This document shows positions 1 through 64,000 of a stretch of DNA of 64,000 nt, in pieces (the stretch's first letter is position 1; every line of letters starts with the position of its first letter). The translations under genes were made by a program, and so were the position numbers. Origin of the DNA: Candidatus Moranbacteria bacterium GW2011_GWC2_40_12. Its GTDB lineage: Bacteria; Patescibacteriota; Minisyncoccia; Moranbacterales; UBA11712. The stretch is from NCBI GenBank assembly GCA_000995965.1, contig LBYD01000003.1, positions 17,713 to 81,712 on the forward strand, read 5' to 3'. The notes below the pieces were generated by a model. That model did not search any database, was not told the origin of the DNA, and was given only the letters and a program-made list of their open reading frames with translations.

Positions 1-39
1 ACTTGTATAGACTATTAAACTTTCGGCTAGCTGTCAAGA

Positions 40-185
40 AACAATGCAAAATGCAAATAGGCCACGCCACCCCTTTCTCTATAAGCGAAAGCCTAACAAA
101 AATCAAAATAACAGTTCAGAATAAAAAAATATTTTTGAATTTTACATTGTCATTTTTCATTTTGATTTTTGAATTTTAAATTTTA
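40..185. repeat. AT-rich heptad-periodic palindromic intergenic element (ATGNAAA/ATCAAAA variant), near window edge
   Basis: Tandem 7-nt units atgcaaa/atcaaaa on the left and complementary tttcatt/ttgattt units on the right. Same architecture as the elements at 18103 and 42757. Confidence 0.5.
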
Positions 186-190
186 TCTTG

Positions 191-1396
191 CTATTCAAGA
201 ACAACTGGAATAATCACTTCCTTGCTATCTCTTATTATTTTCAATTTGATCTCCTCTCCCGGCTTATATTTCGAAACAAGGCGCGCCAAATTATTTTCAG
301 AATTCACTTCTTCCCCGTTCACGGAAACGATAACGTCAAAAATCTTGAGCCCCGCTTTTTCCGCGGAGCTTCCCGCGATAACAGCAAGTCCCTGCTGTCC
401 GCTCGGCGAGTATACAAACGCTCCACGATCCAAATTGCCAAACAGCGCCGCTGATTCGCTGGAAAGAGGCAAATAATAAGCCCCCAGTGATCCCCGTTTT
501 ACTGAACCGATTGAAATATATTGGTTTACTAGCTCCAAAATGCAGTCCGATGGAATGATAAAATATTGCTTCCTGTCAGATACATTTCGCACACCCATAA
601 TCCCGATCACGTTTCCGCCATAATTTGCCACAGCTCCGCCCACTACTCTCTCGTCCCCCTCCTCGTTCATTTCAAAATCAGCCACATAAACTCCCTGAAG
701 TTTTTCCGAAAGCGGCAATGCGCCCGCCAGCGAAAAATCAGAGTCATACTGGCTCACCAGCCCTGATTTATAGATAAGTTGAAAATTATTCCCGCTTCTT
801 CCAATCGCGACAGCCTTCATTCCGGTTTTTATATCTTCGGAGGCGATAAACGAGGCAACAGGTAAATTCTCCACGCCATCAATTTTGAGAAGCGCAAGGT
901 TTGTGAAATTGTCTACTGCCACCAGACGGGCGTCAAAGGATTTGTTCGTTTGCACAAAGACGCGATATTTTGCCTGATTCTCAAAAACTGCATCTTTATA
1001 TGTCAAAATCAGTCCGTCAGCTGTGATGACTAATCCGCTTCCGTATTTTGCCAGACTCGTGTCTTTTGTTTTTCCGGGATTTTTGCTTTCCCCTCTGAGG
1101 GACAAAATTTCCACAACGCTCGAGGCCGACTCATTTGAATAGCGCGAAATCGTCTGATCTTCGGAAACAGTCACTTGCTCGGTTTTGTTCACTATCACCA
1201 CGTTCTCGGTGGCTTTTTTAAAAAAATCATATTTCCCAATCCATTTTACAGTCGCAAGATATGGAAATAAATAGCGGTCAATTATAATCAAGCTGGCTCC
1301 GGAAAGAATGAATATGGTCATCACAAAAAAAACGATCCTGACAATCTTACGGACCCAATTTTTCTTTATTCTATTTTTTTCTCCTTTGCTTTCCAT
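191..1396 (-). CDS. HtrA/DegP-like trypsin-fold protein with PDZ domain, membrane-anchored; catalytic triad apparently substituted (pseudoprotease?)
   Basis: The ORF track product has an N-terminal TM helix, a trypsin-like core and a C-terminal PDZ-like region. The DegP motifs read TYKD (His), NLALLK (Asp) and ANYGGN (GNSGG Ser). ATG at 1396; the track begins at an upstream TTG at 1456. Confidence 0.7.
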   Translation of the reverse strand: MESKGEKNRIKKNWVRKIVRIVFFVMTIFILSGASLIIIDRYLFPYLATVKWIGKYDFFKKATENVVIVNKTEQVTVSEDQTISRYSNESASSVVEILSLRGESKNPGKTKDTSLAKYGSGLVITADGLILTYKDAVFENQAKYRVFVQTNKSFDARLVAVDNFTNLALLKIDGVENLPVASFIASEDIKTGMKAVAIGRSGNNFQLIYKSGLVSQYDSDFSLAGALPLSEKLQGVYVADFEMNEEGDERVVGGAVANYGGNVIGIMGVRNVSDRKQYFIIPSDCILELVNQYISIGSVKRGSLGAYYLPLSSESAALFGNLDRGAFVYSPSGQQGLAVIAGSSAEKAGLKIFDVIVSVNGEEVNSENNLARLVSKYKPGEEIKLKIIRDSKEVIIPVVLE

Positions 1397-1400
1397 TAGG

Positions 1401-2144
1401 CTAAATAGCTGGATACCATTTCGCGCTGAGAAGTATAAGCGAAGCGCCTCCGACAAGAAATAGTATGCTGAATGTCAGCCGCTTTATCGTCATTTTATCC
1501 AAGAAATAATTTCGGATAATCTCCCATCCCGAATAAAAAATTATAAGGGCAACCGCCCCGGTTGTCAAGTATCCAAAAGGCCATGCGTTTTGAATCCAGG
1601 TAGATACCGCCATCAGATAGGAAAGGAAAACAGCATAAAGAACCCTCTGACTGCGATTTATTTTAAGCTCATTGAAAACCAACAAAGCGTATGAAACGGG
1701 AAATGTGACCAAAGCAAAGATGATCATGATTATCCACGAGGGTACTGCAATGTTCAGATACCATCCATAGATAGCCGTAAACCAGCAAAAAAGGGCGGAA
1801 ATAGACGCCAGGTTCAGCATTGCCTTGGCAGTGAGATCCTTTCCGTATCTTCCCAGCCGAAAAGAGCCGAGAACCGCCAAATAGAAAACACCCGTCGAAA
1901 GAGCCAGAAAAGATTTCGCTTCCGCCGGAGAATCAATGAGAGGCAAAAGAAGAACCGATCCCACAAAAAGAAAAGCGGGGACAATAAAGTGGAGATATTT
2001 GCGGGAAATCCATTTTGTAGCAATCAAAAGAACGAGGAGAAAAATGATGCCTTCCCAAAGAAAAGTTGCCGGACGGCTGAAAGCGATCCAGAGTGCCCCG
2101 AAATACATCAGAGTGAGAAAAAAAATGCTAAATTCCCAAATCAT
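1401..2144 (-). CDS. polytopic integral membrane protein, function unknown
   Basis: 247-aa ORF with about 7 hydrophobic helices. ATG start. Tightly packed between the htrA-like gene and clpB. Confidence 0.6.
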   Translation of the reverse strand: MIWEFSIFFLTLMYFGALWIAFSRPATFLWEGIIFLLVLLIATKWISRKYLHFIVPAFLFVGSVLLLPLIDSPAEAKSFLALSTGVFYLAVLGSFRLGRYGKDLTAKAMLNLASISALFCWFTAIYGWYLNIAVPSWIIMIIFALVTFPVSYALLVFNELKINRSQRVLYAVFLSYLMAVSTWIQNAWPFGYLTTGAVALIIFYSGWEIIRNYFLDKMTIKRLTFSILFLVGGASLILLSAKWYPAI

Positions 2145-2155
2145 ATTTATTTATT

Positions 2156-4765
2156 TCATGCTAACACGATTTTTCCGCCTTTCGCTCCCACTTTTACCCG
2201 ACCTCCTTCTTTTATTTTTCTTTCGATTATCCGAAGGGCTAATTCGTCCAGAACCATGTTTTGGATGGCGCGCTTCAGAGGCCGCGCTCCAAAAACTGGA
2301 TCGAAGCCGGATTTCGCCAGAAGTTCTTCTGCATCCTGATTCACTTCCAGTTTAATATTTTTTTGCAAAAGGCGCTTTCGCACCATTTCCATTTGAAGCT
2401 CGATTATTCTTTTTACCTGCTCGATTCCAAGAGGATGGAAAATAATGATTTCATCAAGCCGGTTCAAAAATTCCGGTTTGAATTTTTCCCGCAAAGAATG
2501 CATGACCTTCTCTTTCATCTCCTCCTCGCGAAGAACCGACTGTTCACTTTTTCCGTCTCGAAAGCCGAAATCCTGCATCTTGTAGATTATCTCCGATCCT
2601 ACATTCGAAGTCATCACGACGACCGCGTTCTTGAAATTTACCACCCGTCCCTTAGCATCGGTGAGGCGCCCTTCGTCAAGAATTTGCAAAAGGACGTTAA
2701 ACACATCATGATGGGCTTTTTCAATTTCGTCAAAGAGAATGAGGCTGTATGGCCGGCGCCGCACCTTTTCAGTCAGTTGTCCCCCTTCTTCATATCCTAT
2801 GTATCCCGGGGGTGAGCCGACAATTTTAGCAACCGAGTGCTGTTCCATGTATTCACTCATATCCACCCTGATCATGGCGTTTTCATCATTGAATAAAAAT
2901 TCGGCAAGGGCCTTGGCAAGCTCCGTCTTCCCGACGCCAGTCGGGCCAAGAAACATGAAGGATCCGATTGGCCGGTTCTCTTCGGAAATCCCGGCACGCG
3001 ATCGGCGAAGAGCATGAGCCACAGCCTGAATGGCTTCCTCCTGGCCAACCACCCGCTTTTTGAGGACCTCTTCTATTTTCACCAGCTTTTCCATTTCTCC
3101 CTCCATCATTTTGGCGACGGGGATTCCAGTCCAGCGGGAAACAACTTTGGCGATATCTTCCTCTGCCACCTCTTCTTTGAGGATCGGATTTTTCTTTTGA
3201 AGAACCACCAATTTTTTTTGCTCGGCTTTTATTTTTTTCTCCAGTTCCGGAATCCTTCCGTAGCGGATTTCCGCCACTCCAGCGAGCTCCCCTTTCTGTT
3301 CCATTATGTCCGAATCGCTTTTCAGGCGGTCGATTTCTCCTTTATGCGCCCTGATGTTCGCGATGAGATTTTTCTCGCTCTTCCACTGCAATTTCCAGCT
3401 GTCAACTTTCTCCTTGATGTCGGCCAGTTTTTTTTCAATTTCCTTGAGCCGGTTTCTTGAATTTCTGTCTTTTTCTTTCTTGATGGCTTCTTTTTCAATT
3501 TCCAGTTTTCTTTTCTGGTGCTCAAGATCGTCAATTTCAGCCGGCAGGCTGTCAATTTCCATCCGGAGCGCCGAAGCGGCCTCGTCGATGAGGTCAACCG
3601 CTTTGTCAGGAAGATTGCGGTCAGTGATATAGCGGCTTGAAAGTCGGGCGGCCGAAACAATGGCTCCATCCGTTATCCGGACTCCGTGATGAACTTCATA
3701 TTTTTCTTTGAGCCCTCGTAAAATGGCAATTGTATCTTCAACCGACGGTTCACTGACAAAGACAGGCTGAAAACGCCTCTCGAGAGCCGCGTCCCGCTCA
3801 ATATATCTCTGATATTCCTTGAGAGTAGTCGCTCCAATTGCCTTTATTTTTCCCCGGGCGAGAGCGGGTTTGAGCATATTCGAAGCGTCCATCGCCCCTT
3901 CCATCGCCCCGGCGCCAACCAGGGTATGGAGTTCGTCAATGAATAAAATATACCGGCCGGCCGATTTTTCAATTTCTTTTATAATCGCTTTGAATCTTTC
4001 TTCGAATTCCCCCCTGAATTTTGATCCAGCCAAAATAAGACCCAGATCCAGCATCAAAATTTCTTTTCCTTTGAGATTTTCCGGAACGTCACCGTTCACA
4101 ATCCTTTGAGCCAAGCCTTCGGCTATGGCTGTTTTCCCGGTTCCCGCTTCGCCGATCAGAACCGGATTGTTTTTCGTCCTGCGTGTCAGCACCTGCATGA
4201 TGCGCCGGATTTCTTCTTCGCGGCCAATCACCGGATCCAACTTTTTCTGAGACGCCTCTTGGGTGAGATTAATCGTGTATTTTTCAAGCACCTGATATTT
4301 CCCTTCCGGCATTGGGCTGTCAATTTTTTCGCTTCCCCGGACTTCTTTCATGATCTTGGAAACTTTTTCCCTTGAAATTCCCTGCTCTTCCAGGATTTTT
4401 TTGGCATTGCTCGCCACTTTGAAAAGTGACAAAAAGATATGCTCAGTGCTGACAAACTCATCCCCCATCGCCTGGGCCTGATTGAAAGCTTCTTGAAGAA
4501 CGCTCGCCATTTCTGATGAAAGATAAAATTGGGGCGCACCGGCCACTTTTGGAATTTTTTCAATCTCACTGAAAATTTTTTTCTTCAATTTTTCGCGCTC
4601 GATTTCCAGTTTGTCTATTATTGTCGGAACAATGCTTTCTTGCTGGCCGAGAAGGACATAGAGAAGGTGCAAAACATCCACCACGTTCTGCTGCCGGCTT
4701 TGAGACATCTGCTGGGCGCCCTGAAGGGCTTCTTGAGATTTGATAGTTAGTTTATTTAAATCCAT
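2156..4765 (-). CDS. clpB: ATP-dependent chaperone ClpB (AAA+ disaggregase)
   Basis: 869 aa with an N-domain and two Walker A motifs ([17 protein letters not shown]). A long coiled-coil M-domain sits between the NBDs. Ends with TGA. Confidence 0.95.
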
Positions 4766-4806
4766 ATTTATATAGTTTATTTATTAGCACTCGAATGATA
4801 TGAGTG

Positions 4807-5034
4807 CTAATTTATTATATATCTTCTATTTGCTTTGTCAACCTTTATTACGCCCCGAAATACTTTATCATTCAAAGCATTCTTCACTTTTATTTTGGTT
4901 TTTTCAGCCAGAGACTGGTCCGCCTTTGGCGGAGATTTTTGCACTTTGAATTTACTATAAAAAGCCCCCGCCGTCAAAAGGGGAGGAAAATTTAGACACA
5001 AAAAAAGCGCAATAAAGTCCATTTCTGCGCCCAA
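4807..5034 (-). CDS. small hypothetical ORF, doubtful
   Basis: 75-aa ORF in the 430-bp gap between pcm and clpB. No recognisable features. A competing plus-strand ORF (4804..4995) and a hairpin with a T-run lie at about 5125-5150. Confidence 0.2.
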   Translation of the reverse strand: MGAEMDFIALFLCLNFPPLLTAGAFYSKFKVQKSPPKADQSLAEKTKIKVKNALNDKVFRGVIKVDKANRRYIIN

Positions 5035-5191
5035 ACCGCCGATGACAAATCCGGCGAAGTTTGCACTAATCGAAGGGCCGGCTGATATTGAAAACGGACT
5101 GTTTATCCCTTTCGCTATTTTTTTGTCGATATCGGGGAATTATTCCCGTTTTATTATAGCAGAGGGGATAAAAAAATAGGATTTCCGCAGT

Positions 5192-5815
5192 TTATTTTTC
5201 TTCCCCAATCAGAGGCACAAAAGCAAATCCGGGATATTCTTCCTCGCGGAAATCTTTTTCGGAAATTTTTTCTACCGTCCAAATGCTGTTTTTCACCGGG
5301 ATCACGAGCCTTCCACCAACGGCCAGCTGTTTTTTCATCTCCCTGGGTATTTCTTTGGCTGAAGCAGAAACAAGAATGCGCTGGTAGGGCGCTTCGTTGA
5401 CATATCCCTTTGTTCCGTCAGTGCAGATTATTTTTACCCGCCCCCCTTCGATAAGGTTATATTTGCTCACATTATTCATTCCAAAATGGCAGAGATCCTT
5501 GATTCGTTCCATTCCGATCACTTTTCCTTTTTTTCCGACAATATGCGCAAGAAGTGCCGTCGTCCAGCCGGAACCCGATCCAACATCAAGAACCTTGTCT
5601 CCCGGAAGCGGACCAAGTTTTTCCATCATAAAAGCCACTGTGAGTGGCTGGGAAATAGTCTGCCCCTGCCCGATTGGAAGCGGAATATTGGCTTGAGACG
5701 CGCTCTCTAGCTCTTCCGGAACAAAATCTACCCGCCGAATTTTTGAGAAAGCGTCAATAATCCGATCGGTCTTCAGATAGCCCTGGTATACTAAATCGCG
5801 AATTAGCGAATCCAT
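5192..5815 (-). CDS. pcm: protein-L-isoaspartate O-methyltransferase
   Basis: 207 aa. Carries the SAM-MTase motif VLDVGSGSGW and the PIMT-like GQTISQPLTVAFMME motif. Confidence 0.9.
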   Translation of the reverse strand: MDSLIRDLVYQGYLKTDRIIDAFSKIRRVDFVPEELESASQANIPLPIGQGQTISQPLTVAFMMEKLGPLPGDKVLDVGSGSGWTTALLAHIVGKKGKVIGMERIKDLCHFGMNNVSKYNLIEGGRVKIICTDGTKGYVNEAPYQRILVSASAKEIPREMKKQLAVGGRLVIPVKNSIWTVEKISEKDFREEEYPGFAFVPLIGEEK

Positions 5816-5844
5816 GAAGCTGAACTAATTTAACTTATAACTTG

Positions 5845-6285
5845 TCATTCCCCCATTATCTGCACAATTATGGATCTTTTTCTTGCCCCGTCCATTTCAA
5901 CAAAAAAAATGCTTTGAAGACTGCCAAGCAGCATCTTCCCTTTTTCGATCGGGACTGTTTCGCTATTGCCTATCAGCATATTTTTACAATGGCTATGCCC
6001 GTTTGAACGTCCATCAGACCGGTTCATTCTTTTGAGTTCAAAGAGATCATGGGAATATCTTTCATCAATAGGAACCAGCCTATAAAGCATTCTCTGGAGG
6101 TCCTGAAGAAGCAGGGACTCGTTTTCATTGATGGCAATTCCGGCTGTCGTGTGCCCGGAAAAGACCAGTACCTGCCCATTTTCAATTTTCGATCCTTTGA
6201 CGGCCTCGTCAACTGCCGTGGTGATGTCGATGAATTCAATCTGGCTTCGGGATTCTTTTTCGATTGTTTTTTTGTATATTTTCAT
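5845..6285 (-). CDS. yjbQ: YjbQ/UPF0047 family protein (secondary thiamine-phosphate synthase-like)
   Basis: 146 aa. Carries the HTTAGIAINENE motif and a C-terminal GxxQxIxxxExDGxRxRxxxxQxMGE, as in E. coli YjbQ. Confidence 0.8.
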   Translation of the reverse strand: MKIYKKTIEKESRSQIEFIDITTAVDEAVKGSKIENGQVLVFSGHTTAGIAINENESLLLQDLQRMLYRLVPIDERYSHDLFELKRMNRSDGRSNGHSHCKNMLIGNSETVPIEKGKMLLGSLQSIFFVEMDGARKRSIIVQIMGE

Positions 6286-6291
6286 TTTGAC

Positions 6292-6361
6292 GTAATTTGT
6301 AATTAGTAAATGGTAATTGGGATTTTAGTGTCCAAATTACGAATTACAAATTACCAATTAC
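6292..6361. repeat. heptad-periodic palindromic element, GTAATTN variant
   Basis: gtaattt gtaatta gtaaatg gtaattg, then a loop, then aaattac gaattac aaattac caattac. Sits between yjbQ and the malic enzyme. Confidence 0.7.
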
Positions 6362-7488
6362 TTAAAAACTTTTGCGACAACTCGAGCAACCCTCCTATCC
6401 AGCACGTCTGGCACTATTTTATCACTTTTTGGATTTTTCACCAAACTGGCAATTGCAAGGGCGATTCCAATCTTGATCTTTTCGGAAATAATATTGGTTC
6501 TCGCATCAAGCGCCCCTCGAAAAAGACCTGGAAAAACAAGGGCATTGTTGATCTGATTGGGAAAATCGCTTCTTCCGGTCGCCATGACCGCTGCCCCGCC
6601 TTTTTTACCTTCCTTATAAGAAATTTCTGGAACCGGATTGCTCATGGCAAAGACAATCGCTCCTTTATTCATTCGGCGGATATCGCCGGCTGTCAGAAGC
6701 CTCCCCGTTGACACGCCAATGAACACGTCCGCCCCTTCGAGGGCTTCGCCGACGCTTGTGAAAAATTTTTCGTTTCCGGTTACGCAAGCGATTTCTTTTT
6801 TTGGACCATTTGTCTTTCGCAAGCAATTGCAGCAAAGAGATCCCTTGCTGTCAAAGACAACTATTTTTCGCGCTCCGTATTTTGACAATAGTTTTGTGAC
6901 AGCCGTTCCTGCTGCCCCCGCTCCCGAAATCACAATCCGGACATTTCTGATGTTCTTTTTCACGACTTTGAGCGCATTGACGAGTCCGGCCAGGACCGCA
7001 ATGGCCGTCCCGTGCTGATCATCGTGAAAAACGGGAATGTCCAGCTCGTTCACTAATCTTTTTTCTATCTCAAAACATCTCGGAGCAGAAATATCTTCGA
7101 GGTTTATTCCGCCGAAACCCGGTGCGATATTTTTCACGGTTTCAATGATTTTTTCCGTATCCTGCGTCGCAAGAATAATCGGAACTGCGTCCACATTCGC
7201 CAATTCTTTGAACAAAACGGACTTTCCTTCCATTACCGGAAGAGCCGCCTCCGGTCCCAGATTCCCCAAACCCAAAATGGCGCTGCCGTCTGAAACAATC
7301 GCAACGCTATTTTTTTTCCAAGTGAGTTCAAAAACTTTTTTTTTATTTTTCGCTATTTCCCGAGAAAGTTCGGCAACGCCGGGAGTATAGAGAATCGGTA
7401 AATTGCGTTTTGTAAGTCTGCGGCGACTTTTTATTTCTATCTTGCTGCCTTGAAAATTTTGAATTTTGAATTTTGAATTTTGAATCAA
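6358..7488 (-). CDS. NAD(P)-dependent malic enzyme (short form)
   Basis: Carries the LPILYTPGVA motif, a Rossmann GAGAAG motif and malic-enzyme-like length and order. There is no ATG: the track starts at TTG 7488 and the first ~12 codons are read from the repeat, so the start is uncertain. Confidence 0.85.
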   Translation of the reverse strand: MIQNSKFKIQNFQGSKIEIKSRRRLTKRNLPILYTPGVAELSREIAKNKKKVFELTWKKNSVAIVSDGSAILGLGNLGPEAALPVMEGKSVLFKELANVDAVPIILATQDTEKIIETVKNIAPGFGGINLEDISAPRCFEIEKRLVNELDIPVFHDDQHGTAIAVLAGLVNALKVVKKNIRNVRIVISGAGAAGTAVTKLLSKYGARKIVVFDSKGSLCCNCLRKTNGPKKEIACVTGNEKFFTSVGEALEGADVFIGVSTGRLLTAGDIRRMNKGAIVFAMSNPVPEISYKEGKKGGAAVMATGRSDFPNQINNALVFPGLFRGALDARTNIISEKIKIGIALAIASLVKNPKSDKIVPDVLDRRVARVVAKVFK

Positions 7489-7538
7489 ATTATGATGATT
7501 GAATTTTAATTTCGAAATTATTTAATTCAAAATTAAAG
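7452..7538. repeat. heptad/octad-periodic palindromic element (TTGAATTT variant)
   Basis: ttgaattt occurs four times in tandem, followed by complementary aattcaaaatt units. Confidence 0.65.
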
Positions 7539-7563
7539 TCAATGAATAAAGAAGTAGTCCAAA

Positions 7564-8484
7564 TCAAGCCGATATTTGCAATTTCTTATAAACAGAACCA
7601 GCAGCAACCGCTCCTTCCGCCGCCGCGGTGATAATCTGCCGCAATTTATTCGATCCGTTAGTCACGTCTCCCGCCGCCCAAACGCCGGAAATATTCGTGG
7701 TTTGGCCGCTGTCCACCTTGACATATCCCTGCTCGTCCGTTTCGATTCCCAATTGATTTGTTATTTCCACCCCAGGCTCGCTGCCAATTTCAATGAAAAC
7801 TCCTTGAACTGCCAATTCTCCGCTGCCAGCGTGCTGTTTGTCCAAAACAATTTTTTCAACCGCCTTATCCCCTTTTATCTCTTTGATATTCGTACTGAAG
7901 ATGACTTCGATTTTTCTCTCGGCCGAAATTTTTTCCATATAGGCAGGATCTATCTTGAGTTTTTCCCCCCGATAGATCAAATACACTTGGCTGGCATATC
8001 GAGAAAGAAGCAGTGCGGCCGACCCCGCGCTGTTTCCTCCACCGACTACCGCCACAACTTTTTCTTTGAAAAAAGCGGCATCGCAGGTCGGGCAATAGGA
8101 AACCCCCTTGCCTTTGAATTCAGCTTCACCCGGAATTTGAAGTTTCCGGTATTCCATTCCTGACGCCAAAATTATATTTTTTGCCTGATACTCACCGGAA
8201 TGAGTCGTGATTTTGAATATATCCCCCTCTTTCGAGACGCTGGACACCGAATCCATCAGGATCTCCCCACCCAATTTTTCAGCGTGTTCGCGCATTTTTT
8301 GCAAAAGCTCAAAACCGGGCATAGAAACAGTTCCCGGCCAATTTTCGATCTGGTGGGCTTCGTTGGCTTGCCCGCCGGGTTCCCTTCCAATCACAAGATG
8401 CTTCACCTTATAGCGCGAAGAATAGATAGAAGCCGTGAGGCCCGCTGGCCCGGCACCGATGATAATTAGATCGAAGATATCCAT
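7564..8484 (-). CDS. trxB: thioredoxin-disulfide reductase
   Basis: 306 aa. Carries the FAD motif IIGAGPAGLTA, the redox motif CPTCD and an NADPH-binding GGGNSA motif. Confidence 0.9.
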   Translation of the reverse strand: MDIFDLIIIGAGPAGLTASIYSSRYKVKHLVIGREPGGQANEAHQIENWPGTVSMPGFELLQKMREHAEKLGGEILMDSVSSVSKEGDIFKITTHSGEYQAKNIILASGMEYRKLQIPGEAEFKGKGVSYCPTCDAAFFKEKVVAVVGGGNSAGSAALLLSRYASQVYLIYRGEKLKIDPAYMEKISAERKIEVIFSTNIKEIKGDKAVEKIVLDKQHAGSGELAVQGVFIEIGSEPGVEITNQLGIETDEQGYVKVDSGQTTNISGVWAAGDVTNGSNKLRQIITAAAEGAVAAGSVYKKLQISA

Positions 8485-8490
8485 GACTAT

Positions 8491-8591
8491 AATTTTGAAT
8501 TCGGAATTGTGAATTGTGAATAGGAATATTGAATACGGAATTCAGAATTCTATATTCTTGATTCCTATTCTAAATTCGCAGTTCTCAATTC
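8491..8591. repeat. heptad-periodic palindromic element (GAATTNN type)
   Basis: gaattcg gaattgt gaattgt gaatagg ..., then a loop, then ..cctattc taaattc gcagttc tcaattc. Sits between trxB and trxA. Confidence 0.75.
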
Positions 8592-8621
8592 TTTTTCGTA
8601 TTTTTAGTTATAAAATACTTT

Positions 8622-8936
8622 CTATACTTTCCCCAATTCCTCTTTCAATCCTTCCTTATTCTGCACGCCCACCAATTGCTTCATTTCCTTTCCGTCTTTG
8701 AAGATGATCATTGTTGGGATGGACATTATTCCGTATTTCGAGGCAGTTTCGCGATTTTCATCCACATTCAGTTTCCCTATTTTAAAATTGTCCTTCAGCT
8801 CCTGCGCCAGTTCGTCAATAATCGGTCCCATCATCTGGCAGGGACCGCACCATGCCGCCCAAAAATCGACGAGAACAGGCTTTTCGCTTTTGAGAACTTC
8901 TGCTTCAAAATTTTGGTCTGTGAACTCATGCGCCAT
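8622..8936 (-). CDS. trxA: thioredoxin
   Basis: 104 aa with the WAAWCGPCQ active site. Confidence 0.95.
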   Translation of the reverse strand: MAHEFTDQNFEAEVLKSEKPVLVDFWAAWCGPCQMMGPIIDELAQELKDNFKIGKLNVDENRETASKYGIMSIPTMIIFKDGKEMKQLVGVQNKEGLKEELGKV

Positions 8937-8993
8937 AAATTTGACTCCAATATCCGATGTTAGGAGTGTCCCAATACCGGAAGTTGGAACATT

Positions 8994-9509
8994 TTAAGCT
9001 TTTTTACGATTTACATAAAGAAGCGCTGCTCCGCCGACAAGGATAAGCGCAATCAATACTACGGGAAAGATATTTTTTTTATTTCCGGTCGGATTCTGTT
9101 CCGGCTGGTTTTGTTGATTCATATTTTTTCCCGCTGCCTTTCCGTTTTTTTCCGGATCCGGTAGTTCCCTGGCTTCCACATTGGAGATCTCCTTTTCAAA
9201 ATTATCAATAATTGGCTGATCACCGACTAAAAACTTGTCGCCAAAAGCAATGGCCGGCACGCTCCCTTTATATTCACTGTCAAACGCTTCTCCGAACTTC
9301 ATCAGCAGCCGGGCGTTGAAAGGATTTGAAAATTCAAGCTTAGTGATTTCGTATTTGTCATAAATCCCGTTCTCGCTGAAATATTCGTCCACTTTTACGC
9401 AATGCGGGCAGGTATCACCGTAGAAATAGTAGGCCTTTTTCTTGCCGGCATCTTGAGCAGAGACCAAAAACGGAATTAGCAGAAATAAAGCAATAATTGA
9501 TTTTTTCAT
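8994..9509 (-). CDS. secreted thioredoxin-fold (glutaredoxin/DsbA-like) protein with C-terminal membrane anchor
   Basis: Signal peptide MKKSIIALFLLIPFLVSA and a CPHC motif. The C-terminus ends ..NPTGNKKNIFPVVLIALILVGGAALLYVNRKKA (hydrophobic stretch plus basic tail). ATG at 9509; the track starts at an upstream GTG at 9545. Confidence 0.7.
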   Translation of the reverse strand: MKKSIIALFLLIPFLVSAQDAGKKKAYYFYGDTCPHCVKVDEYFSENGIYDKYEITKLEFSNPFNARLLMKFGEAFDSEYKGSVPAIAFGDKFLVGDQPIIDNFEKEISNVEARELPDPEKNGKAAGKNMNQQNQPEQNPTGNKKNIFPVVLIALILVGGAALLYVNRKKA

Positions 9510-9545
9510 GGTTTTTTCTTTACAAGTAACAAATATGCTTCGCAC

Positions 9546-9613
9546 TGCGAATATACGAACGCAAGAACCTTTCCGAAATTCGTATATTCGTAAAAGATTC
9601 GTAATTCGTAAAG
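9546..9613. repeat. heptad-periodic palindromic element (ATTCGTA variant)
   Basis: gcgaatatacgaacg is the left arm. The right arm is ttcgtatattcgtaaaagattcgtaattcgtaaag. It abuts the uppS stop. Confidence 0.6.
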
Positions 9614-9614
9614 A

Positions 9615-10328
9615 TTATCCCCCAAACCGTCTCGCTCTCCTCGAATAATCCTCAATCGCCTCGTGCGCTTTTTTGTCGTCAAAATCCGGCCAAAGCACTT
9701 CCGAAAAATACAGCTGGGCGTTCCGAAGATCCCACATCATGAATCCGGCGCTAATATGCGGCTCGCCGCCGGTGCGAATCAGAAGATCCACCGGCGGAAG
9801 GTCTCGCGTCATAAGATTTTCTTTTATCATCTTTGAGGTGATACGCTTCACCTTGCCTTTGCATTTCTCGATGAGGCTGTTGGCCGCCTCGACCAATTCA
9901 TCATCGCCGGAATAAGCCAAAAGAAAATTCAAAAAAAACTTCTGGTATTTTTCGGTTCTTGTCATGCATTTTCTGATGATTTTTTTGACCGTTTCCGGAA
10001 ACTGGTCTTCCCATTTTCCGATCACATTCACCCGCACTTCATGACTGTGGATATCCTCATTGTCTATCAGTTTTAAAAAATATTTTCGATAAATATCCAG
10101 CAACGCTTTTTTTTCGCGAAGCGGCCTTTTCCGGAGATTATCGAGTGAAGATCCCCAAAAAGTGATATGTTTCACGCCCAAGTCAAGATTAGCCCGCAAC
10201 ACTTTTTCGAGGTTCTTTGCTCCCGCGTCGTGCCCTTCCCAGGGCTTGAGGCCTTTTTTCTTCGCCCATCGCCGGTTCCCGTCGGGAATAATGGCGACGT
10301 GATTGGGAATGTTTTCTAATTGAGACAT
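9615..10328 (-). CDS. uppS: undecaprenyl diphosphate synthase
   Basis: 237 aa. Carries the HVAIIPDGNRRWAKKKG motif and the conserved cis-prenyltransferase fold order. Confidence 0.95.
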   Translation of the reverse strand: MSQLENIPNHVAIIPDGNRRWAKKKGLKPWEGHDAGAKNLEKVLRANLDLGVKHITFWGSSLDNLRKRPLREKKALLDIYRKYFLKLIDNEDIHSHEVRVNVIGKWEDQFPETVKKIIRKCMTRTEKYQKFFLNFLLAYSGDDELVEAANSLIEKCKGKVKRITSKMIKENLMTRDLPPVDLLIRTGGEPHISAGFMMWDLRNAQLYFSEVLWPDFDDKKAHEAIEDYSRRARRFGG

Positions 10329-10487
10329 ATAAATAAACAGGGAATACTAATCCCGATCTTTATCTGTTATTTTTCTGTGCCGTTATTATATTAAAAGATT
10401 GAAAAATACACAAATGTATTTCATTTTTAATTTCATCGCGAAGCGACTACAAAATTATACACTTTGCGTTTTCGCTTTATATATTTT

Positions 10488-11555
10488 CTAAACTTCTCTC
10501 TTCACTATATAATCCGCGATCCCGATCAGAAACGCTTTGACCTCCCTGTTGAAATCCGACTTTTCAATGGCCGCTTTTCCTTCTTCGACATATTTCCTCG
10601 CCAAATTTTGGGAATATTCAAAAGAGCCGGTTTCACGTATCACTCGCCTGAAACTTTCTATATCGCTTTCAGAAACATTTTTATTCCCCAGAAGTTTTTT
10701 CACCAATTTTTTCTGCTTCACGTCACTATTTTCAAGGGCCTTTACGATTAGGAGAGTTTGTTTCCCTTCCCGAAGATCGGAGCAAACCGGTTTTCCCAAT
10801 TTTTTTTCGTTCCCGAACGCCCCCAAAATGTCATCCTGAATTTGAAAAGCGATTCCGACCGGAACGGCATATTCGCTCAAAACTTTGAGTATCTTTTCGT
10901 CTGCGCCGGCGAGAAGCGCCCCGAGATGAAGCGGGCCTTCGACTGTATATTTGGCCGTTTTATTTCGATGCACTTCGATAATTTCTTTTTCAGTCGCCCG
11001 GCCTTTCGCTTCGAGCATCACATCCAGAATCTCGCCGGAAACGGTATTTACGACAATTTCCTGAAGTTTCAAAAGGGCTTTTTGCTTTCTCTCCGGAGAG
11101 AAACGGGAATTGAATATTATTTCATTTCCGAATGCCGCCGCCATATCACCCGCCACAATCGCCATTGAATCGCCAAAGTGTTTCGGTTCGGCTTTTTTAT
11201 AAAATTTCTTTGCCAAACCTTCATACCTCTTGTGGATCGTCTGGACACCGTGGCGAAAATCATCCCGGTCAATGATGTCGTCGTGAATGAGAAGAAAAAT
11301 ATGCGTGAGTTCTATACTCATCGAAGCCTCGATGATTTTTTCAAAATCATTGCCACCGGCCGCCCGATATCCCCAATACATGAAACCGGCCCGCACCCGT
11401 TTTCCGCCGGCGAGAATCAGATCGCGGATGCATTTCACGGCGTCCTTCGCCGACGGCCCGACCTCCCGCATCTCACGGAGCTTTTTGGCAAAATATTGGG
11501 CCAGACTACGATCAAGCGTTTTTTTGTAATTTTGCAGTTCTATTTTCGCGTCCAT
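10488..11555 (-). CDS. polyprenyl diphosphate synthase (trans-isoprenyl diphosphate synthase family)
   Basis: First DDxxD at LLIHDDIIDRDD and second at FQIQDDILG. Confidence 0.9.
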   Translation of the reverse strand: MDAKIELQNYKKTLDRSLAQYFAKKLREMREVGPSAKDAVKCIRDLILAGGKRVRAGFMYWGYRAAGGNDFEKIIEASMSIELTHIFLLIHDDIIDRDDFRHGVQTIHKRYEGLAKKFYKKAEPKHFGDSMAIVAGDMAAAFGNEIIFNSRFSPERKQKALLKLQEIVVNTVSGEILDVMLEAKGRATEKEIIEVHRNKTAKYTVEGPLHLGALLAGADEKILKVLSEYAVPVGIAFQIQDDILGAFGNEKKLGKPVCSDLREGKQTLLIVKALENSDVKQKKLVKKLLGNKNVSESDIESFRRVIRETGSFEYSQNLARKYVEEGKAAIEKSDFNREVKAFLIGIADYIVKREV

Positions 11556-11599
11556 ATAACTCTATTTTGGCTTATATAAGGAAAAATAGCAAATTTTGA

Positions 11600-11628
11600 T
11601 TGACAAAGTTGGATAATTTATATATAAT
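11600..11628 (+). promoter_or_regulatory. sigma70-type promoter (TTGACA-17-TATAAT)
   Basis: ttgaca at 11600-11605, a 17-nt spacer, then tataat at 11623-11628. Confidence 0.55.
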
Positions 11629-11659
11629 AACAGCAATAAAAAAACGAGTGGAGGTTAAC

Positions 11660-11869
11660 ATGCAACAGGCGACGTCGCAGCACACAGTGGATCTAGGAGG
11701 GGATATCAAACGGATTTTGATGGTCAGCCATAGCATTGGAGGAAAACGGCATATCGCCGAAGTCCGCGCTACTGGCAGTATGGATTTCGTGAGGCCTGCG
11801 CTCCACGAAATGTTCGTGGCCCCGGTCATCGAATCTGAGAAGTTCCTGAAGAGGAAACGCTTCTCCTAA
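11660..11869 (+). CDS. small GC-rich ORF (69 aa) with GGAGG SD; alternatively a structured ncRNA
   Basis: GGAGG sits 6 nt before the ATG. The SD-containing stretch gagtggaggtt is complementary to aaccacctccac immediately after the stop. GC is about 55% versus about 40% for the genome. Promoter upstream and terminator downstream. Confidence 0.35.
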   Translation: MQQATSQHTVDLGGDIKRILMVSHSIGGKRHIAEVRATGSMDFVRPALHEMFVAPVIESEKFLKRKRFS

Positions 11870-11931
11870 CCACCTCCACCGTGCAACACCGCCTCGCGGC
11901 ACTAGGACGCCATCGCGCGTATCATTACCTA

Positions 11932-11951
11932 GTGCCCGGGGCACCTTTTTT
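11932..11951 (+). terminator. rho-independent terminator
   Basis: gtgcccggggcac hairpin followed by ctttttt. Confidence 0.6.
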
Positions 11952-12010
11952 ATAAGGACAATTCACGAAAATTATAATTCGCCTAACTCGGGTGTTTTTT
12001 TATTGAAAAA

Positions 12011-12412
12011 TCAGGCGTGATATTTTTTTCTCACAATTCTCAATATTGGCCGGTTTCGCTCTTTTATTCTTGCCTGTGCGATCTTATCCTGTAATTCTCT
12101 TTGAATATCCCTGTTGCTCGAAATATGGCTCCATCGGTGAGCTTCCAGAAGGACGCTGTCTGTCCGATCCAGCACTGACTGCCGTTCTTCTTTTGATAAC
12201 TCATCGAAATGTTCAAGGATGGCGTCAAGGCTTTTGACAATGCCAAGAAATGAACTCGCCCTCAACGCTTCATCTCTTTTTTCCTTTCCCTGAAATAAGT
12301 CTTCACCAACCGGAACGCTTGCGAAGAAATCCTTCAAGACATTCGGATTGAGTCTTTCCGTCGGCGCGTTTATTTTTGGAATATGTTCTTCATTTTTCGC
12401 TGTCTCAAGCAT
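12011..12412 (-). CDS. hypothetical protein
   Basis: 133-aa ORF with an ATG start and a charged helical composition. No motif recognised. Confidence 0.45.
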   Translation of the reverse strand: MLETAKNEEHIPKINAPTERLNPNVLKDFFASVPVGEDLFQGKEKRDEALRASSFLGIVKSLDAILEHFDELSKEERQSVLDRTDSVLLEAHRWSHISSNRDIQRELQDKIAQARIKERNRPILRIVRKKYHA

Positions 12413-12432
12413 AATATTTCAAAATCCTTTGT

Positions 12433-12504
12433 AGCCTCTAGGGGAATCGAACCCCTCTTACTAGGATGAGAACCTAGCGTCCTAGCCGATAGACGAAGAG
12501 GCCA
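12433..12504 (-). tRNA. tRNA-Glu (anticodon CUC)
   Basis: Cloverleaf: acceptor GGCCUCU/AGAGGCU, D-arm GUCU..GGAC, anticodon loop UUCUCAU, T-arm AGGGGUUCGAUUCCCCU, discriminator A. No encoded CCA. Confidence 0.8.
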
Positions 12505-12655
12505 CGATAACTTATACATTACTAAAAATTTTTCAAATTGTCCATAATTTTCAAAAAAGAAAAGGGCCCGTGCTGGATGCGCCTGCGATGCAGACGCCAC
12601 GGACCCCCTCGGGTCGAATTTTGGTTTCGCAATTATTAGCTCCCTCCTTCGCCTC

Positions 12656-12874
12656 TTAGGCTTTGCCAACAGGATTGTAGGCGTAGTTGCACCCAAGTCT
12701 AGAGGTGCAAGGCATGGGCCCATTTCCATAGAAGATACAGGATGGGCATTGCTCTGAAAAATGTCGCTCGGGTTCTTTTATGGTGATGAATCCCATTTTT
12801 GAAAAGCGGCTTTCCCTTACAATTTCCTGGAAAGCCTCAGCCGCTGCCATTAAACTTCCTTCAGATGAATTCAT
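12656..12874 (-). CDS. small Cys-rich ORF (72 aa) with GGAGG SD, embedded in a structured GC-rich RNA region
   Basis: ggagg sits 4-5 nt before the ATG. The C-terminus reads CPSCIFYGNGPMPCTSRLGCNY. The 3' end lies inside a GGGCCC...GGGCCC-closed helix domain followed by a U-tract. Confidence 0.3.
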   Translation of the reverse strand: MNSSEGSLMAAAEAFQEIVRESRFSKMGFITIKEPERHFSEQCPSCIFYGNGPMPCTSRLGCNYAYNPVGKA

Positions 12875-12907
12875 TGTTCCTCCGAAAATCTCGGAAAATA
12901 TTTAGTG

Positions 12908-12978
12908 AAAAAATGGTTAGTCTTGCGCCCAACTTAAGAATCAAATTTACGTTTAATTATTAAATCGGGCACAAGACT
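12908..12978 (-). terminator. long hairpin plus U-tract (minus strand), likely murF operon terminator
   Basis: agtcttgcgccc pairs with gggcacaagact. On the minus strand this is followed by uuuuuu (plus-strand aaaaaa at 12908-12913). Confidence 0.45.
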
Positions 12979-13218
12979 TTTTGTGTTTTCTTCCAAAAAA
13001 CACAAAACGACCCAGCGTATCGCGTGGATCGTTTGTTAAAGAGCTGACGGTTGTCCCCTATTTCATCCCGCCGCAACTTTGGCGAAGGCGGATTTATTTC
13101 TACAGCCGTGAGCTCTCTTAGATATTCAATTTTGCCGAATTTTATTTTCCCCTTTTTATTTCAACGCCTCTTTATTCTACTCCACTGAAAATATCGGTCA
13201 AGCCGGAGTTATCCACAA

Positions 13219-14529
13219 CTATTTTTTCCATTCGGACGTCTGCCTAGGCAGCAGCTTTTCCGATTGTTCGGGAAAACGCATAATTTCCTCTGATATAAGC
13301 TCCATTCGGGCTCCCTGGGAACCTTTTATCAAAATAATATCGCCTTCTTGAAGCATATTTTGAATAGGGATTTTAGCTTCAATCGAATCATTATAGCAGA
13401 ATATTCTTTTTTTGTCAAGTCCAGCCTTCTCTGCCTCGTCGGCGATGAATTTCGCCTTTTCTCCCACCGCGAAAAGCATATCCGCCGTTTCGGCCACTTT
13501 TCTCCCGACTTCCCGATGGCCCGATTCGGTCTCGGCACCGAGTTCCAGCATATTGCCAAGGGCCGCGAGACGACGACGCGCTTTTATCTTTCCTAGAACT
13601 TCAAGTGCTGCCAGTGTGGACTGCGGAGCAGCGTTGTAGCTGTCCTCGATAATGATCGTATTTTTGATACCGTCAATGATATTGAGTCTTCCCGCGGGAG
13701 ATTGAAAATTCTTGAGGGCGTCGGCAATTTCTAGGAGGTTCATCCCAAAATGAGTTCCTACCGCAGCGGCGGCCAACACTGAATAAATCTGCGGCCGGCC
13801 AACTGATTGCATGAGCCTCACTGGAATGGACACCCCGTTGAAATTCAACTTGAAACTGATTCCTCTTATTTTTTCAAGATCCCCGCCATAAAAATCCTCT
13901 GTTTTTTCATATCCGAAAAAAATATCAGACGCCCGCACGTTTGCCTTTTCCAAAAATCCGTAAAATATCTTTTCCGCCTTTATTTCTTCCGCCATCTTTC
14001 GCGCTGCTTCGTCATCAAAATTGAGAACTGCCAGTCCGTTTTTCGCGAGATATCTCACAAGCGTGCTTTTTTCTTTGGCAATTTGTTTTATGTCTTTGAA
14101 AAACTCAAGGTGGCTGATGCCGACTGCTGTCACCACACCCACCTCCGGTTTCAAAAAATTGACGAGATACTTGATATCGCCCGGCCGGTCGGCGCCCATT
14201 TCAAGGACCAAAATTTCCGGATATCTTTTTTTGCTTTCCAGCGTGACAATGAGAACAGCTTTCAAAAGGACAGCCAGCCATCTCCAAATGTTTCCTTCTC
14301 CGCTTTCAAGCCCGAGAACTGTGAGGGGAAGGCCTATTTCATTATTATAATTTTTCTCATTTTTCCGCACCCGGTATTTTGCCGACAGCACAGCGAAAAT
14401 CGCCTCTTTAGTCGAAGTTTTTCCCACTGATCCCGTCACGCCGACAACGCGGGGCTTGAAACGGCGCAGAGCTTTGGTTGCGAAATATCGCAATATTTTT
14501 TCTAATAATTGGATTTTTCTGGATTTCAT
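13219..14529 (-). CDS. murF: Mur ligase, UDP-MurNAc-tripeptide--D-alanyl-D-alanine ligase-like (MurF; MurE not excluded); short N-terminus
   Basis: P-loop GVTGSVGKTSTKE sits at residue ~30, so the N-terminal domain is short. C-terminal DSYNAAPQS motif. Sits in the dcw context after ftsI. Confidence 0.8.
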   Translation of the reverse strand: MKSRKIQLLEKILRYFATKALRRFKPRVVGVTGSVGKTSTKEAIFAVLSAKYRVRKNEKNYNNEIGLPLTVLGLESGEGNIWRWLAVLLKAVLIVTLESKKRYPEILVLEMGADRPGDIKYLVNFLKPEVGVVTAVGISHLEFFKDIKQIAKEKSTLVRYLAKNGLAVLNFDDEAARKMAEEIKAEKIFYGFLEKANVRASDIFFGYEKTEDFYGGDLEKIRGISFKLNFNGVSIPVRLMQSVGRPQIYSVLAAAAVGTHFGMNLLEIADALKNFQSPAGRLNIIDGIKNTIIIEDSYNAAPQSTLAALEVLGKIKARRRLAALGNMLELGAETESGHREVGRKVAETADMLFAVGEKAKFIADEAEKAGLDKKRIFCYNDSIEAKIPIQNMLQEGDIILIKGSQGARMELISEEIMRFPEQSEKLLPRQTSEWKK

Positions 14530-14532
14530 AAA

Positions 14533-14645
14533 CAGAATTTTGAATTGAGAATTGCGAATTTAGAATGGGAATGTTTGAATTTAGAATCCTGAATTCTTTA
14601 TTATTTATTCCCATTCGCAATTCTAAATTCTGAATTCTCAATTCT
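14533..14645. repeat. heptad-periodic palindromic element (GAATTNN type)
   Basis: gaatttt gaattga gaattgc gaattta gaatggg ..., then a ttattatttattc loop, then ccattcg caattct aaattct gaattct caattct. Overlaps the ftsI stop. Confidence 0.8.
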
Positions 14646-16521
14646 TATTTTTTTTCTTCTTCTCCTTCTTTTCTTCCACCGTCGATGTTGGCTGCGCCGG
14701 AGCCGTTTCTTCCGGTTTTGGCGCCTGATATATCGAAATGTCGTGCGTGGCGTTGAAAAGGTCTATGTCTTTTTCAGTATATTCTTCGGTTGGTTCGACA
14801 CCAAAATAATCTAGCATGAATTTCGCCATTTCACCAAACGTCGGTGCGGCGCTTGATTCGGCCCACTCGACATTCTTGGGATTATCGAGCTTCACAAGCA
14901 TCACGAACTTCGGGTCATATGCTGGCGCGAACCCGGCGAACGATCCGACATGCGCATTTTCATCGTATCCACCGCCTTCTTTCTTGGGAATTTGGGCTGT
15001 TCCGGTTTTTCCGGCCACGAGATAGCCGGGAACTCCCGCCCTTTTTCCGTGACCGTTTTGGACAACGCTAACCAGCATTCGAGCCAAATCCAGACTGGCT
15101 TCCCTTGACATAACTCGCCGTTCTTCCCGGGGCTGGGTTTTGATCTCTTCCTCATTGCCTTTCACGATTTTTTCCACCAAGTATGGCTTCAAGAGTTCGC
15201 CTCCGTTGGCAATCACAGTAAAAGCATTCACGAGTTGAAGCGGCGTCATCGAAATCCCCTGTCCGAATGATGCCGTAAAAGAATTTATGCTTCGAAGTTC
15301 CGCCACACCCGAAATATTGCCCGGAACTTCCCCTATTGTTTCAATTCCAGTTTTTTCTCCGAATCCGAAATTTTTGACATATTCATAAAAGCGCAGGTTT
15401 CCGAGAAGTTTTTCAACAAAAATGACTCCGGTATTCAAAGATTTTTCAAGAACCTGAGTCATGGTTTGGACGCCATTAGCTTTTCCGTCAGAATTTTTGA
15501 TGGTGTAGCCGGCTTCGCTGACCGCGCCTGTGTCCGTATAGGTCGTGTCCGGCATCACTACTTTCGCGTCAATCCCGGCAGCCATCGTGATTGGCTTGAA
15601 AACGGACCCGCATTCGTACGTTCCGCTCACTGCCGGATTGGAAAAAACTGACATATCTTCCACTTTGGAAAAATCATTGGCGTTGAAAGTCGGCCAGGAC
15701 GCCATGGCTAAAACCGCTCCCGTGCGTGGTTCCTGCACAACTATTGTCCCGCCGTCCGCGCTGAATTTTTCAACCGATTTTTTGATCGCCATTTCGGCGC
15801 GGTATTGAATCGTATGATCAATGGTCAGATAGATATCAGCGCCATTTTCGGCCGGCACAACGGTTCTGTCGCCAATCGAAATCCAGCGCCCTCCCGTATC
15901 CCGTTCCTGCTCAAGGCTCCCCTCACGTCCAGTCAGTTCTTTTTCCCAATAGGCTTCAAGACCATAGCGTCCTTTTGTTTGGTTGCCGTCAGACCCGACA
16001 AAACCCACGATCTGGGAGGCAAAAGTTCCGCCGGGATAAAATCGCTCGTTTTCAGGGGAAAAATATATACCCTTGAGTCCCTTTTCCCTAATTTCTTCGG
16101 CTTTTCGTTCGTCCACTTTATGCTTGAGAACCGCATACCAGACACCGGGCTGATCCAGCTTGTCCTCTATTTCCCACTCATCAAGTTCCAGAATCGGCGC
16201 TATTTGCCGAGCGGTCTCTTCCGGATTTTCCACTTCCCGCGGCACGGCAAAGACGAGATTTAGTTCCTTGTTCACCGCCACGGGATAGTATCCGTCAGTA
16301 TCTTTCACTAATATCTCCCCTCTCCTGGGGACAAGATCGTCAAAAACTTTGTGCTGGTCGGAAGCCAGCTCTTGATAATAACTATGGGCGAGAACCTGAA
16401 GAGTATATAGGCGGAACACAACTATGCCGGCGGTCGCAAAAATAAAAACAACCAGAACATATATCCGGAAGTTTGTTTTTAGAGAACCGGTTTTTTGTGC
16501 GGCAAAATTTTTTTTGGTCAT
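14638..16521 (-). CDS. ftsI: peptidoglycan D,D-transpeptidase FtsI (class B PBP)
   Basis: N-terminal TM helix and a dimerisation domain. Carries the SVFKP (SxxK) and KTGTAQ motifs. ATG at 16521; the track starts at TTG 16524. Confidence 0.9.
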   Translation of the reverse strand: MTKKNFAAQKTGSLKTNFRIYVLVVFIFATAGIVVFRLYTLQVLAHSYYQELASDQHKVFDDLVPRRGEILVKDTDGYYPVAVNKELNLVFAVPREVENPEETARQIAPILELDEWEIEDKLDQPGVWYAVLKHKVDERKAEEIREKGLKGIYFSPENERFYPGGTFASQIVGFVGSDGNQTKGRYGLEAYWEKELTGREGSLEQERDTGGRWISIGDRTVVPAENGADIYLTIDHTIQYRAEMAIKKSVEKFSADGGTIVVQEPRTGAVLAMASWPTFNANDFSKVEDMSVFSNPAVSGTYECGSVFKPITMAAGIDAKVVMPDTTYTDTGAVSEAGYTIKNSDGKANGVQTMTQVLEKSLNTGVIFVEKLLGNLRFYEYVKNFGFGEKTGIETIGEVPGNISGVAELRSINSFTASFGQGISMTPLQLVNAFTVIANGGELLKPYLVEKIVKGNEEEIKTQPREERRVMSREASLDLARMLVSVVQNGHGKRAGVPGYLVAGKTGTAQIPKKEGGGYDENAHVGSFAGFAPAYDPKFVMLVKLDNPKNVEWAESSAAPTFGEMAKFMLDYFGVEPTEEYTEKDIDLFNATHDISIYQAPKPEETAPAQPTSTVEEKKEKKKKNKN

Positions 16522-16533
16522 CAATTTTTGTAT

Positions 16534-16893
16534 CTATTTCATCGCCACGTCGCCCGGCAAATTGAGATAACTCACGTCCTTCGGCGCGACCATATTGAGA
16601 TCTTTGGTCTTTTCTTCAATTTTATACATCGATTTGAGTTCCGCTTCCTGAATGCGAAGCGCCTCATTTTCTTTCCGCGATTTATTGAGCTGATTCTCTA
16701 AATTTCTTATTTCATAGCCCTTTGTCGCCAAATTATTCACTTCGAAAATATAAAAGACTCCCGCCGCGCAAACAAGCGCGACTAAAATAAAACTCAAGGT
16801 CACCCGGCCCATTTGAGGCCCGGCATTCAGTGATTTTTTCCTTTCACCGAACCGGACGGAACTGGAATTGGTGATGGTAAGATAACGGCTCAT
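16534..16893 (-). CDS. ftsL: cell division protein FtsL-like (septum formation initiator)
   Basis: 119 aa with a single TM helix and a coiled-coil periplasmic part. Sits between rsmH and ftsI. Confidence 0.6.
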   Translation of the reverse strand: MSRYLTITNSSSVRFGERKKSLNAGPQMGRVTLSFILVALVCAAGVFYIFEVNNLATKGYEIRNLENQLNKSRKENEALRIQEAELKSMYKIEEKTKDLNMVAPKDVSYLNLPGDVAMK

Positions 16894-16928
16894 TGGACTT
16901 TCGTCCCCCTGATTTTCTTTTTTATTTT

Positions 16929-17037
16929 TGAATTATGAATTGTGAATTGCGAATTAGAATGGGAATGCGGAATCCCGAACTCTGAATTCTTTGTTCTAAA
17001 TTCCCATTCGCAATTCTTAATTCCAAATTCTCAATTC
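16929..17037. repeat. heptad-periodic palindromic element (GAATTNN type)
   Basis: gaattat gaattgt gaattgc gaattag aatggga ..., then a loop, then cccattc gcaattc ttaattc caaattc tcaattc. Confidence 0.8.
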
Positions 17038-17039
17038 TT

Positions 17040-18092
17040 TCACATCTTCTCCACTACTCTCATTTTCGCGCTCCTGGCTCTCGAATTTTCACGGATTTCT
17101 TTCTCGCTTGGCTGAATCGGTTTTTTGGTAATAATTTTCAGGATTCTTCTGTGGTTGCAAACGCATTTGGGAAATTTCGGCGGACAAACGCAGTCTCGCG
17201 CTTCTTTTCGGAAAAAATTTTTAACAATACGGTCCTCTAGTGAATGGAAACTGATGACTGCCAGCCTCCCTCCATTAGCCAATCCATTCACCGCCTTTTC
17301 CAGAAATATCTTCAAATTTTCGAGTTCCTGGTTAACTTCAATCCGTAAGGCCTGAAACACCCTCGTTGCTGGATGAATTTTCCCCATTTTATAATTTTTT
17401 GGAACTGATCTGAAAATAATTTCAACTAATTTTCCAACTTCGCCTATTTTTTCCCGCCGGCCGGCGGATATTCTCACCCTTGCTATTTCTCTGGCAATTC
17501 TTCGAGCGTATTTCTCTTCTCCGTATTTCCAAAAAATATCAGCCAGATCTTTTTCCGAATATTTGTTGACAACATCCGCCGCCGTTACTTTCTGAGTTTC
17601 AGGAGAATATCTCATGTCGAGGGGACCGTCGAGGAGAAAACTAAACCCTCTCCTTTTATCTTCAATCTGGTCAGAGCTGAATCCAAGGTCAATCAAAATT
17701 GCATCTGCCGCGTTCAGATCCAACTCTTCAAAGATTTTATCCAAATTCGCGTAATTTTCACTTACCCCGCACCAATACCCGACGATTTTATCCCCTGAAA
17801 ATAGAGGCATGAATGCCAGAGGAGAAGCATTCTCGTCATTAGCATTACTCGCTACTGGTGCGGGGAAGGCCCTATTCCGAATATCGTAACCTTCCTTTTT
17901 TAATCTTTGTTGAAAATTTTGAATCGCCCCTTCGTCCCAGTCAATTGAAATGAGCTTTCCGCCCGGCAATATTTTTTTGAGCATTTCGATTGAATGACCG
18001 CCGGCTCCAAGAGTTCCATCAACGACCGTCATTCCTGGTTTCAAATTCAGATTTTCAATTAACTCTTTTGCTAAAACCGCTTTGTGAACCAT
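17040..18092 (-). CDS. rsmH: 16S rRNA (cytosine1402-N4)-methyltransferase RsmH/MraW
   Basis: Carries VVDGTLGAGGHS and the conserved RsmH fold order, with a ~40-aa insertion. ATG at 18092; the track starts at TTG 18110. Confidence 0.9.
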   Translation of the reverse strand: MVHKAVLAKELIENLNLKPGMTVVDGTLGAGGHSIEMLKKILPGGKLISIDWDEGAIQNFQQRLKKEGYDIRNRAFPAPVASNANDENASPLAFMPLFSGDKIVGYWCGVSENYANLDKIFEELDLNAADAILIDLGFSSDQIEDKRRGFSFLLDGPLDMRYSPETQKVTAADVVNKYSEKDLADIFWKYGEEKYARRIAREIARVRISAGRREKIGEVGKLVEIIFRSVPKNYKMGKIHPATRVFQALRIEVNQELENLKIFLEKAVNGLANGGRLAVISFHSLEDRIVKNFFRKEARDCVCPPKFPKCVCNHRRILKIITKKPIQPSEKEIRENSRARSAKMRVVEKM

Positions 18093-18102
18093 ATCTAATG
18101 CA

Positions 18103-18190
18103 AAATGCAAAAATCAAAATGAAAAATGACAGTGTAAAATTCAAAATATTTTTTCATTTTGAATTGTCATTTTGACTTTTGATTTTTAAT
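18103..18190. repeat. heptad-periodic palindromic element (ATGNAAA/CAAAATG variant)
   Basis: atgcaaa atgcaaa aatcaaa atgaaaa atgacag ..., then complementary ttttcat tttgaat tgtcatt ttgactt ttgattt units. Confidence 0.7.
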
Positions 18191-18620
18191 ATATTCCGAG
18201 TTTACCAAGCTGTTCCGCAATTTCATCTGTGTTTTTTTCAGCTTCCTTCTTATACTTGCCCCATTTTTCTCCATCCCAGATTTCAAGGCGGTTATAGAGC
18301 CCCGCAATCACCACTTCTTTTTTGAGTCCGGCATACTCCTTGAGATAGTCGGGGATAAGAACCCGGCCAAGCTTGTCGATGTCGACATCCACCGCGCCCG
18401 CCAGCATGAGCCTCACGAAACTTCGCGTTCCCGACTCCCCCATCGGTAGACTTCCAAGTTTCGAAGACAGATCCTCCCAAGTTTTCATTGGATATACGAA
18501 AAGGCATTTATCAAGTCCGCGCGTGACAACTGCCCGTCCGGAAAAAACCTCCCTGAATTTTGACGGAATAGCTACGCGCTTTTTCGGATCTATGTTGTGA
18601 GAATATTCACCAATAAACAT
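18186..18620 (-). CDS. mraZ: transcriptional regulator MraZ
   Basis: Begins MFIGEYSHNIDPKKRVAIPSKFRE and has duplicated MraZ domains. ATG at 18620; the track extends upstream to TTG 18677 across the DnaA boxes. Confidence 0.9.
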   Translation of the reverse strand: MFIGEYSHNIDPKKRVAIPSKFREVFSGRAVVTRGLDKCLFVYPMKTWEDLSSKLGSLPMGESGTRSFVRLMLAGAVDVDIDKLGRVLIPDYLKEYAGLKKEVVIAGLYNRLEIWDGEKWGKYKKEAEKNTDEIAEQLGKLGIY

Positions 18621-18667
18621 TTTTTCAAGACGACAAAGAAAAATACAAACCGTGTTCCCCCGTTTGT

Positions 18668-18826
18668 TTATCCACAAAGTGGCCTAGTTATCCCCACTTC
18701 TATCCACTTTGCAACACTATGAATACATTTTAATCCACTACTAAACATCAGTCAACACTTCATTCCAAAATAATAAATCGCTTATATAAGCAACGAGGAA
18801 GAGAATCTACGCACAAGTTATCCCCA
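18668..18826 (+). promoter_or_regulatory. cluster of five DnaA-box-like 9-mers in the mraZ / 19007 divergent intergenic region
   Basis: TTATCCACA at 18668-76 is a perfect match. TTATCCCCA at 18688-96, TATCCACT at ~18700, TAATCCACT at ~18730 and TTATCCCCA at 18818-26 follow. All are in the same orientation and an AT-rich stretch follows at 18840-18960. Confidence 0.45.
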
Positions 18827-19006
18827 TTTCGCACAAAGAATGAACCAAAATAGAAAAACGATAGGAAGTTTATTATTATCTTTTATTTTCTGATGATAAA
18901 AAATCTTGGAGAATTTTTCTATTCATGATTCGCGCCTTTTGATCCGCCCTTGCGCAGTTTTGAAAGCGATTGTATAATTCAAGTGTAATATAAAAACAGA
19001 AACAAA

Positions 19007-19798
19007 ATGCGAGCGGCTGATGGGGGTTTTTTCTTTGCCAGCTCTTCGCAAAATTTTAGAATGCCAAAAAAGAAAAAAAGTGAAAAAGACAACGGTCAGG
19101 AACTCCAAAAAATCGCCGCTATTCGCGAAATGATTGCGAATGCCGAGCGCACAATCGTGTCCGCGCGGGCGATGCTTTCCCAGCTTGAAGGAAAGCCTAT
19201 GAAAAGATCCGCACCGATAATTTCCTCCGACGAAGAGGGAGAAATTGTGGAAGGAGTTTTTGACGGCCAAGTAATGATGGGAACCGACGGAAAGCAATAT
19301 CCCGTCCCGGCTAATTACGCTTCGAAATCGAAATTAGTCGAGGGAGATATGCTGAAACTAACAATCACTCCGGACGGTTCTTTTGTTTATAAACAAATCG
19401 GCCCGGTGGAGCGCAAGCGCCTTATCGGAATCGTGAGTCAGGATGACTTGGGAAATTATGTCGTCCTCGCCGAAGGGAAGGCGTATCGCGTGCTTCTCGC
19501 TTCCGTCACCTACTTCAAGGCCGAGCCGGCCGATGAAGTCACCGTGGTCGTCCCAAGGGACAGCGATTCTGTTTGGGGAGCGATTGAAAATTTGGTGAGA
19601 AAAGGAGTTGGCGGGACGGATTTCTCAGCGGAAGATTTTGGGAAAGAAGAAAATCCAGAAGAGGAAAAGGAGGATAAAATCATCAAAAGCACCAAAGACA
19701 AGCTCGGCCAGGATGGCAAATTGGAAGGTGATTTCATAGATGAGTGGACGCCGGAACTGGAAAAATTGAGAGAAGAAGCCAGTAGGCCTGTGGTTTAA
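19007..19798 (+). CDS. hypothetical protein with acidic C-terminal tail
   Basis: 263-aa ORF with an alternative ATG at 19061 (MPKKKK). Basic N-terminus and E/D-rich C-terminus. No motif recognised. Confidence 0.55.
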   Translation: MRAADGGFFFASSSQNFRMPKKKKSEKDNGQELQKIAAIREMIANAERTIVSARAMLSQLEGKPMKRSAPIISSDEEGEIVEGVFDGQVMMGTDGKQYPVPANYASKSKLVEGDMLKLTITPDGSFVYKQIGPVERKRLIGIVSQDDLGNYVVLAEGKAYRVLLASVTYFKAEPADEVTVVVPRDSDSVWGAIENLVRKGVGGTDFSAEDFGKEENPEEEKEDKIIKSTKDKLGQDGKLEGDFIDEWTPELEKLREEASRPVV

Positions 19799-19808
19799 TT
19801 ATAAGCTC

Positions 19809-20249
19809 ATGGAAGCGAAGAATAAAAAAGGTTTCACCCTCATTGAGCTGTTGGTGGCTATTGGTATTGTGTCAGTCTTGACCGCTGTTGTTTTTGTTTC
19901 GATTAATGGTTATCGAAGAGATGCTCGACAAGCAAAGATATTCGGATCGCTTAATTCAATAGTCACTAGTATATATAGCTGCTTTGGATTTAATGGTAAG
20001 GTTAACGCACCTTCTTCAAATGTTGACATTTGCTCTCTGTCTCCAACATATGGAAAATGGCTGGACTTGTCGATTGAACCAGGCAATTTTGAGTATCTAT
20101 TCGACCCTGCTGTTCTTGTTGAGAATCAATATCTGCCAAAGAAAGATTGGTCTTTTTTGGTCCAAAGCACAAAAGACCAAATAAAGATTTGCTGTAATGA
20201 CCGAATGAAAGGATGTGAAGCAATCGAATACGGCGGCATTTGTGATTAA
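19809..20249 (+). CDS. type IV pilin / pseudopilin (prepilin N-terminal methylation motif)
   Basis: N-terminus KKGFTLIELLVAIGIVSVLTAV (class III signal plus hydrophobic helix). Cys-rich C-terminal domain. Confidence 0.8.
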   Translation: MEAKNKKGFTLIELLVAIGIVSVLTAVVFVSINGYRRDARQAKIFGSLNSIVTSIYSCFGFNGKVNAPSSNVDICSLSPTYGKWLDLSIEPGNFEYLFDPAVLVENQYLPKKDWSFLVQSTKDQIKICCNDRMKGCEAIEYGGICD

Positions 20250-20272
20250 TAATTTAAACAAAAACAAAAATT

Positions 20273-20728
20273 ATGTGCCAAAAAATTTTTTGGAACCTAT
20301 GCAAGAAGTATCCTGTTATTCAGCAATTTTCTAAATTTGTCGTGATCGGAGTAGTTAATACCGGCGTTGATTTTCTCATTCTGAACTTGGAAATGTTTTT
20401 GACCGGCATATCAAAAGGCCCGTATATGCTGGTGCAAAATGCTGTTTCTTTTTCCATAGCGACAGTAAACAGTTATTTTTTCAACAAATATTGGACCTTT
20501 CAGGACAAATCAAATAAAGACAAGGGGAAAAAATTCTCGCAATTTATCGGCGTCAGTATTGTCGGCGTAGCCATCAACAGCTTGATTGTTTTCTCGATAA
20601 CGACATATGTTCCGCCAATGTTTGGCATCAGCAGCGTTCTTTGGGCCAATCTCGCCAAAGTCGCCGCTACCGGAATTTCCCTTATCTGGAATTTTGTCGG
20701 CTACAAATTTTGGGTGTTCAAGAAATAG
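20273..20728 (+). CDS. GtrA-family membrane protein (polysaccharide-synthesis associated)
   Basis: 151 aa with four TM helices. Carries VVIGVVNTGVDFLILNL and a C-terminal NFVGYKFWVFKK motif. Confidence 0.85.
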   Translation: MCQKIFWNLCKKYPVIQQFSKFVVIGVVNTGVDFLILNLEMFLTGISKGPYMLVQNAVSFSIATVNSYFFNKYWTFQDKSNKDKGKKFSQFIGVSIVGVAINSLIVFSITTYVPPMFGISSVLWANLAKVAATGISLIWNFVGYKFWVFKK

Positions 20729-20732
20729 CTAA

Positions 20733-20826
20733 AAGTTCGACTTTAAAGCTTGGCTTTGAGAAATTCCAAAAGGTTCGACCTTGAGGAATTTAAAGCGACA
20801 GCGAAAAAGGGAAAGGTCGAACCTTG
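20733..20826. repeat. three copies of a 13-nt palindrome AAGGTTCGACCTT (third copy inverted) at ~38-bp spacing
   Basis: aagttcgactt at ~20735, aaggttcgacctt at ~20772, aaggtcgaacctt at ~20809. They lie in a convergent 3' intergenic region. Confidence 0.4.
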
Positions 20827-20953
20827 AAAGATAATTGGAATTTGTAAAAAAATTGATTTAACAAGAATCAAGCGCCAAACGCTTTTTTTGTTGTGCAAAG
20901 CAGAATACACCAGTAATCTAGTTTACTGGTGTGAAATATTCTTGCAAGTATAG

Positions 20954-20981
20954 AAAAAGGGGCAATTCGCGAATCGCCCCT
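20954..20981 (-). terminator. rho-independent terminator for the 21017..21355 gene
   Basis: Hairpin ggggcaattcgcgaatcgcccc. On the minus strand it is followed by uuuuucu. Confidence 0.5.
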
Positions 20982-21016
20982 GGTTAAAATTAAGTTCTAA
21001 TTGTAGCCGACTAACA

Positions 21017-21355
21017 CTATTGGTGTAAGTCTTTGACATACAGCCGGAATCCGCCTCCCCATGCCGACCATTGCTCGAGGCTGATAGTATTCTTGGGATT
21101 TATGACCTCCTTGAGTTCCTCGAGTTCTTGGGGATCAAGCTCAAAGCTAGCTTCGCCAAGAAAACCACATTTGGGGTGCTTGAACACGATTTTGCCGTTT
21201 TCAAACACGATATCAGCCGTTCCGTCCGTAAACAGCGCCTTGGGAAAAGTCGCACAAAATTCTATCGATTCTGTGTGCGGCTTGGCGCTTAACTTCACGC
21301 CGTCAATCCTGCCGTCGCCATTCTTTGTCACTTCAAAGACAATTTCGTAGTTCAC
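21017..21355 (-). CDS. hypothetical protein
   Basis: 112-aa ORF with a GTG start and its own terminator. No motif recognised. Confidence 0.5.
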   Translation of the reverse strand: MNYEIVFEVTKNGDGRIDGVKLSAKPHTESIEFCATFPKALFTDGTADIVFENGKIVFKHPKCGFLGEASFELDPQELEELKEVINPKNTISLEQWSAWGGGFRLYVKDLHQ

Positions 21356-21422
21356 AGCCTTCCTCCTTCCTCGATTTTTGCTTCAAAACAAATTATCATC
21401 TAATAGAGATTGTGTCAATATT

Positions 21423-21471
21423 TTTGAATTTTGAATTGTGATTTTGATTTTTGACTTTTGAGTTTTGAATT
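21423..21471. repeat. short heptad-repeat element (TTGAATT/TTGATTT variant) upstream of dnaX
   Basis: tttgaat tttgaat tgtgatt ttgattt ttgactt ttgagtt ttgaatt. Confidence 0.5.
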
Positions 21472-21487
21472 CATATAATGAATCAGT

Positions 21488-23104
21488 ATGAGCACCACCC
21501 TTTACCGAAAATACCGCCCGGCGACTTTTTCTGAAGTTATCGGGCAAAAGCACGTTGTGCAAACTTTGAAAAATTCCATAAAATCCGGCCGCATCGGGCA
21601 GGCTTATCTTTTTGCGGGCCCGCGGGGAACCGGAAAGACTTCGATTGCCCGAATTTTCGCAAAAACCATCAACTGCGCCGCTGACTTGGAAACTAAGTTT
21701 CCAAGTGGCGAACCCTGTCTCAAATGCATCCCATGCAAAAATATTCTTGACGGACGCGCGCTGGACATCATCGAAATTGACGCCGCTTCCCACACGGGAG
21801 TGGATAATATTCGGGAACTCAAAGAAACGGTTCAGCTCCCGCCATCCGCGCTGAAATACAAAGTATACATCATTGATGAAGTCCACATGCTCTCCGGTGG
21901 AGCATTCAATGCGCTTTTGAAAACTTTGGAAGAACCGCCGGCACACGTTATTTTCATTTTGGCGACGACCGAAGTCCACAAAATTCCGGAAACAATTCTT
22001 TCCCGCGTCCAACGGTTTAATTTCACCCGGCTCACCGTTGAAGAAATAACCAGCCGGCTCGAGGATCTGGCAAAACTCGAAAAAGTCAAAGTGGACCGCG
22101 AAGCACTCGAAATCATCGCCACGAGCTCCGAAGGCGGAATGCGGAACGCCGAAAGCCTTCTCGGACAAATCATCGCTCTCGAAGACAAAAAAATCACCAC
22201 CAAAGAAGTGGAGTTTCTTCTCGGGACAATTTCCGAGAAAGAACTGTCTGATTTTGTCGGCGCGATCATTGAAAAAAACATTCCTGAATCTTTTTCAAAA
22301 ATCAGTAAATTGCGGGAATCAGGAATCGATTTCAAAAATTTCGGAAAGTCACTCTTAAACTATCTTCGCCAAATGCTTGTTCTCAAAATAAACCCGGAAC
22401 TTGGAAAAAAATTGTCCTATGAACTGACAAAAGAGAGACTCAAACAGATAAATGACCAGATCAATAATATTGAACTTTCCGAAATTTTGGATCTGATAAA
22501 CACGCTTCAGGAAAATACTGAAAAATTCCGCAACAGTCCCATTCCCCAGTTATTCTTGGAAGTAAGCCTCGCGAAAACGGTTTGCAGACGTCCAGCGCCT
22601 GCAAATACGGCTGCAACACCTGCTAGCTCCAAAAATGAAACTGCTTTGGCCGCGCTTTTGCAAGTTGAGCTTTCAGCCAAGAAAAAAGAAATTGCTTCAA
22701 AAAATGACAAGCCGGAAGAGACAGATGCGAAATTCAGAAATAAGAACGTCAATAATCCCGATGAAGACTTCGGCCTCATTCTTTCCCGTTGGCTGGATAT
22801 CATCGAATCTCTGAAAATTTACAATCATTCCCTCTCTTCAGTGCTTAAAATGTCCCAACCGATGCTGATTGACGGAAAATATCTGATTCTCCGGACAAAA
22901 TATTCTTTCTACAATGACAAAATCTCCGAAACCCAGAACCGGTTGACAATTGAAAAAGCGATTGATAAGATAACCGGCGTTGTTTTGCGGCTAAAAGCCA
23001 TCACGGAAAAAGATTTTTCTTCGCAGTTTCCGGATTTCAAGGAGAAGAAAAGTTTGATCCAAGAAGCGGTCGACATATTCGGCGGCAAGATAGTAAAGGA
23101 ATAG
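21488..23104 (+). CDS. dnaX: DNA polymerase III subunit gamma/tau
   Basis: Carries AGPRGTGKTSIARIFAK (Walker A), the Zn module CxxC...C, a DEVHML Walker B and SRVQRF. Confidence 0.95.
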   Translation: MSTTLYRKYRPATFSEVIGQKHVVQTLKNSIKSGRIGQAYLFAGPRGTGKTSIARIFAKTINCAADLETKFPSGEPCLKCIPCKNILDGRALDIIEIDAASHTGVDNIRELKETVQLPPSALKYKVYIIDEVHMLSGGAFNALLKTLEEPPAHVIFILATTEVHKIPETILSRVQRFNFTRLTVEEITSRLEDLAKLEKVKVDREALEIIATSSEGGMRNAESLLGQIIALEDKKITTKEVEFLLGTISEKELSDFVGAIIEKNIPESFSKISKLRESGIDFKNFGKSLLNYLRQMLVLKINPELGKKLSYELTKERLKQINDQINNIELSEILDLINTLQENTEKFRNSPIPQLFLEVSLAKTVCRRPAPANTAATPASSKNETALAALLQVELSAKKKEIASKNDKPEETDAKFRNKNVNNPDEDFGLILSRWLDIIESLKIYNHSLSSVLKMSQPMLIDGKYLILRTKYSFYNDKISETQNRLTIEKAIDKITGVVLRLKAITEKDFSSQFPDFKEKKSLIQEAVDIFGGKIVKE

Positions 23105-23111
23105 ACACTGG

Positions 23112-23218
23112 AGCGTAATCCCGATTGCATCGGGATAAGGCATCCCGATTTTATCGGGACATTCGTGGGTTCGTCAGGTCATTCGACCTGACGCCCGGTC
23201 GGATGACCGGGCGAATCC
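23112..23218. repeat. array of four consecutive GC-rich hairpins; contains a 14-nt copy of the tRNA-Gln variable-loop/T-arm segment
   Basis: atcccgattgcatcgggat, tcccgattttatcggga, cgtcaggtcattcgacctgacg, cccggtcggatgaccggg. The segment cattcgtgggttcg at 23166-79 is identical to tRNA-Gln positions 44-57. A related hairpin pair lies at 31925-31978. Confidence 0.5.
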
Positions 23219-23233
23219 AAAAATACAATTAAT

Positions 23234-23501
23234 ATGCACTATATATATTCTGTTTCTTTTAAACAGGGATTTATACAAAGGGCGAACTGATGACCTTAGA
23301 AGACGCATCGAGGAACATAGACGAGGCAAAGTTAAATCAACGAGAAATTATTTACCAGTCAAGCTTATTCACTATGAAGCCTATCTCGATAGGAAGGACG
23401 CCGAAAGAAGAGAAACATTTCTAAAAACAACGGAAGGAAGAAGGTTGTTAAAGCAACAGTTAAAAGAATCATTAATAAAATTGAACATCATTAAAAACTA
23501 G
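23234..23501 (+). pseudogene. GIY-YIG nuclease family protein, frameshifted (about 88 aa if restored)
   Basis: Frame A reads MHYIYSVSFKQGF, then frame B reads LYKGRTDDLRRRIEEHRRGKVKSTRNYLPVKLIHYEAYLDRKDAERRETFLK... . Joining across a 1-nt slip in a T-run near 23270 gives the canonical GIY..YxGxTxDLxxRxxxH...E motif order. Confidence 0.6.
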
Positions 23502-23515
23502 TTTTTTCGTAAAGC

Positions 23516-23587
23516 TGGGGCGTCGCCAAGTGGTAAGGCAGGGGCCTTTGAAGCCCCCATTCGTGGGTTCGAATCCTACCGCCCCAG
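23516..23587 (+). tRNA. tRNA-Gln (anticodon UUG)
   Basis: U1-A72 first pair and G73 discriminator. D-arm UCGCCAAGUGGUAAGGCA and anticodon loop CUUUGAA. Near-identical in arm sequences to E. coli tRNA-Gln. No encoded CCA. Confidence 0.85.
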
Positions 23588-23595
23588 CTTTGCGC

Positions 23596-23657
23596 GAAAT
23601 GACTTCTGGGACAGTCCCGATGAAATCGGGATTTATCGGGGTTCGAATCCCTGTCCC
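23596..23657 (+). other. tRNA-like element with intact acceptor/T-arm and genomically encoded CCA but aberrant D/anticodon region
   Basis: Acceptor UGCGCGA/UCCCGCA with one mismatch, again U1-A72 and G73. T-arm CGGGGUUCGAAUCCCUG, then GCAGCCA. The internal region folds as the hairpin cccgatgaaatcggg instead of an anticodon arm. Confidence 0.4.
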
Positions 23658-23737
23658 GCAGCCAAATATTGACAAAAACCCTTCCATTCGCTAGGATTCT
23701 CCTAGCTTTTTATTTTATAGACAGGAGGTTTGGGAGG

Positions 23738-23920
23738 ATGAGCGCACAAAAAAAAGGATATCTGATTAGTGGAGAAAAGACGGAACAAGCCAAGCAGGAA
23801 ATTGCCGCAATCCTACAGAATCTCAAAAACGACACTGGCCTGGCCGTCGAAGCCATCACTGTGAAACATCGCGAGGGCAAAGTGGACCGCATCCACTTCC
23901 AACCCCTCGGCGCCGCTTAG
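23738..23920 (+). CDS. small hypothetical protein (60 aa) with strong SD
   Basis: aggaggtttgggagg immediately precedes the ATG. Followed by the terminator at 23947. The track ORF 23669 is an N-terminal over-extension. Confidence 0.5.
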   Translation: MSAQKKGYLISGEKTEQAKQEIAAILQNLKNDTGLAVEAITVKHREGKVDRIHFQPLGAA

Positions 23921-23946
23921 CCTGCGCCCCTGCCACTATCATTTCC

Positions 23947-23980
23947 CCACCGGCTTGCAGCTAGCCGGTGGCTTTTTTTA
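23947..23980 (+). terminator. rho-independent terminator
   Basis: ccaccggcttgcagctagccggtgg hairpin followed by cttttttta. Confidence 0.6.
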
Positions 23981-24093
23981 TCCAAAATAAAAAGTGGTCA
24001 ATTGCATCCACGTGGACAAATTTGACTACCTCGAAAAAATGGCTAAAAAAATATTTAAAAAACACCCCTCGGCGGTTTTCCGCTTTGGGGTGC

Positions 24094-24666
24094 TCATTTT
24101 TCGCAGGAATTGTGCTTGGCTAAAATTTCTGCGAAAGTGTGAATTTGATGGATGTCTCCATCGAGATGCAGCGTCAGAAATTCTGTATCTGGCCTGACCT
24201 CGGGCATGGCCGAAAGAAATGTTCGGCAATTGCCTCAGGGAAGCAGGGTTGGGTGCAGAAGACCGCTCTTGTGATCCTCTTGCGGCTGGCCGACAATCAC
24301 AACGCCGACAATCAATTCATACCCGGCATGACGCGCAGCTTGAGCAGCAACGGTTTCAGCGCACAAATTTGGCCCATCAGCCACCGGTTTCATATTCGAT
24401 CCCCTGAATATCTTATAAAAATCTTCGATATAATAGGGCTGCGAATTGAAAGCATAAAGCGCGCATCCTACGCAAAAATTCCTGTAGGACATAGCGCAAG
24501 TAGCCGCCATTCTTCTGGCCTCATCGATCAGATACTCGGCAATTTGCCAAAATGCGGGAAGATGAAGATTCTGCATTTCAAAAGCTTTCTCTTCTTCAGA
24601 TAATTCCCTCCAGCGTCTGCGCCGCTCAATGAGTTTTTTATAAGCTTCGACATCCGGTCCGTACAT
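24094..24666 (-). CDS. cytidine deaminase-like protein interrupted by an in-frame TGA at the second zinc-ligand Cys position (pseudogene or recoding)
   Basis: The track ORF 24235..24666 contains AMSYRNFCVGCAL (cf. Cdd APYSKFKVGAAL) and CAETVAAQAA (cf. CAERTAL). Immediately after the TGA the same frame continues GNCRTFLSAM...EFLTLHLDGDIHQIHTFAEIL, matching the Cdd PCGACRQ...VLTNL...ELLP tail. Together that is 190 aa. Confidence 0.55.
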
Positions 24667-24883
24667 CTTCCCTCCTCACCTCCTTTTTTTGTTGATTTTT
24701 CGGACTTCGCAATTTATAATACGTCGCCGGATTTGTCAATAGGCGTAAAAAAACCGAAAATAAATCTTTGGAAAAATAATTAATCCGGTCAATCCGATTT
24801 AAGGACTATCCTTGACTATAATCATAAAAAGAATTACGTAGCTAGTTACGTAATTCTTGAATACTTGAAAATAGTTGCCAGCC

Positions 24884-25813
24884 TTACAGCCCGTATTTCT
24901 TGATCAGTTTTTTGTAAGCCTTGGCCTGTTTTTTTGTGTAGGTCCCGTCTTCAATGCTGTTCATTATTTCCCAATATTTCCGCGAATCTTTCCAGTCGCT
25001 TTTCGCTTTCAAGGTTTTTCCATCGGAAAGGACCGTGATAAGATAAGGATCTTCGTCTTTTTGAGAGCCCTCGAAAGTAATCATCTTCCTGTAGTTCGGC
25101 TGAATGATGCAATAACCGGTGTCGCGAAAATCGTATTCCGGGGCGCATTTCACTCCAGCGACTTCGTGATTCGGCGAAAGAAAAACAATTTTCGCCGTGC
25201 CATATCCGAGCTCTTTCAAAAGGTAAACAATCAAGGACGATTTTTCGCTGCAGATTCCTGAATTTTCAAAAAGCGTTTCGTATGGATAGCGGGATCCGTG
25301 TCCCCGTCCGCTGTCGATGATCTCCGTGCCGGTTGATTTGTTGTAATCATAATCGATATTTTGGACAAGACTTGCAGCCGCCCGCACCCGGTCGCCGGAT
25401 TTTTTGATTTTCTTGTTGAGCCATCGCACCAGCGGCGCCAAAGCCTCCCTCTGATCGGAACGCCCCAATAAGCGGTCATTGTAGCAATCGGCCAGAGTCG
25501 GATATCCCTGGCAGTTGTAATCGGGAAGTGCGAAAATTGTCTGATAGACCGAAGAATCAGTCGGCACTTTATAATTTTTCTTTTTCCCGTTGACCACCGC
25601 TTTCACCTGCTGCTTGCCGTCAAAGGCGGCGCCGGCAGGAAGAGCAAACGATAAAACAAGACCAATCGCGACAATTTTTGTTTTGAGCCTGCCCGAAATG
25701 CTTTGATTGCTTTCTTTTCTTGGCATATCTTTGTTTTTTTGATTTATTTTTTTGTGCCCGGATATTTTCCCGCATTTCAAAGCAGGCGGGCATATTTTTA
25801 TTTTAGTTTTCAT
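24884..25813 (-). CDS. exported transglutaminase-like cysteine protease-fold protein
   Basis: N-terminal hydrophobic segment IVAIGLVLSFALPAGAA. Cys/His pair: ...ENSGICSEKSSLIVYLLKELGY and ...SPNHEVAGVKC, with Cys-His in the order of the transglutaminase-like core. Confidence 0.5.
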   Translation of the reverse strand: MKTKIKICPPALKCGKISGHKKINQKNKDMPRKESNQSISGRLKTKIVAIGLVLSFALPAGAAFDGKQQVKAVVNGKKKNYKVPTDSSVYQTIFALPDYNCQGYPTLADCYNDRLLGRSDQREALAPLVRWLNKKIKKSGDRVRAAASLVQNIDYDYNKSTGTEIIDSGRGHGSRYPYETLFENSGICSEKSSLIVYLLKELGYGTAKIVFLSPNHEVAGVKCAPEYDFRDTGYCIIQPNYRKMITFEGSQKDEDPYLITVLSDGKTLKAKSDWKDSRKYWEIMNSIEDGTYTKKQAKAYKKLIKKYGL

Positions 25814-25866
25814 TATTATACCATGAATGGTATAATTCAGCCACTAAGAGGAACCTGAGAAAAATA

Positions 25867-26130
25867 GTGAAAAGAAATAATTCGTCCGGCTATATCCTTG
25901 TTGTTCTTCTGGTGACAGTTCTTCTTGTCGCTGTTTTTTCTGTTTATCTTATGAATAAGCTCTATTTCAAACAGTCCGATCGGTTGGAAGAAAACGGCCT
26001 TCCCCAAAGCGATATCAACCAGCCTGCCAACGTTCCCAACGCCCAAAACCAGGTTGATGCTGTCAGAAGACAAATGAATGAAATTCAGAAAGATCAAAGC
26101 AAGAAATTGAACGACTCAATGCTTAAATAA
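25867..26130 (+). CDS. small membrane-anchored hypothetical protein
   Basis: 87 aa with a GTG start, a single N-terminal TM helix and a Q/N-rich tail. Confidence 0.45.
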   Translation: MKRNNSSGYILVVLLVTVLLVAVFSVYLMNKLYFKQSDRLEENGLPQSDINQPANVPNAQNQVDAVRRQMNEIQKDQSKKLNDSMLK

Positions 26131-26143
26131 TAACCAAAACAAA

Positions 26144-27364
26144 ATGAGGGAAGAAAAAAAAGAGAAAACGAACGAGCCGGAGAAAAGTGAAGCGACGACA
26201 ATCACTTTCACTGTGATAACAACACTTCTGGCCGTCGCTTTTATCGGCGGGCTGATTTTCGTCGGAAAAATATACAACGACCGAAAAAAAGAATTGCAAT
26301 CTCTCAAGCGTCAGATGGAAAATTTTCAAAAAAGCTCCGGCACTTCAAGCGGCGAAACGACCGTCACGGGCGAAATCGGCGATATCGAAAACTCGCTGGA
26401 ACAAACAGCGCCCATCGAGAATTATGCCGGCTGGAAAACATACACTAACGGCGAAATCGGATACACATTGAAATACCCCGTCGATTGGGCGGTGCAAGAA
26501 ACAGACGAGTTTAGCCCGCTTTATGGCGAGACAGTAAAATATATTGCTATTTATGCACCGGAAAACAAATATTTTCTCCATTGGGGACTCAAGGAAAAGG
26601 GCGCCGGCTATTATATTTCTGACCGGACCGGAATGGGGGCGGGTGAGGAAAGAAAATCGGGAAAAATCAAAATTCTCGGAACAGAATTTGACATCACCAA
26701 CTATATTTTCCAGGGAAAAGCCAAAGAAATTTTTTATCCGACGGCCGGACGCTCCCTGACCGGAGACGGAAAATATGAATTCACTGCCGCTTTGAGCGGC
26801 GGCTCCGGATCCAACTGGGACAATATCGACCTCTCAAGCGCTCCGGAAAAAGCGCTCGCTGAAAAAATTCTGAAATCAGTCGCACTCGCCGGGAAAACAA
26901 CTTCTCCGGCCGATTGCGAGCAGAATTTCACGAATGAGGAAAATCTCAACAAGACCGGCTGGAAGACTTTTTCCAATGAAAAATACGGATATTATTTCGA
27001 GCATCCGAAAAGTTTGACGGTCGGCGAAAAACAAGATGATTACACCGGCCTGGGAAGCGGAGCCGATCAGCAATCCTTTGAATGGCGCTCCGGATCGATG
27101 ACAGGGACGGATTATTATGGCTATAAGGAAGACCGCCAAATAAATAGGAAAGTCGGCTGCGCGAATGCTAAAATAACTTATCTTTCCGGAGATCCGACAG
27201 CCGATCCGCCCGGCGACGTTCAAGACCGGCTCATCCTGGTCCAATTTGAAAAAAGCGGGATTCCGCATGTTATTTTGTTCAGCTATCAATATGTCGGCGC
27301 CTCAATCTCCGGTGATGTTGCGGAAATGTTCGAATTGATGCTGAAAACAGTGGCGTTTAGATAA
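26144..27364 (+). CDS. membrane-anchored extracellular hypothetical protein
   Basis: 406 aa. N-terminal TM ITFTVITTLLAVAFIGGLIFVG, then a coiled-coil, then a large domain. No motif recognised. Confidence 0.65.
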   Translation: MREEKKEKTNEPEKSEATTITFTVITTLLAVAFIGGLIFVGKIYNDRKKELQSLKRQMENFQKSSGTSSGETTVTGEIGDIENSLEQTAPIENYAGWKTYTNGEIGYTLKYPVDWAVQETDEFSPLYGETVKYIAIYAPENKYFLHWGLKEKGAGYYISDRTGMGAGEERKSGKIKILGTEFDITNYIFQGKAKEIFYPTAGRSLTGDGKYEFTAALSGGSGSNWDNIDLSSAPEKALAEKILKSVALAGKTTSPADCEQNFTNEENLNKTGWKTFSNEKYGYYFEHPKSLTVGEKQDDYTGLGSGADQQSFEWRSGSMTGTDYYGYKEDRQINRKVGCANAKITYLSGDPTADPPGDVQDRLILVQFEKSGIPHVILFSYQYVGASISGDVAEMFELMLKTVAFR

Positions 27365-27404
27365 ATAAACCACTCCCAAGGCTTGGCTTTGGGAGTAAAT
27401 AATT

Positions 27405-27632
27405 ATGGAACAAGAATTATTGGAAAATCAGCCCAAAGAAGATTCTCCTCAAACCAAATTGGATGCCATGGACAAAAAGATTGATGAGATCCACAAGCTG
27501 GCGAACAAAACATACAAACTTTTTCTCTGGACAATGATCGCGACTGCGGTAATGTTCATTTTGCCGCTTATTGCTCTAGCTTTTGTCATCCCCTTCTTTA
27601 TGCGAACAATGACATCCGGTTTGGGAATATGA
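27405..27632 (+). CDS. small membrane protein, hypothetical
   Basis: 75 aa with a C-terminal TM helix. ATG start preceded by a weak hairpin. Confidence 0.5.
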   Translation: MEQELLENQPKEDSPQTKLDAMDKKIDEIHKLANKTYKLFLWTMIATAVMFILPLIALAFVIPFFMRTMTSGLGI

Positions 27633-27693
27633 TCAAAAAATACTCGCCGAAAAAATATCTCAGCATACTAATATACTTATGCTGAGATATTTC

Positions 27694-27730
27694 AGAAAAA
27701 AAGTTTCCGTTCGAATGGAAACTTTTTTAT
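27694..27730. terminator. bidirectional rho-independent terminator between convergent genes
   Basis: aaaaaaa gtttccgttcgaatggaaac tttttta: hairpin flanked by an A-run and a T-run. A second hairpin atatctcagcata/tatgctgagatat lies upstream. Confidence 0.6.
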
Positions 27731-27760
27731 ACGCAAGATACTAGCACCAGCCACAAAATA

Positions 27761-29224
27761 CTAACTAATTTGATAATTCGGTGATTCCTTGGTGATAGTC
27801 ACATCGTGAACATGGCTTTCCTTGAGACCCGCATTGGAAATACGGACGAATTTCGCTTTTTCGCGCAGCTCTTTGAGATTGGGCGCCCCGCAGTATCCCA
27901 TTCCCGACCTGATTCCCCCGACCAGCTGGTGAAGACTGCCTGCCAGCGGACCTTTGGCGGGAACACGCCCCTCAATTCCTTCCGGAATGAGTTTTGAGGC
28001 TTCTACTTTGCCCTGCCCATACCGGTCAGCCGATCCGTCAAGCATCGCTCCTAGCGATCCCATACCACGGTATAGCTTATAATTTCTTCCCTGATACAAA
28101 ATAGTTTCTCCCGGCGCCTCATCTGTTCCGGCGAAAAGACTCCCGATCATCACCGCGCTCGCTCCGGCCGCGAGGGCTTTCACGATATCGCCCGAAAATT
28201 TGATGCCTCCGTCCGCAATCACCGGAATTTTATGTTTTTCTGCCGCTTTTACAACATCAAAAACGGCTGTGAGTTGAGGCATACCGGCTCCGGAAACAAT
28301 CCGCGTGGTGCAAATCGAACCGGGACCGACTCCCACCTTGAGCGCGTCCGCGCCGGCTTTGATCAAATCCTCTGCTCCTTCGGCGGTGACGATATTTCCG
28401 GCTGTCACTGGAATGTCAAAATTTTTCTTGACTTCGCGCAAAGTTTTGAGAACTGCCTCTGAATGGCCATGAGCCCGGTCAATGGAAACCAGATCTGCTC
28501 CGGCTTTTACCAGCAAATCCACTCTTTCCAGGACATCTGTGCTTGTCCCAATCGCCCCCCCGACCCGCAACCGGCCGAGACTATCTTTGGCGGCATTCGG
28601 ATATTTTCTCTTTTTTTCAATATCTTTTATGGTAATCAATCCTTTGAGAGTGTTTTGCTTGTCCACAATCGGCAGTTTTTCTATTTTGTATTTATGCAGC
28701 ATTTTTTTTGCCTGCTCAAGCGTTGTTTTTTCCGGCGCCGTCACCAGGTTATTCTTCGTCATAACACTGCGGACCAGCCTTTTCATATCGGTTTCAAAAC
28801 GCATATCGCGATTGGTGATGATACCGATTAATTTGTTTTTCCTGTCCGTCACCGGAATTCCGGAAATGCGATAATCCTCCATTAGTTTTCTCACCTCACC
28901 AATTGTCGCTCCCGGTTCGACTGTCACTGGATCAATAATCATACCGCTTTCTGATTTCTTCACTTTTTCCACTTCAGCCGCTTGCCGCACTGGCGACATA
29001 TTTCGGTGGATGATTCCGATTCCGCCTTCCTGCGCGAGAGTGATGGCGAGCCGCGATTCAGTCACCGTGTCCATCGCCGCTGAAAGGATGGGAATGTTCA
29101 GTTTGATGTTTTCCGTGATATACGTGCCGACATCCGTGTTCCTCGCCGAAACCCCCGATTTCTGCGGCACCAGAAGAACGTCGTCGAAGGTGAGTCCTGT
29201 CCTAATATTTTTTTCTTGAGGCAT
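27761..29224 (-). CDS. guaB: inosine-5'-monophosphate dehydrogenase
   Basis: 487 aa. Carries [11 protein letters not shown], tandem CBS domains and the catalytic loop [11 protein letters not shown]. Confidence 0.95.
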
Positions 29225-29323
29225 AATTATATAAATTTTAACAAAAGAAGCCCCAAAAAAGAGCTTGCTTGCCTTTTTTAAAATATAGCACTTTTTGGAA
29301 ATTGTGTCAAAAAAATAATCGGA

Positions 29324-29351
29324 TTGACATACCTGAATTTTTGTCTATATT
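29324..29351 (+). promoter_or_regulatory. sigma70-type promoter (TTGACA-16-TATATT)
   Basis: ttgaca at 29324-29, then tatatt at 29346-51. The SD aaggaga follows at 29358. Confidence 0.5.
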
Positions 29352-29373
29352 AAGAGCTAAGGAGACGATCATA

Positions 29374-29484
29374 ATGAGAACATCAATACGCCGAATGTTG
29401 TTTATTCTGGAAGAAGCAATTAACCGAGTATTGGCAAGAATTCTGCCGGAAAGTATTATCCGGATACTGTCACGTATCGGTTAA
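29374..29484 (+). CDS. 36-aa small ORF with own promoter, SD and terminator (leader peptide or small protein)
   Basis: MRTSIRRMLFILEEAINRVLARILPESIIRILSRIG is amphipathic. The terminator hairpin begins 12 nt after the stop and tsaC begins right after it. Confidence 0.4.
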   Translation: MRTSIRRMLFILEEAINRVLARILPESIIRILSRIG

Positions 29485-29495
29485 CTCTCCGCCAC

Positions 29496-29537
29496 GCTGC
29501 TGTTTCCTTCTCACGGGGAACAGCAGCCAATTTTTTT
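29496..29537 (+). terminator. rho-independent terminator / possible attenuator upstream of tsaC
   Basis: gctgctgtttcc ttctcacgg ggaacagcagc, followed by caattttttta. Confidence 0.55.
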
Positions 29538-30131
29538 ATGACAAGCAAAGAGTTAAATAATATTTCAAAGTTAATCACTTCTCATAATATCGGCGTCATC
29601 CCCACCGACACAATCTATGGCGTCGCGGCTTCGGCGTGGTCGAAAAAAGCGGTTGCGCGGGCGTATAAAATAATGAAGCGTAATTCGAAAAAGCCTTTTA
29701 TCATTCTCATCAGATCGATCAAGGATTTGGATAAATTTCATGTTACGCTGGATAAAAAAACCAAAAATATCCTCAAGCAAATCTGGCCGGGAAAAGTGAG
29801 CGCGGTTCTTCCCGTAAAATCGGCAAAATTTCACTATCTCCACCGAGGAACAAAAACTTTGTCTTTTCGGATACCGAAAAAACCAAGCCTCGCGAAACTT
29901 CTCAAAAAAACTGGCCCGCTGATTTCTTCGAGCGCCAATCCGGAAGGAAAAAAACCGGCACAAACAATTTCCGAAGCCAGAAAATATTTTGGGGACAGGG
30001 TTGATTTCTATGTCAGCGGTGGTAAAATGAATTTACTCCCGTCAACGCTGATCGGAATAAAAAATGGGAAGATAAGCGTAATAAGGAAGGGAGCCGGGAA
30101 AATCCCGAGTGGTTTAAAAAATAATCAATAA
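29538..30131 (+). CDS. tsaC: L-threonylcarbamoyladenylate synthase (YrdC/Sua5 family)
   Basis: Carries VIPTDTIYGVAASAWSKKAVARAYKIMKRNSKKPFIIL and is YrdC-domain length. Confidence 0.85.
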   Translation: MTSKELNNISKLITSHNIGVIPTDTIYGVAASAWSKKAVARAYKIMKRNSKKPFIILIRSIKDLDKFHVTLDKKTKNILKQIWPGKVSAVLPVKSAKFHYLHRGTKTLSFRIPKKPSLAKLLKKTGPLISSSANPEGKKPAQTISEARKYFGDRVDFYVSGGKMNLLPSTLIGIKNGKISVIRKGAGKIPSGLKNNQ

Positions 30132-30143
30132 TATACCGATAAA

Positions 30144-30254
30144 ATGAGAAAAATTTCAAACTGCGGAAGGCCGCACGACGATGAGAAAGATGAGTCAAAA
30201 GAAGAAGAAATAGGCAGTTGTTCCTGTTCCGAATGCGGACATTCTTGCGGATAA
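30144..30254 (+). CDS. Cys-rich 36-aa peptide, hypothetical
   Basis: MRKISNCGRPHDDEKDESKEEEIGSCSCSECGHSCG. The terminator at 30284-30310 follows. No SD. Confidence 0.3.
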   Translation: MRKISNCGRPHDDEKDESKEEEIGSCSCSECGHSCG

Positions 30255-30283
30255 TGGTAAAACGAATATTTTTTCTTTCCAAA

Positions 30284-30310
30284 TAAACGCTCTTTAAGGA
30301 GCGTTTATTT
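30284..30310 (+). terminator. rho-independent terminator
   Basis: aaacgctc tttaagg agcgttt followed by atttt. Confidence 0.5.
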
Positions 30311-30348
30311 TATGTTAGTATAATTTCAGAGAAAGGAGGTGAAAAAAA

Positions 30349-30567
30349 ATGATGAAAAAAGGGCCTTTGGGTATGGTTGCCTTTATTCTGCTGATCATCG
30401 GGGGACTGAATTGGGGATTGGTCGGATTTTTCAACTTCGACCTGGTAGCCGCTATTTTTGGCGATATGACGACTCTTTCCCGGATTGTTTATGATCTTGT
30501 CGGACTCGCCGCCCTCTTTATGGTTGTGAAGAAATTCATGATGATGGGAGAAGAAAAGGCTGATTAA
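30349..30567 (+). CDS. DUF378 family small membrane protein
   Basis: 72 aa with two TM helices and the GGLNWGLVGFF motif. Strong SD aaggaggtg. Confidence 0.8.
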   Translation: MMKKGPLGMVAFILLIIGGLNWGLVGFFNFDLVAAIFGDMTTLSRIVYDLVGLAALFMVVKKFMMMGEEKAD

Positions 30568-30630
30568 TCACAAAAATTTCACATCACTTCCCCAAGCCTT
30601 ATCGACAACTAAGGCATTGGTTTTGTTTTT

Positions 30631-31101
30631 ATGAGAAAACCAAAGAAAAAAGTTACCACCCTCTGTATGGTCCACCAGCACCCGCGAATTCTTCTCGGGA
30701 TGAAAAAACGCGGCTTTGGTGCCGGGCGCTGGAACGGGTTCGGCGGAAAAGTGAATCACGGAGAGACGCTCGAAGAAAATGTTGTTCGGGAACTCAAGGA
30801 AGAGTGCGGAATCATTGCCAAAAATATCCAAAAAAAGGCTGTTCTAAATTTTTTCTTTGAGCATGATCCTGATGAGTATATCGAGGTTAATGTATTTGGT
30901 ATATACGATTTTGAAGGCGAACCGGCCGAATCCGAAGAGATGAGGCCGCAGTGGTTCCATGTTGATGAAATTCCCTACGACCTGATGTGGCCGGACGACA
31001 TCCACTGGCATAATTTGTTTTTCGCCGGAAAGAAATTCGAGGGAAATTTCTTTTTCAAAGACTACGATACTATCATCCGCCATGAAATAACCGTATTATA
31101 A
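30631..31101 (+). CDS. NUDIX hydrolase (MutT-like)
   Basis: Nudix box GGKVNHGETLEENVVRELKEECGI. Confidence 0.85.
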   Translation: MRKPKKKVTTLCMVHQHPRILLGMKKRGFGAGRWNGFGGKVNHGETLEENVVRELKEECGIIAKNIQKKAVLNFFFEHDPDEYIEVNVFGIYDFEGEPAESEEMRPQWFHVDEIPYDLMWPDDIHWHNLFFAGKKFEGNFFFKDYDTIIRHEITVL

Positions 31102-31145
31102 AATCCTACAGAATACTGTGATACTGTAGGATTTTTATTAGGAGT

Positions 31146-31868
31146 ATGGGTATGTTTTCTATTTTCAAAAAATATCCCGGTTTATTCGTCGCTTTTTCGA
31201 AAAAAAATGACGGGTCAATGAAATTGACAGGCAGTCCCCTTCTATCGGATAAGATATTTCTAAACCGCGGGAAATATCTCAAAAATATTAGCATCAACCC
31301 AGAAACGGTTGTTTCGGCTGAAATCGTTCATGGAAATAAAATCAGTGTTGTTTCCAATACCGATGGCAGGAAAATGATCGCTGGCGCCGACGGGTTGATT
31401 GCCCAATCGAAAAATATATATTTATCCGTGACTTCGGCTGATTGTTTGCCGATTTTTTTGTTTGATCCGGAGAAAAAAGTTGTCGGGATGGTTCATGCCG
31501 GCTGGCGAAGCCTGGAAAAAGATATTTTATCTAATGCTGTCGGCAAAATAAAAGAGCTTGGCGGAAAGCCGGAAAATATTCTCGTAGGCATCGGTCCGGC
31601 CATTTGCCAAAAGCACTATGAAGTCGGCCCGGAAGTGGCCGAAAAATTCGCAAAATATGCGGAAGATATAAAGAGGGTTAAAGATAAAATATATCTGAAC
31701 ATCAAAAATATCGCCAGACTTCAGCTTTTGAAATTAGGCTTAAGCAAAGATAATATCGAAATCAGCCCCGAATGCACTTTCGAACTCCCTGAAAAATACT
31801 TCTCGGCTCGGCGAGACAAACCCGAAAAAATCAAAGCAATGATCGCATTGATTGGAATGAGAACATAA
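31146..31868 (+). CDS. pgeF: YfiH/PgeF (DUF152, laccase-domain) family purine nucleoside phosphorylase / peptidoglycan editing factor
   Basis: Carries VTSADCLPIFLFDPEKKVVGMVHAGWRS and has conserved His/Cys/His positions. Confidence 0.8.
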   Translation: MGMFSIFKKYPGLFVAFSKKNDGSMKLTGSPLLSDKIFLNRGKYLKNISINPETVVSAEIVHGNKISVVSNTDGRKMIAGADGLIAQSKNIYLSVTSADCLPIFLFDPEKKVVGMVHAGWRSLEKDILSNAVGKIKELGGKPENILVGIGPAICQKHYEVGPEVAEKFAKYAEDIKRVKDKIYLNIKNIARLQLLKLGLSKDNIEISPECTFELPEKYFSARRDKPEKIKAMIALIGMRT

Positions 31869-31924
31869 AAAAAGCTCACTCCAGCATACGAGTATACCGA
31901 AAGCCAATATTTTGTATCCTTAAC

Positions 31925-31978
31925 AGGAATCGCCCGGTCATCCGACCGGGCGTCCCATCGGATGACGGGACGAACCTA
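31925..31978. repeat. pair of GC-rich hairpins related to the 23112-23218 array
   Basis: cccggtcatccgaccggg is the reverse complement of the 23190 copy. tcccatcggatgacggga follows. Confidence 0.5.
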
Positions 31979-31990
31979 ATAATAAAAATT

Positions 31991-32016
31991 GCATCCTCGG
32001 CAGGATTCGAACCTGT
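31991..32016 (-). other. tRNA 3' half (T-arm + acceptor 3' strand + discriminator G), Arg-like
   Basis: ACAGGUUCGAAUCCUGCCGAGGAUG. The T-arm is identical to E. coli tRNA-Arg(CCG). It would pair with the 5' half at 32130-32172. Confidence 0.45.
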
Positions 32017-32045
32017 ATTTTAATTTCCCTGCCCGAATTTGCTTG

Positions 32046-32117
32046 TGCCCTCGATAGGAATCGAACCTATATCACGAGATCCGGAATCTCGCGTCCTATC
32101 CATTGAACGACGAGGGC
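32046..32117 (-). tRNA. tRNA-Arg (anticodon CCG)
   Basis: Cloverleaf: GCCCUCG/CGAGGGC acceptor, D-arm GUUC..GGAC, anticodon loop UUCCGGA, T-arm AUAGGUUCGAUUCCUAU, discriminator A. Confidence 0.9.
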
Positions 32118-32129
32118 AAATTCACAAGC

Positions 32130-32172
32130 AGGCTGGCGGAAACCAACGCTCTATCCAACTGAGCTACAAGGA
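32130..32172 (-). other. tRNA 5' half (acceptor 5' strand, D-arm, anticodon stem/loop with CCG), Arg-like
   Basis: GUCCUUG UA GCUCAGUUGGAUAGAGCG UUGGU UUCCG... The D-arm is identical to E. coli tRNA-Arg(CCG). The sequence diverges after the anticodon and is followed 13 nt later by the intact tRNA-Arg. Confidence 0.45.
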
Positions 32173-32249
32173 CATATCCACAGCCTGCCCCGAAGCTAAA
32201 TGTGAAGCATTTATACTTCGGGGGACGACGAGGACTCAATTAAAAAAAT

Positions 32250-32285
32250 TATTCGTATATTCGTATTTGATTCGTAATTCGTAAA
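32250..32285. repeat. tandem ATTCGTA heptads
   Basis: attcgta tattcgt atttgat tcgtaat tcgtaaa. Confidence 0.5.
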
Positions 32286-32291
32286 AATTAT

Positions 32292-33587
32292 CTATTTTTC
32301 CTTCCAGTCGCGGCTCCGCAGCTTCTTGTGATAGCTTATGGCAAAGCGATGCGCTTCATTGCGGATTCTTTCGATAAGCTTTTCATCGCCTAAGATAAAA
32401 TTGTATTTCTTCCTTATTTCCTCATTTCTCCCGAGATATGTCAAGAGGAATTTTGATTGGTATATATCCAGCTTTTTTCGGGTCTGGCCTTTGGCTACGG
32501 CAATGACCGGAAAATCATGCCCCAAATCGCCTAAAACGCTTTGCGCCATATTGAGATGCCCTTTTCCTCCATCAAGAAGAATTAGATCCGGTTTCGGCCA
32601 ATTATTCCGAAAACGCCGGACTAAAACCTCTTTCATCATACCAACGTCGTCAATTCCAAAAACGGTTTTTATCTTGAACTTTCTATATTCTTTTTTGTCC
32701 GCTTTTCCGTTTGTGAAAACAACCATCGACCCGACTGCAAAATCACCGGCAATATTAGAGATATCATAAGCTTCGATTCGGACTTTTTCCTTAAGTTTAA
32801 CTTTAGGAACATTTCCTAAAGTTAAACTTAAGGAAGTCATATCTCCGGATATAAGCGCCACATCCCGGATATGCTCCAGCGCGAAAATTCTATTGCGAGC
32901 CTCGGCCGCTTTTTCGAATTCATGATTTCTGGCACAGGCTTTCATTTGTTTTTTGAGCTCAACCAGAAGATTTTTCTTTTTCCCTCGAAGAATCATCTCG
33001 ATGCCGTGAATATTTTTGAGATAATCCGGCCGAGTTATTGCCCCCGCGTGCGGTCCCGGACACTTCCCTATTTGGAAATCAAGGCAGCCTTTTTCGGTTT
33101 GCTGCTTCAACGAGTGAAACGGAAAAATTCGACGGATGAGTTTCAGGGCGATATTCATTTGATGTTTTGAAAGATACGGCCCGTATATTTTTTTCGCCGG
33201 CACTTTCCCGAGCTCTGTTTTCCAAAGAATAATAATTCTCGGGAATTTTTCTTTCGTCACAACAAAATAGCCGAAACTCTTGTCGTCTTTGGACATCACG
33301 TTATATTTCGGCTGGTGTTTTTTGATGAGATTGGACTCCAAAATCAAGGCTTCGAGCACGGAGTCGGTAACGCGCACTTTGATATCAGAAACTTGTGAAA
33401 TCATCGGCTCAATATTCGGCCGGTCAAGATGCGCGTTTTTGAGAAAATAACTCCCTACTCGATCCTTGAGACTCGTCGCTTTCCCAATATAAAGAATCTT
33501 CCCTTGCTTATCACAAAATTCATAAACGCCGGGGGATTTGGGGAGAGATTTAAACTTATTGTATTTTCTTGACATTATTGCAATCAT
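32292..33587 (-). CDS. uvrC: excinuclease ABC subunit C, short form (GIY-YIG + UVR + RNase H-like; no C-terminal HhH pair)
   Basis: N-terminal PGVYEFCDKQGKILYIGKATSLKDRVGSYF, UVR-domain FEKAAEARNRIFALE, then ...NEAHRFAISYHKK. 431 aa. Confidence 0.8.
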   Translation of the reverse strand: MIAIMSRKYNKFKSLPKSPGVYEFCDKQGKILYIGKATSLKDRVGSYFLKNAHLDRPNIEPMISQVSDIKVRVTDSVLEALILESNLIKKHQPKYNVMSKDDKSFGYFVVTKEKFPRIIILWKTELGKVPAKKIYGPYLSKHQMNIALKLIRRIFPFHSLKQQTEKGCLDFQIGKCPGPHAGAITRPDYLKNIHGIEMILRGKKKNLLVELKKQMKACARNHEFEKAAEARNRIFALEHIRDVALISGDMTSLSLTLGNVPKVKLKEKVRIEAYDISNIAGDFAVGSMVVFTNGKADKKEYRKFKIKTVFGIDDVGMMKEVLVRRFRNNWPKPDLILLDGGKGHLNMAQSVLGDLGHDFPVIAVAKGQTRKKLDIYQSKFLLTYLGRNEEIRKKYNFILGDEKLIERIRNEAHRFAISYHKKLRSRDWKEK

Positions 33588-33634
33588 TTGATTGGATATA
33601 TTTAGTTCACTATCACACGAGAGGAGAGTCGGCT

Positions 33635-33973
33635 ATGAAGAGAAAGGCCTTGTACTTTTTCATTGTCGCTATGCTATTTCCTTTAGCGACCGGCGGCAAT
33701 GCGTCGGCCAAGGAATCTTTCCGGGAAATCAAGGGTTTCTGGATTGAAAAAGTTGATTTCACACAGCCGGGAATGCGAGTCGACAACAACCGCGGTTTCA
33801 CGGTTCTCCTTCTGAGAGGGATCGAGCCAATCGCCAATCAAGGCAAACGTGTAGTCAAAGCCTTTCGGGGTGTCTATGAGGAAGAGATCCCGCTGGGCAA
33901 GGAGGTAATCATAAAATTTCGTCCGACTGAGGGTATATCCGAAATAGTGGAGAAATCCCCATCCGGAAAATGA
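33635..33973 (+). CDS. small secreted hypothetical protein
   Basis: Signal peptide MKRKALYFFIVAMLFPLATGGNASA. SD gaggagag. 112 aa. Confidence 0.6.
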   Translation: MKRKALYFFIVAMLFPLATGGNASAKESFREIKGFWIEKVDFTQPGMRVDNNRGFTVLLLRGIEPIANQGKRVVKAFRGVYEEEIPLGKEVIIKFRPTEGISEIVEKSPSGK

Positions 33974-34054
33974 ACATCAATTCTTCGCTTCATTGAGACC
34001 GGGTCCATTTGTGACTCGGTCCTATTTATTTTTCGAAATACAAAATACCAATTA

Positions 34055-36982
34055 CTATTTCAACACTTCCCTCAAAAACTTCCCCGTATAACTTTCCTTG
34101 TGATACTTCACCACTTCTTCCGGCGGGCCGGTGACCACCACGCGTCCGCCGTTGTCCCCGCCTTCCGGTCCGAGGTCAATGATCCAATCGGCCGTTTTGA
34201 TAACATCCATATTATGCTCTATCACAATGACAGTATTTCCCGCCTCCACCAAACGGTGCAAAACGTGCAAGAGTTTTTTTACGTCGTCGAAATGGAGTCC
34301 GGTTGTCGGCTCGTCCAAAATGTATAATGTATTTCCCGTCATCCGCCGCGAAAGTTCCGAAGCCAGCTTGATCCTCTGTGCTTCCCCGCCGGAAAGCGTC
34401 GTCGCCGCTTGCCCCAAATTGATATATCCGAGCCCCACTTCTTCAAGGACTTTCAGCGGATCATATATTCGCGGAAAGTTTTCAAAAAAATTCCTTCCTT
34501 CCGAAACCGTCATCGCGAGCACATCGGCGATATTTTTCCCTTTATATTTCACTTCCAGCGTCTCGCGGTTGTATCTTTTTCCCCGGCAAACATCGCAAGG
34601 AAGGAATACATCCGGCATAAACTGCATCTCAACTTTCAAAAATCCTTCTCCCCGGCAATTGTCGCATCGTCCGCCGTTCACGTTGAAGGAAAATCTCCCC
34701 GGGCCATAGCCGTGACGTTTGGCGTCTTTTGTCATCGCGAAAAGCTCCCGGATCAGCGTGAAAAAACCCACATATGTTGCCGGATTTGACCGCGGCGTGC
34801 GTCCGATCGGCGACTGGTCAATGTGAATCACTTTGTCAACGTATTGCGTTCCAAGAATTTCTTTGTGTCTGCCCGGCCTTTCAAGGCTTCTCATAATTTT
34901 TGCCGACAAACCTTTCCCCAAAATGTCTTCCACGAGTGTTGATTTTCCGGATCCGGAAACACCCGTCACGCAAGTCAATGTTTTCAGGGGAAATTCGACG
35001 CTAATATTCTTCAGATTATGTTCTGTCGCCCCTTTCACCGTCAGCCATTTTTTGTTTTTCACCGGCCGGCGGAATTTTGGTATTTCTATCTCGAGCTCCC
35101 CCCGCAAATATTTTCCTGTTATAGATTTTTTTTCTTTTTCAATATCTTTGACGGACCCTTCAGCCACAATTTCCCCGCCAAGTCTCCCCGCCCCCGGTCC
35201 AATATCCACCAAATGATCCGCGCTCCGAATCGTCTCTTCGTCGTGTTCAATCACGATGACCGTGTTGCCGATATCTCTCAATTTGAGCAGTGTTTCAAGT
35301 AATTTCGCATTATCCCGAGCATGAAGACCGACCGACGGTTCGTCAAGAATGTATAATACGCCGACCAGTTGAGAACCAATTTGCGACGCGAGGCGTATTC
35401 TTTGCGTCTCCCCTCCTGCCAGAGTGTTGGCCGAACGAGCTAGCGTCAAATATCCGAGTCCCACATCATCCAAAAATTTCAGGCGGTTTTTCACTTCTTT
35501 CAAAATTTTGTCCGCGATTATTTTTTCCCGCTCACTTAACTTTATACCCTCAAAAAATTTCAGCGTATCAGCAACGCTCACGCTGGAAATTTCTGAAATA
35601 TTTTTTCCTCCCACGGTGATGAGTAATGCCTCCGGTTTGTATCGCGATCCTTTGCAGGCCGGACATTTGCTCCGCGACATATATTTTTCAATGTCCTGCC
35701 GCACGCTTTCGGATTCGGTTTTGAAATAGCGATCCCGCATAAATCCCAAAATACCGTTCCACTCCACATTGAATTTCCAAATCGCTCCAGTCTTTGTTTT
35801 GAGACGAACTTCAATGTCATCCGGTTCTTCATCCCCAAAAAGCAAAATATTTTGTTGTTTTTCGCCGAGATCGCGAAAGCGGACATTGTCGGGAATGCGA
35901 TAATAGTTTGTGACAGCACGCAAAATCGAACCTTGATAGTTGTTCGGCTTGTAGCTCCAGGGCATGATTGCACCCTCAGTAATGGTCCGCGTTTTGTCGG
36001 GAATCACAAGATTCGGGTCGATCTCTTTTTTTGTGCCGAGTCCTTCGCATTCCAAACACGCTCCCTGCGGGCTATTGAATGAAAACAACCGCGGCTCGAT
36101 TTCCGGGAAAACGGCCTCTTCATGCTCCGGACAAGCCATATTCTGGTTGAAGATAATTTCTTCTGGATTCAACTTTGAGGAATTTGGCAAGGTTTGGCCT
36201 TGGGGAATTCCGAGAGCTCTGCTCGAGGAAGGAAAAGGCCGAACCTTAGCCAAGATTGATTTTGTTTTCATCTTAACTAACCCTTGCGAAAGTTTAAGCG
36301 CACTCTCCACACTTTCAAATATTCTCGACAAATTTTTGTCATTCACCTCAACCTCATCGATCTTCACGTCAATGCTGTGTTTTTTGTACCGCGCAAGGAT
36401 CAAGCCAAGCTTTGCTTTTTCCGTGAGATCGATCCTTTGGCTGTCGACAATAGCCTCCGAAAAACCGCGCTTGAACATTTCCCCCAAAAGCGTCGAATAT
36501 TCCCCTTTTCTTTCCCGCACCACCGGCGCAAGAATTTCAATTTTCGATCCTGTTCCGGCTTCCAGAATCCGATCCACAATCTCATCAATCGAAAGTTTTG
36601 AAATCACTTTTTTGCAAACGGGACAATGCGGAATGCCAATTTTGGCATAAAGCAGCCGCAAATAGTCGTGAATTTCCGTCACCGTCCCCACGGTCGAGCG
36701 CGGATTGTGGGATGATGCTTTTTGGTCAATTGAAATTGCCGGACTCAAGCCCTCGATGGAATCAACATCCGGTTTTTCCATCTGTCCCAAAAACTGCCGG
36801 GCATAGCTCGACAAACTCTCGAGATATCGCCTCTGCCCTTCGGCAAAAATAGTATCAAAAGCCAGCGTTGACTTCCCCGACCCGCTGATTCCAGTAAACA
36901 CAATAAACTTCCCCCGTGGCAGTTCAAGATTTATGTTCTTCAAATTATGCTCGCGCGCTCCGCGAATTATGATTTTATCCAT
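34055..36982 (-). CDS. uvrA: excinuclease ABC subunit A
   Basis: Two ABC ATPase modules (GISGSGKSTL, GVSGSGKSTL) and Zn-finger CxxC pairs. ~975 aa from ATG 36982; the track starts at TTG 36997. Confidence 0.95.
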   Translation of the reverse strand: MDKIIIRGAREHNLKNINLELPRGKFIVFTGISGSGKSTLAFDTIFAEGQRRYLESLSSYARQFLGQMEKPDVDSIEGLSPAISIDQKASSHNPRSTVGTVTEIHDYLRLLYAKIGIPHCPVCKKVISKLSIDEIVDRILEAGTGSKIEILAPVVRERKGEYSTLLGEMFKRGFSEAIVDSQRIDLTEKAKLGLILARYKKHSIDVKIDEVEVNDKNLSRIFESVESALKLSQGLVKMKTKSILAKVRPFPSSSRALGIPQGQTLPNSSKLNPEEIIFNQNMACPEHEEAVFPEIEPRLFSFNSPQGACLECEGLGTKKEIDPNLVIPDKTRTITEGAIMPWSYKPNNYQGSILRAVTNYYRIPDNVRFRDLGEKQQNILLFGDEEPDDIEVRLKTKTGAIWKFNVEWNGILGFMRDRYFKTESESVRQDIEKYMSRSKCPACKGSRYKPEALLITVGGKNISEISSVSVADTLKFFEGIKLSEREKIIADKILKEVKNRLKFLDDVGLGYLTLARSANTLAGGETQRIRLASQIGSQLVGVLYILDEPSVGLHARDNAKLLETLLKLRDIGNTVIVIEHDEETIRSADHLVDIGPGAGRLGGEIVAEGSVKDIEKEKKSITGKYLRGELEIEIPKFRRPVKNKKWLTVKGATEHNLKNISVEFPLKTLTCVTGVSGSGKSTLVEDILGKGLSAKIMRSLERPGRHKEILGTQYVDKVIHIDQSPIGRTPRSNPATYVGFFTLIRELFAMTKDAKRHGYGPGRFSFNVNGGRCDNCRGEGFLKVEMQFMPDVFLPCDVCRGKRYNRETLEVKYKGKNIADVLAMTVSEGRNFFENFPRIYDPLKVLEEVGLGYINLGQAATTLSGGEAQRIKLASELSRRMTGNTLYILDEPTTGLHFDDVKKLLHVLHRLVEAGNTVIVIEHNMDVIKTADWIIDLGPEGGDNGGRVVVTGPPEEVVKYHKESYTGKFLREVLK

Positions 36983-37185
36983 AACAATAACTCGCAAATA
37001 TAGAACGAATTTTTAACGAATGAGAGCGAACTTGCTAACACGTTTAGGTATTCGCTCCAATTCGCTTTTTTATTCGTTCCCCATTGGTGAGATTCTTGAA
37101 ATACAAAAACTTACCCCAAATTGGCATCTATACACCAGCCTATTTTGGTGCGGGGGTTTCACTAATATAATACTATTGAGTTAAT

Positions 37186-37218
37186 AAATCAATTTCAAAA
37201 AAGGGTGCACAATCATCT
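37186..37218 (-). terminator. rho-independent terminator of the 37263..37697 gene
   Basis: gggtgcacaatcatcttgtgtgcaccc hairpin with a U-run on the minus strand (plus-strand aaaaaa at 37186). Confidence 0.55.
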
Positions 37219-37262
37219 TGTGTGCACCCGCCTTCAGGTAAATATGCATCAACGTATTCGGT

Positions 37263-37697
37263 TTAAACCACAACCGGCAGCATCCGGTTGAATGCGTCAC
37301 TGCACATGCCGTCCCATTCCTCCTTTTCTCGATGCCCGATTTTACTCCAAGGCGGAAAATTAAGAGTGTCAAACGACGTCCACACTCTTCTCTCCCAGGG
37401 GGTTGCCGGAATAAACTCCGGCGTTGGCATTCCGAACGATGCATACATGGCCTGACCCGGTCCGCCATTTCTATTCATACCCGCGAGGATATAAATCCGT
37501 TTGGATATATAGATCAGATCACCCACAACTACATCGCCATTTTTCCACGCTTTAAGTAGTCGGTTATACCCGGAGCCACTTGTAATGGGCTCTACGTATC
37601 CGCTCCTTAAAGCCACATCCCTGAGCCATGTGAAAAATTTTACCTTTAAATATGCAATTCTTTCCCTAACCGATATTCTCCTTTTCCTCGCCCCCAT
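37263..37697 (-). CDS. hypothetical protein, GC-atypical (about 48% GC), inserted between uvrA and uvrB
   Basis: 144-aa ORF with a strong SD aaggagg 6 nt before the ATG and its own terminator. Composition is distinct from the flanking genes. Confidence 0.55.
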   Translation of the reverse strand: MGARKRRISVRERIAYLKVKFFTWLRDVALRSGYVEPITSGSGYNRLLKAWKNGDVVVGDLIYISKRIYILAGMNRNGGPGQAMYASFGMPTPEFIPATPWERRVWTSFDTLNFPPWSKIGHREKEEWDGMCSDAFNRMLPVVV

Positions 37698-37772
37698 ATT
37701 GGGCCTCCTTAATGGGATTGTTTTGCAAATTCATTAATTAAAAAATAACAGAGTTTGATAAAAATTACAATC

Positions 37773-39776
37773 TCACCCCATCTGCAATTTCCGGAGCTGG
37801 ATTATCTCATCTCGAATCACCGCCGCTTTTTCGAATTCCATGTTTCGGGCGGCGGTTTTCATTTCCGCTTCTTTTTGCTTGATATATCCGGCGATGTCTT
37901 CGAGCGATTCCAGTTTCACGAATTCGCGCGGAATTTCGGGCTTGAGTTCGTGGTCAACGATGGATTCGATTTTTTTCTTGATCGTTTTAGGAGTGATGCG
38001 ATGTTTTTTGTTGTATTTTGTCTGCGTCGCGCGACGGCGGTTGGTTTCATCGATCGCCCGTTTCATCGAACCGGTAACATGGTCAGCGTATAAGATTACC
38101 CGTCCGGAAATATTCCTCGCCGCGCGGCCAATTGTTTGGACAAGTGAAGTTTCGGATCTCAAAAAGCCTTCTTTGTCGGCGTCGAGTATCGCGACAAGTG
38201 ACACTTCCGGAAGATCAAGACCTTCCCGCAGAAGATTCACCCCGACAAGCACATCGAATTTTCCACGCCGTAAATTTTCCAAAATACGAACCCGGTCCAT
38301 CGTGTCCACACCCGAATGCAAGTATTCTGACTTTATCTCGTTTTCTTTCAAAAATTCCGCGAGGTCTTCGGCCATTTTTTTCGTCAAAGTTGTAACCAAC
38401 ACTCTCTCTTTTTTATCTACCACTTTTGTAATTTCCGCTATAACATCTTTAACCTGGCCTTTTGCGGATTTAATAACCAATTCCGGATCGATAAGGCCCG
38501 TCGGCCTGATAATTTGCTCGACAACGCCGCTCTTTTTGGAAACTAAGTTTCCACTTGGAAACTTAGTTTCCAAGTTTTTTGCCAACTCATATTTTCCCGG
38601 TGTGGCTGATGTAAATATTACTTGGTTTATCTTTTCCTCAAACTCTGAAAATTTCAGCGGCCGGTTGTCATAAGCGCTCGGGAGCCGGAAACCATTATCA
38701 ATCAATGTTTTTTTCCGGGCGTGATCTCCGTTATACATCGCGTTGAGCTGGGGTACTGTCACGTGCGATTCATCGATAACGATCAGAAAATCTTTGCTGA
38801 AATAATCAACGAGAGTATACGGCGGCTCCCCCGCTTTTCGTCCCGTGAGATAGCGGGAATAATTTTCTATTCCATTGCAATATCCAATTTCCCTCATCAT
38901 CTCAAGATCCTGCTTTGTCCGGCGATATATTCTCTCCGCTTCGAGCAATTTTTTGTGTTTTTTGAAATATGCCACTCGCTCATTCAGTTCTTTTTCAATT
39001 TCCGAAAGCGCTTCTTCCATCACCGGTTCCGGCACGACAAAATGCTTGGCGGGATAGATCAAAACTTTTTCCAAATTTCCCAGCGCCTCGCCCGTCAAAA
39101 AGTCATATTCGCTGATTTTTCCAATTTTATCCTCTTTCAACTCTATACGCGTCACGATTTCTCTGGATGGCGACATGATTTCAATCGTGTCCCCGTGAGC
39201 ACGAAATCTTCCGCGGGACAAATATTCCGAGCGAAGAAAATGCATCTCCGCCAGATCAGAAATCAATTTTTCCCGGTCGATTGCCTCTCCCATCTTGAGA
39301 CTCAACGAAATATCCTCATAGAATTCGGGCGACCCGAGACCGTATATGCACGAAACGGAGGCGACAATGACCACGTCCTTCCGCGACATCACCGCCATCG
39401 TCGCCGCGTGACGCAAGCGGTCAATCTCGTCATTTATCTGGGATTCTTTTTCGATATAGGTGTCGGATGCGGCAATATAGGCTTCCGGTTGGTAGTAGTC
39501 ATAGTAGGAAACGAAATATTCCACCGCGTTTTTGGGAAAAAAAGTTCGAAATTCCTGAGCGAGTTGCGCCGCGAGCGTCTTGTTCGGCGCAATGACGAGC
39601 GTGGGTTTTTGGATATTCTCAATCACATTCGCCATCGTGAAAGTCTTTCCCGACCCCGTCACGCCGAGAAGAGTTTGGAATTTATTTCCCTGCTTCAAAC
39701 CAGCGGTCAACTCTTTGATTGCTTTGGGCTGGTCGCCATCGGGTTTGAACTTGGCACTTATCTTAAATTTACCCAT
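37773..39776 (-). CDS. uvrB: excinuclease ABC subunit B
   Basis: 667 aa. Helicase motifs GVTGSGKT and DESH, and a C-terminal UVR domain. Confidence 0.95.
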   Translation of the reverse strand: MGKFKISAKFKPDGDQPKAIKELTAGLKQGNKFQTLLGVTGSGKTFTMANVIENIQKPTLVIAPNKTLAAQLAQEFRTFFPKNAVEYFVSYYDYYQPEAYIAASDTYIEKESQINDEIDRLRHAATMAVMSRKDVVIVASVSCIYGLGSPEFYEDISLSLKMGEAIDREKLISDLAEMHFLRSEYLSRGRFRAHGDTIEIMSPSREIVTRIELKEDKIGKISEYDFLTGEALGNLEKVLIYPAKHFVVPEPVMEEALSEIEKELNERVAYFKKHKKLLEAERIYRRTKQDLEMMREIGYCNGIENYSRYLTGRKAGEPPYTLVDYFSKDFLIVIDESHVTVPQLNAMYNGDHARKKTLIDNGFRLPSAYDNRPLKFSEFEEKINQVIFTSATPGKYELAKNLETKFPSGNLVSKKSGVVEQIIRPTGLIDPELVIKSAKGQVKDVIAEITKVVDKKERVLVTTLTKKMAEDLAEFLKENEIKSEYLHSGVDTMDRVRILENLRRGKFDVLVGVNLLREGLDLPEVSLVAILDADKEGFLRSETSLVQTIGRAARNISGRVILYADHVTGSMKRAIDETNRRRATQTKYNKKHRITPKTIKKKIESIVDHELKPEIPREFVKLESLEDIAGYIKQKEAEMKTAARNMEFEKAAVIRDEIIQLRKLQMG

Positions 39777-39835
39777 TATTTTTTTATAGTAAACTAGATT
39801 ACTTTTACAGAGCTAACATATCAATCAACTTTCAG

Positions 39836-39871
39836 TATACTAGTATAATGAAAGTTGATATTTTATTGCTT
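39836..39871. promoter_or_regulatory. 36-bp perfect-arm palindrome upstream of uvrB (candidate operator)
   Basis: atcaactttca gtatactagtataa tgaaagttgat: 11-bp inverted arms around an internally palindromic spacer, about 60 bp upstream of the uvrB ATG. Confidence 0.4.
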
Positions 39872-40000
39872 GGCAAGACTGTTTTTTGGTTTGATAAGCA
39901 AAATCAATGTTCAATAATTATATACGCAAAAAATGAAATAGTCCACCATTGAAAAGAAGCGCAGTATTTCACCGCGCCTCTTCGAAATTCGCTGCAAAGG

Positions 40001-40564
40001 TTAAGGACCAAATAGTCCCATATCCTTTAGTTTTCGGATTTGAGCCGCAACCTCAAATACATCGAGGCCTTCTTTTTGAAGATACTTCTTCACCTCCTCC
40101 TCTGATTCGAAGAAGTATCTTTTCCAATTAAAGGACCAGTATACGGCTACACAGCCCAGCATCCATACCCACGCCAGAGTAAAGGCACGCAGATTGTGGA
40201 TAGTCTGAGGCAATAATCCGGCATCGGCTTTGAAGCTCTCATAAATGAGTTCAAAGAGCAAGAAAGCCACCAATCCTGGAACCAGCAGAAGACGAGCACG
40301 CACTTTGAAGACTTTCAGGGCGCACAATGAGATATAGTATGAAAGCCCTTGTTTCTTGCTCAATTGCAAATATCCCCAGGTTCCCTGTCCTTGAATCACG
40401 CTCAAACTTAGCATGACGCTTTTGTAAATCAGCAGGGATGAGATTGTGACGCTGCAAACAGCCAATTCCAAATCGCAGTTGTAGAAAAAGAATATCGCAA
40501 AACCTCCGATTACCATTGACGGCAGCAGCAAAAACTTGCCCCGATCCTCATTCTTAGCTGACAT
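40001..40564 (-). CDS. integral membrane protein, hypothetical
   Basis: 187 aa with about 5 TM helices and an ATG start. Confidence 0.55.
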   Translation of the reverse strand: MSAKNEDRGKFLLLPSMVIGGFAIFFFYNCDLELAVCSVTISSLLIYKSVMLSLSVIQGQGTWGYLQLSKKQGLSYYISLCALKVFKVRARLLLVPGLVAFLLFELIYESFKADAGLLPQTIHNLRAFTLAWVWMLGCVAVYWSFNWKRYFFESEEEVKKYLQKEGLDVFEVAAQIRKLKDMGLFGP

Positions 40565-40702
40565 ATTTCCTCCTATAAATTGATGTCATGGAAATCACGA
40601 TAAAAAGAGACACTTAAGAGTAGTAGATATCAACGGAAATGTCAATAATAATCTAATCAGGAGACAATTTACATAAGTTACAAATAGTGATATAGTGATA
40701 GT

Positions 40703-41848
40703 ATGTTCAAACGCGGAATTGCCACATTTACCCTCGATTATGGCAAATGTCCCAAATGGCTTTTTGAGCGTATGGTGAAATTGGGACGGGAGATGGCGCG
40801 GGTGATCATTGCAGAATATGGGCCGGATGAATTTGTGAAGCGGATTGCCGATCCGGTCTGGTTTCAGGCGCTCGGAACGGTGCTCGCTTTTGACTGGAAC
40901 GCTTCGGGATTGACGACCATTCTCACCGCCGCCCTCAAGGAAGCCATCCGCGGCGAAGAGAGAGATCTTGGAATTTATATTTGCGGAGGGAAAGGAAAAA
41001 CATCCCTCAAAACTCCGGAGCAAATTTCCCTTTTTGGCGCACGGGCCGAGCTGCCGCAGGAAAAAATAAATTCGCTCGAATATAACTCGCGAATGGCGGC
41101 GAAAGTTGATTCTTCCCTTGTCCAGGATGGATTCCAGATTTATCATCACTCATTCTTCTTTTCCCGCAACGGCGTTTGGGCGGTTGTTCAGCAAGGCATG
41201 AACGAAAGAGAAGTCACGGCGCGAAGATATCACTGGTTTTCGGACACCGCCAAGAATCTTATCATGGAGCCGCACAGTGGAATCATCTCCGACGGACAGC
41301 ACACAGGCCTCAATATGGCCGCCAAAGAAAGCGCTAACACGCAAAAAATTTCGACGGAGCTCGTGCAAGGAAGCTATTCGACCTTGCTTAAGGATCTTAA
41401 GTTGCTTAGGAAATATAGTACGCCGCAAAGCGAAGTCGTTGCCATCGGCGACAAACACAACGAATCAGTGAATCTCAAATTGCACGATCGTGATTTCAAA
41501 GTTCTGCCCGTTGTCACGGAAGATTTCGCGAAAAGCAAATACTTGCAAAAAATTTTATACGAAGTTTCTGAAATAAAACCGAAAAATTACGAGCAATTAC
41601 TTTCGCTAAAAGGCGTCGGGCCAAAAACAATTCGGGCGCTGGCTCTCACCGCCGAAGTGATTTACGGCGCGAAAGCGTCATATGAGGATCCCGCCCGCTA
41701 TTCTTTTGCCCACGGCGGAAAGGACTTTGTCCCCTACCCCGTTGACCGGCTGACCTACGATCAGACCATCCAAACCATGCAAAAACTTGTGGAAAAAATG
41801 AAAATTGGCTATTCTGAAAGAAATAAGATAATGGATCGCATAATATGA
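40703..41848 (+). CDS. DUF763-like protein with C-terminal helix-hairpin-helix motif
   Basis: N-terminal FTLDYGKCPKWLFERMVKLGREMA resembles DUF763 N-termini. HhH LLSLKGVGPKTIRALAL. Confidence 0.5.
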   Translation: MFKRGIATFTLDYGKCPKWLFERMVKLGREMARVIIAEYGPDEFVKRIADPVWFQALGTVLAFDWNASGLTTILTAALKEAIRGEERDLGIYICGGKGKTSLKTPEQISLFGARAELPQEKINSLEYNSRMAAKVDSSLVQDGFQIYHHSFFFSRNGVWAVVQQGMNEREVTARRYHWFSDTAKNLIMEPHSGIISDGQHTGLNMAAKESANTQKISTELVQGSYSTLLKDLKLLRKYSTPQSEVVAIGDKHNESVNLKLHDRDFKVLPVVTEDFAKSKYLQKILYEVSEIKPKNYEQLLSLKGVGPKTIRALALTAEVIYGAKASYEDPARYSFAHGGKDFVPYPVDRLTYDQTIQTMQKLVEKMKIGYSERNKIMDRII

Positions 41849-42474
41849 GCCAGGGAGACATTGAAAACCCATTCCGGAAAAAAGGAGGAGACCCGCAAAT
41901 GGGAAAGAAAAAGGATAGGATTTTCACCGACGAGGATGTTTCACTCTTAAACGAAATGGTAAAAATAGCCGTGCGTATTCTAAGAAACAAGGGGGTCAGC
42001 GTTGAACACCCCGAATTTCAAGAACGCAAGAAAGAAGTTATCGGTATTGTTTTTGGAATCACGGAAATAAGCTCCAAGGAGGAACAGGACCGTTTCTGGG
42101 GAAGTTTGGCCAGACGTATCGAAAATACGATTTCAATTTCCCCGGAAGAGCACTTCCGCCGGAAGCGTGCAAGGGAGCTAAAAGATTCTTTCGACCAGCC
42201 GGAAAACGAAAGGACCCGAGAACAGTTGGACAAGGCAAGAAGTATCGTCCTTGAAAAAAGAGGCAAAGGAAGAAAAAAGGCAAAAGTTGACGCGGCCATG
42301 ATTCGGGACGCGGTACATTTAGCGCTGAAGGATTACAAATTTTCCGGAGCAAAGATGAGAGAGGCCGCTGCCAACGTTCTGAAATATTATTTGTGCGCCG
42401 ATTATATGATTCAAACTGACGATCCTAATCTAAAAAGATTATCGGATCCGTCTCGACAAAGAGACCTCTTCTGA
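41845..42474 (+). CDS. hypothetical protein, translationally coupled to the DUF763-like gene
   Basis: ATGA start/stop overlap. 209 aa, charged. Confidence 0.55.
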   Translation: MSQGDIENPFRKKGGDPQMGKKKDRIFTDEDVSLLNEMVKIAVRILRNKGVSVEHPEFQERKKEVIGIVFGITEISSKEEQDRFWGSLARRIENTISISPEEHFRRKRARELKDSFDQPENERTREQLDKARSIVLEKRGKGRKKAKVDAAMIRDAVHLALKDYKFSGAKMREAAANVLKYYLCADYMIQTDDPNLKRLSDPSRQRDLF

Positions 42475-42493
42475 AGACTAAATTGCTGAATAA

Positions 42494-42531
42494 TCAGCCG
42501 CCTTGGCGTTGCCCAGGCGGTTTTCTTTTTT
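42494..42531 (+). terminator. rho-independent terminator
   Basis: ccgccttggcgttgcccaggcgg hairpin followed by ttttctttttt. A second hairpin with a T-run follows at ~42545-42580. Confidence 0.55.
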
Positions 42532-42756
42532 CAAACGACAAAAAACCAGCCAATTCAATAGGCCGGTTTTTTGATTATAAATAGCCATTTTTGCTATTTA
42601 CCCTGCCACTAAACCGTTGGAGAAGTCTCCACCGGAGGAACTTCCGGAGTCGGTTCCGCTGGAGGAGCCATTGGAGCTTCCGGAGCAGCCGGAGCTTCAG
42701 TTGTTTCTTCTCCTCCCATCGGAGTTGTTGTTTCGTCAGTCATAACGATATAAGTT

Positions 42757-42885
42757 AAAAATTAAAAAATCAAAATGAAAAATGACAATGCAAAGTGTTA
42801 AAATCGACTGGCGCTAAAATAATTATAGCATTCAAAACACTTTTTTATTTTTAATTGTCACTTTTACTTTTGATATTTACGCTTT
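42757..42885. repeat. heptad-periodic palindromic element (ATGNAAA/CAAAATG variant)
   Basis: aaaatcaaaatgaaaaatgacaatg ... aattgtcacttttacttttgatattt. Sits downstream of the ATPase gene. Confidence 0.65.
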
Positions 42886-42889
42886 AAAT

Positions 42890-45427
42890 TTACAACGGTT
42901 TCTCTCCCATATCAAACGCGTCGGCTGTCGCGGCCGCAGCGACAAAACTGGCTTTTTTCTTGATCTCCTCATTCACTATATCACGATTCCTGCCATATTT
43001 CAACTTAGAAAGTTCTTTTATCGCTTCGGCCACTTTCGCATTGCCTTTTGTCGGCGGATAAGTTTTCAGATTGAATGGCGTCGCCACCTGGCTCGCGATA
43101 AGAAGTTTCACAAAAGCGTTGTGATTGTCCACGTTCATCAAATCATTGGCGTCAAAAGACGGCTCGAATTGTTTTTGGACAAATTCTGCGTCCTCGGCCC
43201 CGATACGAAACGAACAAAGTGAACCAACATTGCCGAAAACGGCCTTGGAGATTTCCTCTTTGAGCTGGGCAATGAATTGATGGGCGATTACAAGCGCCAG
43301 GCGGTATTTGCGGGCTTCTGAAAGTATCTGGGCGATGGAATCAGTGGTGAAATTCTGAAATTCATCGATATACAAGAAAAAATCTTTGCGCTCCTTTTCC
43401 GGCATATCCACTCGCGACAGAGCTGAAATCAAAATTTTTCCGACGATTATCATTCCAAGCAGATTGGCGTTGATTTCGCCTATTTTTCCTTTTGAAAGAT
43501 TGACGAGGATTATCCGCCGATCGTCCATCGCCTGGCGGAAGTTGATTGTTGATTTTTCCTGAGCGATGATCGGCCGCATCATGTCATTTGAAATAAATTG
43601 AGTAAGTTTTGACGTAATATAAGGAACCATATTGGCAAGAGCCGCTTCACCCCCCGCTTTTTCTGCTTCTTTTTCCCAGAAATTCTTGACAACCGGATTC
43701 TGGCAGTGCTGAAGTTTCATATGGCGGAATTCTTCGTCCGCCAAAACCCGCGGAATTTCCATAAGCGTCGAACCGGAATCCGGGTGCTCCATCACGAGAA
43801 GCGCCGCATTTCGCATATACTGTTCGAACATTGGTCCGCCAGTTTGGCGCAAGTCGTACAGTTTGTCAAAAATGTTTATCATTTCGTTTATAACGAACGT
43901 TTTTTGCTCCGGTTTTTTCTGGTCATATTCCAGCATATTGAGTCCGAAAGGCCTTTCCATATCGGCCGGATCGAAATAAATCACGTCTTCCGCCCGCTCC
44001 TTAGGGATAGATTCAATGACATCATCAACCAGGTCACCATGCGGGTCAATCACGCAGACTCCTTCGCCATTTTTGATATCCTGTTTAACCATTTCCTGAA
44101 TCATGGTCGATTTTCCGGTTCCGGTTTGCCCGATGATATAAAAGTGCCTCCGCCTGTCATCCTGGCTGTGGCGAACGACTGTTTCCACGCCCCGATAATC
44201 GTTGAAGCCGAGAATGATGCCTTCTTGGGAAATATTGCTGGGCGGCGCGGAAGTGCGAGACTTGAGCCAGGCGATTTTTGGAGTTTCAGTGGAAAGAAGC
44301 GGAAAGTGAAAAATACTCGCCACTTCCTCGGAAGAAAGGACGATTCCCTGATTTTCCTTGAAATTCCGGAAAATAAAATCAAAGGCGATATCTTTTTTGC
44401 GCATCCTGTCTTCTCTCATCACCCGAAACCGATTCAAGCCCGGATTTTCATATTGGATAAAGGCATTTTCAAGTTGAGCCAAAACTTGCTCTGACCGCTC
44501 TTGCGTGAGAGCCGAGGATACCAGTCGAATGTTGACCGAAAATCCCGGCTTGTTCGATTTTCCCTCGATTTTTTTTATGATTTCCTGCTCTTCAGGAGTA
44601 AGCTGAATGGGATCCTTGTCACTTTTCAAAATATCTTTTTTTTGGCTATCATCTTTCTTTACGGCCATTTTGAAAAATCCCCGAAAAAATTCACGGATGT
44701 AATTGTCTTTTTTCACATCCGAAAGACGCCTTCCCTGCTGCATCTTGTGAGCCACTTCCCGTCCCTTGCTCCTCCAGTCGCCCCGTGCCGGTTTCACCAA
44801 AAGCTGTATTGCGGCTCCTTCTTTTTTTTCTTCGAACTTTCCCAAAACGTTGGTTATATTGTTGAGCGGATCGGATTCCAAAAACTGATAAGTGCGAATG
44901 GGGAAATGGTTCTTCTCGCTTAGTTTCAGAAAGGACGCTGCCGTGAAACTCCCCGGTGAAAAAATATTATAATCCTTTACTCTTTCGACAGCCGCTTTGG
45001 GATAAAAGCTTTGGATTTGGCGCTCAATAATATTGATGAATTTTTTCGGCGCCCCGACATAAAAAGAAATTTCGTCTGAGTTTGACGGATTGGCCATTTC
45101 AAGGGCGATGACCGCGTCGCCATAGATCAACCGGTGGAAAATACCAGTTTTTTCCTTGATGTTACCGAGGCTGGCAAGAAGATGCTCCATCACGGATATG
45201 AGCTCTTTGTCATTTTTTGGCGGCTGTTGCTGCTGAGACTGCTGGCTTTGGGCTTTGAGCGGCCGGCTCACTTTCACAATATCTATGTCCATATTGAGCG
45301 AACGTGTCACCTGACCGCGGAAAGAGACAAAACTTCTGAATATCATCAAAAAAGCCGATCCGAAGCTTAGAGCGGCCAGAAGAAAAGCAATAGGATATAA
45401 AATTAGGTTTAGGTTGTAGATGTCCAT
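42890..45427 (-). CDS. membrane-anchored P-loop ATPase of the VirD4/TraG/TraD (type IV coupling protein) / VirB4 superfamily
   Basis: 845 aa with an N-terminal TM helix. Walker A IIGQTGTGKST, Walker B FFLYIDEFQNF, and RKYRLALVIAHQFIAQL (the RKxG...QSxxQL-type motif). Confidence 0.75.
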   Translation of the reverse strand: MDIYNLNLILYPIAFLLAALSFGSAFLMIFRSFVSFRGQVTRSLNMDIDIVKVSRPLKAQSQQSQQQQPPKNDKELISVMEHLLASLGNIKEKTGIFHRLIYGDAVIALEMANPSNSDEISFYVGAPKKFINIIERQIQSFYPKAAVERVKDYNIFSPGSFTAASFLKLSEKNHFPIRTYQFLESDPLNNITNVLGKFEEKKEGAAIQLLVKPARGDWRSKGREVAHKMQQGRRLSDVKKDNYIREFFRGFFKMAVKKDDSQKKDILKSDKDPIQLTPEEQEIIKKIEGKSNKPGFSVNIRLVSSALTQERSEQVLAQLENAFIQYENPGLNRFRVMREDRMRKKDIAFDFIFRNFKENQGIVLSSEEVASIFHFPLLSTETPKIAWLKSRTSAPPSNISQEGIILGFNDYRGVETVVRHSQDDRRRHFYIIGQTGTGKSTMIQEMVKQDIKNGEGVCVIDPHGDLVDDVIESIPKERAEDVIYFDPADMERPFGLNMLEYDQKKPEQKTFVINEMINIFDKLYDLRQTGGPMFEQYMRNAALLVMEHPDSGSTLMEIPRVLADEEFRHMKLQHCQNPVVKNFWEKEAEKAGGEAALANMVPYITSKLTQFISNDMMRPIIAQEKSTINFRQAMDDRRIILVNLSKGKIGEINANLLGMIIVGKILISALSRVDMPEKERKDFFLYIDEFQNFTTDSIAQILSEARKYRLALVIAHQFIAQLKEEISKAVFGNVGSLCSFRIGAEDAEFVQKQFEPSFDANDLMNVDNHNAFVKLLIASQVATPFNLKTYPPTKGNAKVAEAIKELSKLKYGRNRDIVNEEIKKKASFVAAAATADAFDMGEKPL

Positions 45428-45433
45428 TTTTAT

Positions 45434-45520
45434 TTTTGAATTGAGAATTGGGAATTCAGAATTGAGAATGAGAATATTGCCTGCCTACCGGCAGGCAGGA
45501 ATCTGGAATATTAATATTCC
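45434..45520. repeat. heptad-periodic element (GAATTNN) with embedded GC hairpin
   Basis: gaattga gaattgg gaattca gaattga gaatgag aatattg, then cctgcctaccggcaggcagg, then ggaatattaatattcc. Confidence 0.65.
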
Positions 45521-45534
45521 ACACTATATTTTTT

Positions 45535-45915
45535 TTATCTTTTCGCCCTTATAAGTCCAATTATAAGTTTATGACATACCACCGTTTGGTCAGCAATTTT
45601 CATAAATTCAGATTGACTAAGGTATCCAACGTCTTTAGCAATTAGAAGTTGATTTTGAACTTCTATCAGCGAGGTATGGGCAGTATTATAAAACTGATTT
45701 TTTTCCTTGGAAGATCTTTTCGCAAAGCCTTCAGCTATATTCGAAGTAAAAGAAACTATTGCTCTTCGAAGCTGGCTTTTCAAGCCATATTCCTCGCAAC
45801 CTGGAAAATCGTTAGTTGCTTTATAAATAATCAAAACCAATTTGTGCCCTTCTTGCCAAACGACTAAGTCCGTAAACCTAGTAATTTTCCTAAATTCATT
45901 ATTCTTTTTTCCCAT
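45535..45915 (-). CDS. four-helix-bundle protein (TIGR02436, '23S rRNA intervening sequence protein' family)
   Basis: DLVVWQEGHKLVLIIYKATNDFPGCEEYGLKSQLRRAIVSFTSNIAEGFAKRS...SLIEVQNQLLIAKDVGYL matches the family consensus. Confidence 0.85.
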   Translation of the reverse strand: MGKKNNEFRKITRFTDLVVWQEGHKLVLIIYKATNDFPGCEEYGLKSQLRRAIVSFTSNIAEGFAKRSSKEKNQFYNTAHTSLIEVQNQLLIAKDVGYLSQSEFMKIADQTVVCHKLIIGLIRAKR

Positions 45916-45950
45916 TCACAATTCTCAATTCTAAATTCATAATTCTTTCA
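45905..45950. repeat. half element of the GAATTNN family (NNAATTC arm only)
   Basis: cccattc acaattc tcaattc taaattc ataattc. Confidence 0.5.
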
Positions 45951-46446
45951 AAAGTCCTTTCTGAATAAGCTGCTTCCTCAATTCATCTTCCAGCAATCGG
46001 TCGTGGACTTCGTCGAGAGTATAATTGTCCGCTATGTCGGAGGTTTTTCCCTTGTCCATATGCCGGGCGACTTTTATCGCATGTTCCGGTCCCTTTTGAA
46101 GCGCCATTTCCACCAATTTATCCACTTTTTTCTCATATTCGGTGATTTGAGAAACCGTCCCGGCGTCATCGCTCACGCTCGCCCCGGCCGCCGGTTTTTG
46201 AGTTTGAATTGCTTTTCTGGCAGTTTCAATTTTCTCGGAGACTTCTTCAAACTTTTTTTCTCCTCCCGTTTCAGATTCGATTCCCGGCATTTTTTCAGCC
46301 GCCGGCACATCCGGCATTTCCGGTTTTTCCACTATCGTATTTTCGGAATTTTTCTGCGCATTGCCAACTGAAATATCCCCTTTCAGCTTTTTCGCCAAAT
46401 CCAAATCCTCCTTTTCGATAGGCTCCTGGTAGTTTGATTGAGGCAT
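45937..46446 (-). CDS. acidic hypothetical protein
   Basis: 169 aa, E/K/D-rich. No motif recognised. Confidence 0.5.
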   Translation of the reverse strand: MPQSNYQEPIEKEDLDLAKKLKGDISVGNAQKNSENTIVEKPEMPDVPAAEKMPGIESETGGEKKFEEVSEKIETARKAIQTQKPAAGASVSDDAGTVSQITEYEKKVDKLVEMALQKGPEHAIKVARHMDKGKTSDIADNYTLDEVHDRLLEDELRKQLIQKGLLKEL

Positions 46447-46495
46447 AATTATTTTCTACAACTTATAAGCAAATACGAGCATAGAAACTTCCTCG

Positions 46496-46606
46496 AAGAA
46501 TTGTGAAATTGGATTTTTGAATTGTGAATAGGAATAATAAATAGAGAGTTATAATTCAACATTCTTGATTCCCATTCCTAATTCTCAATTCACAATTCTA
46601 AATTCT
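46496..46606. repeat. heptad-periodic palindromic element (GAATTNN type)
   Basis: gaattgtgaaattggatttttgaattgtgaataggaat ..., then a loop, then attcttgattcccattcctaattctcaattcacaattctaaattc. Confidence 0.8.
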
Positions 46607-46613
46607 ATATTTT

Positions 46614-46952
46614 TCAACTTTTCGCCGCTTCGTCTACATTTCCAAAGCTGGCAATGTCTTCTTTTAGCTCGTCTTTGAGGTCGCTAACCACATTTTTCAC
46701 AAATTCTTCGTAATCAATAATTTTTTCTCGCAGAAACTTTTCAACTTGATCCGACTCTGTTTTTTCTTCAAGCATTTTCATGAGCTCTTGCTGATCTTCC
46801 TGCGTCAACTTGTCCATTGTCTCTATATAGAGCCTTTTCAGGACCAACTCCAAAAGATCGACCAGAACTTTGGCCTTTTGCTCTTCGGGCAAATCCGTGA
46901 GTCCCAATTCTTCAATGATCGTCTGCTTCAAGATTGTGTTTTGCGCGGTCAT
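46614..46952 (-). CDS. acidic helical hypothetical protein
   Basis: 112 aa with an ATG start. No motif recognised. Confidence 0.5.
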   Translation of the reverse strand: MTAQNTILKQTIIEELGLTDLPEEQKAKVLVDLLELVLKRLYIETMDKLTQEDQQELMKMLEEKTESDQVEKFLREKIIDYEEFVKNVVSDLKDELKEDIASFGNVDEAAKS

Positions 46953-46970
46953 AATTTTGATTTCAAAAAA

Positions 46971-49208
46971 TTAAAGTCTATTTTTAATACTCAAGTTTTT
47001 GAATAAATGGAAATTAGTCCTCGACATCCGCTCAAGATATTGCTGCATTGTTTCCCGTGCATTGAGAGGGGGAAATTTTTGAAAGGTTTCCTGGGTGAAC
47101 TTAGTCGCTTTTCCCATTTGAGTTATCTCACTATACGTCGATGGTAGCGGCGTATCGCTGGTAACCCCGGGACTCAATCTACTGATTGCCTCATGAACTT
47201 GAGAGGCAGGCGTGTTGAGTTTGAAGCCACCTAAGTTTTCAAGCCAGCTGTTCCAAAGCCGCGCGTTGGCGCTGGTGAGTCCCGCTATTGCCTGTTCATT
47301 CAAAGCTTGAGCTTCGACTCCAAGCCGCGCTATTTTTTCAGCGCTTGCGGCCGACGAAGTTCCCGGCCGGCCGCTTGTCACGTCTTCCCAACGGGCTTTT
47401 GCTTTAGCCTCCATTGCTTCAGCCGCTCTCATTTTTTGATCAGCAATGCTTTCCACCGCTCTTCCTCCACCCCGCACATGATGTTCTGCTGCCGCAGCCG
47501 CCTTTCCCGCACCGTGAGCCGGCTCGTGATGAACGGCTCCAGCCTTGATTTGTGAAGTGTCTCCCACAAACAATTTTCCTTTATCATCCAAAGTCACCAT
47601 ATAGCCCTCTCTGACTACTGACGGCAATTTTCCTCCATGGTGGCTCTTATACCATTCCATCGCATTGGCGGTTTTGTTTTCCGCGAGGATTTTTATTTTT
47701 TGGGCGTCTGACAAATCATTGAAATTATCAGCATTGATCCCCATTCGGCTCAAGAAACCCTGCTTTTTGAGAGAATGAAACAAATTTTGGATTTTTGGAT
47801 CATCAGGCTTAAGATTATATTCCTTCGCGTGTTCTATATACATATCTCTTGTCACCTTCCAGACATTTTCACCGGATTTGATCCTGTGCGAATCACCCAA
47901 AAACGGCTTGCTTGTTTTTTCCGGAGCAACCGATCCTCCAGCCTTGGGCTGCACTTCCGCGTCAGAAATCGGGCTGTGCGCCGGTTCATAGAAACCGGTT
48001 TTCCCGCCCCCGAAGGAATGGGTGATTTTATCCCAGGCCTGGCTAAAAAATCCTTTTATGCCCGCCGCATAATGGCTTACAATAGTGCCTGCGATAAATG
48101 TTCCGCCAGCTAGTCCAAGAGCGAGAAGCTTTTGTTTTCTGTCTTTTGAAGCAAATGTTTGTTCTTCCTCGCCGATCGATTTTCCACCCTCCATCCCTTC
48201 GACAAATTGTATCCATTCTTCCTCAGTTTTGCTCTTTATTGCCTCAATTTGTCTCAAAACATCTTGTTGCACTTCTTTCTTTTTGGCTTCAATGGTCCCT
48301 GCTTCCATTCTTTTTTTTGCCGCGTAACCGGCTCCCACAGCGCTGAAACCACGCCATATAGCGGCCGCTGATGCGCCCGCCGATCCAACAGCCACAACGC
48401 CCAAAGCGGGCAAACTGGCCGCAATCAGTGACGTCGCGGCAAAACCAATAGCTCCAGCCGTTGCAACTCCTTTTGCAACTCCTTTTGCGGTCAATTTTCC
48501 ATCCACGAGAAACTGTTTGGAGACAAAATCTCGATAATTTTTGCCAACATTCGCAAAGCCCACAAGAGCTTTGCCTGGCCACCATTTCGAATTTTCAGCT
48601 CGCAGTTTGTCTTCCTCTGCCCTTGACCTGATAGCGATCGCAGAAATATGGTATTCGGCTAAAAAAGTTTCAAGCTCCCGTTCATTTTCCCTGAATGCTC
48701 TATATCCAGCCATTTTCAATTTCCGAAGTAGTTCCTCTCTCTTTTCCAAAAATTCTTTTATCTCGTCATCCTTCGCCTTTCTTTTTGTAAGACCGACGGA
48801 TTCTAAAGCGCTTGATATAACCCGCCACTTCCTGCCCACTCCTTCTCTCCCTTTGAAAATTTTCTCCTCATTCCCGTCGAATTCCTGCTTTATTTTTTCA
48901 AATTCTTCATGATTTTTTCTTTCATTTTCCGCACTTAAAGCGTCAGATTTGGCTTTTGCTCCTTCAGAATCTTCCTCGCTTGGCCCGCTTTCTTTGTTTT
49001 CCGGATTTACGTCGTTTCTCCCTCCTGACAAATCTTGCGCGGCGGCCGGTTCTTCATCTGGGGGCATTTTATTCTCGCTCAAATCTGGCTCAGATGCGGC
49101 GCCTGTCTTTGCCTTTTTGTTTTCTTCAGAACTTTCCGGAGTTCCGGCGGCAGTTGCACCAGGAGCCTGGCCAGCTTCAGGAAACCTTCCTTTTTTTATT
49201 ATTCCCAT
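46971..49208 (-). CDS. large membrane protein with Gly/Ala-rich hydrophobic segments, function unknown
   Basis: 745 aa. The acidic N-terminal region is low-complexity. TM-like segments GVATAGAIGFAATSLIAASLPALGVVAVGSAGASAAAIW and LLALGLAGGTFIAGTIV. Locally elevated GC. Confidence 0.6.
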   Translation of the reverse strand: MGIIKKGRFPEAGQAPGATAAGTPESSEENKKAKTGAASEPDLSENKMPPDEEPAAAQDLSGGRNDVNPENKESGPSEEDSEGAKAKSDALSAENERKNHEEFEKIKQEFDGNEEKIFKGREGVGRKWRVISSALESVGLTKRKAKDDEIKEFLEKREELLRKLKMAGYRAFRENERELETFLAEYHISAIAIRSRAEEDKLRAENSKWWPGKALVGFANVGKNYRDFVSKQFLVDGKLTAKGVAKGVATAGAIGFAATSLIAASLPALGVVAVGSAGASAAAIWRGFSAVGAGYAAKKRMEAGTIEAKKKEVQQDVLRQIEAIKSKTEEEWIQFVEGMEGGKSIGEEEQTFASKDRKQKLLALGLAGGTFIAGTIVSHYAAGIKGFFSQAWDKITHSFGGGKTGFYEPAHSPISDAEVQPKAGGSVAPEKTSKPFLGDSHRIKSGENVWKVTRDMYIEHAKEYNLKPDDPKIQNLFHSLKKQGFLSRMGINADNFNDLSDAQKIKILAENKTANAMEWYKSHHGGKLPSVVREGYMVTLDDKGKLFVGDTSQIKAGAVHHEPAHGAGKAAAAAEHHVRGGGRAVESIADQKMRAAEAMEAKAKARWEDVTSGRPGTSSAASAEKIARLGVEAQALNEQAIAGLTSANARLWNSWLENLGGFKLNTPASQVHEAISRLSPGVTSDTPLPSTYSEITQMGKATKFTQETFQKFPPLNARETMQQYLERMSRTNFHLFKNLSIKNRL

Positions 49209-49224
49209 TATTATAAAGTTAATT

Positions 49225-50754
49225 TTATGATTTTTTTGCGCCTCGAATGAACTCTTCCAGCAAAATTCTGCTGTTATAATATCTGATAATCAGCTTGGCA
49301 TTTTCTTTGTCATAACCGGCTTTTCCGGCTTCACCTTCCAGCTCTCCCCGAAATTCATTCTTGAACTTTCCCGACTCTTCCGCTGTTGAAATCTTTCTTT
49401 CTTTTTTTTCCTCGAAATAATCATCCAATACTTCTGGATTCAGAAAATATCTTTGAAAAAAAGCGACATCGAAGTTTTCTTTCGAAACGATCTCCCTGAA
49501 AACTCTTTTCAGCGAATTGAGAATGCTCATGTTATCCTTGCGAGCCTTATCCGCGTCTTCTGGCTTCATTTCTTTGTATTTTTTCTCGACTTCTTTATTC
49601 AAATTTGTGATTCCCGCTCTATTCACCAATTCCACGTATTTTTTCTTTTGCTCTTCGTTTAGCTTGTCATATTCTCTTTCTTTCATGGCCTCTCCATTGC
49701 CCTTTTTTTGGTGCGCCTCCGATGCCAAAAGCGATGCCACTTCCCCTGGTTGAAGATTCGGCGCTGGTTCATCTGGTGCGGGTGATGATCCTTTTTTTTG
49801 TTCTGCATCGCCCGATATTTTTCCTTTCGGCAAAATTTTTATGATTTCCTGTCCCCTTGAAAAAGCATTTGTTGCTACCCGCCGGGCTTCGGTTATAATC
49901 AGCTGATCAGCTAATGGGCTTTCGTATTCATCTCCCAACAATTTGAGAATCAGACCCGCGTGTCCGTCAATATTTTCGAGGATTTTATGCCTGATTTTCC
50001 CTTTTTCATGCTCCAGCCTCCCGTAATCGACGCCCAAAATCTTCTTTTTTTCGACGAATGCGTCTATCCTCGCCACACTTTCAGCAATGGCTTGCCTAAT
50101 CGCCTCAACAATTTTTTTTCTCATTTCCTTCTGTTTCGAATTTTCGCCTGATTTGTCAATGGTCATTTCGCCAGCGTCCGGCACGTCCTCGCCCAGTAAA
50201 ATTTTTACCTTTTTTATTTGCTCTTCAATGATGCCGAGATTTTTTTCCGATCTAGTTTTTTCCGCAGCGGCTTCTAGCGCGTGCCTGTAATAGCCCAGAA
50301 TGGCTTTCGTAGTTTCATCCCTGATTTCAGGAATTTGATTCAGATTATTTTCCAAAATAACCTTTTCCAGCTCTTCTGTCCCATTTTGATATTTTTTGGA
50401 AAGGGCATCCAGGGTGTATCCCAAGCAACTTTTCGCAATTTCGTCCTCCTCCAGCAATTTTCGCGTTCTCTTCACCCAAGGCGCAAGGACTTTCAACCCG
50501 TTTTCATTCAGGATTTTGGTTAAATTGCTTTCGTTGGAAAATAATTTTTCATAGTATTCTTTTATTTTTTCGATGTAATCTTTTTTCGGACTATCCGGAC
50601 CTTTTTCTCCTTTTCCATCGACTGGCAAATCGGCTGGAGGCAAAGGAGAATCTTCAGCGCTTTGTCTCGCAGCAGTTTCCTGAGGTGAATCTTCCGGCAT
50701 CGCTCCTTCAGGCGGCTCTTCTATTCTCTTTCGATGTATATTTTCTTCAGCCAT
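49225..50754 (-). CDS. charged coiled-coil-rich hypothetical protein
   Basis: ~509 aa from ATG 50754; the track starts at GTG 50769. No TM helix. K/E-rich. Confidence 0.55.
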   Translation of the reverse strand: MAEENIHRKRIEEPPEGAMPEDSPQETAARQSAEDSPLPPADLPVDGKGEKGPDSPKKDYIEKIKEYYEKLFSNESNLTKILNENGLKVLAPWVKRTRKLLEEDEIAKSCLGYTLDALSKKYQNGTEELEKVILENNLNQIPEIRDETTKAILGYYRHALEAAAEKTRSEKNLGIIEEQIKKVKILLGEDVPDAGEMTIDKSGENSKQKEMRKKIVEAIRQAIAESVARIDAFVEKKKILGVDYGRLEHEKGKIRHKILENIDGHAGLILKLLGDEYESPLADQLIITEARRVATNAFSRGQEIIKILPKGKISGDAEQKKGSSPAPDEPAPNLQPGEVASLLASEAHQKKGNGEAMKEREYDKLNEEQKKKYVELVNRAGITNLNKEVEKKYKEMKPEDADKARKDNMSILNSLKRVFREIVSKENFDVAFFQRYFLNPEVLDDYFEEKKERKISTAEESGKFKNEFRGELEGEAGKAGYDKENAKLIIRYYNSRILLEEFIRGAKKS

Positions 50755-50978
50755 TTTTTTATATTTCACAAACCAAAACTAAACTTATCTTATAAGTCTC
50801 CAAAATTTTTGTTTTTATATTACGTTTAAATTATACCACAAAAACTTTCTGAAGTGAACAACTCTCGGCGGTGTGGATAAGTCCGAGCAATTTTCTCTCA
50901 AAAGAAAAAGCCCCAGCGCCGCCCTCGAGTGGAAATCCACATGGGTTTGGCGCCAGAGGCTTTGAAGTTTGGCGATCC

Positions 50979-51839
50979 CTATTCAGTTGCCCTCACTTTC
51001 AGTTCAAATGAGTGGAGCTGTCCATGATTGTATTCAACCGAAATTCGACTTTCTCCTTTTCGGTTGCCAATATAAACATTGGGCGTGATTATCTTGAGCG
51101 CTTCCCCCTCAATCCTGATTTTTTCACAGGTAGTGATTCTGTCGGTCCGGATCAGCATTATGCCTTTGTCCACGGGCATAGTTATAGTCGAACCGTTAGC
51201 AAGGACGCCCCGATCCACCGTGGTTGCTCTCTTTTTACGGCGCACGATTTCCCCCAAACGGGCAGATATTTTTCCATCACTCATATTGAAGGAAACGATA
51301 TATCCGCCCGCATAGAGAAGGAGATTTTTGCCCACAATTTCATCTTTGAAAATAACTTTGCCGCCTTCGAACTCTATGACCGATGATCTCAAGCTGGACC
51401 ATTCAATCAAGCGCCCGCCTTCGGCCGTGAGAGAGCCGCACTCCAGAAACCGTTCCGGAAAAACTTTTTCCAATTTCCTGGCATGCGGATAGAAACAGAA
51501 GAAAGAATAACTCAAATTTCCGGAACTGCCTTCTTTTTTGACAAAAACGATACCGTCATCGCCATTGAAGAAATTCTTGACAATGAGGATTGAATTGGCC
51601 TCAAGTTCTCCGGAGCAGAAAACCTCTTCTTTTTCTTCGTCGCCATCGAAGAAATACTTCGAAATTTCATACTTGGCTTTCCCGTTGTCAGCCCATTGGT
51701 GCCAAAGGGCATACTCCTGATACAATCGGTTAAAATACAAGATTTCCCACACACCCTGCCGGTTAGCGGCCAAGGCATTTGTGCCGATTATTAAAGAAAA
51801 AAAGAGAACAAACCGCAATATCCACAATTTTTTGGCCAT
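50979..51839 (-). CDS. secreted hypothetical protein
   Basis: Signal peptide MAKKLWILRFVLFFSLIIGTNALA at ATG 51839. Hairpin with U-tract terminator downstream at ~50918-50975. Confidence 0.55.
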   Translation of the reverse strand: MAKKLWILRFVLFFSLIIGTNALAANRQGVWEILYFNRLYQEYALWHQWADNGKAKYEISKYFFDGDEEKEEVFCSGELEANSILIVKNFFNGDDGIVFVKKEGSSGNLSYSFFCFYPHARKLEKVFPERFLECGSLTAEGGRLIEWSSLRSSVIEFEGGKVIFKDEIVGKNLLLYAGGYIVSFNMSDGKISARLGEIVRRKKRATTVDRGVLANGSTITMPVDKGIMLIRTDRITTCEKIRIEGEALKIITPNVYIGNRKGESRISVEYNHGQLHSFELKVRATE

Positions 51840-52056
51840 TTCCTTTCCCCTCCCACTGAAATTTTGAGCGCTTTGCCGCCTTGCCCCGCACCAAAAATGC
51901 GCTTTTCGCATTTTTTCGATGATTCTCGAATTTTGGTGCGGGGTGAAAAAACGCTTTGTTTCTTTGACTAATGCTTAGAACAGAAAAAAGATATTGTCAA
52001 GCCTCGCGGTTGTGCTGTATAATATGATCATCGGAATAACTTCTAAAACAGAAATG

Positions 52057-53742
52057 AAAAGGAAAACGAGAAATCAAAAAAAATCTGCCCTGAAGGACAG
52101 AATAGCTGTTTTTTGGAAAGATAAATCTTTTCTCCGGCATCGTTTTTTTTATTTGACAGTCGCGGCATCGATTTTTGCGATTGCTATTCTGGCAAGGACA
52201 TATCATATCACGACTTTGCCACCGGGAGTCTATCCGGACGAAGCCGTGAACGGGACAGACGCTATCAACGCTCTTGAAACTGGCCAATTTCAATGGTTCT
52301 ATCCTAATAACTACGGACGTGAAGGACTCTTTATGAATCTCATTGCTCTGGGATTCAAGATTTTCGGCGTGAGCGTCATAACTCTCAAAATGTGGTCCGT
52401 TCTTTTCGGCGTGCTGACCGTGGCCGGAATGATGCTTCTTGCCCGCGAGCTTTTCGGAACCTATCGCGCCGGCCTTGTCGCCGGATTCCTCTATGCCACT
52501 TCTTTTTGGGCTATCAATTTCAACCGCATTTCCTTCCGGGCCAATATGCTGCCGTTCGTCCTTGTTTTCACTTTCTATTTCCTCTTTAAGGGCCTTCGGG
52601 AGAAAAAAACCTATGATTATATCCTAGCCGGCGTCTTTTTTGGCCTTGGTGTCCATGGATATATCGCTTTCCGGATCGCGCCCGCAATTCTGGCCGCGCT
52701 GTTTCTCGCTTTTCTCATTTCAAAGAAAAAATTTCTTCGCCAATACTGGAAATCAATTCTGTCTTTTTTGCTGGCCGCCTTTTTTATCGCCCTTCCGATG
52801 CTCCTCACTTTCTGGTTCCATCCTGAATATTTTGAAACCCGCTCCGAATCCGTGTCTGTTTTTTCACCGAAAGTCAATCAAGGCCATCTTGGAAAAGCTC
52901 TCTGGGAAAGCGTGACCAAAACCTTTGGGATGTTCAATTTTCAGGGGGACCAAAACTGGCGGCATAATTTTCCAAGCCAGCCCCAGCTTCAATCCTGGAC
53001 GGGCATTTTTTTCTTGATCGGAATAATCGTCTTGTTTTATCATTTCTTTTTCTGGCTCTATCAAAGGATCAAAAACGGAAAAAGGAGCCAGGAATTTGTG
53101 GTTTCCGTTTTGCTTCTCTCATGGCTCGCAGCAATGCTGCTCCCCGGACTTCTCACCTATGAAGGCCTTCCCCACGCCCTCCGCACCATTGGCGCCCTTC
53201 CAGCCGCGATCCTCATTGCCGCTTTCGCCGTGGAAATTATTTTCAGATTCCTGGATCATATGAAAGCAAAAAATTTCCGGCTTCCGATTGCCCAGCTCGG
53301 CCGCGGAGCGCTTATCTTTCTCATTGCCTGGTCCGGATTTGTCGCCATAAAAACATATTTCATCGACTGGGCGAGCGCTCCAGAGATTCACGCGGGCTTT
53401 TCCCAAAATTTCAAAAATATGGCTCTTTATCTCAATAATCTTCCGGTTAGCGTCAACAAATATGTCGTCGCCAATGCTGGCGGCCAAATCATGGATGACG
53501 GCCTGCCGGTTTCAGCCGAAGTAGTCAGACTTCTCACTCATTCTCCCACACCGGGAATAAATTATTCCCGGCCCGGCGACTTCGACCCAAAAAACATCAA
53601 GGTACCGGCCAAAGTTGTCCTCATGTATTATGACGGAGAAATCATTGCCAAGATAAAATCGATTTTCCCCGGCGCCCTCGTCCAAAAACTCGACCCTCAG
53701 CCGGGAAACGGGACCGATTATTATGTTATTAATGTTAACTAA
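52057..53742 (+). CDS. GT-C fold glycosyltransferase (family 39/83, PMT/ArnT-like)
   Basis: ~13 TM helices. N-terminal loop with YPDEAVNGTDA (the DE motif). The track starts at TTG 51994; ATG candidates are at 52024 and 52057. Confidence 0.7.
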   Translation, partial: KRKTRNQKKSALKDRIAVFWKDKSFLRHRFFYLTVAASIFAIAILARTYHITTLPPGVYPDEAVNGTDAINALETGQFQWFYPNNYGREGLFMNLIALGFKIFGVSVITLKMWSVLFGVLTVAGMMLLARELFGTYRAGLVAGFLYATSFWAINFNRISFRANMLPFVLVFTFYFLFKGLREKKTYDYILAGVFFGLGVHGYIAFRIAPAILAALFLAFLISKKKFLRQYWKSILSFLLAAFFIALPMLLTFWFHPEYFETRSESVSVFSPKVNQGHLGKALWESVTKTFGMFNFQGDQNWRHNFPSQPQLQSWTGIFFLIGIIVLFYHFFFWLYQRIKNGKRSQEFVVSVLLLSWLAAMLLPGLLTYEGLPHALRTIGALPAAILIAAFAVEIIFRFLDHMKAKNFRLPIAQLGRGALIFLIAWSGFVAIKTYFIDWASAPEIHAGFSQNFKNMALYLNNLPVSVNKYVVANAGGQIMDDGLPVSAEVVRLLTHSPTPGINYSRPGDFDPKNIKVPAKVVLMYYDGEIIAKIKSIFPGALVQKLDPQPGNGTDYYVINVN

Positions 53743-53747
53743 AATTT

Positions 53748-55544
53748 ATGCTCGAAAAATACCAGCATCATATCGTGGCGGCAATTCTTATTATAGTACT
53801 CGCCATCTCCATCGGCACGGCACTCGGCGATGCGGCCATAATGGATGAGGTAGCCCATATTCCGTCGGGTTATTCCTATGTGAAATATCATGACTTCCGC
53901 CTCAATCCGGAACACCCGCCGCTTCTCAAAGATTTGGCCGGAATCCCCCTGCAATTTTTGGATGTCAGCTTTCCGACCAACGAGCAATTTTGGACCACCG
54001 ACGCCAATGGCCAATGGAACGCCGGCTGGCGTTTTCTGTATCTCCCCGGAAATGACACGGAAAAAATCATTTTTTGGTCGCGTTTCCCGATTATTCTCCT
54101 TTCACTTCTTCTCGGATTTTTTATTTTCAAATGGGCCAAGGAACTCTTCGGCCTGAAAGCAGGGCTTCTGGCGCTGGCTTTCTACGCCTTTGATCCCAAT
54201 ATTCTCGGCCACAATCACTATGTCACAACCGATCTTGGCATTGCCGCTTTTCTCTTTTTTGCCTTTTATTTTTTCCTGAAGTATCTCAAAAATCCGAATT
54301 GGCAGACAATCGCACTGGCTGGAATTTTCATGGCATTGGCGCAGCTGGCCAAATTTTCGGCAGTTCTTATGTTCCCTGTTTTTGGCATTGTTCTCCTCGC
54401 CAACATATTCTTTCGAAAGAAAAAAATCAAGTTTTCCCTCCTGGGATCGGGAAAAATAAAAAAATTCTGGCTTCAGAAATTTTATCTATACTCGTCCAGC
54501 TTTGTCATTATTTTTCTCATCCATATTCTTCTTATCGGAGTTGTCTATCAGCTGAATATCTATCGCATGCCAACCGAAAAAATTCACGAGCTTGTTGACA
54601 CGCAGCTGTATGGCGGATCGAAGAACCTTACCGGCGACACTCTTCACAAAATGGCGGATAACCCCGTTCTCCGCCCCTATAGCCAGTATCTTACAGGCCT
54701 TTTTATGGTTTTTGGGCGGGTGGCCGGCGGAAACACGACATATTTCTTCGGCCAGGTAACAAACCAGAGTTTTCGGGAATATTTTCCCATGGTGTTTCTC
54801 ATCAAAGAGCCTATACCCATTCTCCTGTTTCTCCTTAGCGCTCTGGCCATTGCTCTTTATTTCATCCTCCGAAATAATTTGGCTGATTTCCCGAGGCATA
54901 TTTGGAAAAACGTGAAAAATTATCTGGACGGCCATATTGCCGAAACTGCCATGCTTCTCTTCGTTGCCCTTTATGCCTATGTGAGCATCACGGGCAATCT
55001 CAACATCGGTTTTCGTCATCTTTTTCCGATTCTTCCGTTCATGTATATTCTCGTTTCCAAAGAAATTGTTTTTCTCTGGGCAAAATTGAGAGGCAATGCC
55101 AGAAAAATCTATTCTGTTGCTGTCGCCGTTCTTTTGCTCTGGCTCGCCGCCGAGACGGCTCTGGCCTATCCCTATTATCTCGCCTACTTCAATGAAACCG
55201 TTGGCGGATCAAAAAACGGCTACAAGTATGTAACCGATTCTAATGTTGACTGGGGGCAGGAGCTCAAACGCCTTCAAACCTTCATCGAGAAGAATAATAT
55301 TGAAAAAATCCGAGTTGACTATTTCGGCGGCGGCGATGTGAAACATTACCTTGGTGAAAGAGCGGTTATTTGGCACGCGGATCTGGGGCAAGAACCCGGC
55401 TGGTATGCAATATCCGCGACTTTCATCCAAAATTCTCTTTACTATAAAATCACCGAAGGAAAACCCGACTACCAGTGGCTGCGGGAAAAAGAACCTTATG
55501 CCGCAATCGGGCACTCAATACTGATATATAGAATTGTGAATTAA
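53748..55544 (+). CDS. GT-C fold glycosyltransferase (family 39/83), tandem paralogue
   Basis: IMDEVAHIPSGYSY first-loop DE motif. Polytopic. 598 aa. Confidence 0.7.
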   Translation: MLEKYQHHIVAAILIIVLAISIGTALGDAAIMDEVAHIPSGYSYVKYHDFRLNPEHPPLLKDLAGIPLQFLDVSFPTNEQFWTTDANGQWNAGWRFLYLPGNDTEKIIFWSRFPIILLSLLLGFFIFKWAKELFGLKAGLLALAFYAFDPNILGHNHYVTTDLGIAAFLFFAFYFFLKYLKNPNWQTIALAGIFMALAQLAKFSAVLMFPVFGIVLLANIFFRKKKIKFSLLGSGKIKKFWLQKFYLYSSSFVIIFLIHILLIGVVYQLNIYRMPTEKIHELVDTQLYGGSKNLTGDTLHKMADNPVLRPYSQYLTGLFMVFGRVAGGNTTYFFGQVTNQSFREYFPMVFLIKEPIPILLFLLSALAIALYFILRNNLADFPRHIWKNVKNYLDGHIAETAMLLFVALYAYVSITGNLNIGFRHLFPILPFMYILVSKEIVFLWAKLRGNARKIYSVAVAVLLLWLAAETALAYPYYLAYFNETVGGSKNGYKYVTDSNVDWGQELKRLQTFIEKNNIEKIRVDYFGGGDVKHYLGERAVIWHADLGQEPGWYAISATFIQNSLYYKITEGKPDYQWLREKEPYAAIGHSILIYRIVN

Positions 55545-55640
55545 GAATTTTGAATTGAGAATAGGAATATCGAATATTGAATCCTGAATTCTTTATTTTT
55601 TCTTCCCATTCAAAATTCAAAATTCGCAATTCCAAACTCC
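55531..55640. repeat. heptad-periodic palindromic element (GAATTNN type)
   Basis: gaattgt gaattaa gaatttt gaattga gaatagg aatatcg ..., then a loop, then cccattc aaaattc aaaattc gcaattc. Its first units encode the last 4 codons of the upstream gene. Confidence 0.8.
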
Positions 55641-55646
55641 AAAAAC

Positions 55647-56525
55647 CTATCTCAACTTATAATACACCTTCCCTTTCACCCTTATGTCCAAGTATTCCAG
55701 CTGGGATTTTTTATCCCCGGCGAGGTCTTTCTCGAATACTGTTTCGAGTATTTTTTTTGTTTCTTGCGGCGGAATGGCGCTCAAAAGCTTCAATGTCCAG
55801 CTTCCGTCGCCTTCTTTGATTCTTGTTATGATCTCCTGCGAAGTAAGAGCCGGCGTGTGATAATTTCCGTCAATTGAAAGCCCCAAATCATCGACAATCA
55901 CTGCATCAATTTCTTTGAGATACCTGATAAAGTCCTCGCCAAGCGTTGTTTTTCCCGTTTCCACGGGACGGGCGTTATCGTCAATCGCAACCAGAAAACG
56001 GTTTTTGTTTATTTCTTCGTCAGTCGCATTTGCCCCGGAATAGATCAAGCCGCTCTTATCGGCCAAATAGCAAACTCCCCCGCTGCACCAGACGAGTTCC
56101 GGCTGGCGCTCCCTGACTTTTATAAGTATCGCTCGCGGGAATTTCTTTTCAATCGATGAAATTTCGAGACGGTTGAAATCATCTTTGAGCTGGCTGCTTA
56201 TCGCGCTTTTATTGACCAGAAAAAAATTTCTTTTTGAAAAATACCTGATATATTTCCCCTCCATCACTCCTTCAACTTTTTCGATTATTCGCTCCGATGT
56301 AATTTCTTTGTTTCCTTCGACGGAAACCGATTCAATCTCCAAAAACGGGGAGAATAAAAGAAGATACCCGCAAACCCCAAAAAATCCCAAAAACAATACC
56401 CAAAAAATAAAGCGGCTGAAGCGGCCCCTTTTTTCCCGATTGTCCCTTCTCGGAACGCCTGAATAGACTTTTGGATTTCTCCCCTTCCAGCTTTTGTTTT
56501 TTTCTTTTTTTTGGAAAAAAGACAT
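55647..56525 (-). CDS. ftsQ: cell division protein FtsQ/DivIB
   Basis: Single TM helix, then a POTRA-like and FtsQ beta domain. 292 aa. Confidence 0.7.
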   Translation of the reverse strand: MSFFQKKEKNKSWKGRNPKVYSGVPRRDNREKRGRFSRFIFWVLFLGFFGVCGYLLLFSPFLEIESVSVEGNKEITSERIIEKVEGVMEGKYIRYFSKRNFFLVNKSAISSQLKDDFNRLEISSIEKKFPRAILIKVRERQPELVWCSGGVCYLADKSGLIYSGANATDEEINKNRFLVAIDDNARPVETGKTTLGEDFIRYLKEIDAVIVDDLGLSIDGNYHTPALTSQEIITRIKEGDGSWTLKLLSAIPPQETKKILETVFEKDLAGDKKSQLEYLDIRVKGKVYYKLR

Positions 56526-56534
56526 GGATGAATT

Positions 56535-57278
56535 TTATAAAAAGCTTTTCACCACCTTTGCCGCCATCCAGGCGTATATGTTCGTCCGGCCGTATTTCTT
56601 GATTCGGACGGATTCTTGCTTTTCTTGAAAAATGAAATCGAAAGTCTGGCCTTGGGCGTCGGTCCTCAAGTTTTCCGCCCGTGCTTCAGCCTCTTCGGAA
56701 AAACCGAATGTCGTCACTTTCGCTTTAGTGAAATTTTTGAGTTCCTTCACTCGGCCATCGTCGCAGTTCAAAAAGAGATAACCGTCTTTCGGCAATTGCT
56801 GAACCAGCAATTTCAATTCACCAAAAACATTGTCGAGGCTCGAATTCGCGTAAGTATAGCTTCCCTCGATGTTTGTAACAATAACTGCATTGGGACGCAC
56901 CATTTCAAGAAGGGGCTTCATGTCGCCTTTTTCCTCAACGCCAAGTTCGAGGACCAGTTTCTTGGGAAATTTCCGGCCAAAAAGGGCCCGCATTTTAGCC
57001 TGGACAAGAATTTTGAGCCACCGAAGCGCCGAAGATTCTCCGGAATCGAGATAGAGAATGGCGAGTGGCAGGCCGATTTCGGTGTTATATGATTTCGGGT
57101 TTCCCCGCACTTCTTTTTCGCCGTATTTTTCCCGCAGAAATTTCAAGATATAATCTTTGGTCGTGGTCTTGTTCGTGCTTCCCGCCACGGCAATGATGAA
57201 AGGCCTGTGCCGCCAGAGGGTTATCTTTGTCAAAAGCTTGAGATGAAATTGGACAATTTTCTTAAATATTGATTTCAT
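56535..57278 (-). CDS. truncated paralogue of the MurF-like Mur ligase (N-terminal ~55% only); possible pseudogene
   Basis: P-loop AVAGSTNKTTTKD. Carries NTEIGLPLAILYLDSGE (cf. NNEIGLPLTVLGLESGE in the 13219 gene). Ends inside the central domain. The track N-terminus (TTG 57374) is read through the repeat. Confidence 0.6.
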   Translation of the reverse strand: MKSIFKKIVQFHLKLLTKITLWRHRPFIIAVAGSTNKTTTKDYILKFLREKYGEKEVRGNPKSYNTEIGLPLAILYLDSGESSALRWLKILVQAKMRALFGRKFPKKLVLELGVEEKGDMKPLLEMVRPNAVIVTNIEGSYTYANSSLDNVFGELKLLVQQLPKDGYLFLNCDDGRVKELKNFTKAKVTTFGFSEEAEARAENLRTDAQGQTFDFIFQEKQESVRIKKYGRTNIYAWMAAKVVKSFL

Positions 57279-57282
57279 CAAT

Positions 57283-57359
57283 ATGTAATTAGTAATTGGT
57301 AATTTGTAATTGGGATATTTGTTCTGATCCGAATTGCGAATTACTAATTGCAAATTACG
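57283..57359. repeat. heptad-periodic palindromic element (GTAATTN variant)
   Basis: atgtaatt agtaatt ggtaatt tgtaatt ggg ..., then a loop, then gaattgc gaattac taattgc aaattac. Confidence 0.7.
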
Positions 57360-58527
57360 AAAAATTCTTGCCAAAGAATTTTTCTAACCGGTCAAACGCC
57401 AAGTTAATATCTTTTTCCGATCGCCCAAAACACATTCGAATGTGATTTTCTCCTCTGGGGCCAAAAGCGGAACCTGGCACCGTCGCAACTTTCGCTTTCT
57501 CCAATAATTCTATCGCAAACTGCCACGAACCGCCACCGGGAGCAATTTTTTGAATTATCTCCCTCTTTATCCTTGGAAAAACAAAATAGGCGCTGTCGGG
57601 TTTCTGGTATTCAAAAACGTGATTCATTTTATCCAGCCTTTTGCATGTAAGATCTCTTCTTTTTTGGAAATAGTTTTTGAACGTCTCAACATCTTCGTCC
57701 GCCATCTCGAGCGCCGCCTGGGCCGCGAACTGGGAAACGACCGGCGCGCAAGTGACCAGCGCGTCGTGGACTGCCAGAATTTTTTTGGCGAGATCCTGAT
57801 GCGTCGCGAGATACGCGATCCGCCAGCCGGTCATGGCGTAGGCTTTGGAAAAAGAAAAGATATAAACAAGCCGATCCCGGATGCCGCGCAGTTCAGCCAA
57901 GGAATATAATTTTCCTTCGCCATTGAAAATAAAATCCTTATAAACCTCATCGCTTAAAATATACAAATTATGCTTGATGGCCAACTGCGCCAGCGCGTGA
58001 AGCTGGTTACGCTTGAACATTGTCCCGGTCGGATTGTTGGGATTGCAAAAAAGAAAAGCTTTTGTCCGGGGGGTGATGAGTTTTTCAAATTCCTGGATAT
58101 CAAGCGCCCAATGTTTTTCTTCCGAGAGTGGGACGAAAACGGGAACTCCGCGGGCTACCTTGATCGCCGCCTGATACGAGGTATATGTCGGATCGGGAAT
58201 CAAGACTTCGTCCCCAGGCCCAAGAATCGCGAGCAGAGTTGCCGTGATAGCCTCAATTGATCCGGCCGTGGCAATGATTTCGGTTTCAAAATCAAAAAAT
58301 TTGTTTTCCCGTTCGAGATGCTGGGCAATTGTTTCCCTGAATTCGAGTGTTCCCGGCGCGAGTGAATATTTCGCCACCTTGCCTTTTTCGATCGCTTCAA
58401 TCGCCGCGTTTTTTATCGCATCCGGCGTGTCAAAAGACGGCACGCCCTGCGCCAGCGAAACAACTCCGGGGATGCGAGACGCCCGGAGTTCCATTTCCTT
58501 GATTGGGGAAAGATTTATACTAGACAT
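57355..58527 (-). CDS. pyridoxal-phosphate-dependent aminotransferase, class I (AspC family)
   Basis: SFSKAYAMTGWRIAY (PLP lysine motif). 390 aa. Confidence 0.85.
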   Translation of the reverse strand: MSSINLSPIKEMELRASRIPGVVSLAQGVPSFDTPDAIKNAAIEAIEKGKVAKYSLAPGTLEFRETIAQHLERENKFFDFETEIIATAGSIEAITATLLAILGPGDEVLIPDPTYTSYQAAIKVARGVPVFVPLSEEKHWALDIQEFEKLITPRTKAFLFCNPNNPTGTMFKRNQLHALAQLAIKHNLYILSDEVYKDFIFNGEGKLYSLAELRGIRDRLVYIFSFSKAYAMTGWRIAYLATHQDLAKKILAVHDALVTCAPVVSQFAAQAALEMADEDVETFKNYFQKRRDLTCKRLDKMNHVFEYQKPDSAYFVFPRIKREIIQKIAPGGGSWQFAIELLEKAKVATVPGSAFGPRGENHIRMCFGRSEKDINLAFDRLEKFFGKNFS

Positions 58528-58846
58528 TGAAGTTGGCTTTGAAGGGCTGGTGGTATTTGCTGTCTCTTCTTTTCACGATCCTTTCATCGACAAAATTTAT
58601 CCTTCTTTTCAAATATCTGACTATTTCTTCAAATCTCTCACCTTCTTCTGAACCCAAATCCTTCTGTCTCAATAATTCTTGATACTGCTTTACAAAATCT
58701 CTTAAAATATGAGAATCCATCACATTTCTTATAATTCGCTTGAATTCAGCAAATGTCACATTCCTGACATCAATTTCCGAAACATCTGCGCCATTATCGC
58801 TGTCGCTTGCTGATTTTTTTATCTTATGAAGGTCTTCAAGAGTCAT
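58520..58846 (-). CDS. hypothetical protein
   Basis: 108 aa with an ATG start, charged. The stop overlaps the aminotransferase start. Confidence 0.5.
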   Translation of the reverse strand: MTLEDLHKIKKSASDSDNGADVSEIDVRNVTFAEFKRIIRNVMDSHILRDFVKQYQELLRQKDLGSEEGERFEEIVRYLKRRINFVDERIVKRRDSKYHQPFKANFNV

Positions 58847-58850
58847 AAAT

Positions 58851-60116
58851 TTATTTTCTTTTTATTGTCTCCAAATTCCCGGGCATATATTTGCGAAGAA
58901 TTTCCGGAATGACCACGCTGCCGTCTTTTTGCTGATAATTCTCGATAATTGCAATCAAAGCCCTTGATACCGCGATGGCGGTGCCGTTGAGCATGTGCAA
59001 AAATTCTTTTTTTCCGTCCGCGCGTTTCACCTTAATGTTCAGTCTTCGCGCTTGATAGCTCGTCGTGTCGGAAGTCGAGGTGACCTCCCCCCAATCGTTT
59101 CGACTAGTCATCCAGGCTTCGAGGTCGTATTTCCGGTAAGCCGGCCCGCCCAGATCCCCCGTGCAAATGTCCACCACCCGAAACGGAATACCCAAATTCT
59201 TGAATATTTCCACTTCTATATTTTTTAGTTCAGTATGCATGGATTCAGAATTTTCTGGAGTGGTATAGGCAAACATCTCCACCTTCGTAAACTGGTGCAC
59301 TCGGAAAAGTCCCGCGCTGTGCCGGCCATAAGAACCGGCTTCTGTGCGGAAACAGTGGGAAAGAGCCACGTATCTCAATGGCAATTTTTTTTCGTCTATC
59401 GCCTCATCCTTGTGATATCCTCCCATCGTAATTTCCGCCGTTCCGACCAGATTTAGATCCGTTTTTTCAACACTGTATATCTGTGACTCTTCCCCCCGAG
59501 GATTAAATCCTATTCCGAGCAAAATATCATCTTTGGCGAGATCCGGAGTAGAGAAAGGGATGAATCCTTCTTTCACGCACATATCAAGCGCATAATTCAC
59601 CAATGCCTGCTCCAAAAATACCGCTTCGTTTTTGAGAAAATAGAATTTCGCACCGGCAACTTTCGCCCCCCGCTCAAAATCAATGAGATCGAGATTTTTC
59701 ATCAATTCTTCGTGTCCCTTCGGCTCAAAATCAAACTTCGGCGGCTCGCCATACCTTTCAATCTCTTTGTTCCCGGTGTCGTCTTTCCCTGCTGGCGAAT
59801 CGGGATGCGACATATTCGGGATCCGAAGATAGATCTTTTTCCATTTCTTTTCGGCTTTTTCAAATTTTGGCTCCAATTCCGACAACTGGTCTTTGATCGC
59901 TTTTCCCTTGATGATTGCTTCATCTTTGCTTACCGCGGATTTCATTTCTTCATTCAGCCTGTTTTTCTCATTTTTCAGCTCTTCTATTTTTCGCATCAAA
60001 TCCTTGCGCTCATCATCCAATCGCAAAAAACTATCAATGCCGCATTTGATATTGCGCAATTTGCAATTCTTTTTCACAGCGTCCTTATTTTCCCGGATGA
60101 ATTTGATGTCGAGCAT
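58851..60116 (-). CDS. serS: serine--tRNA ligase
   Basis: MLDIKFIRENKDAV start, N-terminal coiled-coil arm and class II motifs. ATG at 60116; the track extends upstream to 60146. Confidence 0.95.
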   Translation of the reverse strand: MLDIKFIRENKDAVKKNCKLRNIKCGIDSFLRLDDERKDLMRKIEELKNEKNRLNEEMKSAVSKDEAIIKGKAIKDQLSELEPKFEKAEKKWKKIYLRIPNMSHPDSPAGKDDTGNKEIERYGEPPKFDFEPKGHEELMKNLDLIDFERGAKVAGAKFYFLKNEAVFLEQALVNYALDMCVKEGFIPFSTPDLAKDDILLGIGFNPRGEESQIYSVEKTDLNLVGTAEITMGGYHKDEAIDEKKLPLRYVALSHCFRTEAGSYGRHSAGLFRVHQFTKVEMFAYTTPENSESMHTELKNIEVEIFKNLGIPFRVVDICTGDLGGPAYRKYDLEAWMTSRNDWGEVTSTSDTTSYQARRLNIKVKRADGKKEFLHMLNGTAIAVSRALIAIIENYQQKDGSVVIPEILRKYMPGNLETIKRK

Positions 60117-60120
60117 GAAT

Positions 60121-60351
60121 TTATTTTTGTGAATTATTCTTCTCAAACATGACTTCGCCGATAGCTTTTAGCTCATTCTCGATATTTATCAGTTCTGCTG
60201 ACACTAAAGCACGCCTGGTTTGCAATTCTTCTTCCAGATTCGCTAATTGTTCTGCATCCAGATTATTTATTTTTTCGTTGATAAATCTCGATTTTTTGAG
60301 ATTATCCAGGGCATTCTCTTCTGTTTCGCGCGCTTTTTCCAGATTGTTCAT
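60121..60351 (-). CDS. small coiled-coil hypothetical protein
   Basis: 76 aa with heptad E/L/N pattern and an ATG start. Sits directly upstream of serS. Confidence 0.45.
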   Translation of the reverse strand: MNNLEKARETEENALDNLKKSRFINEKINNLDAEQLANLEEELQTRRALVSAELINIENELKAIGEVMFEKNNSQK

Positions 60352-60364
60352 ATTTTTATGATTA

Positions 60365-61813
60365 TTATTTCTCTTTCATCGGAGGAAAAAGAACCGTTTC
60401 CCGCACCGATTTATTCATTAAAAAAGCAAACAGCCTTTCTGAAAAGCCGAAACCGAAGGCCGGCGGCATGCCATATTCGAGTGCTTCGACATAATCTTCG
60501 TCAAGCATTTGAGCTTCTTTGTCCCCCGCTTCGCGAAGCTTCATCTGCTCCTCGAATCGGGATCTTTGGTCAATCGGGTCATTCAGCTCCGAAAAGCCGT
60601 TACCGAGCTCTGAAGCGCAGGCGATGACCTGTAACCGCAAAACTTTTCGCGAATCTTTCGGATCTTTTTTGGCAAGAGGAGAGACTTCAACCGGATGGCC
60701 GACGAGAAAACAAGGTTCTATCAGCTTCGGCCGGACAATTTTCTTGAAAAGAAGATCCGTCATCCTGCCTTTACCAAAATTTGGATCGTATTTGATTTTC
60801 AGTTCATCCGCTTTTTTTTGCAGCTCCTTGATGTCAACATCTTTCGCAAGGTCAATTCCCGTTTCATTTTTAAACAACTTGAAATAATCCAGCTTCGGCC
60901 ATTTCGCGCCCCAATTTATTTTATTTCCTTCAAATTCAGTTTCCAGGCCTCCCGCGACACTCTTGATCAATGCCTTGAAGAGTTTTTCCACAAATCTCAT
61001 TCCGCCGCGAAGGTCCTGAAAGGCTTCGTATGTTTCCAGCATGTCATATTCCTGAAGATGCTCGCGATCAATCCCCTCGTTGCGAAAAACCCGCCCGATT
61101 TCAAATACTTTTTCATAGCCGCCGACCAAAAGTCTTTTCAGCCCCAGCTCAAGCGATATTCTCAAATAATAATCACGGTTGAGCGCATTGTGATGCGTCG
61201 CAAAGGGTTCTGCTTCTGCCCCGCCCGGTATGTTTTCAAATACGGGCGTCTGCACTTCAAGAAAACCGCTTTTCGAAAGAAATTTCCGGGCCGTTTGCCA
61301 AAAAATATTTTTTTTGCGAAATATTTCGCGCGTTTCCGGATTCATCATGAGATCAAGATAACGGCGGCGCAAAAGCTCTTCCGTATCCTTGAGACCAAAA
61401 TATTCGGTCGGCACGGGAGCAAGGCTTTTCGAAAGCATTTTCCAATCAGAAATCTGGAGAGTCATTTCGCCTGTTTTAGTTTTGAAAAGTTTTCCCCGCA
61501 CTTCAACAAAGTCTCCTAAATCAACATTATCGATGAAAAGTTTGTGTTTCCCGCCGCTCATATATTGCTCATTCAAAAATATCTGGATTTTCGCCGATTC
61601 GTCTTCAATATGGGCAAAAGCCGAACCGCCCATGGGACGAAGCGACCGGACTCTCCCGGTGAGGTTCAATTCCTTTTCCTGAAGAGCTTCGAATTTATCA
61701 AGGGCTTCCCGATTTTCCATCGAGCGCTTCGTTTTTTCCGGATACGTCTCCATTCCCGCTGAGCGCAGGTTCTCAAGTTTTTTGAGTTTTATTTCTTTGA
61801 TTTCATTCAACAT
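60365..61813 (-). CDS. lysS: lysine--tRNA ligase (class II)
   Basis: N-terminal OB anticodon-binding domain. Class II motifs, including a motif-3-like GFSERLFAFL. Confidence 0.95.
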   Translation of the reverse strand: MLNEIKEIKLKKLENLRSAGMETYPEKTKRSMENREALDKFEALQEKELNLTGRVRSLRPMGGSAFAHIEDESAKIQIFLNEQYMSGGKHKLFIDNVDLGDFVEVRGKLFKTKTGEMTLQISDWKMLSKSLAPVPTEYFGLKDTEELLRRRYLDLMMNPETREIFRKKNIFWQTARKFLSKSGFLEVQTPVFENIPGGAEAEPFATHHNALNRDYYLRISLELGLKRLLVGGYEKVFEIGRVFRNEGIDREHLQEYDMLETYEAFQDLRGGMRFVEKLFKALIKSVAGGLETEFEGNKINWGAKWPKLDYFKLFKNETGIDLAKDVDIKELQKKADELKIKYDPNFGKGRMTDLLFKKIVRPKLIEPCFLVGHPVEVSPLAKKDPKDSRKVLRLQVIACASELGNGFSELNDPIDQRSRFEEQMKLREAGDKEAQMLDEDYVEALEYGMPPAFGFGFSERLFAFLMNKSVRETVLFPPMKEK

Positions 61814-61816
61814 ACA

Positions 61817-61922
61817 AATTGAATTGAGAATTTAGAATTGGGAATTGCGAATGGGAACAAAGAATCATGAATTCTGAATTCTATATTCCGGATTCCCGTT
61901 CCAAATTCAAAATTCGCAATTC
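61817..61922. repeat. heptad-periodic palindromic element (GAATTNN type)
   Basis: gaattga gaattta gaattgg gaattgc gaatggg ..., then a loop, then cccgttc caaattc aaaattc gcaattc. Confidence 0.8.
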
Positions 61923-62007
61923 AAAAATCTTCTTATAGTATACCTATTTACCAATAAAAAACAAGGCTGGATATGTTTCCAGCCTTGTCCGCGATTATCC
62001 TAAAAAT

Positions 62008-62463
62008 CTATTTCACTTCAATAATTTTATACTCTTTTTCGCCGCTCGGGGTGCCGGCTTTCACCTTATCGCCGGCTTTTTTGCCCAAAAGCACTTTTCC
62101 GATCGGCGATTCGTTGGAAATTTTCCAGATCAGCGGATCGGCTTCGTTCGAGCCGACAATTTCGAAAATTTGTTCGTCCCCGTTGAATTTCACCTTCACT
62201 TTGGAGCCCATCTGAACCACATTGGATCCCTTTACAAAACTGGCCACTTCCGAGGTGCGGATTGTGTTTTCAAGCTCCATTATCCGCCTTTCGTTGTCGG
62301 CTTGCTGGCGTTTGGCTTCAGTGTATTCGGCGTTTTCAGAAAGATCCCCCTGTTCCTTGGCTTCTTTGATGGTGGCGGCGATTTTCTGCCTCATCTCGGT
62401 TTTTCGCATACCAAGCTCATCTTCCAGTTTTTTGAGACCCTCGGGCGTGAGAAATTTAGTCAT
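62008..62463 (-). CDS. greA: transcription elongation factor GreA
   Basis: 151 aa. N-terminal coiled-coil with acidic tip and C-terminal FKBP-like domain (KISNESPIGKVLLGKKAGD). Confidence 0.9.
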   Translation of the reverse strand: MTKFLTPEGLKKLEDELGMRKTEMRQKIAATIKEAKEQGDLSENAEYTEAKRQQADNERRIMELENTIRTSEVASFVKGSNVVQMGSKVKVKFNGDEQIFEIVGSNEADPLIWKISNESPIGKVLLGKKAGDKVKAGTPSGEKEYKIIEVK

Positions 62464-62569
62464 AAAAAAGGCTTAATTTAAAAGCACTCGCTCGCGAGCA
62501 CTGAAAACATATTGTATCGAACAGCCTGTATTATATATAAAAGAAAAATTATGTCAACCCAGTATATTG

Positions 62570-64000
62570 TTATTCTCCACTATTCCTTTCTCCAAAATAC
62601 CAGTCATAAACTTCTTTCGTCACCGGCACAGCCGTTGAGTGCCCTTCCCCTCCCCCTTCAACCAAAACTGCGATGGCAATTTCCGGATCATCATAGGGAG
62701 CAAAAGAAACGAACCAGCCGTGCGTTTTGTTCTCGCTTCCAAACTGGGCTGTTCCCGTTTTTCCGGCCACCTCAACCGGAAGTTCCTTGAGGGACTGGGC
62801 CGTTCCGGAAAGAATTGTTTGCCGCATGCCTTCTTTCACCACAGAAATATTGGAAGCCGATATGAATTTGCTATTCAGAGCTTCCGGGTCAATATTTTCT
62901 TTCGTCCCGTCATTTTTTTTGACGTAGCTTGCAAGATGGGGGCGATATACCGTTCCTCCATTCGCAATCGCCGCGATATAGTTCGCAAGCTGCAGCGGCG
63001 TTGCGGTATCAAAACCTTGTCCGATGGCAGAGTGATAGTCATCTCCCAAATACCAGCGCTCCCCGATTTTATTTTCTTTCCATGATTTGTCCGGCATAAG
63101 CCCGCTGCTTTCTCCGGGAATATCAATCCCCAATACTTTCCCTAGTCCGAAAAGGTTGGCATATTTTTTCATCCGGTCGATTCCAAGCGCCGGAATATTC
63201 TGCCATCCTCCTCCGATGGAGTAGAAAAAGACATCACAACTTTCTGCAATGGCTTTTCGGACATCGGTCGAGCCGCCGTGCGTTTTCCAGTCCGGAAAAT
63301 TATAACTGCCGATTCTGATGCCGCCCCCGCAATCAATTGATGTGTCGGAAGAAATTATTTTTTCTTGGAGCGCGGCCGCAGCTACCAGAGGCTTGAGAGT
63401 CGAACCCGGAGGGTATTCCCCGGAAATGGCGCGGTTGAACATCGGCTTTTCCTCATCATTCAGAAGCATATTATAATCCTCAGGTTTGATGCCCTGCGAA
63501 AAAAGGTTATTGTCAAACCCAGGAAGGCTCACCAGCGCCAAGACCTCGCCATTTTTGGGATTCACTGCGACCGCTGCCGCCGTTTTGGTTTCAGTTTGCG
63601 AGAACATATTCTGGAGGCTTTCCTCGATTTTTTCCTGAAGTCCCGCGTCCAGGCCCAAATACAAATCGTTTCCATTGATCGGATTTTCCGTTCCCAGATT
63701 TTTTTTGATGTTTCCAGCCGAATCAACTTCGACCTTCTGCTTGCCGTTTATTCCACGGAGATATTTTTCGTAGCTCTCCTCCAATCCCATCTTCCCTATA
63801 TAGTCAGTGAGCAGATAATCCGAATTACTTTCGAGTTCCCCGGGATTTATTTTTCCCGTGTATCCGATAACCGGGGAAAAGACGGCCCCGTTCTCATACT
63901 GCCTCACAGCCGTTTTTTCCAGCTGAAAGCCTTCGAAATCGCTCTTTTTCTCAGAGAATACGAGCGCTTCTTCTTCGCTAATATTGCTTTTCACGAGAAC
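62570..64000 (-). CDS. class B penicillin-binding protein (PBP2/MrdA-like transpeptidase), N-terminus beyond window
   Basis: GSTLKPL (SxxK), SSD.. and KTGTAQF motifs. The ORF runs to the window edge. Confidence 0.85.
   Translation of the reverse strand, partial: VLVKSNISEEEALVFSEKKSDFEGFQLEKTAVRQYENGAVFSPVIGYTGKINPGELESNSDYLLTDYIGKMGLEESYEKYLRGINGKQKVEVDSAGNIKKNLGTENPINGNDLYLGLDAGLQEKIEESLQNMFSQTETKTAAAVAVNPKNGEVLALVSLPGFDNNLFSQGIKPEDYNMLLNDEEKPMFNRAISGEYPPGSTLKPLVAAAALQEKIISSDTSIDCGGGIRIGSYNFPDWKTHGGSTDVRKAIAESCDVFFYSIGGGWQNIPALGIDRMKKYANLFGLGKVLGIDIPGESSGLMPDKSWKENKIGERWYLGDDYHSAIGQGFDTATPLQLANYIAAIANGGTVYRPHLASYVKKNDGTKENIDPEALNSKFISASNISVVKEGMRQTILSGTAQSLKELPVEVAGKTGTAQFGSENKTHGWFVSFAPYDDPEIAIAVLVEGGGEGHSTAVPVTKEVYDWYFGERNSGE

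Follow-up and report, generated by a model that had tools for sequence, protein, structure and literature searches.

An orphan VirD4/TrwB-type coupling ATPase anchors a chromosomal operon with conserved partner genes in a Candidatus Moranbacteria genome

The region described here is one chromosomal operon in the genome of a Ca. Moranbacteria bacterium (CPR), whose anchor gene encodes an orphan VirD4/TrwB-type coupling ATPase (T4CP). It was studied within a 64-kb window (the whole stretch of DNA analysed), the remainder of which carries housekeeping genes. All open reading frames of the cluster were found on the minus strand, with the charged or acidic and Gly/Ala-rich compositions given for them in a first-pass annotation of the sequence, and neighbourhood counts were taken over 84 related loci (species-level genomes). 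The features, from the upstream end of the operon, are as follows:

50830-50858, minus strand: promoter-like site upstream of the 514-aa gene (TTCACT-17-TATAAT with TG, 10/12 match; consensus match alone)
49225-50769, minus strand: operon gene 1, a charged, helical protein of 514 aa from a GTG start (509 aa from an internal ATG)
46971-49208, minus strand: 745-aa Ala/Gly-rich membrane protein (a family by iterative HMM, no Pfam domain)
46614-46952, minus strand: 112-aa acidic helical DUF5663 protein (PF18908, 2.1e-5)
46496-46611, strand not applicable: two heptamer arrays in inverted orientation with no gene between them, at the DUF5663/169-aa junction
45937-46446, minus strand: 169-aa acidic protein, of a family whose gene immediately precedes that of the ATPase in 82/84 loci
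45912-45946, strand not applicable: inverted heptamer array, the 169-aa-side edge of the IVS insertion
45535-45915, minus strand: 126-aa IVS-family four-helix-bundle gene (PF05635, TIGR02436)
45438-45497, strand not applicable: tandem array of the heptamer GAATTGA plus an 8-bp GC hairpin (45478-45497), the ATPase-side edge of the IVS insertion
42890-45427, minus strand: 845-aa orphan T4CP (TM helix, DUF8128 N-domain and TrwB/VirD4-like ATPase domain)
42609-42743, minus strand: 44-aa acidic ORF rich in Pro/Glu/Thr/Ala (MTDETTTP...), downstream of the ATPase

The cluster genes are real: a deposited Moranbacteria protein matches the ATPase at 100% identity, and a database search returned homologues in the thousands. 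The 509 aa first reported for gene 1 agree with the internal ATG, and the 44-aa ORF exists but had been placed 4 nt away, at 42605-42739; in 9 close relatives the ATPase is likewise followed by an ORF of 40-59 aa resembling it (MTDE/MTDD...), and one such ORF is annotated as a gene in locus L003. On its sequence the promoter-like site is probably the operon start, and at the other end a hairpin followed by a T-run, read by eye, lies at ~42545-42575, 3' of the 44-aa ORF. The operon is flanked by a PMT_2 glycosyltransferase pair and UvrB/UvrA, with FtsQ-like and FtsA/PilM-like genes also found in relatives.

The sequence of the 845-aa protein identifies it as a VirD4/TrwB-type coupling protein. 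It is anchored in the membrane by one N-terminal TM helix (~residues 6-35, within a helix at 6-46 in the AF2 model) with basic residues after it, followed by a DUF8128 N-domain (~70-400), the profile of which matched no PDB sequence at E<=10, and by a P-loop ATPase domain of TrwB/VirD4 type with an all-alpha insert (~420-790), with GQTGTGKS (433-440) as Walker A and FLYIDEF (683-689) as Walker B. Among 59 homologues both Walker motifs are invariant and the RKYRLALVIAHQFIAQL motif is invariant or nearly so, bearing out the motifs that had been read from this sequence alone, and RKYRLALVIAHQFIAQL aligns with its counterpart motif in TrwB, which was also matched in a PDB sequence search across the P-loop and the RK...Q motif. 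The Pfam models TrwB_AAD_bind (47.4 bits, cut-off 20.5), T4SS-DNA_transf (30.2 bits, cut-off 20.1) and DUF87 (35.3 bits, cut-off 23.2) all scored above their cut-offs, and the best NCBIfam matches were TraD and VirD4-like CD1115. The TrwB_AAD_bind match extends over residues 423-739 (profile 12-303 of 387), and for the all-alpha insert the AF2 model, of moderate confidence, places six helices at 507-612 between the core strands.

The first-pass description of the ATPase as VirD4/TraG/VirB4-like thus holds for the VirD4/TraG/TrwB family but not for VirB4, as CagE_TrbE_VirB gave no match and TIGR00929 reached 13.5 bits against a cut-off of 643, over the P-loop only. FtsK_SpoIIIE (PF01580) scored 14.6 bits against a cut-off of 24, over residues 408-447 only and with no FtsK gamma domain, and the HerA models were matched solely in the shared DUF87 P-loop region (NF040819 21 bits against 970; HerA_C 14.9 against 22), with no NurA-like neighbour of the ATPase. 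With models this far below their cut-offs, an FtsK, HerA or VirB4 identity was rejected on sequence. That the protein is an anti-phage defence ATPase of the HerA/MADS type is the least credible of the readings considered: PADLOC mad8 (1.9e-16) and several HerA models do match, but only within the generic ATPase domain, the 7 other proteins scanned (6 in the cluster and 1 adjacent) gave 0 matches to defence models, no nuclease, Sir2 or methylase partner and none of the co-encoded cognate components of MADS/HerA-type defence were found, and the locus keeps its synteny and is conserved, unlike a variable island. The protein is predicted to be an active enzyme under constraint, since the Walker motifs are invariant and it is 56-89% identical across loci compared with merely 11-45% for its neighbours.

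Three of those neighbours, the 169-aa, DUF5663 and 745-aa families, are co-conserved with the ATPase across Moranbacteria, always in the same order and with median gaps of 26-66 nt; the 514-aa protein is not conserved, and the IVS gene is an insertion and not a component. Given the T4CP family scores and these three co-conserved neighbours, this is not an FtsK- or HerA-profile ATPase among genes that fail to travel with it. The 169-aa family is the most constant T4CP partner; it is present even in a lineage of 44% identity (L094), where it overlaps the ATPase start by 4 nt, and in L003 its gene and the called ATPase gene share one base, the last of the former and the first of the latter. The protein has a net charge of -9 with its conserved part in the C-terminal ~80 residues, and no Pfam or PDB match was found for it, nor anything consistent in a Pfam scan of 60 family members. 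The DUF5663 gene lies upstream of it in 67/84 loci. Contrary to the first-pass view that no partner has a recognisable domain, the 112-aa protein (net charge -13, helical) matches Pfam DUF5663 at 25.4 bits (cut-off 23.7) over profile positions 1-83 of 84, as do 59/60 positional orthologues (best 1.1e-11). The profile is weakly like the GpsB/DivIVA N-terminal motif (PDB 8e2c, E=0.012; hhalign 74%), and the Pfam DivIVA model did not match the protein. The 112-aa and 169-aa proteins were also compared as possible paralogues, which hhalign rejected.

An iterative HMM found one member of the 745-aa family per locus in 66/84 loci, in 51 of which it is the third ORF upstream of the ATPase, beside the DUF5663 gene. 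The protein has a disordered N-terminus, a helical cytoplasmic region, a TM hairpin (~245-296) and a third TM helix (~360-384), which probably leaves its C-terminal region outside the cell, and the family is fast-evolving with a conserved core at ~100-520. No shared Pfam domain appeared in 49 members scanned singly, a profile search with the family brought up no more than 12 proteins, all of them without Pfam domains, and the AF2 model is poor (pLDDT 57), with nothing below E=0.37 from Foldseek against the PDB. A LysM-like domain, considered on account of a VxxGxSxW motif, was rejected (hhalign 0.4% against an approximate LysM consensus). The 514-aa protein is a lineage-specific occupant of a variable slot: it has 1 tblastn match in the 84 loci, is a singleton when the proteins at the slot are clustered and yielded no domains, and a Pfam scan of 37 proteins from the slot gave a single DnaJ match and nothing else. 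In two loci (L001 and L019) the 745-aa family is fused to the largest family of the slot, to which the 514-aa protein does not belong. Alongside the Microgenomatia homologues of the ATPase the DUF5663 and 745-aa families were not detected, and the DUF5663 and 169-aa HMMs run on the Microgenomatia loci gave no matches; small ORFs lie upstream of those homologues.

The IVS gene and the heptamer arrays are selfish insertions and no part of the module. The four-helix-bundle assignment of the 126-aa protein was correct (PF05635, 111.9 bits against a cut-off of 33.8, 2.2e-32; TIGR02436, 1e-30), and the repeat elements around it are real, with 29 array matches against 0.02 expected by chance. The gene is an insertion and not a component because in L003 it is missing from the 169-aa/ATPase junction, where the flanking genes overlap; in L040 an IVS gene sits at the DUF5663/169-aa junction, where the present locus has its gene-less inverted array pair, and similar insertions occupy other junctions in other loci.

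Outside Moranbacteria, a Bacillus plasmid protein aligns with residues 115-820 of the ATPase at 24% identity (E=7e-46), and its gene lies directly upstream of a replication-relaxation relaxase gene and conjugal transfer genes; TcpD/TcpE genes are annotated on a related B. subtilis plasmid, and an Embleya plasmid carries, in this order, PrgI, VirB4-like, T4CP homologue, relaxase and NlpC/P60 genes. Every bacterial plasmid homologue examined lies inside a conjugation cluster (relaxase and VirB4 genes). Haloarchaeal and Sulfolobus plasmids also carry T4CP homologues, as do SPO1-like and G phages, which are without a T4SS, and no close relatives were found among IMG/VR viral contigs. With its closest non-CPR relatives on conjugative plasmids, relaxase and MPF genes absent nearby and small selfish genes inserted in it, the operon could be seen as the decaying remnant of an integrated conjugative element that has kept nothing but the gene of the coupling protein and some cargo. 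We consider this very improbable, as the ORF is intact with catalytic motifs invariant in the 59 homologues, the synteny and housekeeping flanks are constant across the 84 species-level genomes, there is no integrase, GC content and skew are the same as in the surroundings, and the ATPase family comprises 23,026 clusters at 50% identity; the conservation of the T4CP largely refutes it.

The cluster had also been suggested to encode a compact secretion- or DNA-transfer apparatus. Searches across the 64-kb window, and up to 10 kb from the gene in the 84 related genomes, gave no homologue of VirB4, VirB3/PrgI, VirB6, VirB8, hydrolase or relaxase, and tblastn with plasmid relaxase, VirB4, PrgI, TcpE and NlpC/P60 found none in the window or the 84 loci, so that the genetic linkage to relaxase and VirB4-type MPF genes seen for the plasmid homologues is lacking here. 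A search within the loci for a second T4CP or a VirB4 gave a partial second T4CP copy in one of them (L067) only. A T4CP alone is a receptor and motor but not a channel, and the cluster is neither a compact apparatus nor a whole secretion machine. In 5 distinct Moranbacteria loci the gene directly downstream does encode a VirB2-like T4SS pilin (PF18895, 1.8e-5, 25.1 bits, just below the cut-off of 26.6), and a pilin-domain protein is encoded downstream in L092. The pilin gene noted at 19809, 23 kb away, is present as described but encodes a type IV pilus pilin (N_methyl), and as the type IV pilus is a different machine it is irrelevant to a T4SS.

The reading that we favour, tentatively and at a little less than an even chance, is that the operon is a substrate-receptor module for a T4SS encoded elsewhere in the genome. 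The T4CP would form a membrane-anchored hexamer using ATP to select substrates (protein, possibly DNA) and would feed them to an MPF-FATA-like T4SS of the kind encoded elsewhere in Patescibacteria genomes; the two small acidic proteins (169-aa and 112-aa) may act as adaptors or chaperones in the way of IcmS/IcmW on DotL or of VirE1, an analogy drawn on size, charge and position only, and the 745-aa membrane protein may be a docking partner or cargo. Points counted in support of T4SS coupling were the TrwB-type family identity, orthology to plasmid T4CPs, constraint, the partners, the downstream pilin and, from published work, a Saccharibacteria T4SS cluster without its coupling protein and the T4CP homologues of nearly all Patescibacteria genomes; those counted against it were the lack of channel genes nearby, a T4CP commoner than VirB4 and seldom near it, a dispensable T4CP in S. 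epibionticum, partners unseen in Microgenomatia and a pilin match below cut-off. In a more specific form, which we think rather improbable, the 169-aa/T4CP pair and DUF5663 would be a dedicated effector-recruitment platform of the Patescibacteria T4SS, with the hypervariable large proteins of the operon (the 745-aa family and the variable 450-850-aa slot) as translocated cargo or host-contact factors; if so, the operon would be the missing coupling and substrate half of a T4SS essential to the epibiotic lifestyle.

The Saccharibacteria T4SS cluster is without a coupling protein of its own (PMC10633639). T4CP homologues are found in 2,918/3,035 Patescibacteria genomes, that is in 96% compared with 80% for VirB4, merely 148/5,713 T4CP genes are near virB4, and in S. 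epibionticum the T4CP homologue is dispensable while the T4SS is essential (PMC12102498). That the T4CP occurs in more genomes than VirB4, is seldom near it and is dispensable where the T4SS is essential favours the main rival, which we hold to be less likely, namely that the T4CP is an exapted translocase independent of any T4SS. It would work without VirB4, forming a membrane platform of its own together with the 169-aa, DUF5663 and 745-aa proteins, in some housekeeping or envelope role, for instance translocating DNA or protein at the site of division, handling the chromosome or exporting surface proteins. This reading would also fit the stable chromosomal position among housekeeping genes (the PMT_2 pair and UvrB/UvrA, with the FtsQ-like and FtsA/PilM-like genes of relatives), an ATPase far more conserved than its neighbours and homologues in phages that have no T4SS; the GpsB/DivIVA-like motif of DUF5663 also points this way, but the similarity is marginal and Pfam DivIVA is unmatched. 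The absence of an FtsK gamma domain, with FtsK_SpoIIIE below cut-off, speaks against it, as do the conjugation clusters around all bacterial plasmid homologues examined and the pilin gene adjoining the operon in some relatives, which suggests a T4SS link.

A large part of bacterial diversity belongs to the Patescibacteria. Their T4SS is essential in the sole species known to be genetically tractable, and no substrate of it is named in the T4SS literature cited here. The present locus shows that one Patescibacteria orphan T4CP is of the DUF8128 type common to monoderm conjugative plasmids and that it sometimes adjoins a VirB2-like pilin gene. The 169-aa family is its fixed small partner, joined in Moranbacteria by DUF5663 and by the fast-evolving 745-aa membrane proteins. 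The partners are concrete, testable candidates for asking whether orphan T4CPs feed a T4SS or serve another use.

Several known systems can be set beside this one. Classical T4CPs usually have two TM helices, whereas one is predicted here; TrwB (R388), VirD4, DotL and Cagbeta lack the ~330-residue DUF8128 that stands between TM helix and ATPase domain in the Moranbacteria protein, which, unlike the classical coupling proteins, has no linked relaxase or MPF genes. It differs from VirB4/TrwK in its TM anchor, and its plasmid homologues coexist with a separate VirB4. The DotL-IcmS/IcmW/LvgA adaptors and the VirE1 chaperone are small acidic T4SS proteins, and the 112-aa and 169-aa proteins are likewise small, acidic, helical and encoded beside a T4CP, with no sequence or structural similarity to the known adaptors found. 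The widespread virB4-unlinked orphan T4CPs of Patescibacteria, already published by Quinonero-Coronel et al. 2025 (PMC12102498), are likewise VirD4-like, chromosomal, present in nearly all genomes and far from virB4, and are very probably the same proteins as the one described here; the t4cp neighbourhood lay outside that analysis, and new here are the DUF8128 architecture of the protein, its conserved 169-aa, DUF5663 and 745-aa partners and the VirB2-like pilin gene that is sometimes found beside it. The T4CPs of monoderm MPF-FATA-type plasmids (Bacillus NZ_CP086062 and NZ_OX419581; Embleya NZ_CP108778), annotated as 'DUF87 domain-containing' or 'type IV secretory system conjugative DNA transfer family', are similar in size and have DUF8128 and the TrwB-like ATPase domain in common with the Moranbacteria protein, at 21-27% identity. 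Their genes adjoin a replication-relaxation relaxase, a VirB4-like ATPase, PrgI or TcpD/TcpE and a cell-wall hydrolase, all of which the Moranbacteria gene is without, having the 169-aa, DUF5663 and 745-aa partners in place of these plasmid neighbours; the Moranbacteria T4CP has lost its relaxase and VirB4 company and gained fixed partners.

The minus-strand cluster at 42.6-50.8 kb comprises an intact, strongly conserved type IV coupling protein (T4CP) gene in an operon organisation with fixed small acidic partners and a co-conserved membrane protein, and with no channel genes nearby. All of the ORFs listed in the first-pass annotation were found there on the minus strand, including the 44-aa ORF, which exists but had been placed 4 nt off. 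In order of transcription, they are:

49225-50769, minus strand: 514-aa ORF (509 aa from an internal ATG)
46971-49208, minus strand: 745-aa ORF
46614-46952, minus strand: 112-aa ORF (DUF5663)
45937-46446, minus strand: 169-aa ORF
45535-45915, minus strand: 126-aa IVS-family four-helix-bundle protein
42890-45427, minus strand: 845-aa ATPase (T4CP)
42609-42743, minus strand: 44-aa Pro/Glu/Thr-rich ORF

A promoter-like site lies just 5' of the 514-aa gene, and the cluster is bordered upstream by two tandem PMT_2-type glycosyltransferase genes (51994-55544, plus strand), divergent from the operon, and downstream by a convergent 209-aa/DUF763 pair. The PMT_2-type pair is syntenic with the operon in 56-59 of 84 loci from Moranbacteria relatives, which gives the operon a constant place in the chromosome. 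Housekeeping genes make up the remainder of the window (ClpB, a PBP2-type transpeptidase, Mur ligase, DnaX, IMPDH, UvrC, thioredoxin and GreA), and the 667-aa and 980-aa ORFs match UvrB and UvrA by their position in L003, a syntenic relative.

The 845-aa ATPase had been matched to type IV secretion and conjugation motors, and this was borne out by the Pfam models TrwB_AAD_bind (47.4 bits, residues 423-739), T4SS-DNA_transf and DUF87, all over their cut-offs; FtsK_SpoIIIE and HerA_C were under theirs and matched the P-loop only. Top NCBIfam matches were TraD and the VirD4-like CD1115 family, those to VirB4 models being negligible, and the sole PDB sequence match was TrwB, at the Walker A region and the RKYRLALVIAHQFIAQL motif. 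An AlphaFold model (pLDDT 65) shows a long N-terminal helix as transmembrane (TM) anchor, an alpha/beta N-domain modelled with confidence at ~73-340, and a RecA-like core into which six helices are inserted at 507-612. The protein is 100% identical to one from Candidatus Moranbacteria bacterium GW2011_GWC1_45_18, and its family numbers 23,026 clusters at 50% identity (E<=1e-3). Some homologues (P0171, P0177, P0180, P0182, P0184, P0186 and P0187) are 1,700-2,000 aa long, with the T4CP part N-terminal and then a ~1,000-aa C-terminal extension. The class of this ATPase is already known; what is new as a variant, and merits follow-up, is the set of conserved partners together with the DUF8128 (N-domain) architecture that this protein shares with plasmid T4CPs.

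Co-conservation of the neighbours, as first suspected, was seen across the 84 loci (ATPase 56-89% identical to that of the window), in which gene order is fixed and median intergenic gaps are 26-66 nt. The 169-aa family is directly upstream of the ATPase in 82 loci, its stop codon overlapping the ATPase start codon in L003, and DUF5663 precedes it in 67, with 59 of 60 members matching PF18908. The 745-aa family, detected solely by iterative profile search with exactly one match per locus, occurs in 66 loci (third ORF upstream of the ATPase in 51) and has a conserved core at ~100-520 that includes the TM segments. The proteins in the slot upstream of it (430-850 aa) are unrelated and fall into several small clusters, and that of the window, 514 aa long, is a singleton. 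A single 1,156-1,273-aa protein in two related loci (L001 5276-9097 and L019 5552-9022) matches both an upstream-slot family and the 745-aa family and is therefore a fusion, which ties the two large proteins functionally. The profile of the DUF5663 family (46614-46952 in the window) also matched, marginally, the N-terminal domain of GpsB, a cell-cycle protein (PDB 8e2c, E=0.012; 74% by hhalign across 31 columns; common motif EV..FL...I.DY..).

Outside Moranbacteria, a lineage at 44% identity (L094) retains a gene of the 169-aa family that overlaps the start of the T4CP; in Daviesbacteria-type loci (35-43% identity) that place is taken by an unrelated ORF of 117-142 aa, and there are no DUF5663, 169-aa or 745-aa family matches. 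The minimal conserved unit is thus the T4CP with one small protein upstream of it, and the fuller module is Moranbacteria-specific. In the Microgenomatia-type locus L088, two paralogous 65-67-aa acidic helical proteins (7762-7965 and 11040-11237) flank the T4CP; they were missed by the DUF5663 HMM, though alike in style.

Inverted GAATTGA-like heptamer tandem arrays and a GC hairpin border the IVS gene. The window has seven further sites with arrays of this kind, with 29 matches where chance predicts 0.02; the arrays (8497-8591, 14535-14644, 16930-17037, 45438-45475, 45912-45946, 46496-46611, 55531-55564 and 61821-61854) are mostly intergenic inverted pairs 60-100 nt apart. With the IVS gene inside one pair and no gene in any of the others, the arrays have the appearance of a MITE-like relative of the element carrying the IVS gene. 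In alignments with relatives, the window and L009 have ~510 nt inserted precisely at the junction of the 169-aa stop and the ATPase start, where L003 has no insertion and L005 a gene-less array. In different genomes, IVS-family (L009 9531-9929, L040 3389-3757, L045 9582-9971, L050 4416-4784) or PDDEXK_3 genes (L013 8840-9217, L021 8939-9340, L050 3395-3808) sit at the DUF5663/169-aa or the 169-aa/ATPase junction. These insertions look recurrent and independent in the same operon; they are selfish and outside the module.

It had been suggested that the cluster was a compact secretion apparatus, but this was wrong, as channel genes are absent near the T4CP: when conjugation genes were searched by tblastn against the window and the 84 loci (10 kb either side where the contig permits), the T4CP was the only match, with none for plasmid relaxases, VirB4s, PrgI, TcpE or hydrolase. 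The pilin gene at 19809 carries a type IV pilus N-methylation motif and is part of another machine, not of a type IV secretion system (T4SS). The Moranbacteria T4CP is an orphan, in agreement with the rarity of t4cp near virB4: 2,918 of 3,035 Patescibacteria genomes carry 5,713 VirD4-like T4CPs, only 148 of them near virB4, with VirB4 itself in 2,417 genomes (PMC12102498). Readings of the locus as an ICE remnant or as a defence system are both disfavoured.

Bearing on a link to the T4SS, five distinct loci (L001, L033, L035, L042, L046) encode, directly downstream of the T4CP, a 127-137-aa protein that has two hydrophobic helices and a signal peptide and falls just below cut-off for PF18895 T4SS_pilin (1.8e-5); in L092 (45% identity) the protein after the T4CP is 673 aa long and contains a pilin-like segment. 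The window has no pilin gene there, only the 44-aa MTDE... ORF (42609-42743, minus strand), kept in nine close relatives (L003 12559-12681 included); in the 78-89%-identity clade such acidic Pro/Glu/Thr/Ala-rich ORFs are 40-59 aa long, with a conserved MTDE/MTDD start. Separately, a conserved, convergently encoded 730-920-aa single-TM family, unrelated to the ATPase and not at that position in the window, lies just downstream in 38 loci (minus strand at L015 13640-16096; also L018, L026, L031).

We tentatively propose, at a little short of even confidence, that the T4CP may be a membrane-anchored hexamer acting as receptor and motor and passing substrates to the T4SS encoded elsewhere; the small acidic proteins would be adaptors or chaperones and the 745-aa protein a docking partner or cargo. 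The main rival, an exapted translocase working independently of any T4SS, seems to us less likely, and draws on the phyletic data and on S. epibionticum, in which t4cp is non-essential though the T4SS is essential, the authors of the survey raising exaptation as a possibility (PMC12102498), and on the weak GpsB/DivIVA-like motif in DUF5663.

Homologues were also found by tblastn in SPO1-like phages and phage G (phrog_5156, E=2e-87), the DUF8128 plus ATPase architecture being present in large Bacillus and Geobacillus phages (NC_011421, SPO1 gp27.4; NC_023719, phage G gp156; TP-84), which are without a T4SS. Others, at 21-30% identity and many of them spanning residues ~115-820, are plasmid-borne in Bacillus, Streptomyces-group bacteria, Clostridium, haloarchaea and Sulfolobus. 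On two Bacillus plasmids a replication-relaxation family relaxase is directly downstream of the T4CP homologue, followed by conjugal transfer genes (one plasmid also having TcpD/TcpE genes and a large ATP-binding protein), and an Embleya plasmid has the order PrgI, XF1762, VirB4-like ATPase, T4CP homologue, relaxase, NlpC/P60. The relatives outside CPR are real T4CPs, which agrees with the descent of the Patescibacteria T4SS from monoderm MPF-FATA conjugation machinery (PMC12102498). The Moranbacteria T4CP stands without the relaxase and conjugation genes beside which its Bacillus and Embleya plasmid counterparts are encoded.
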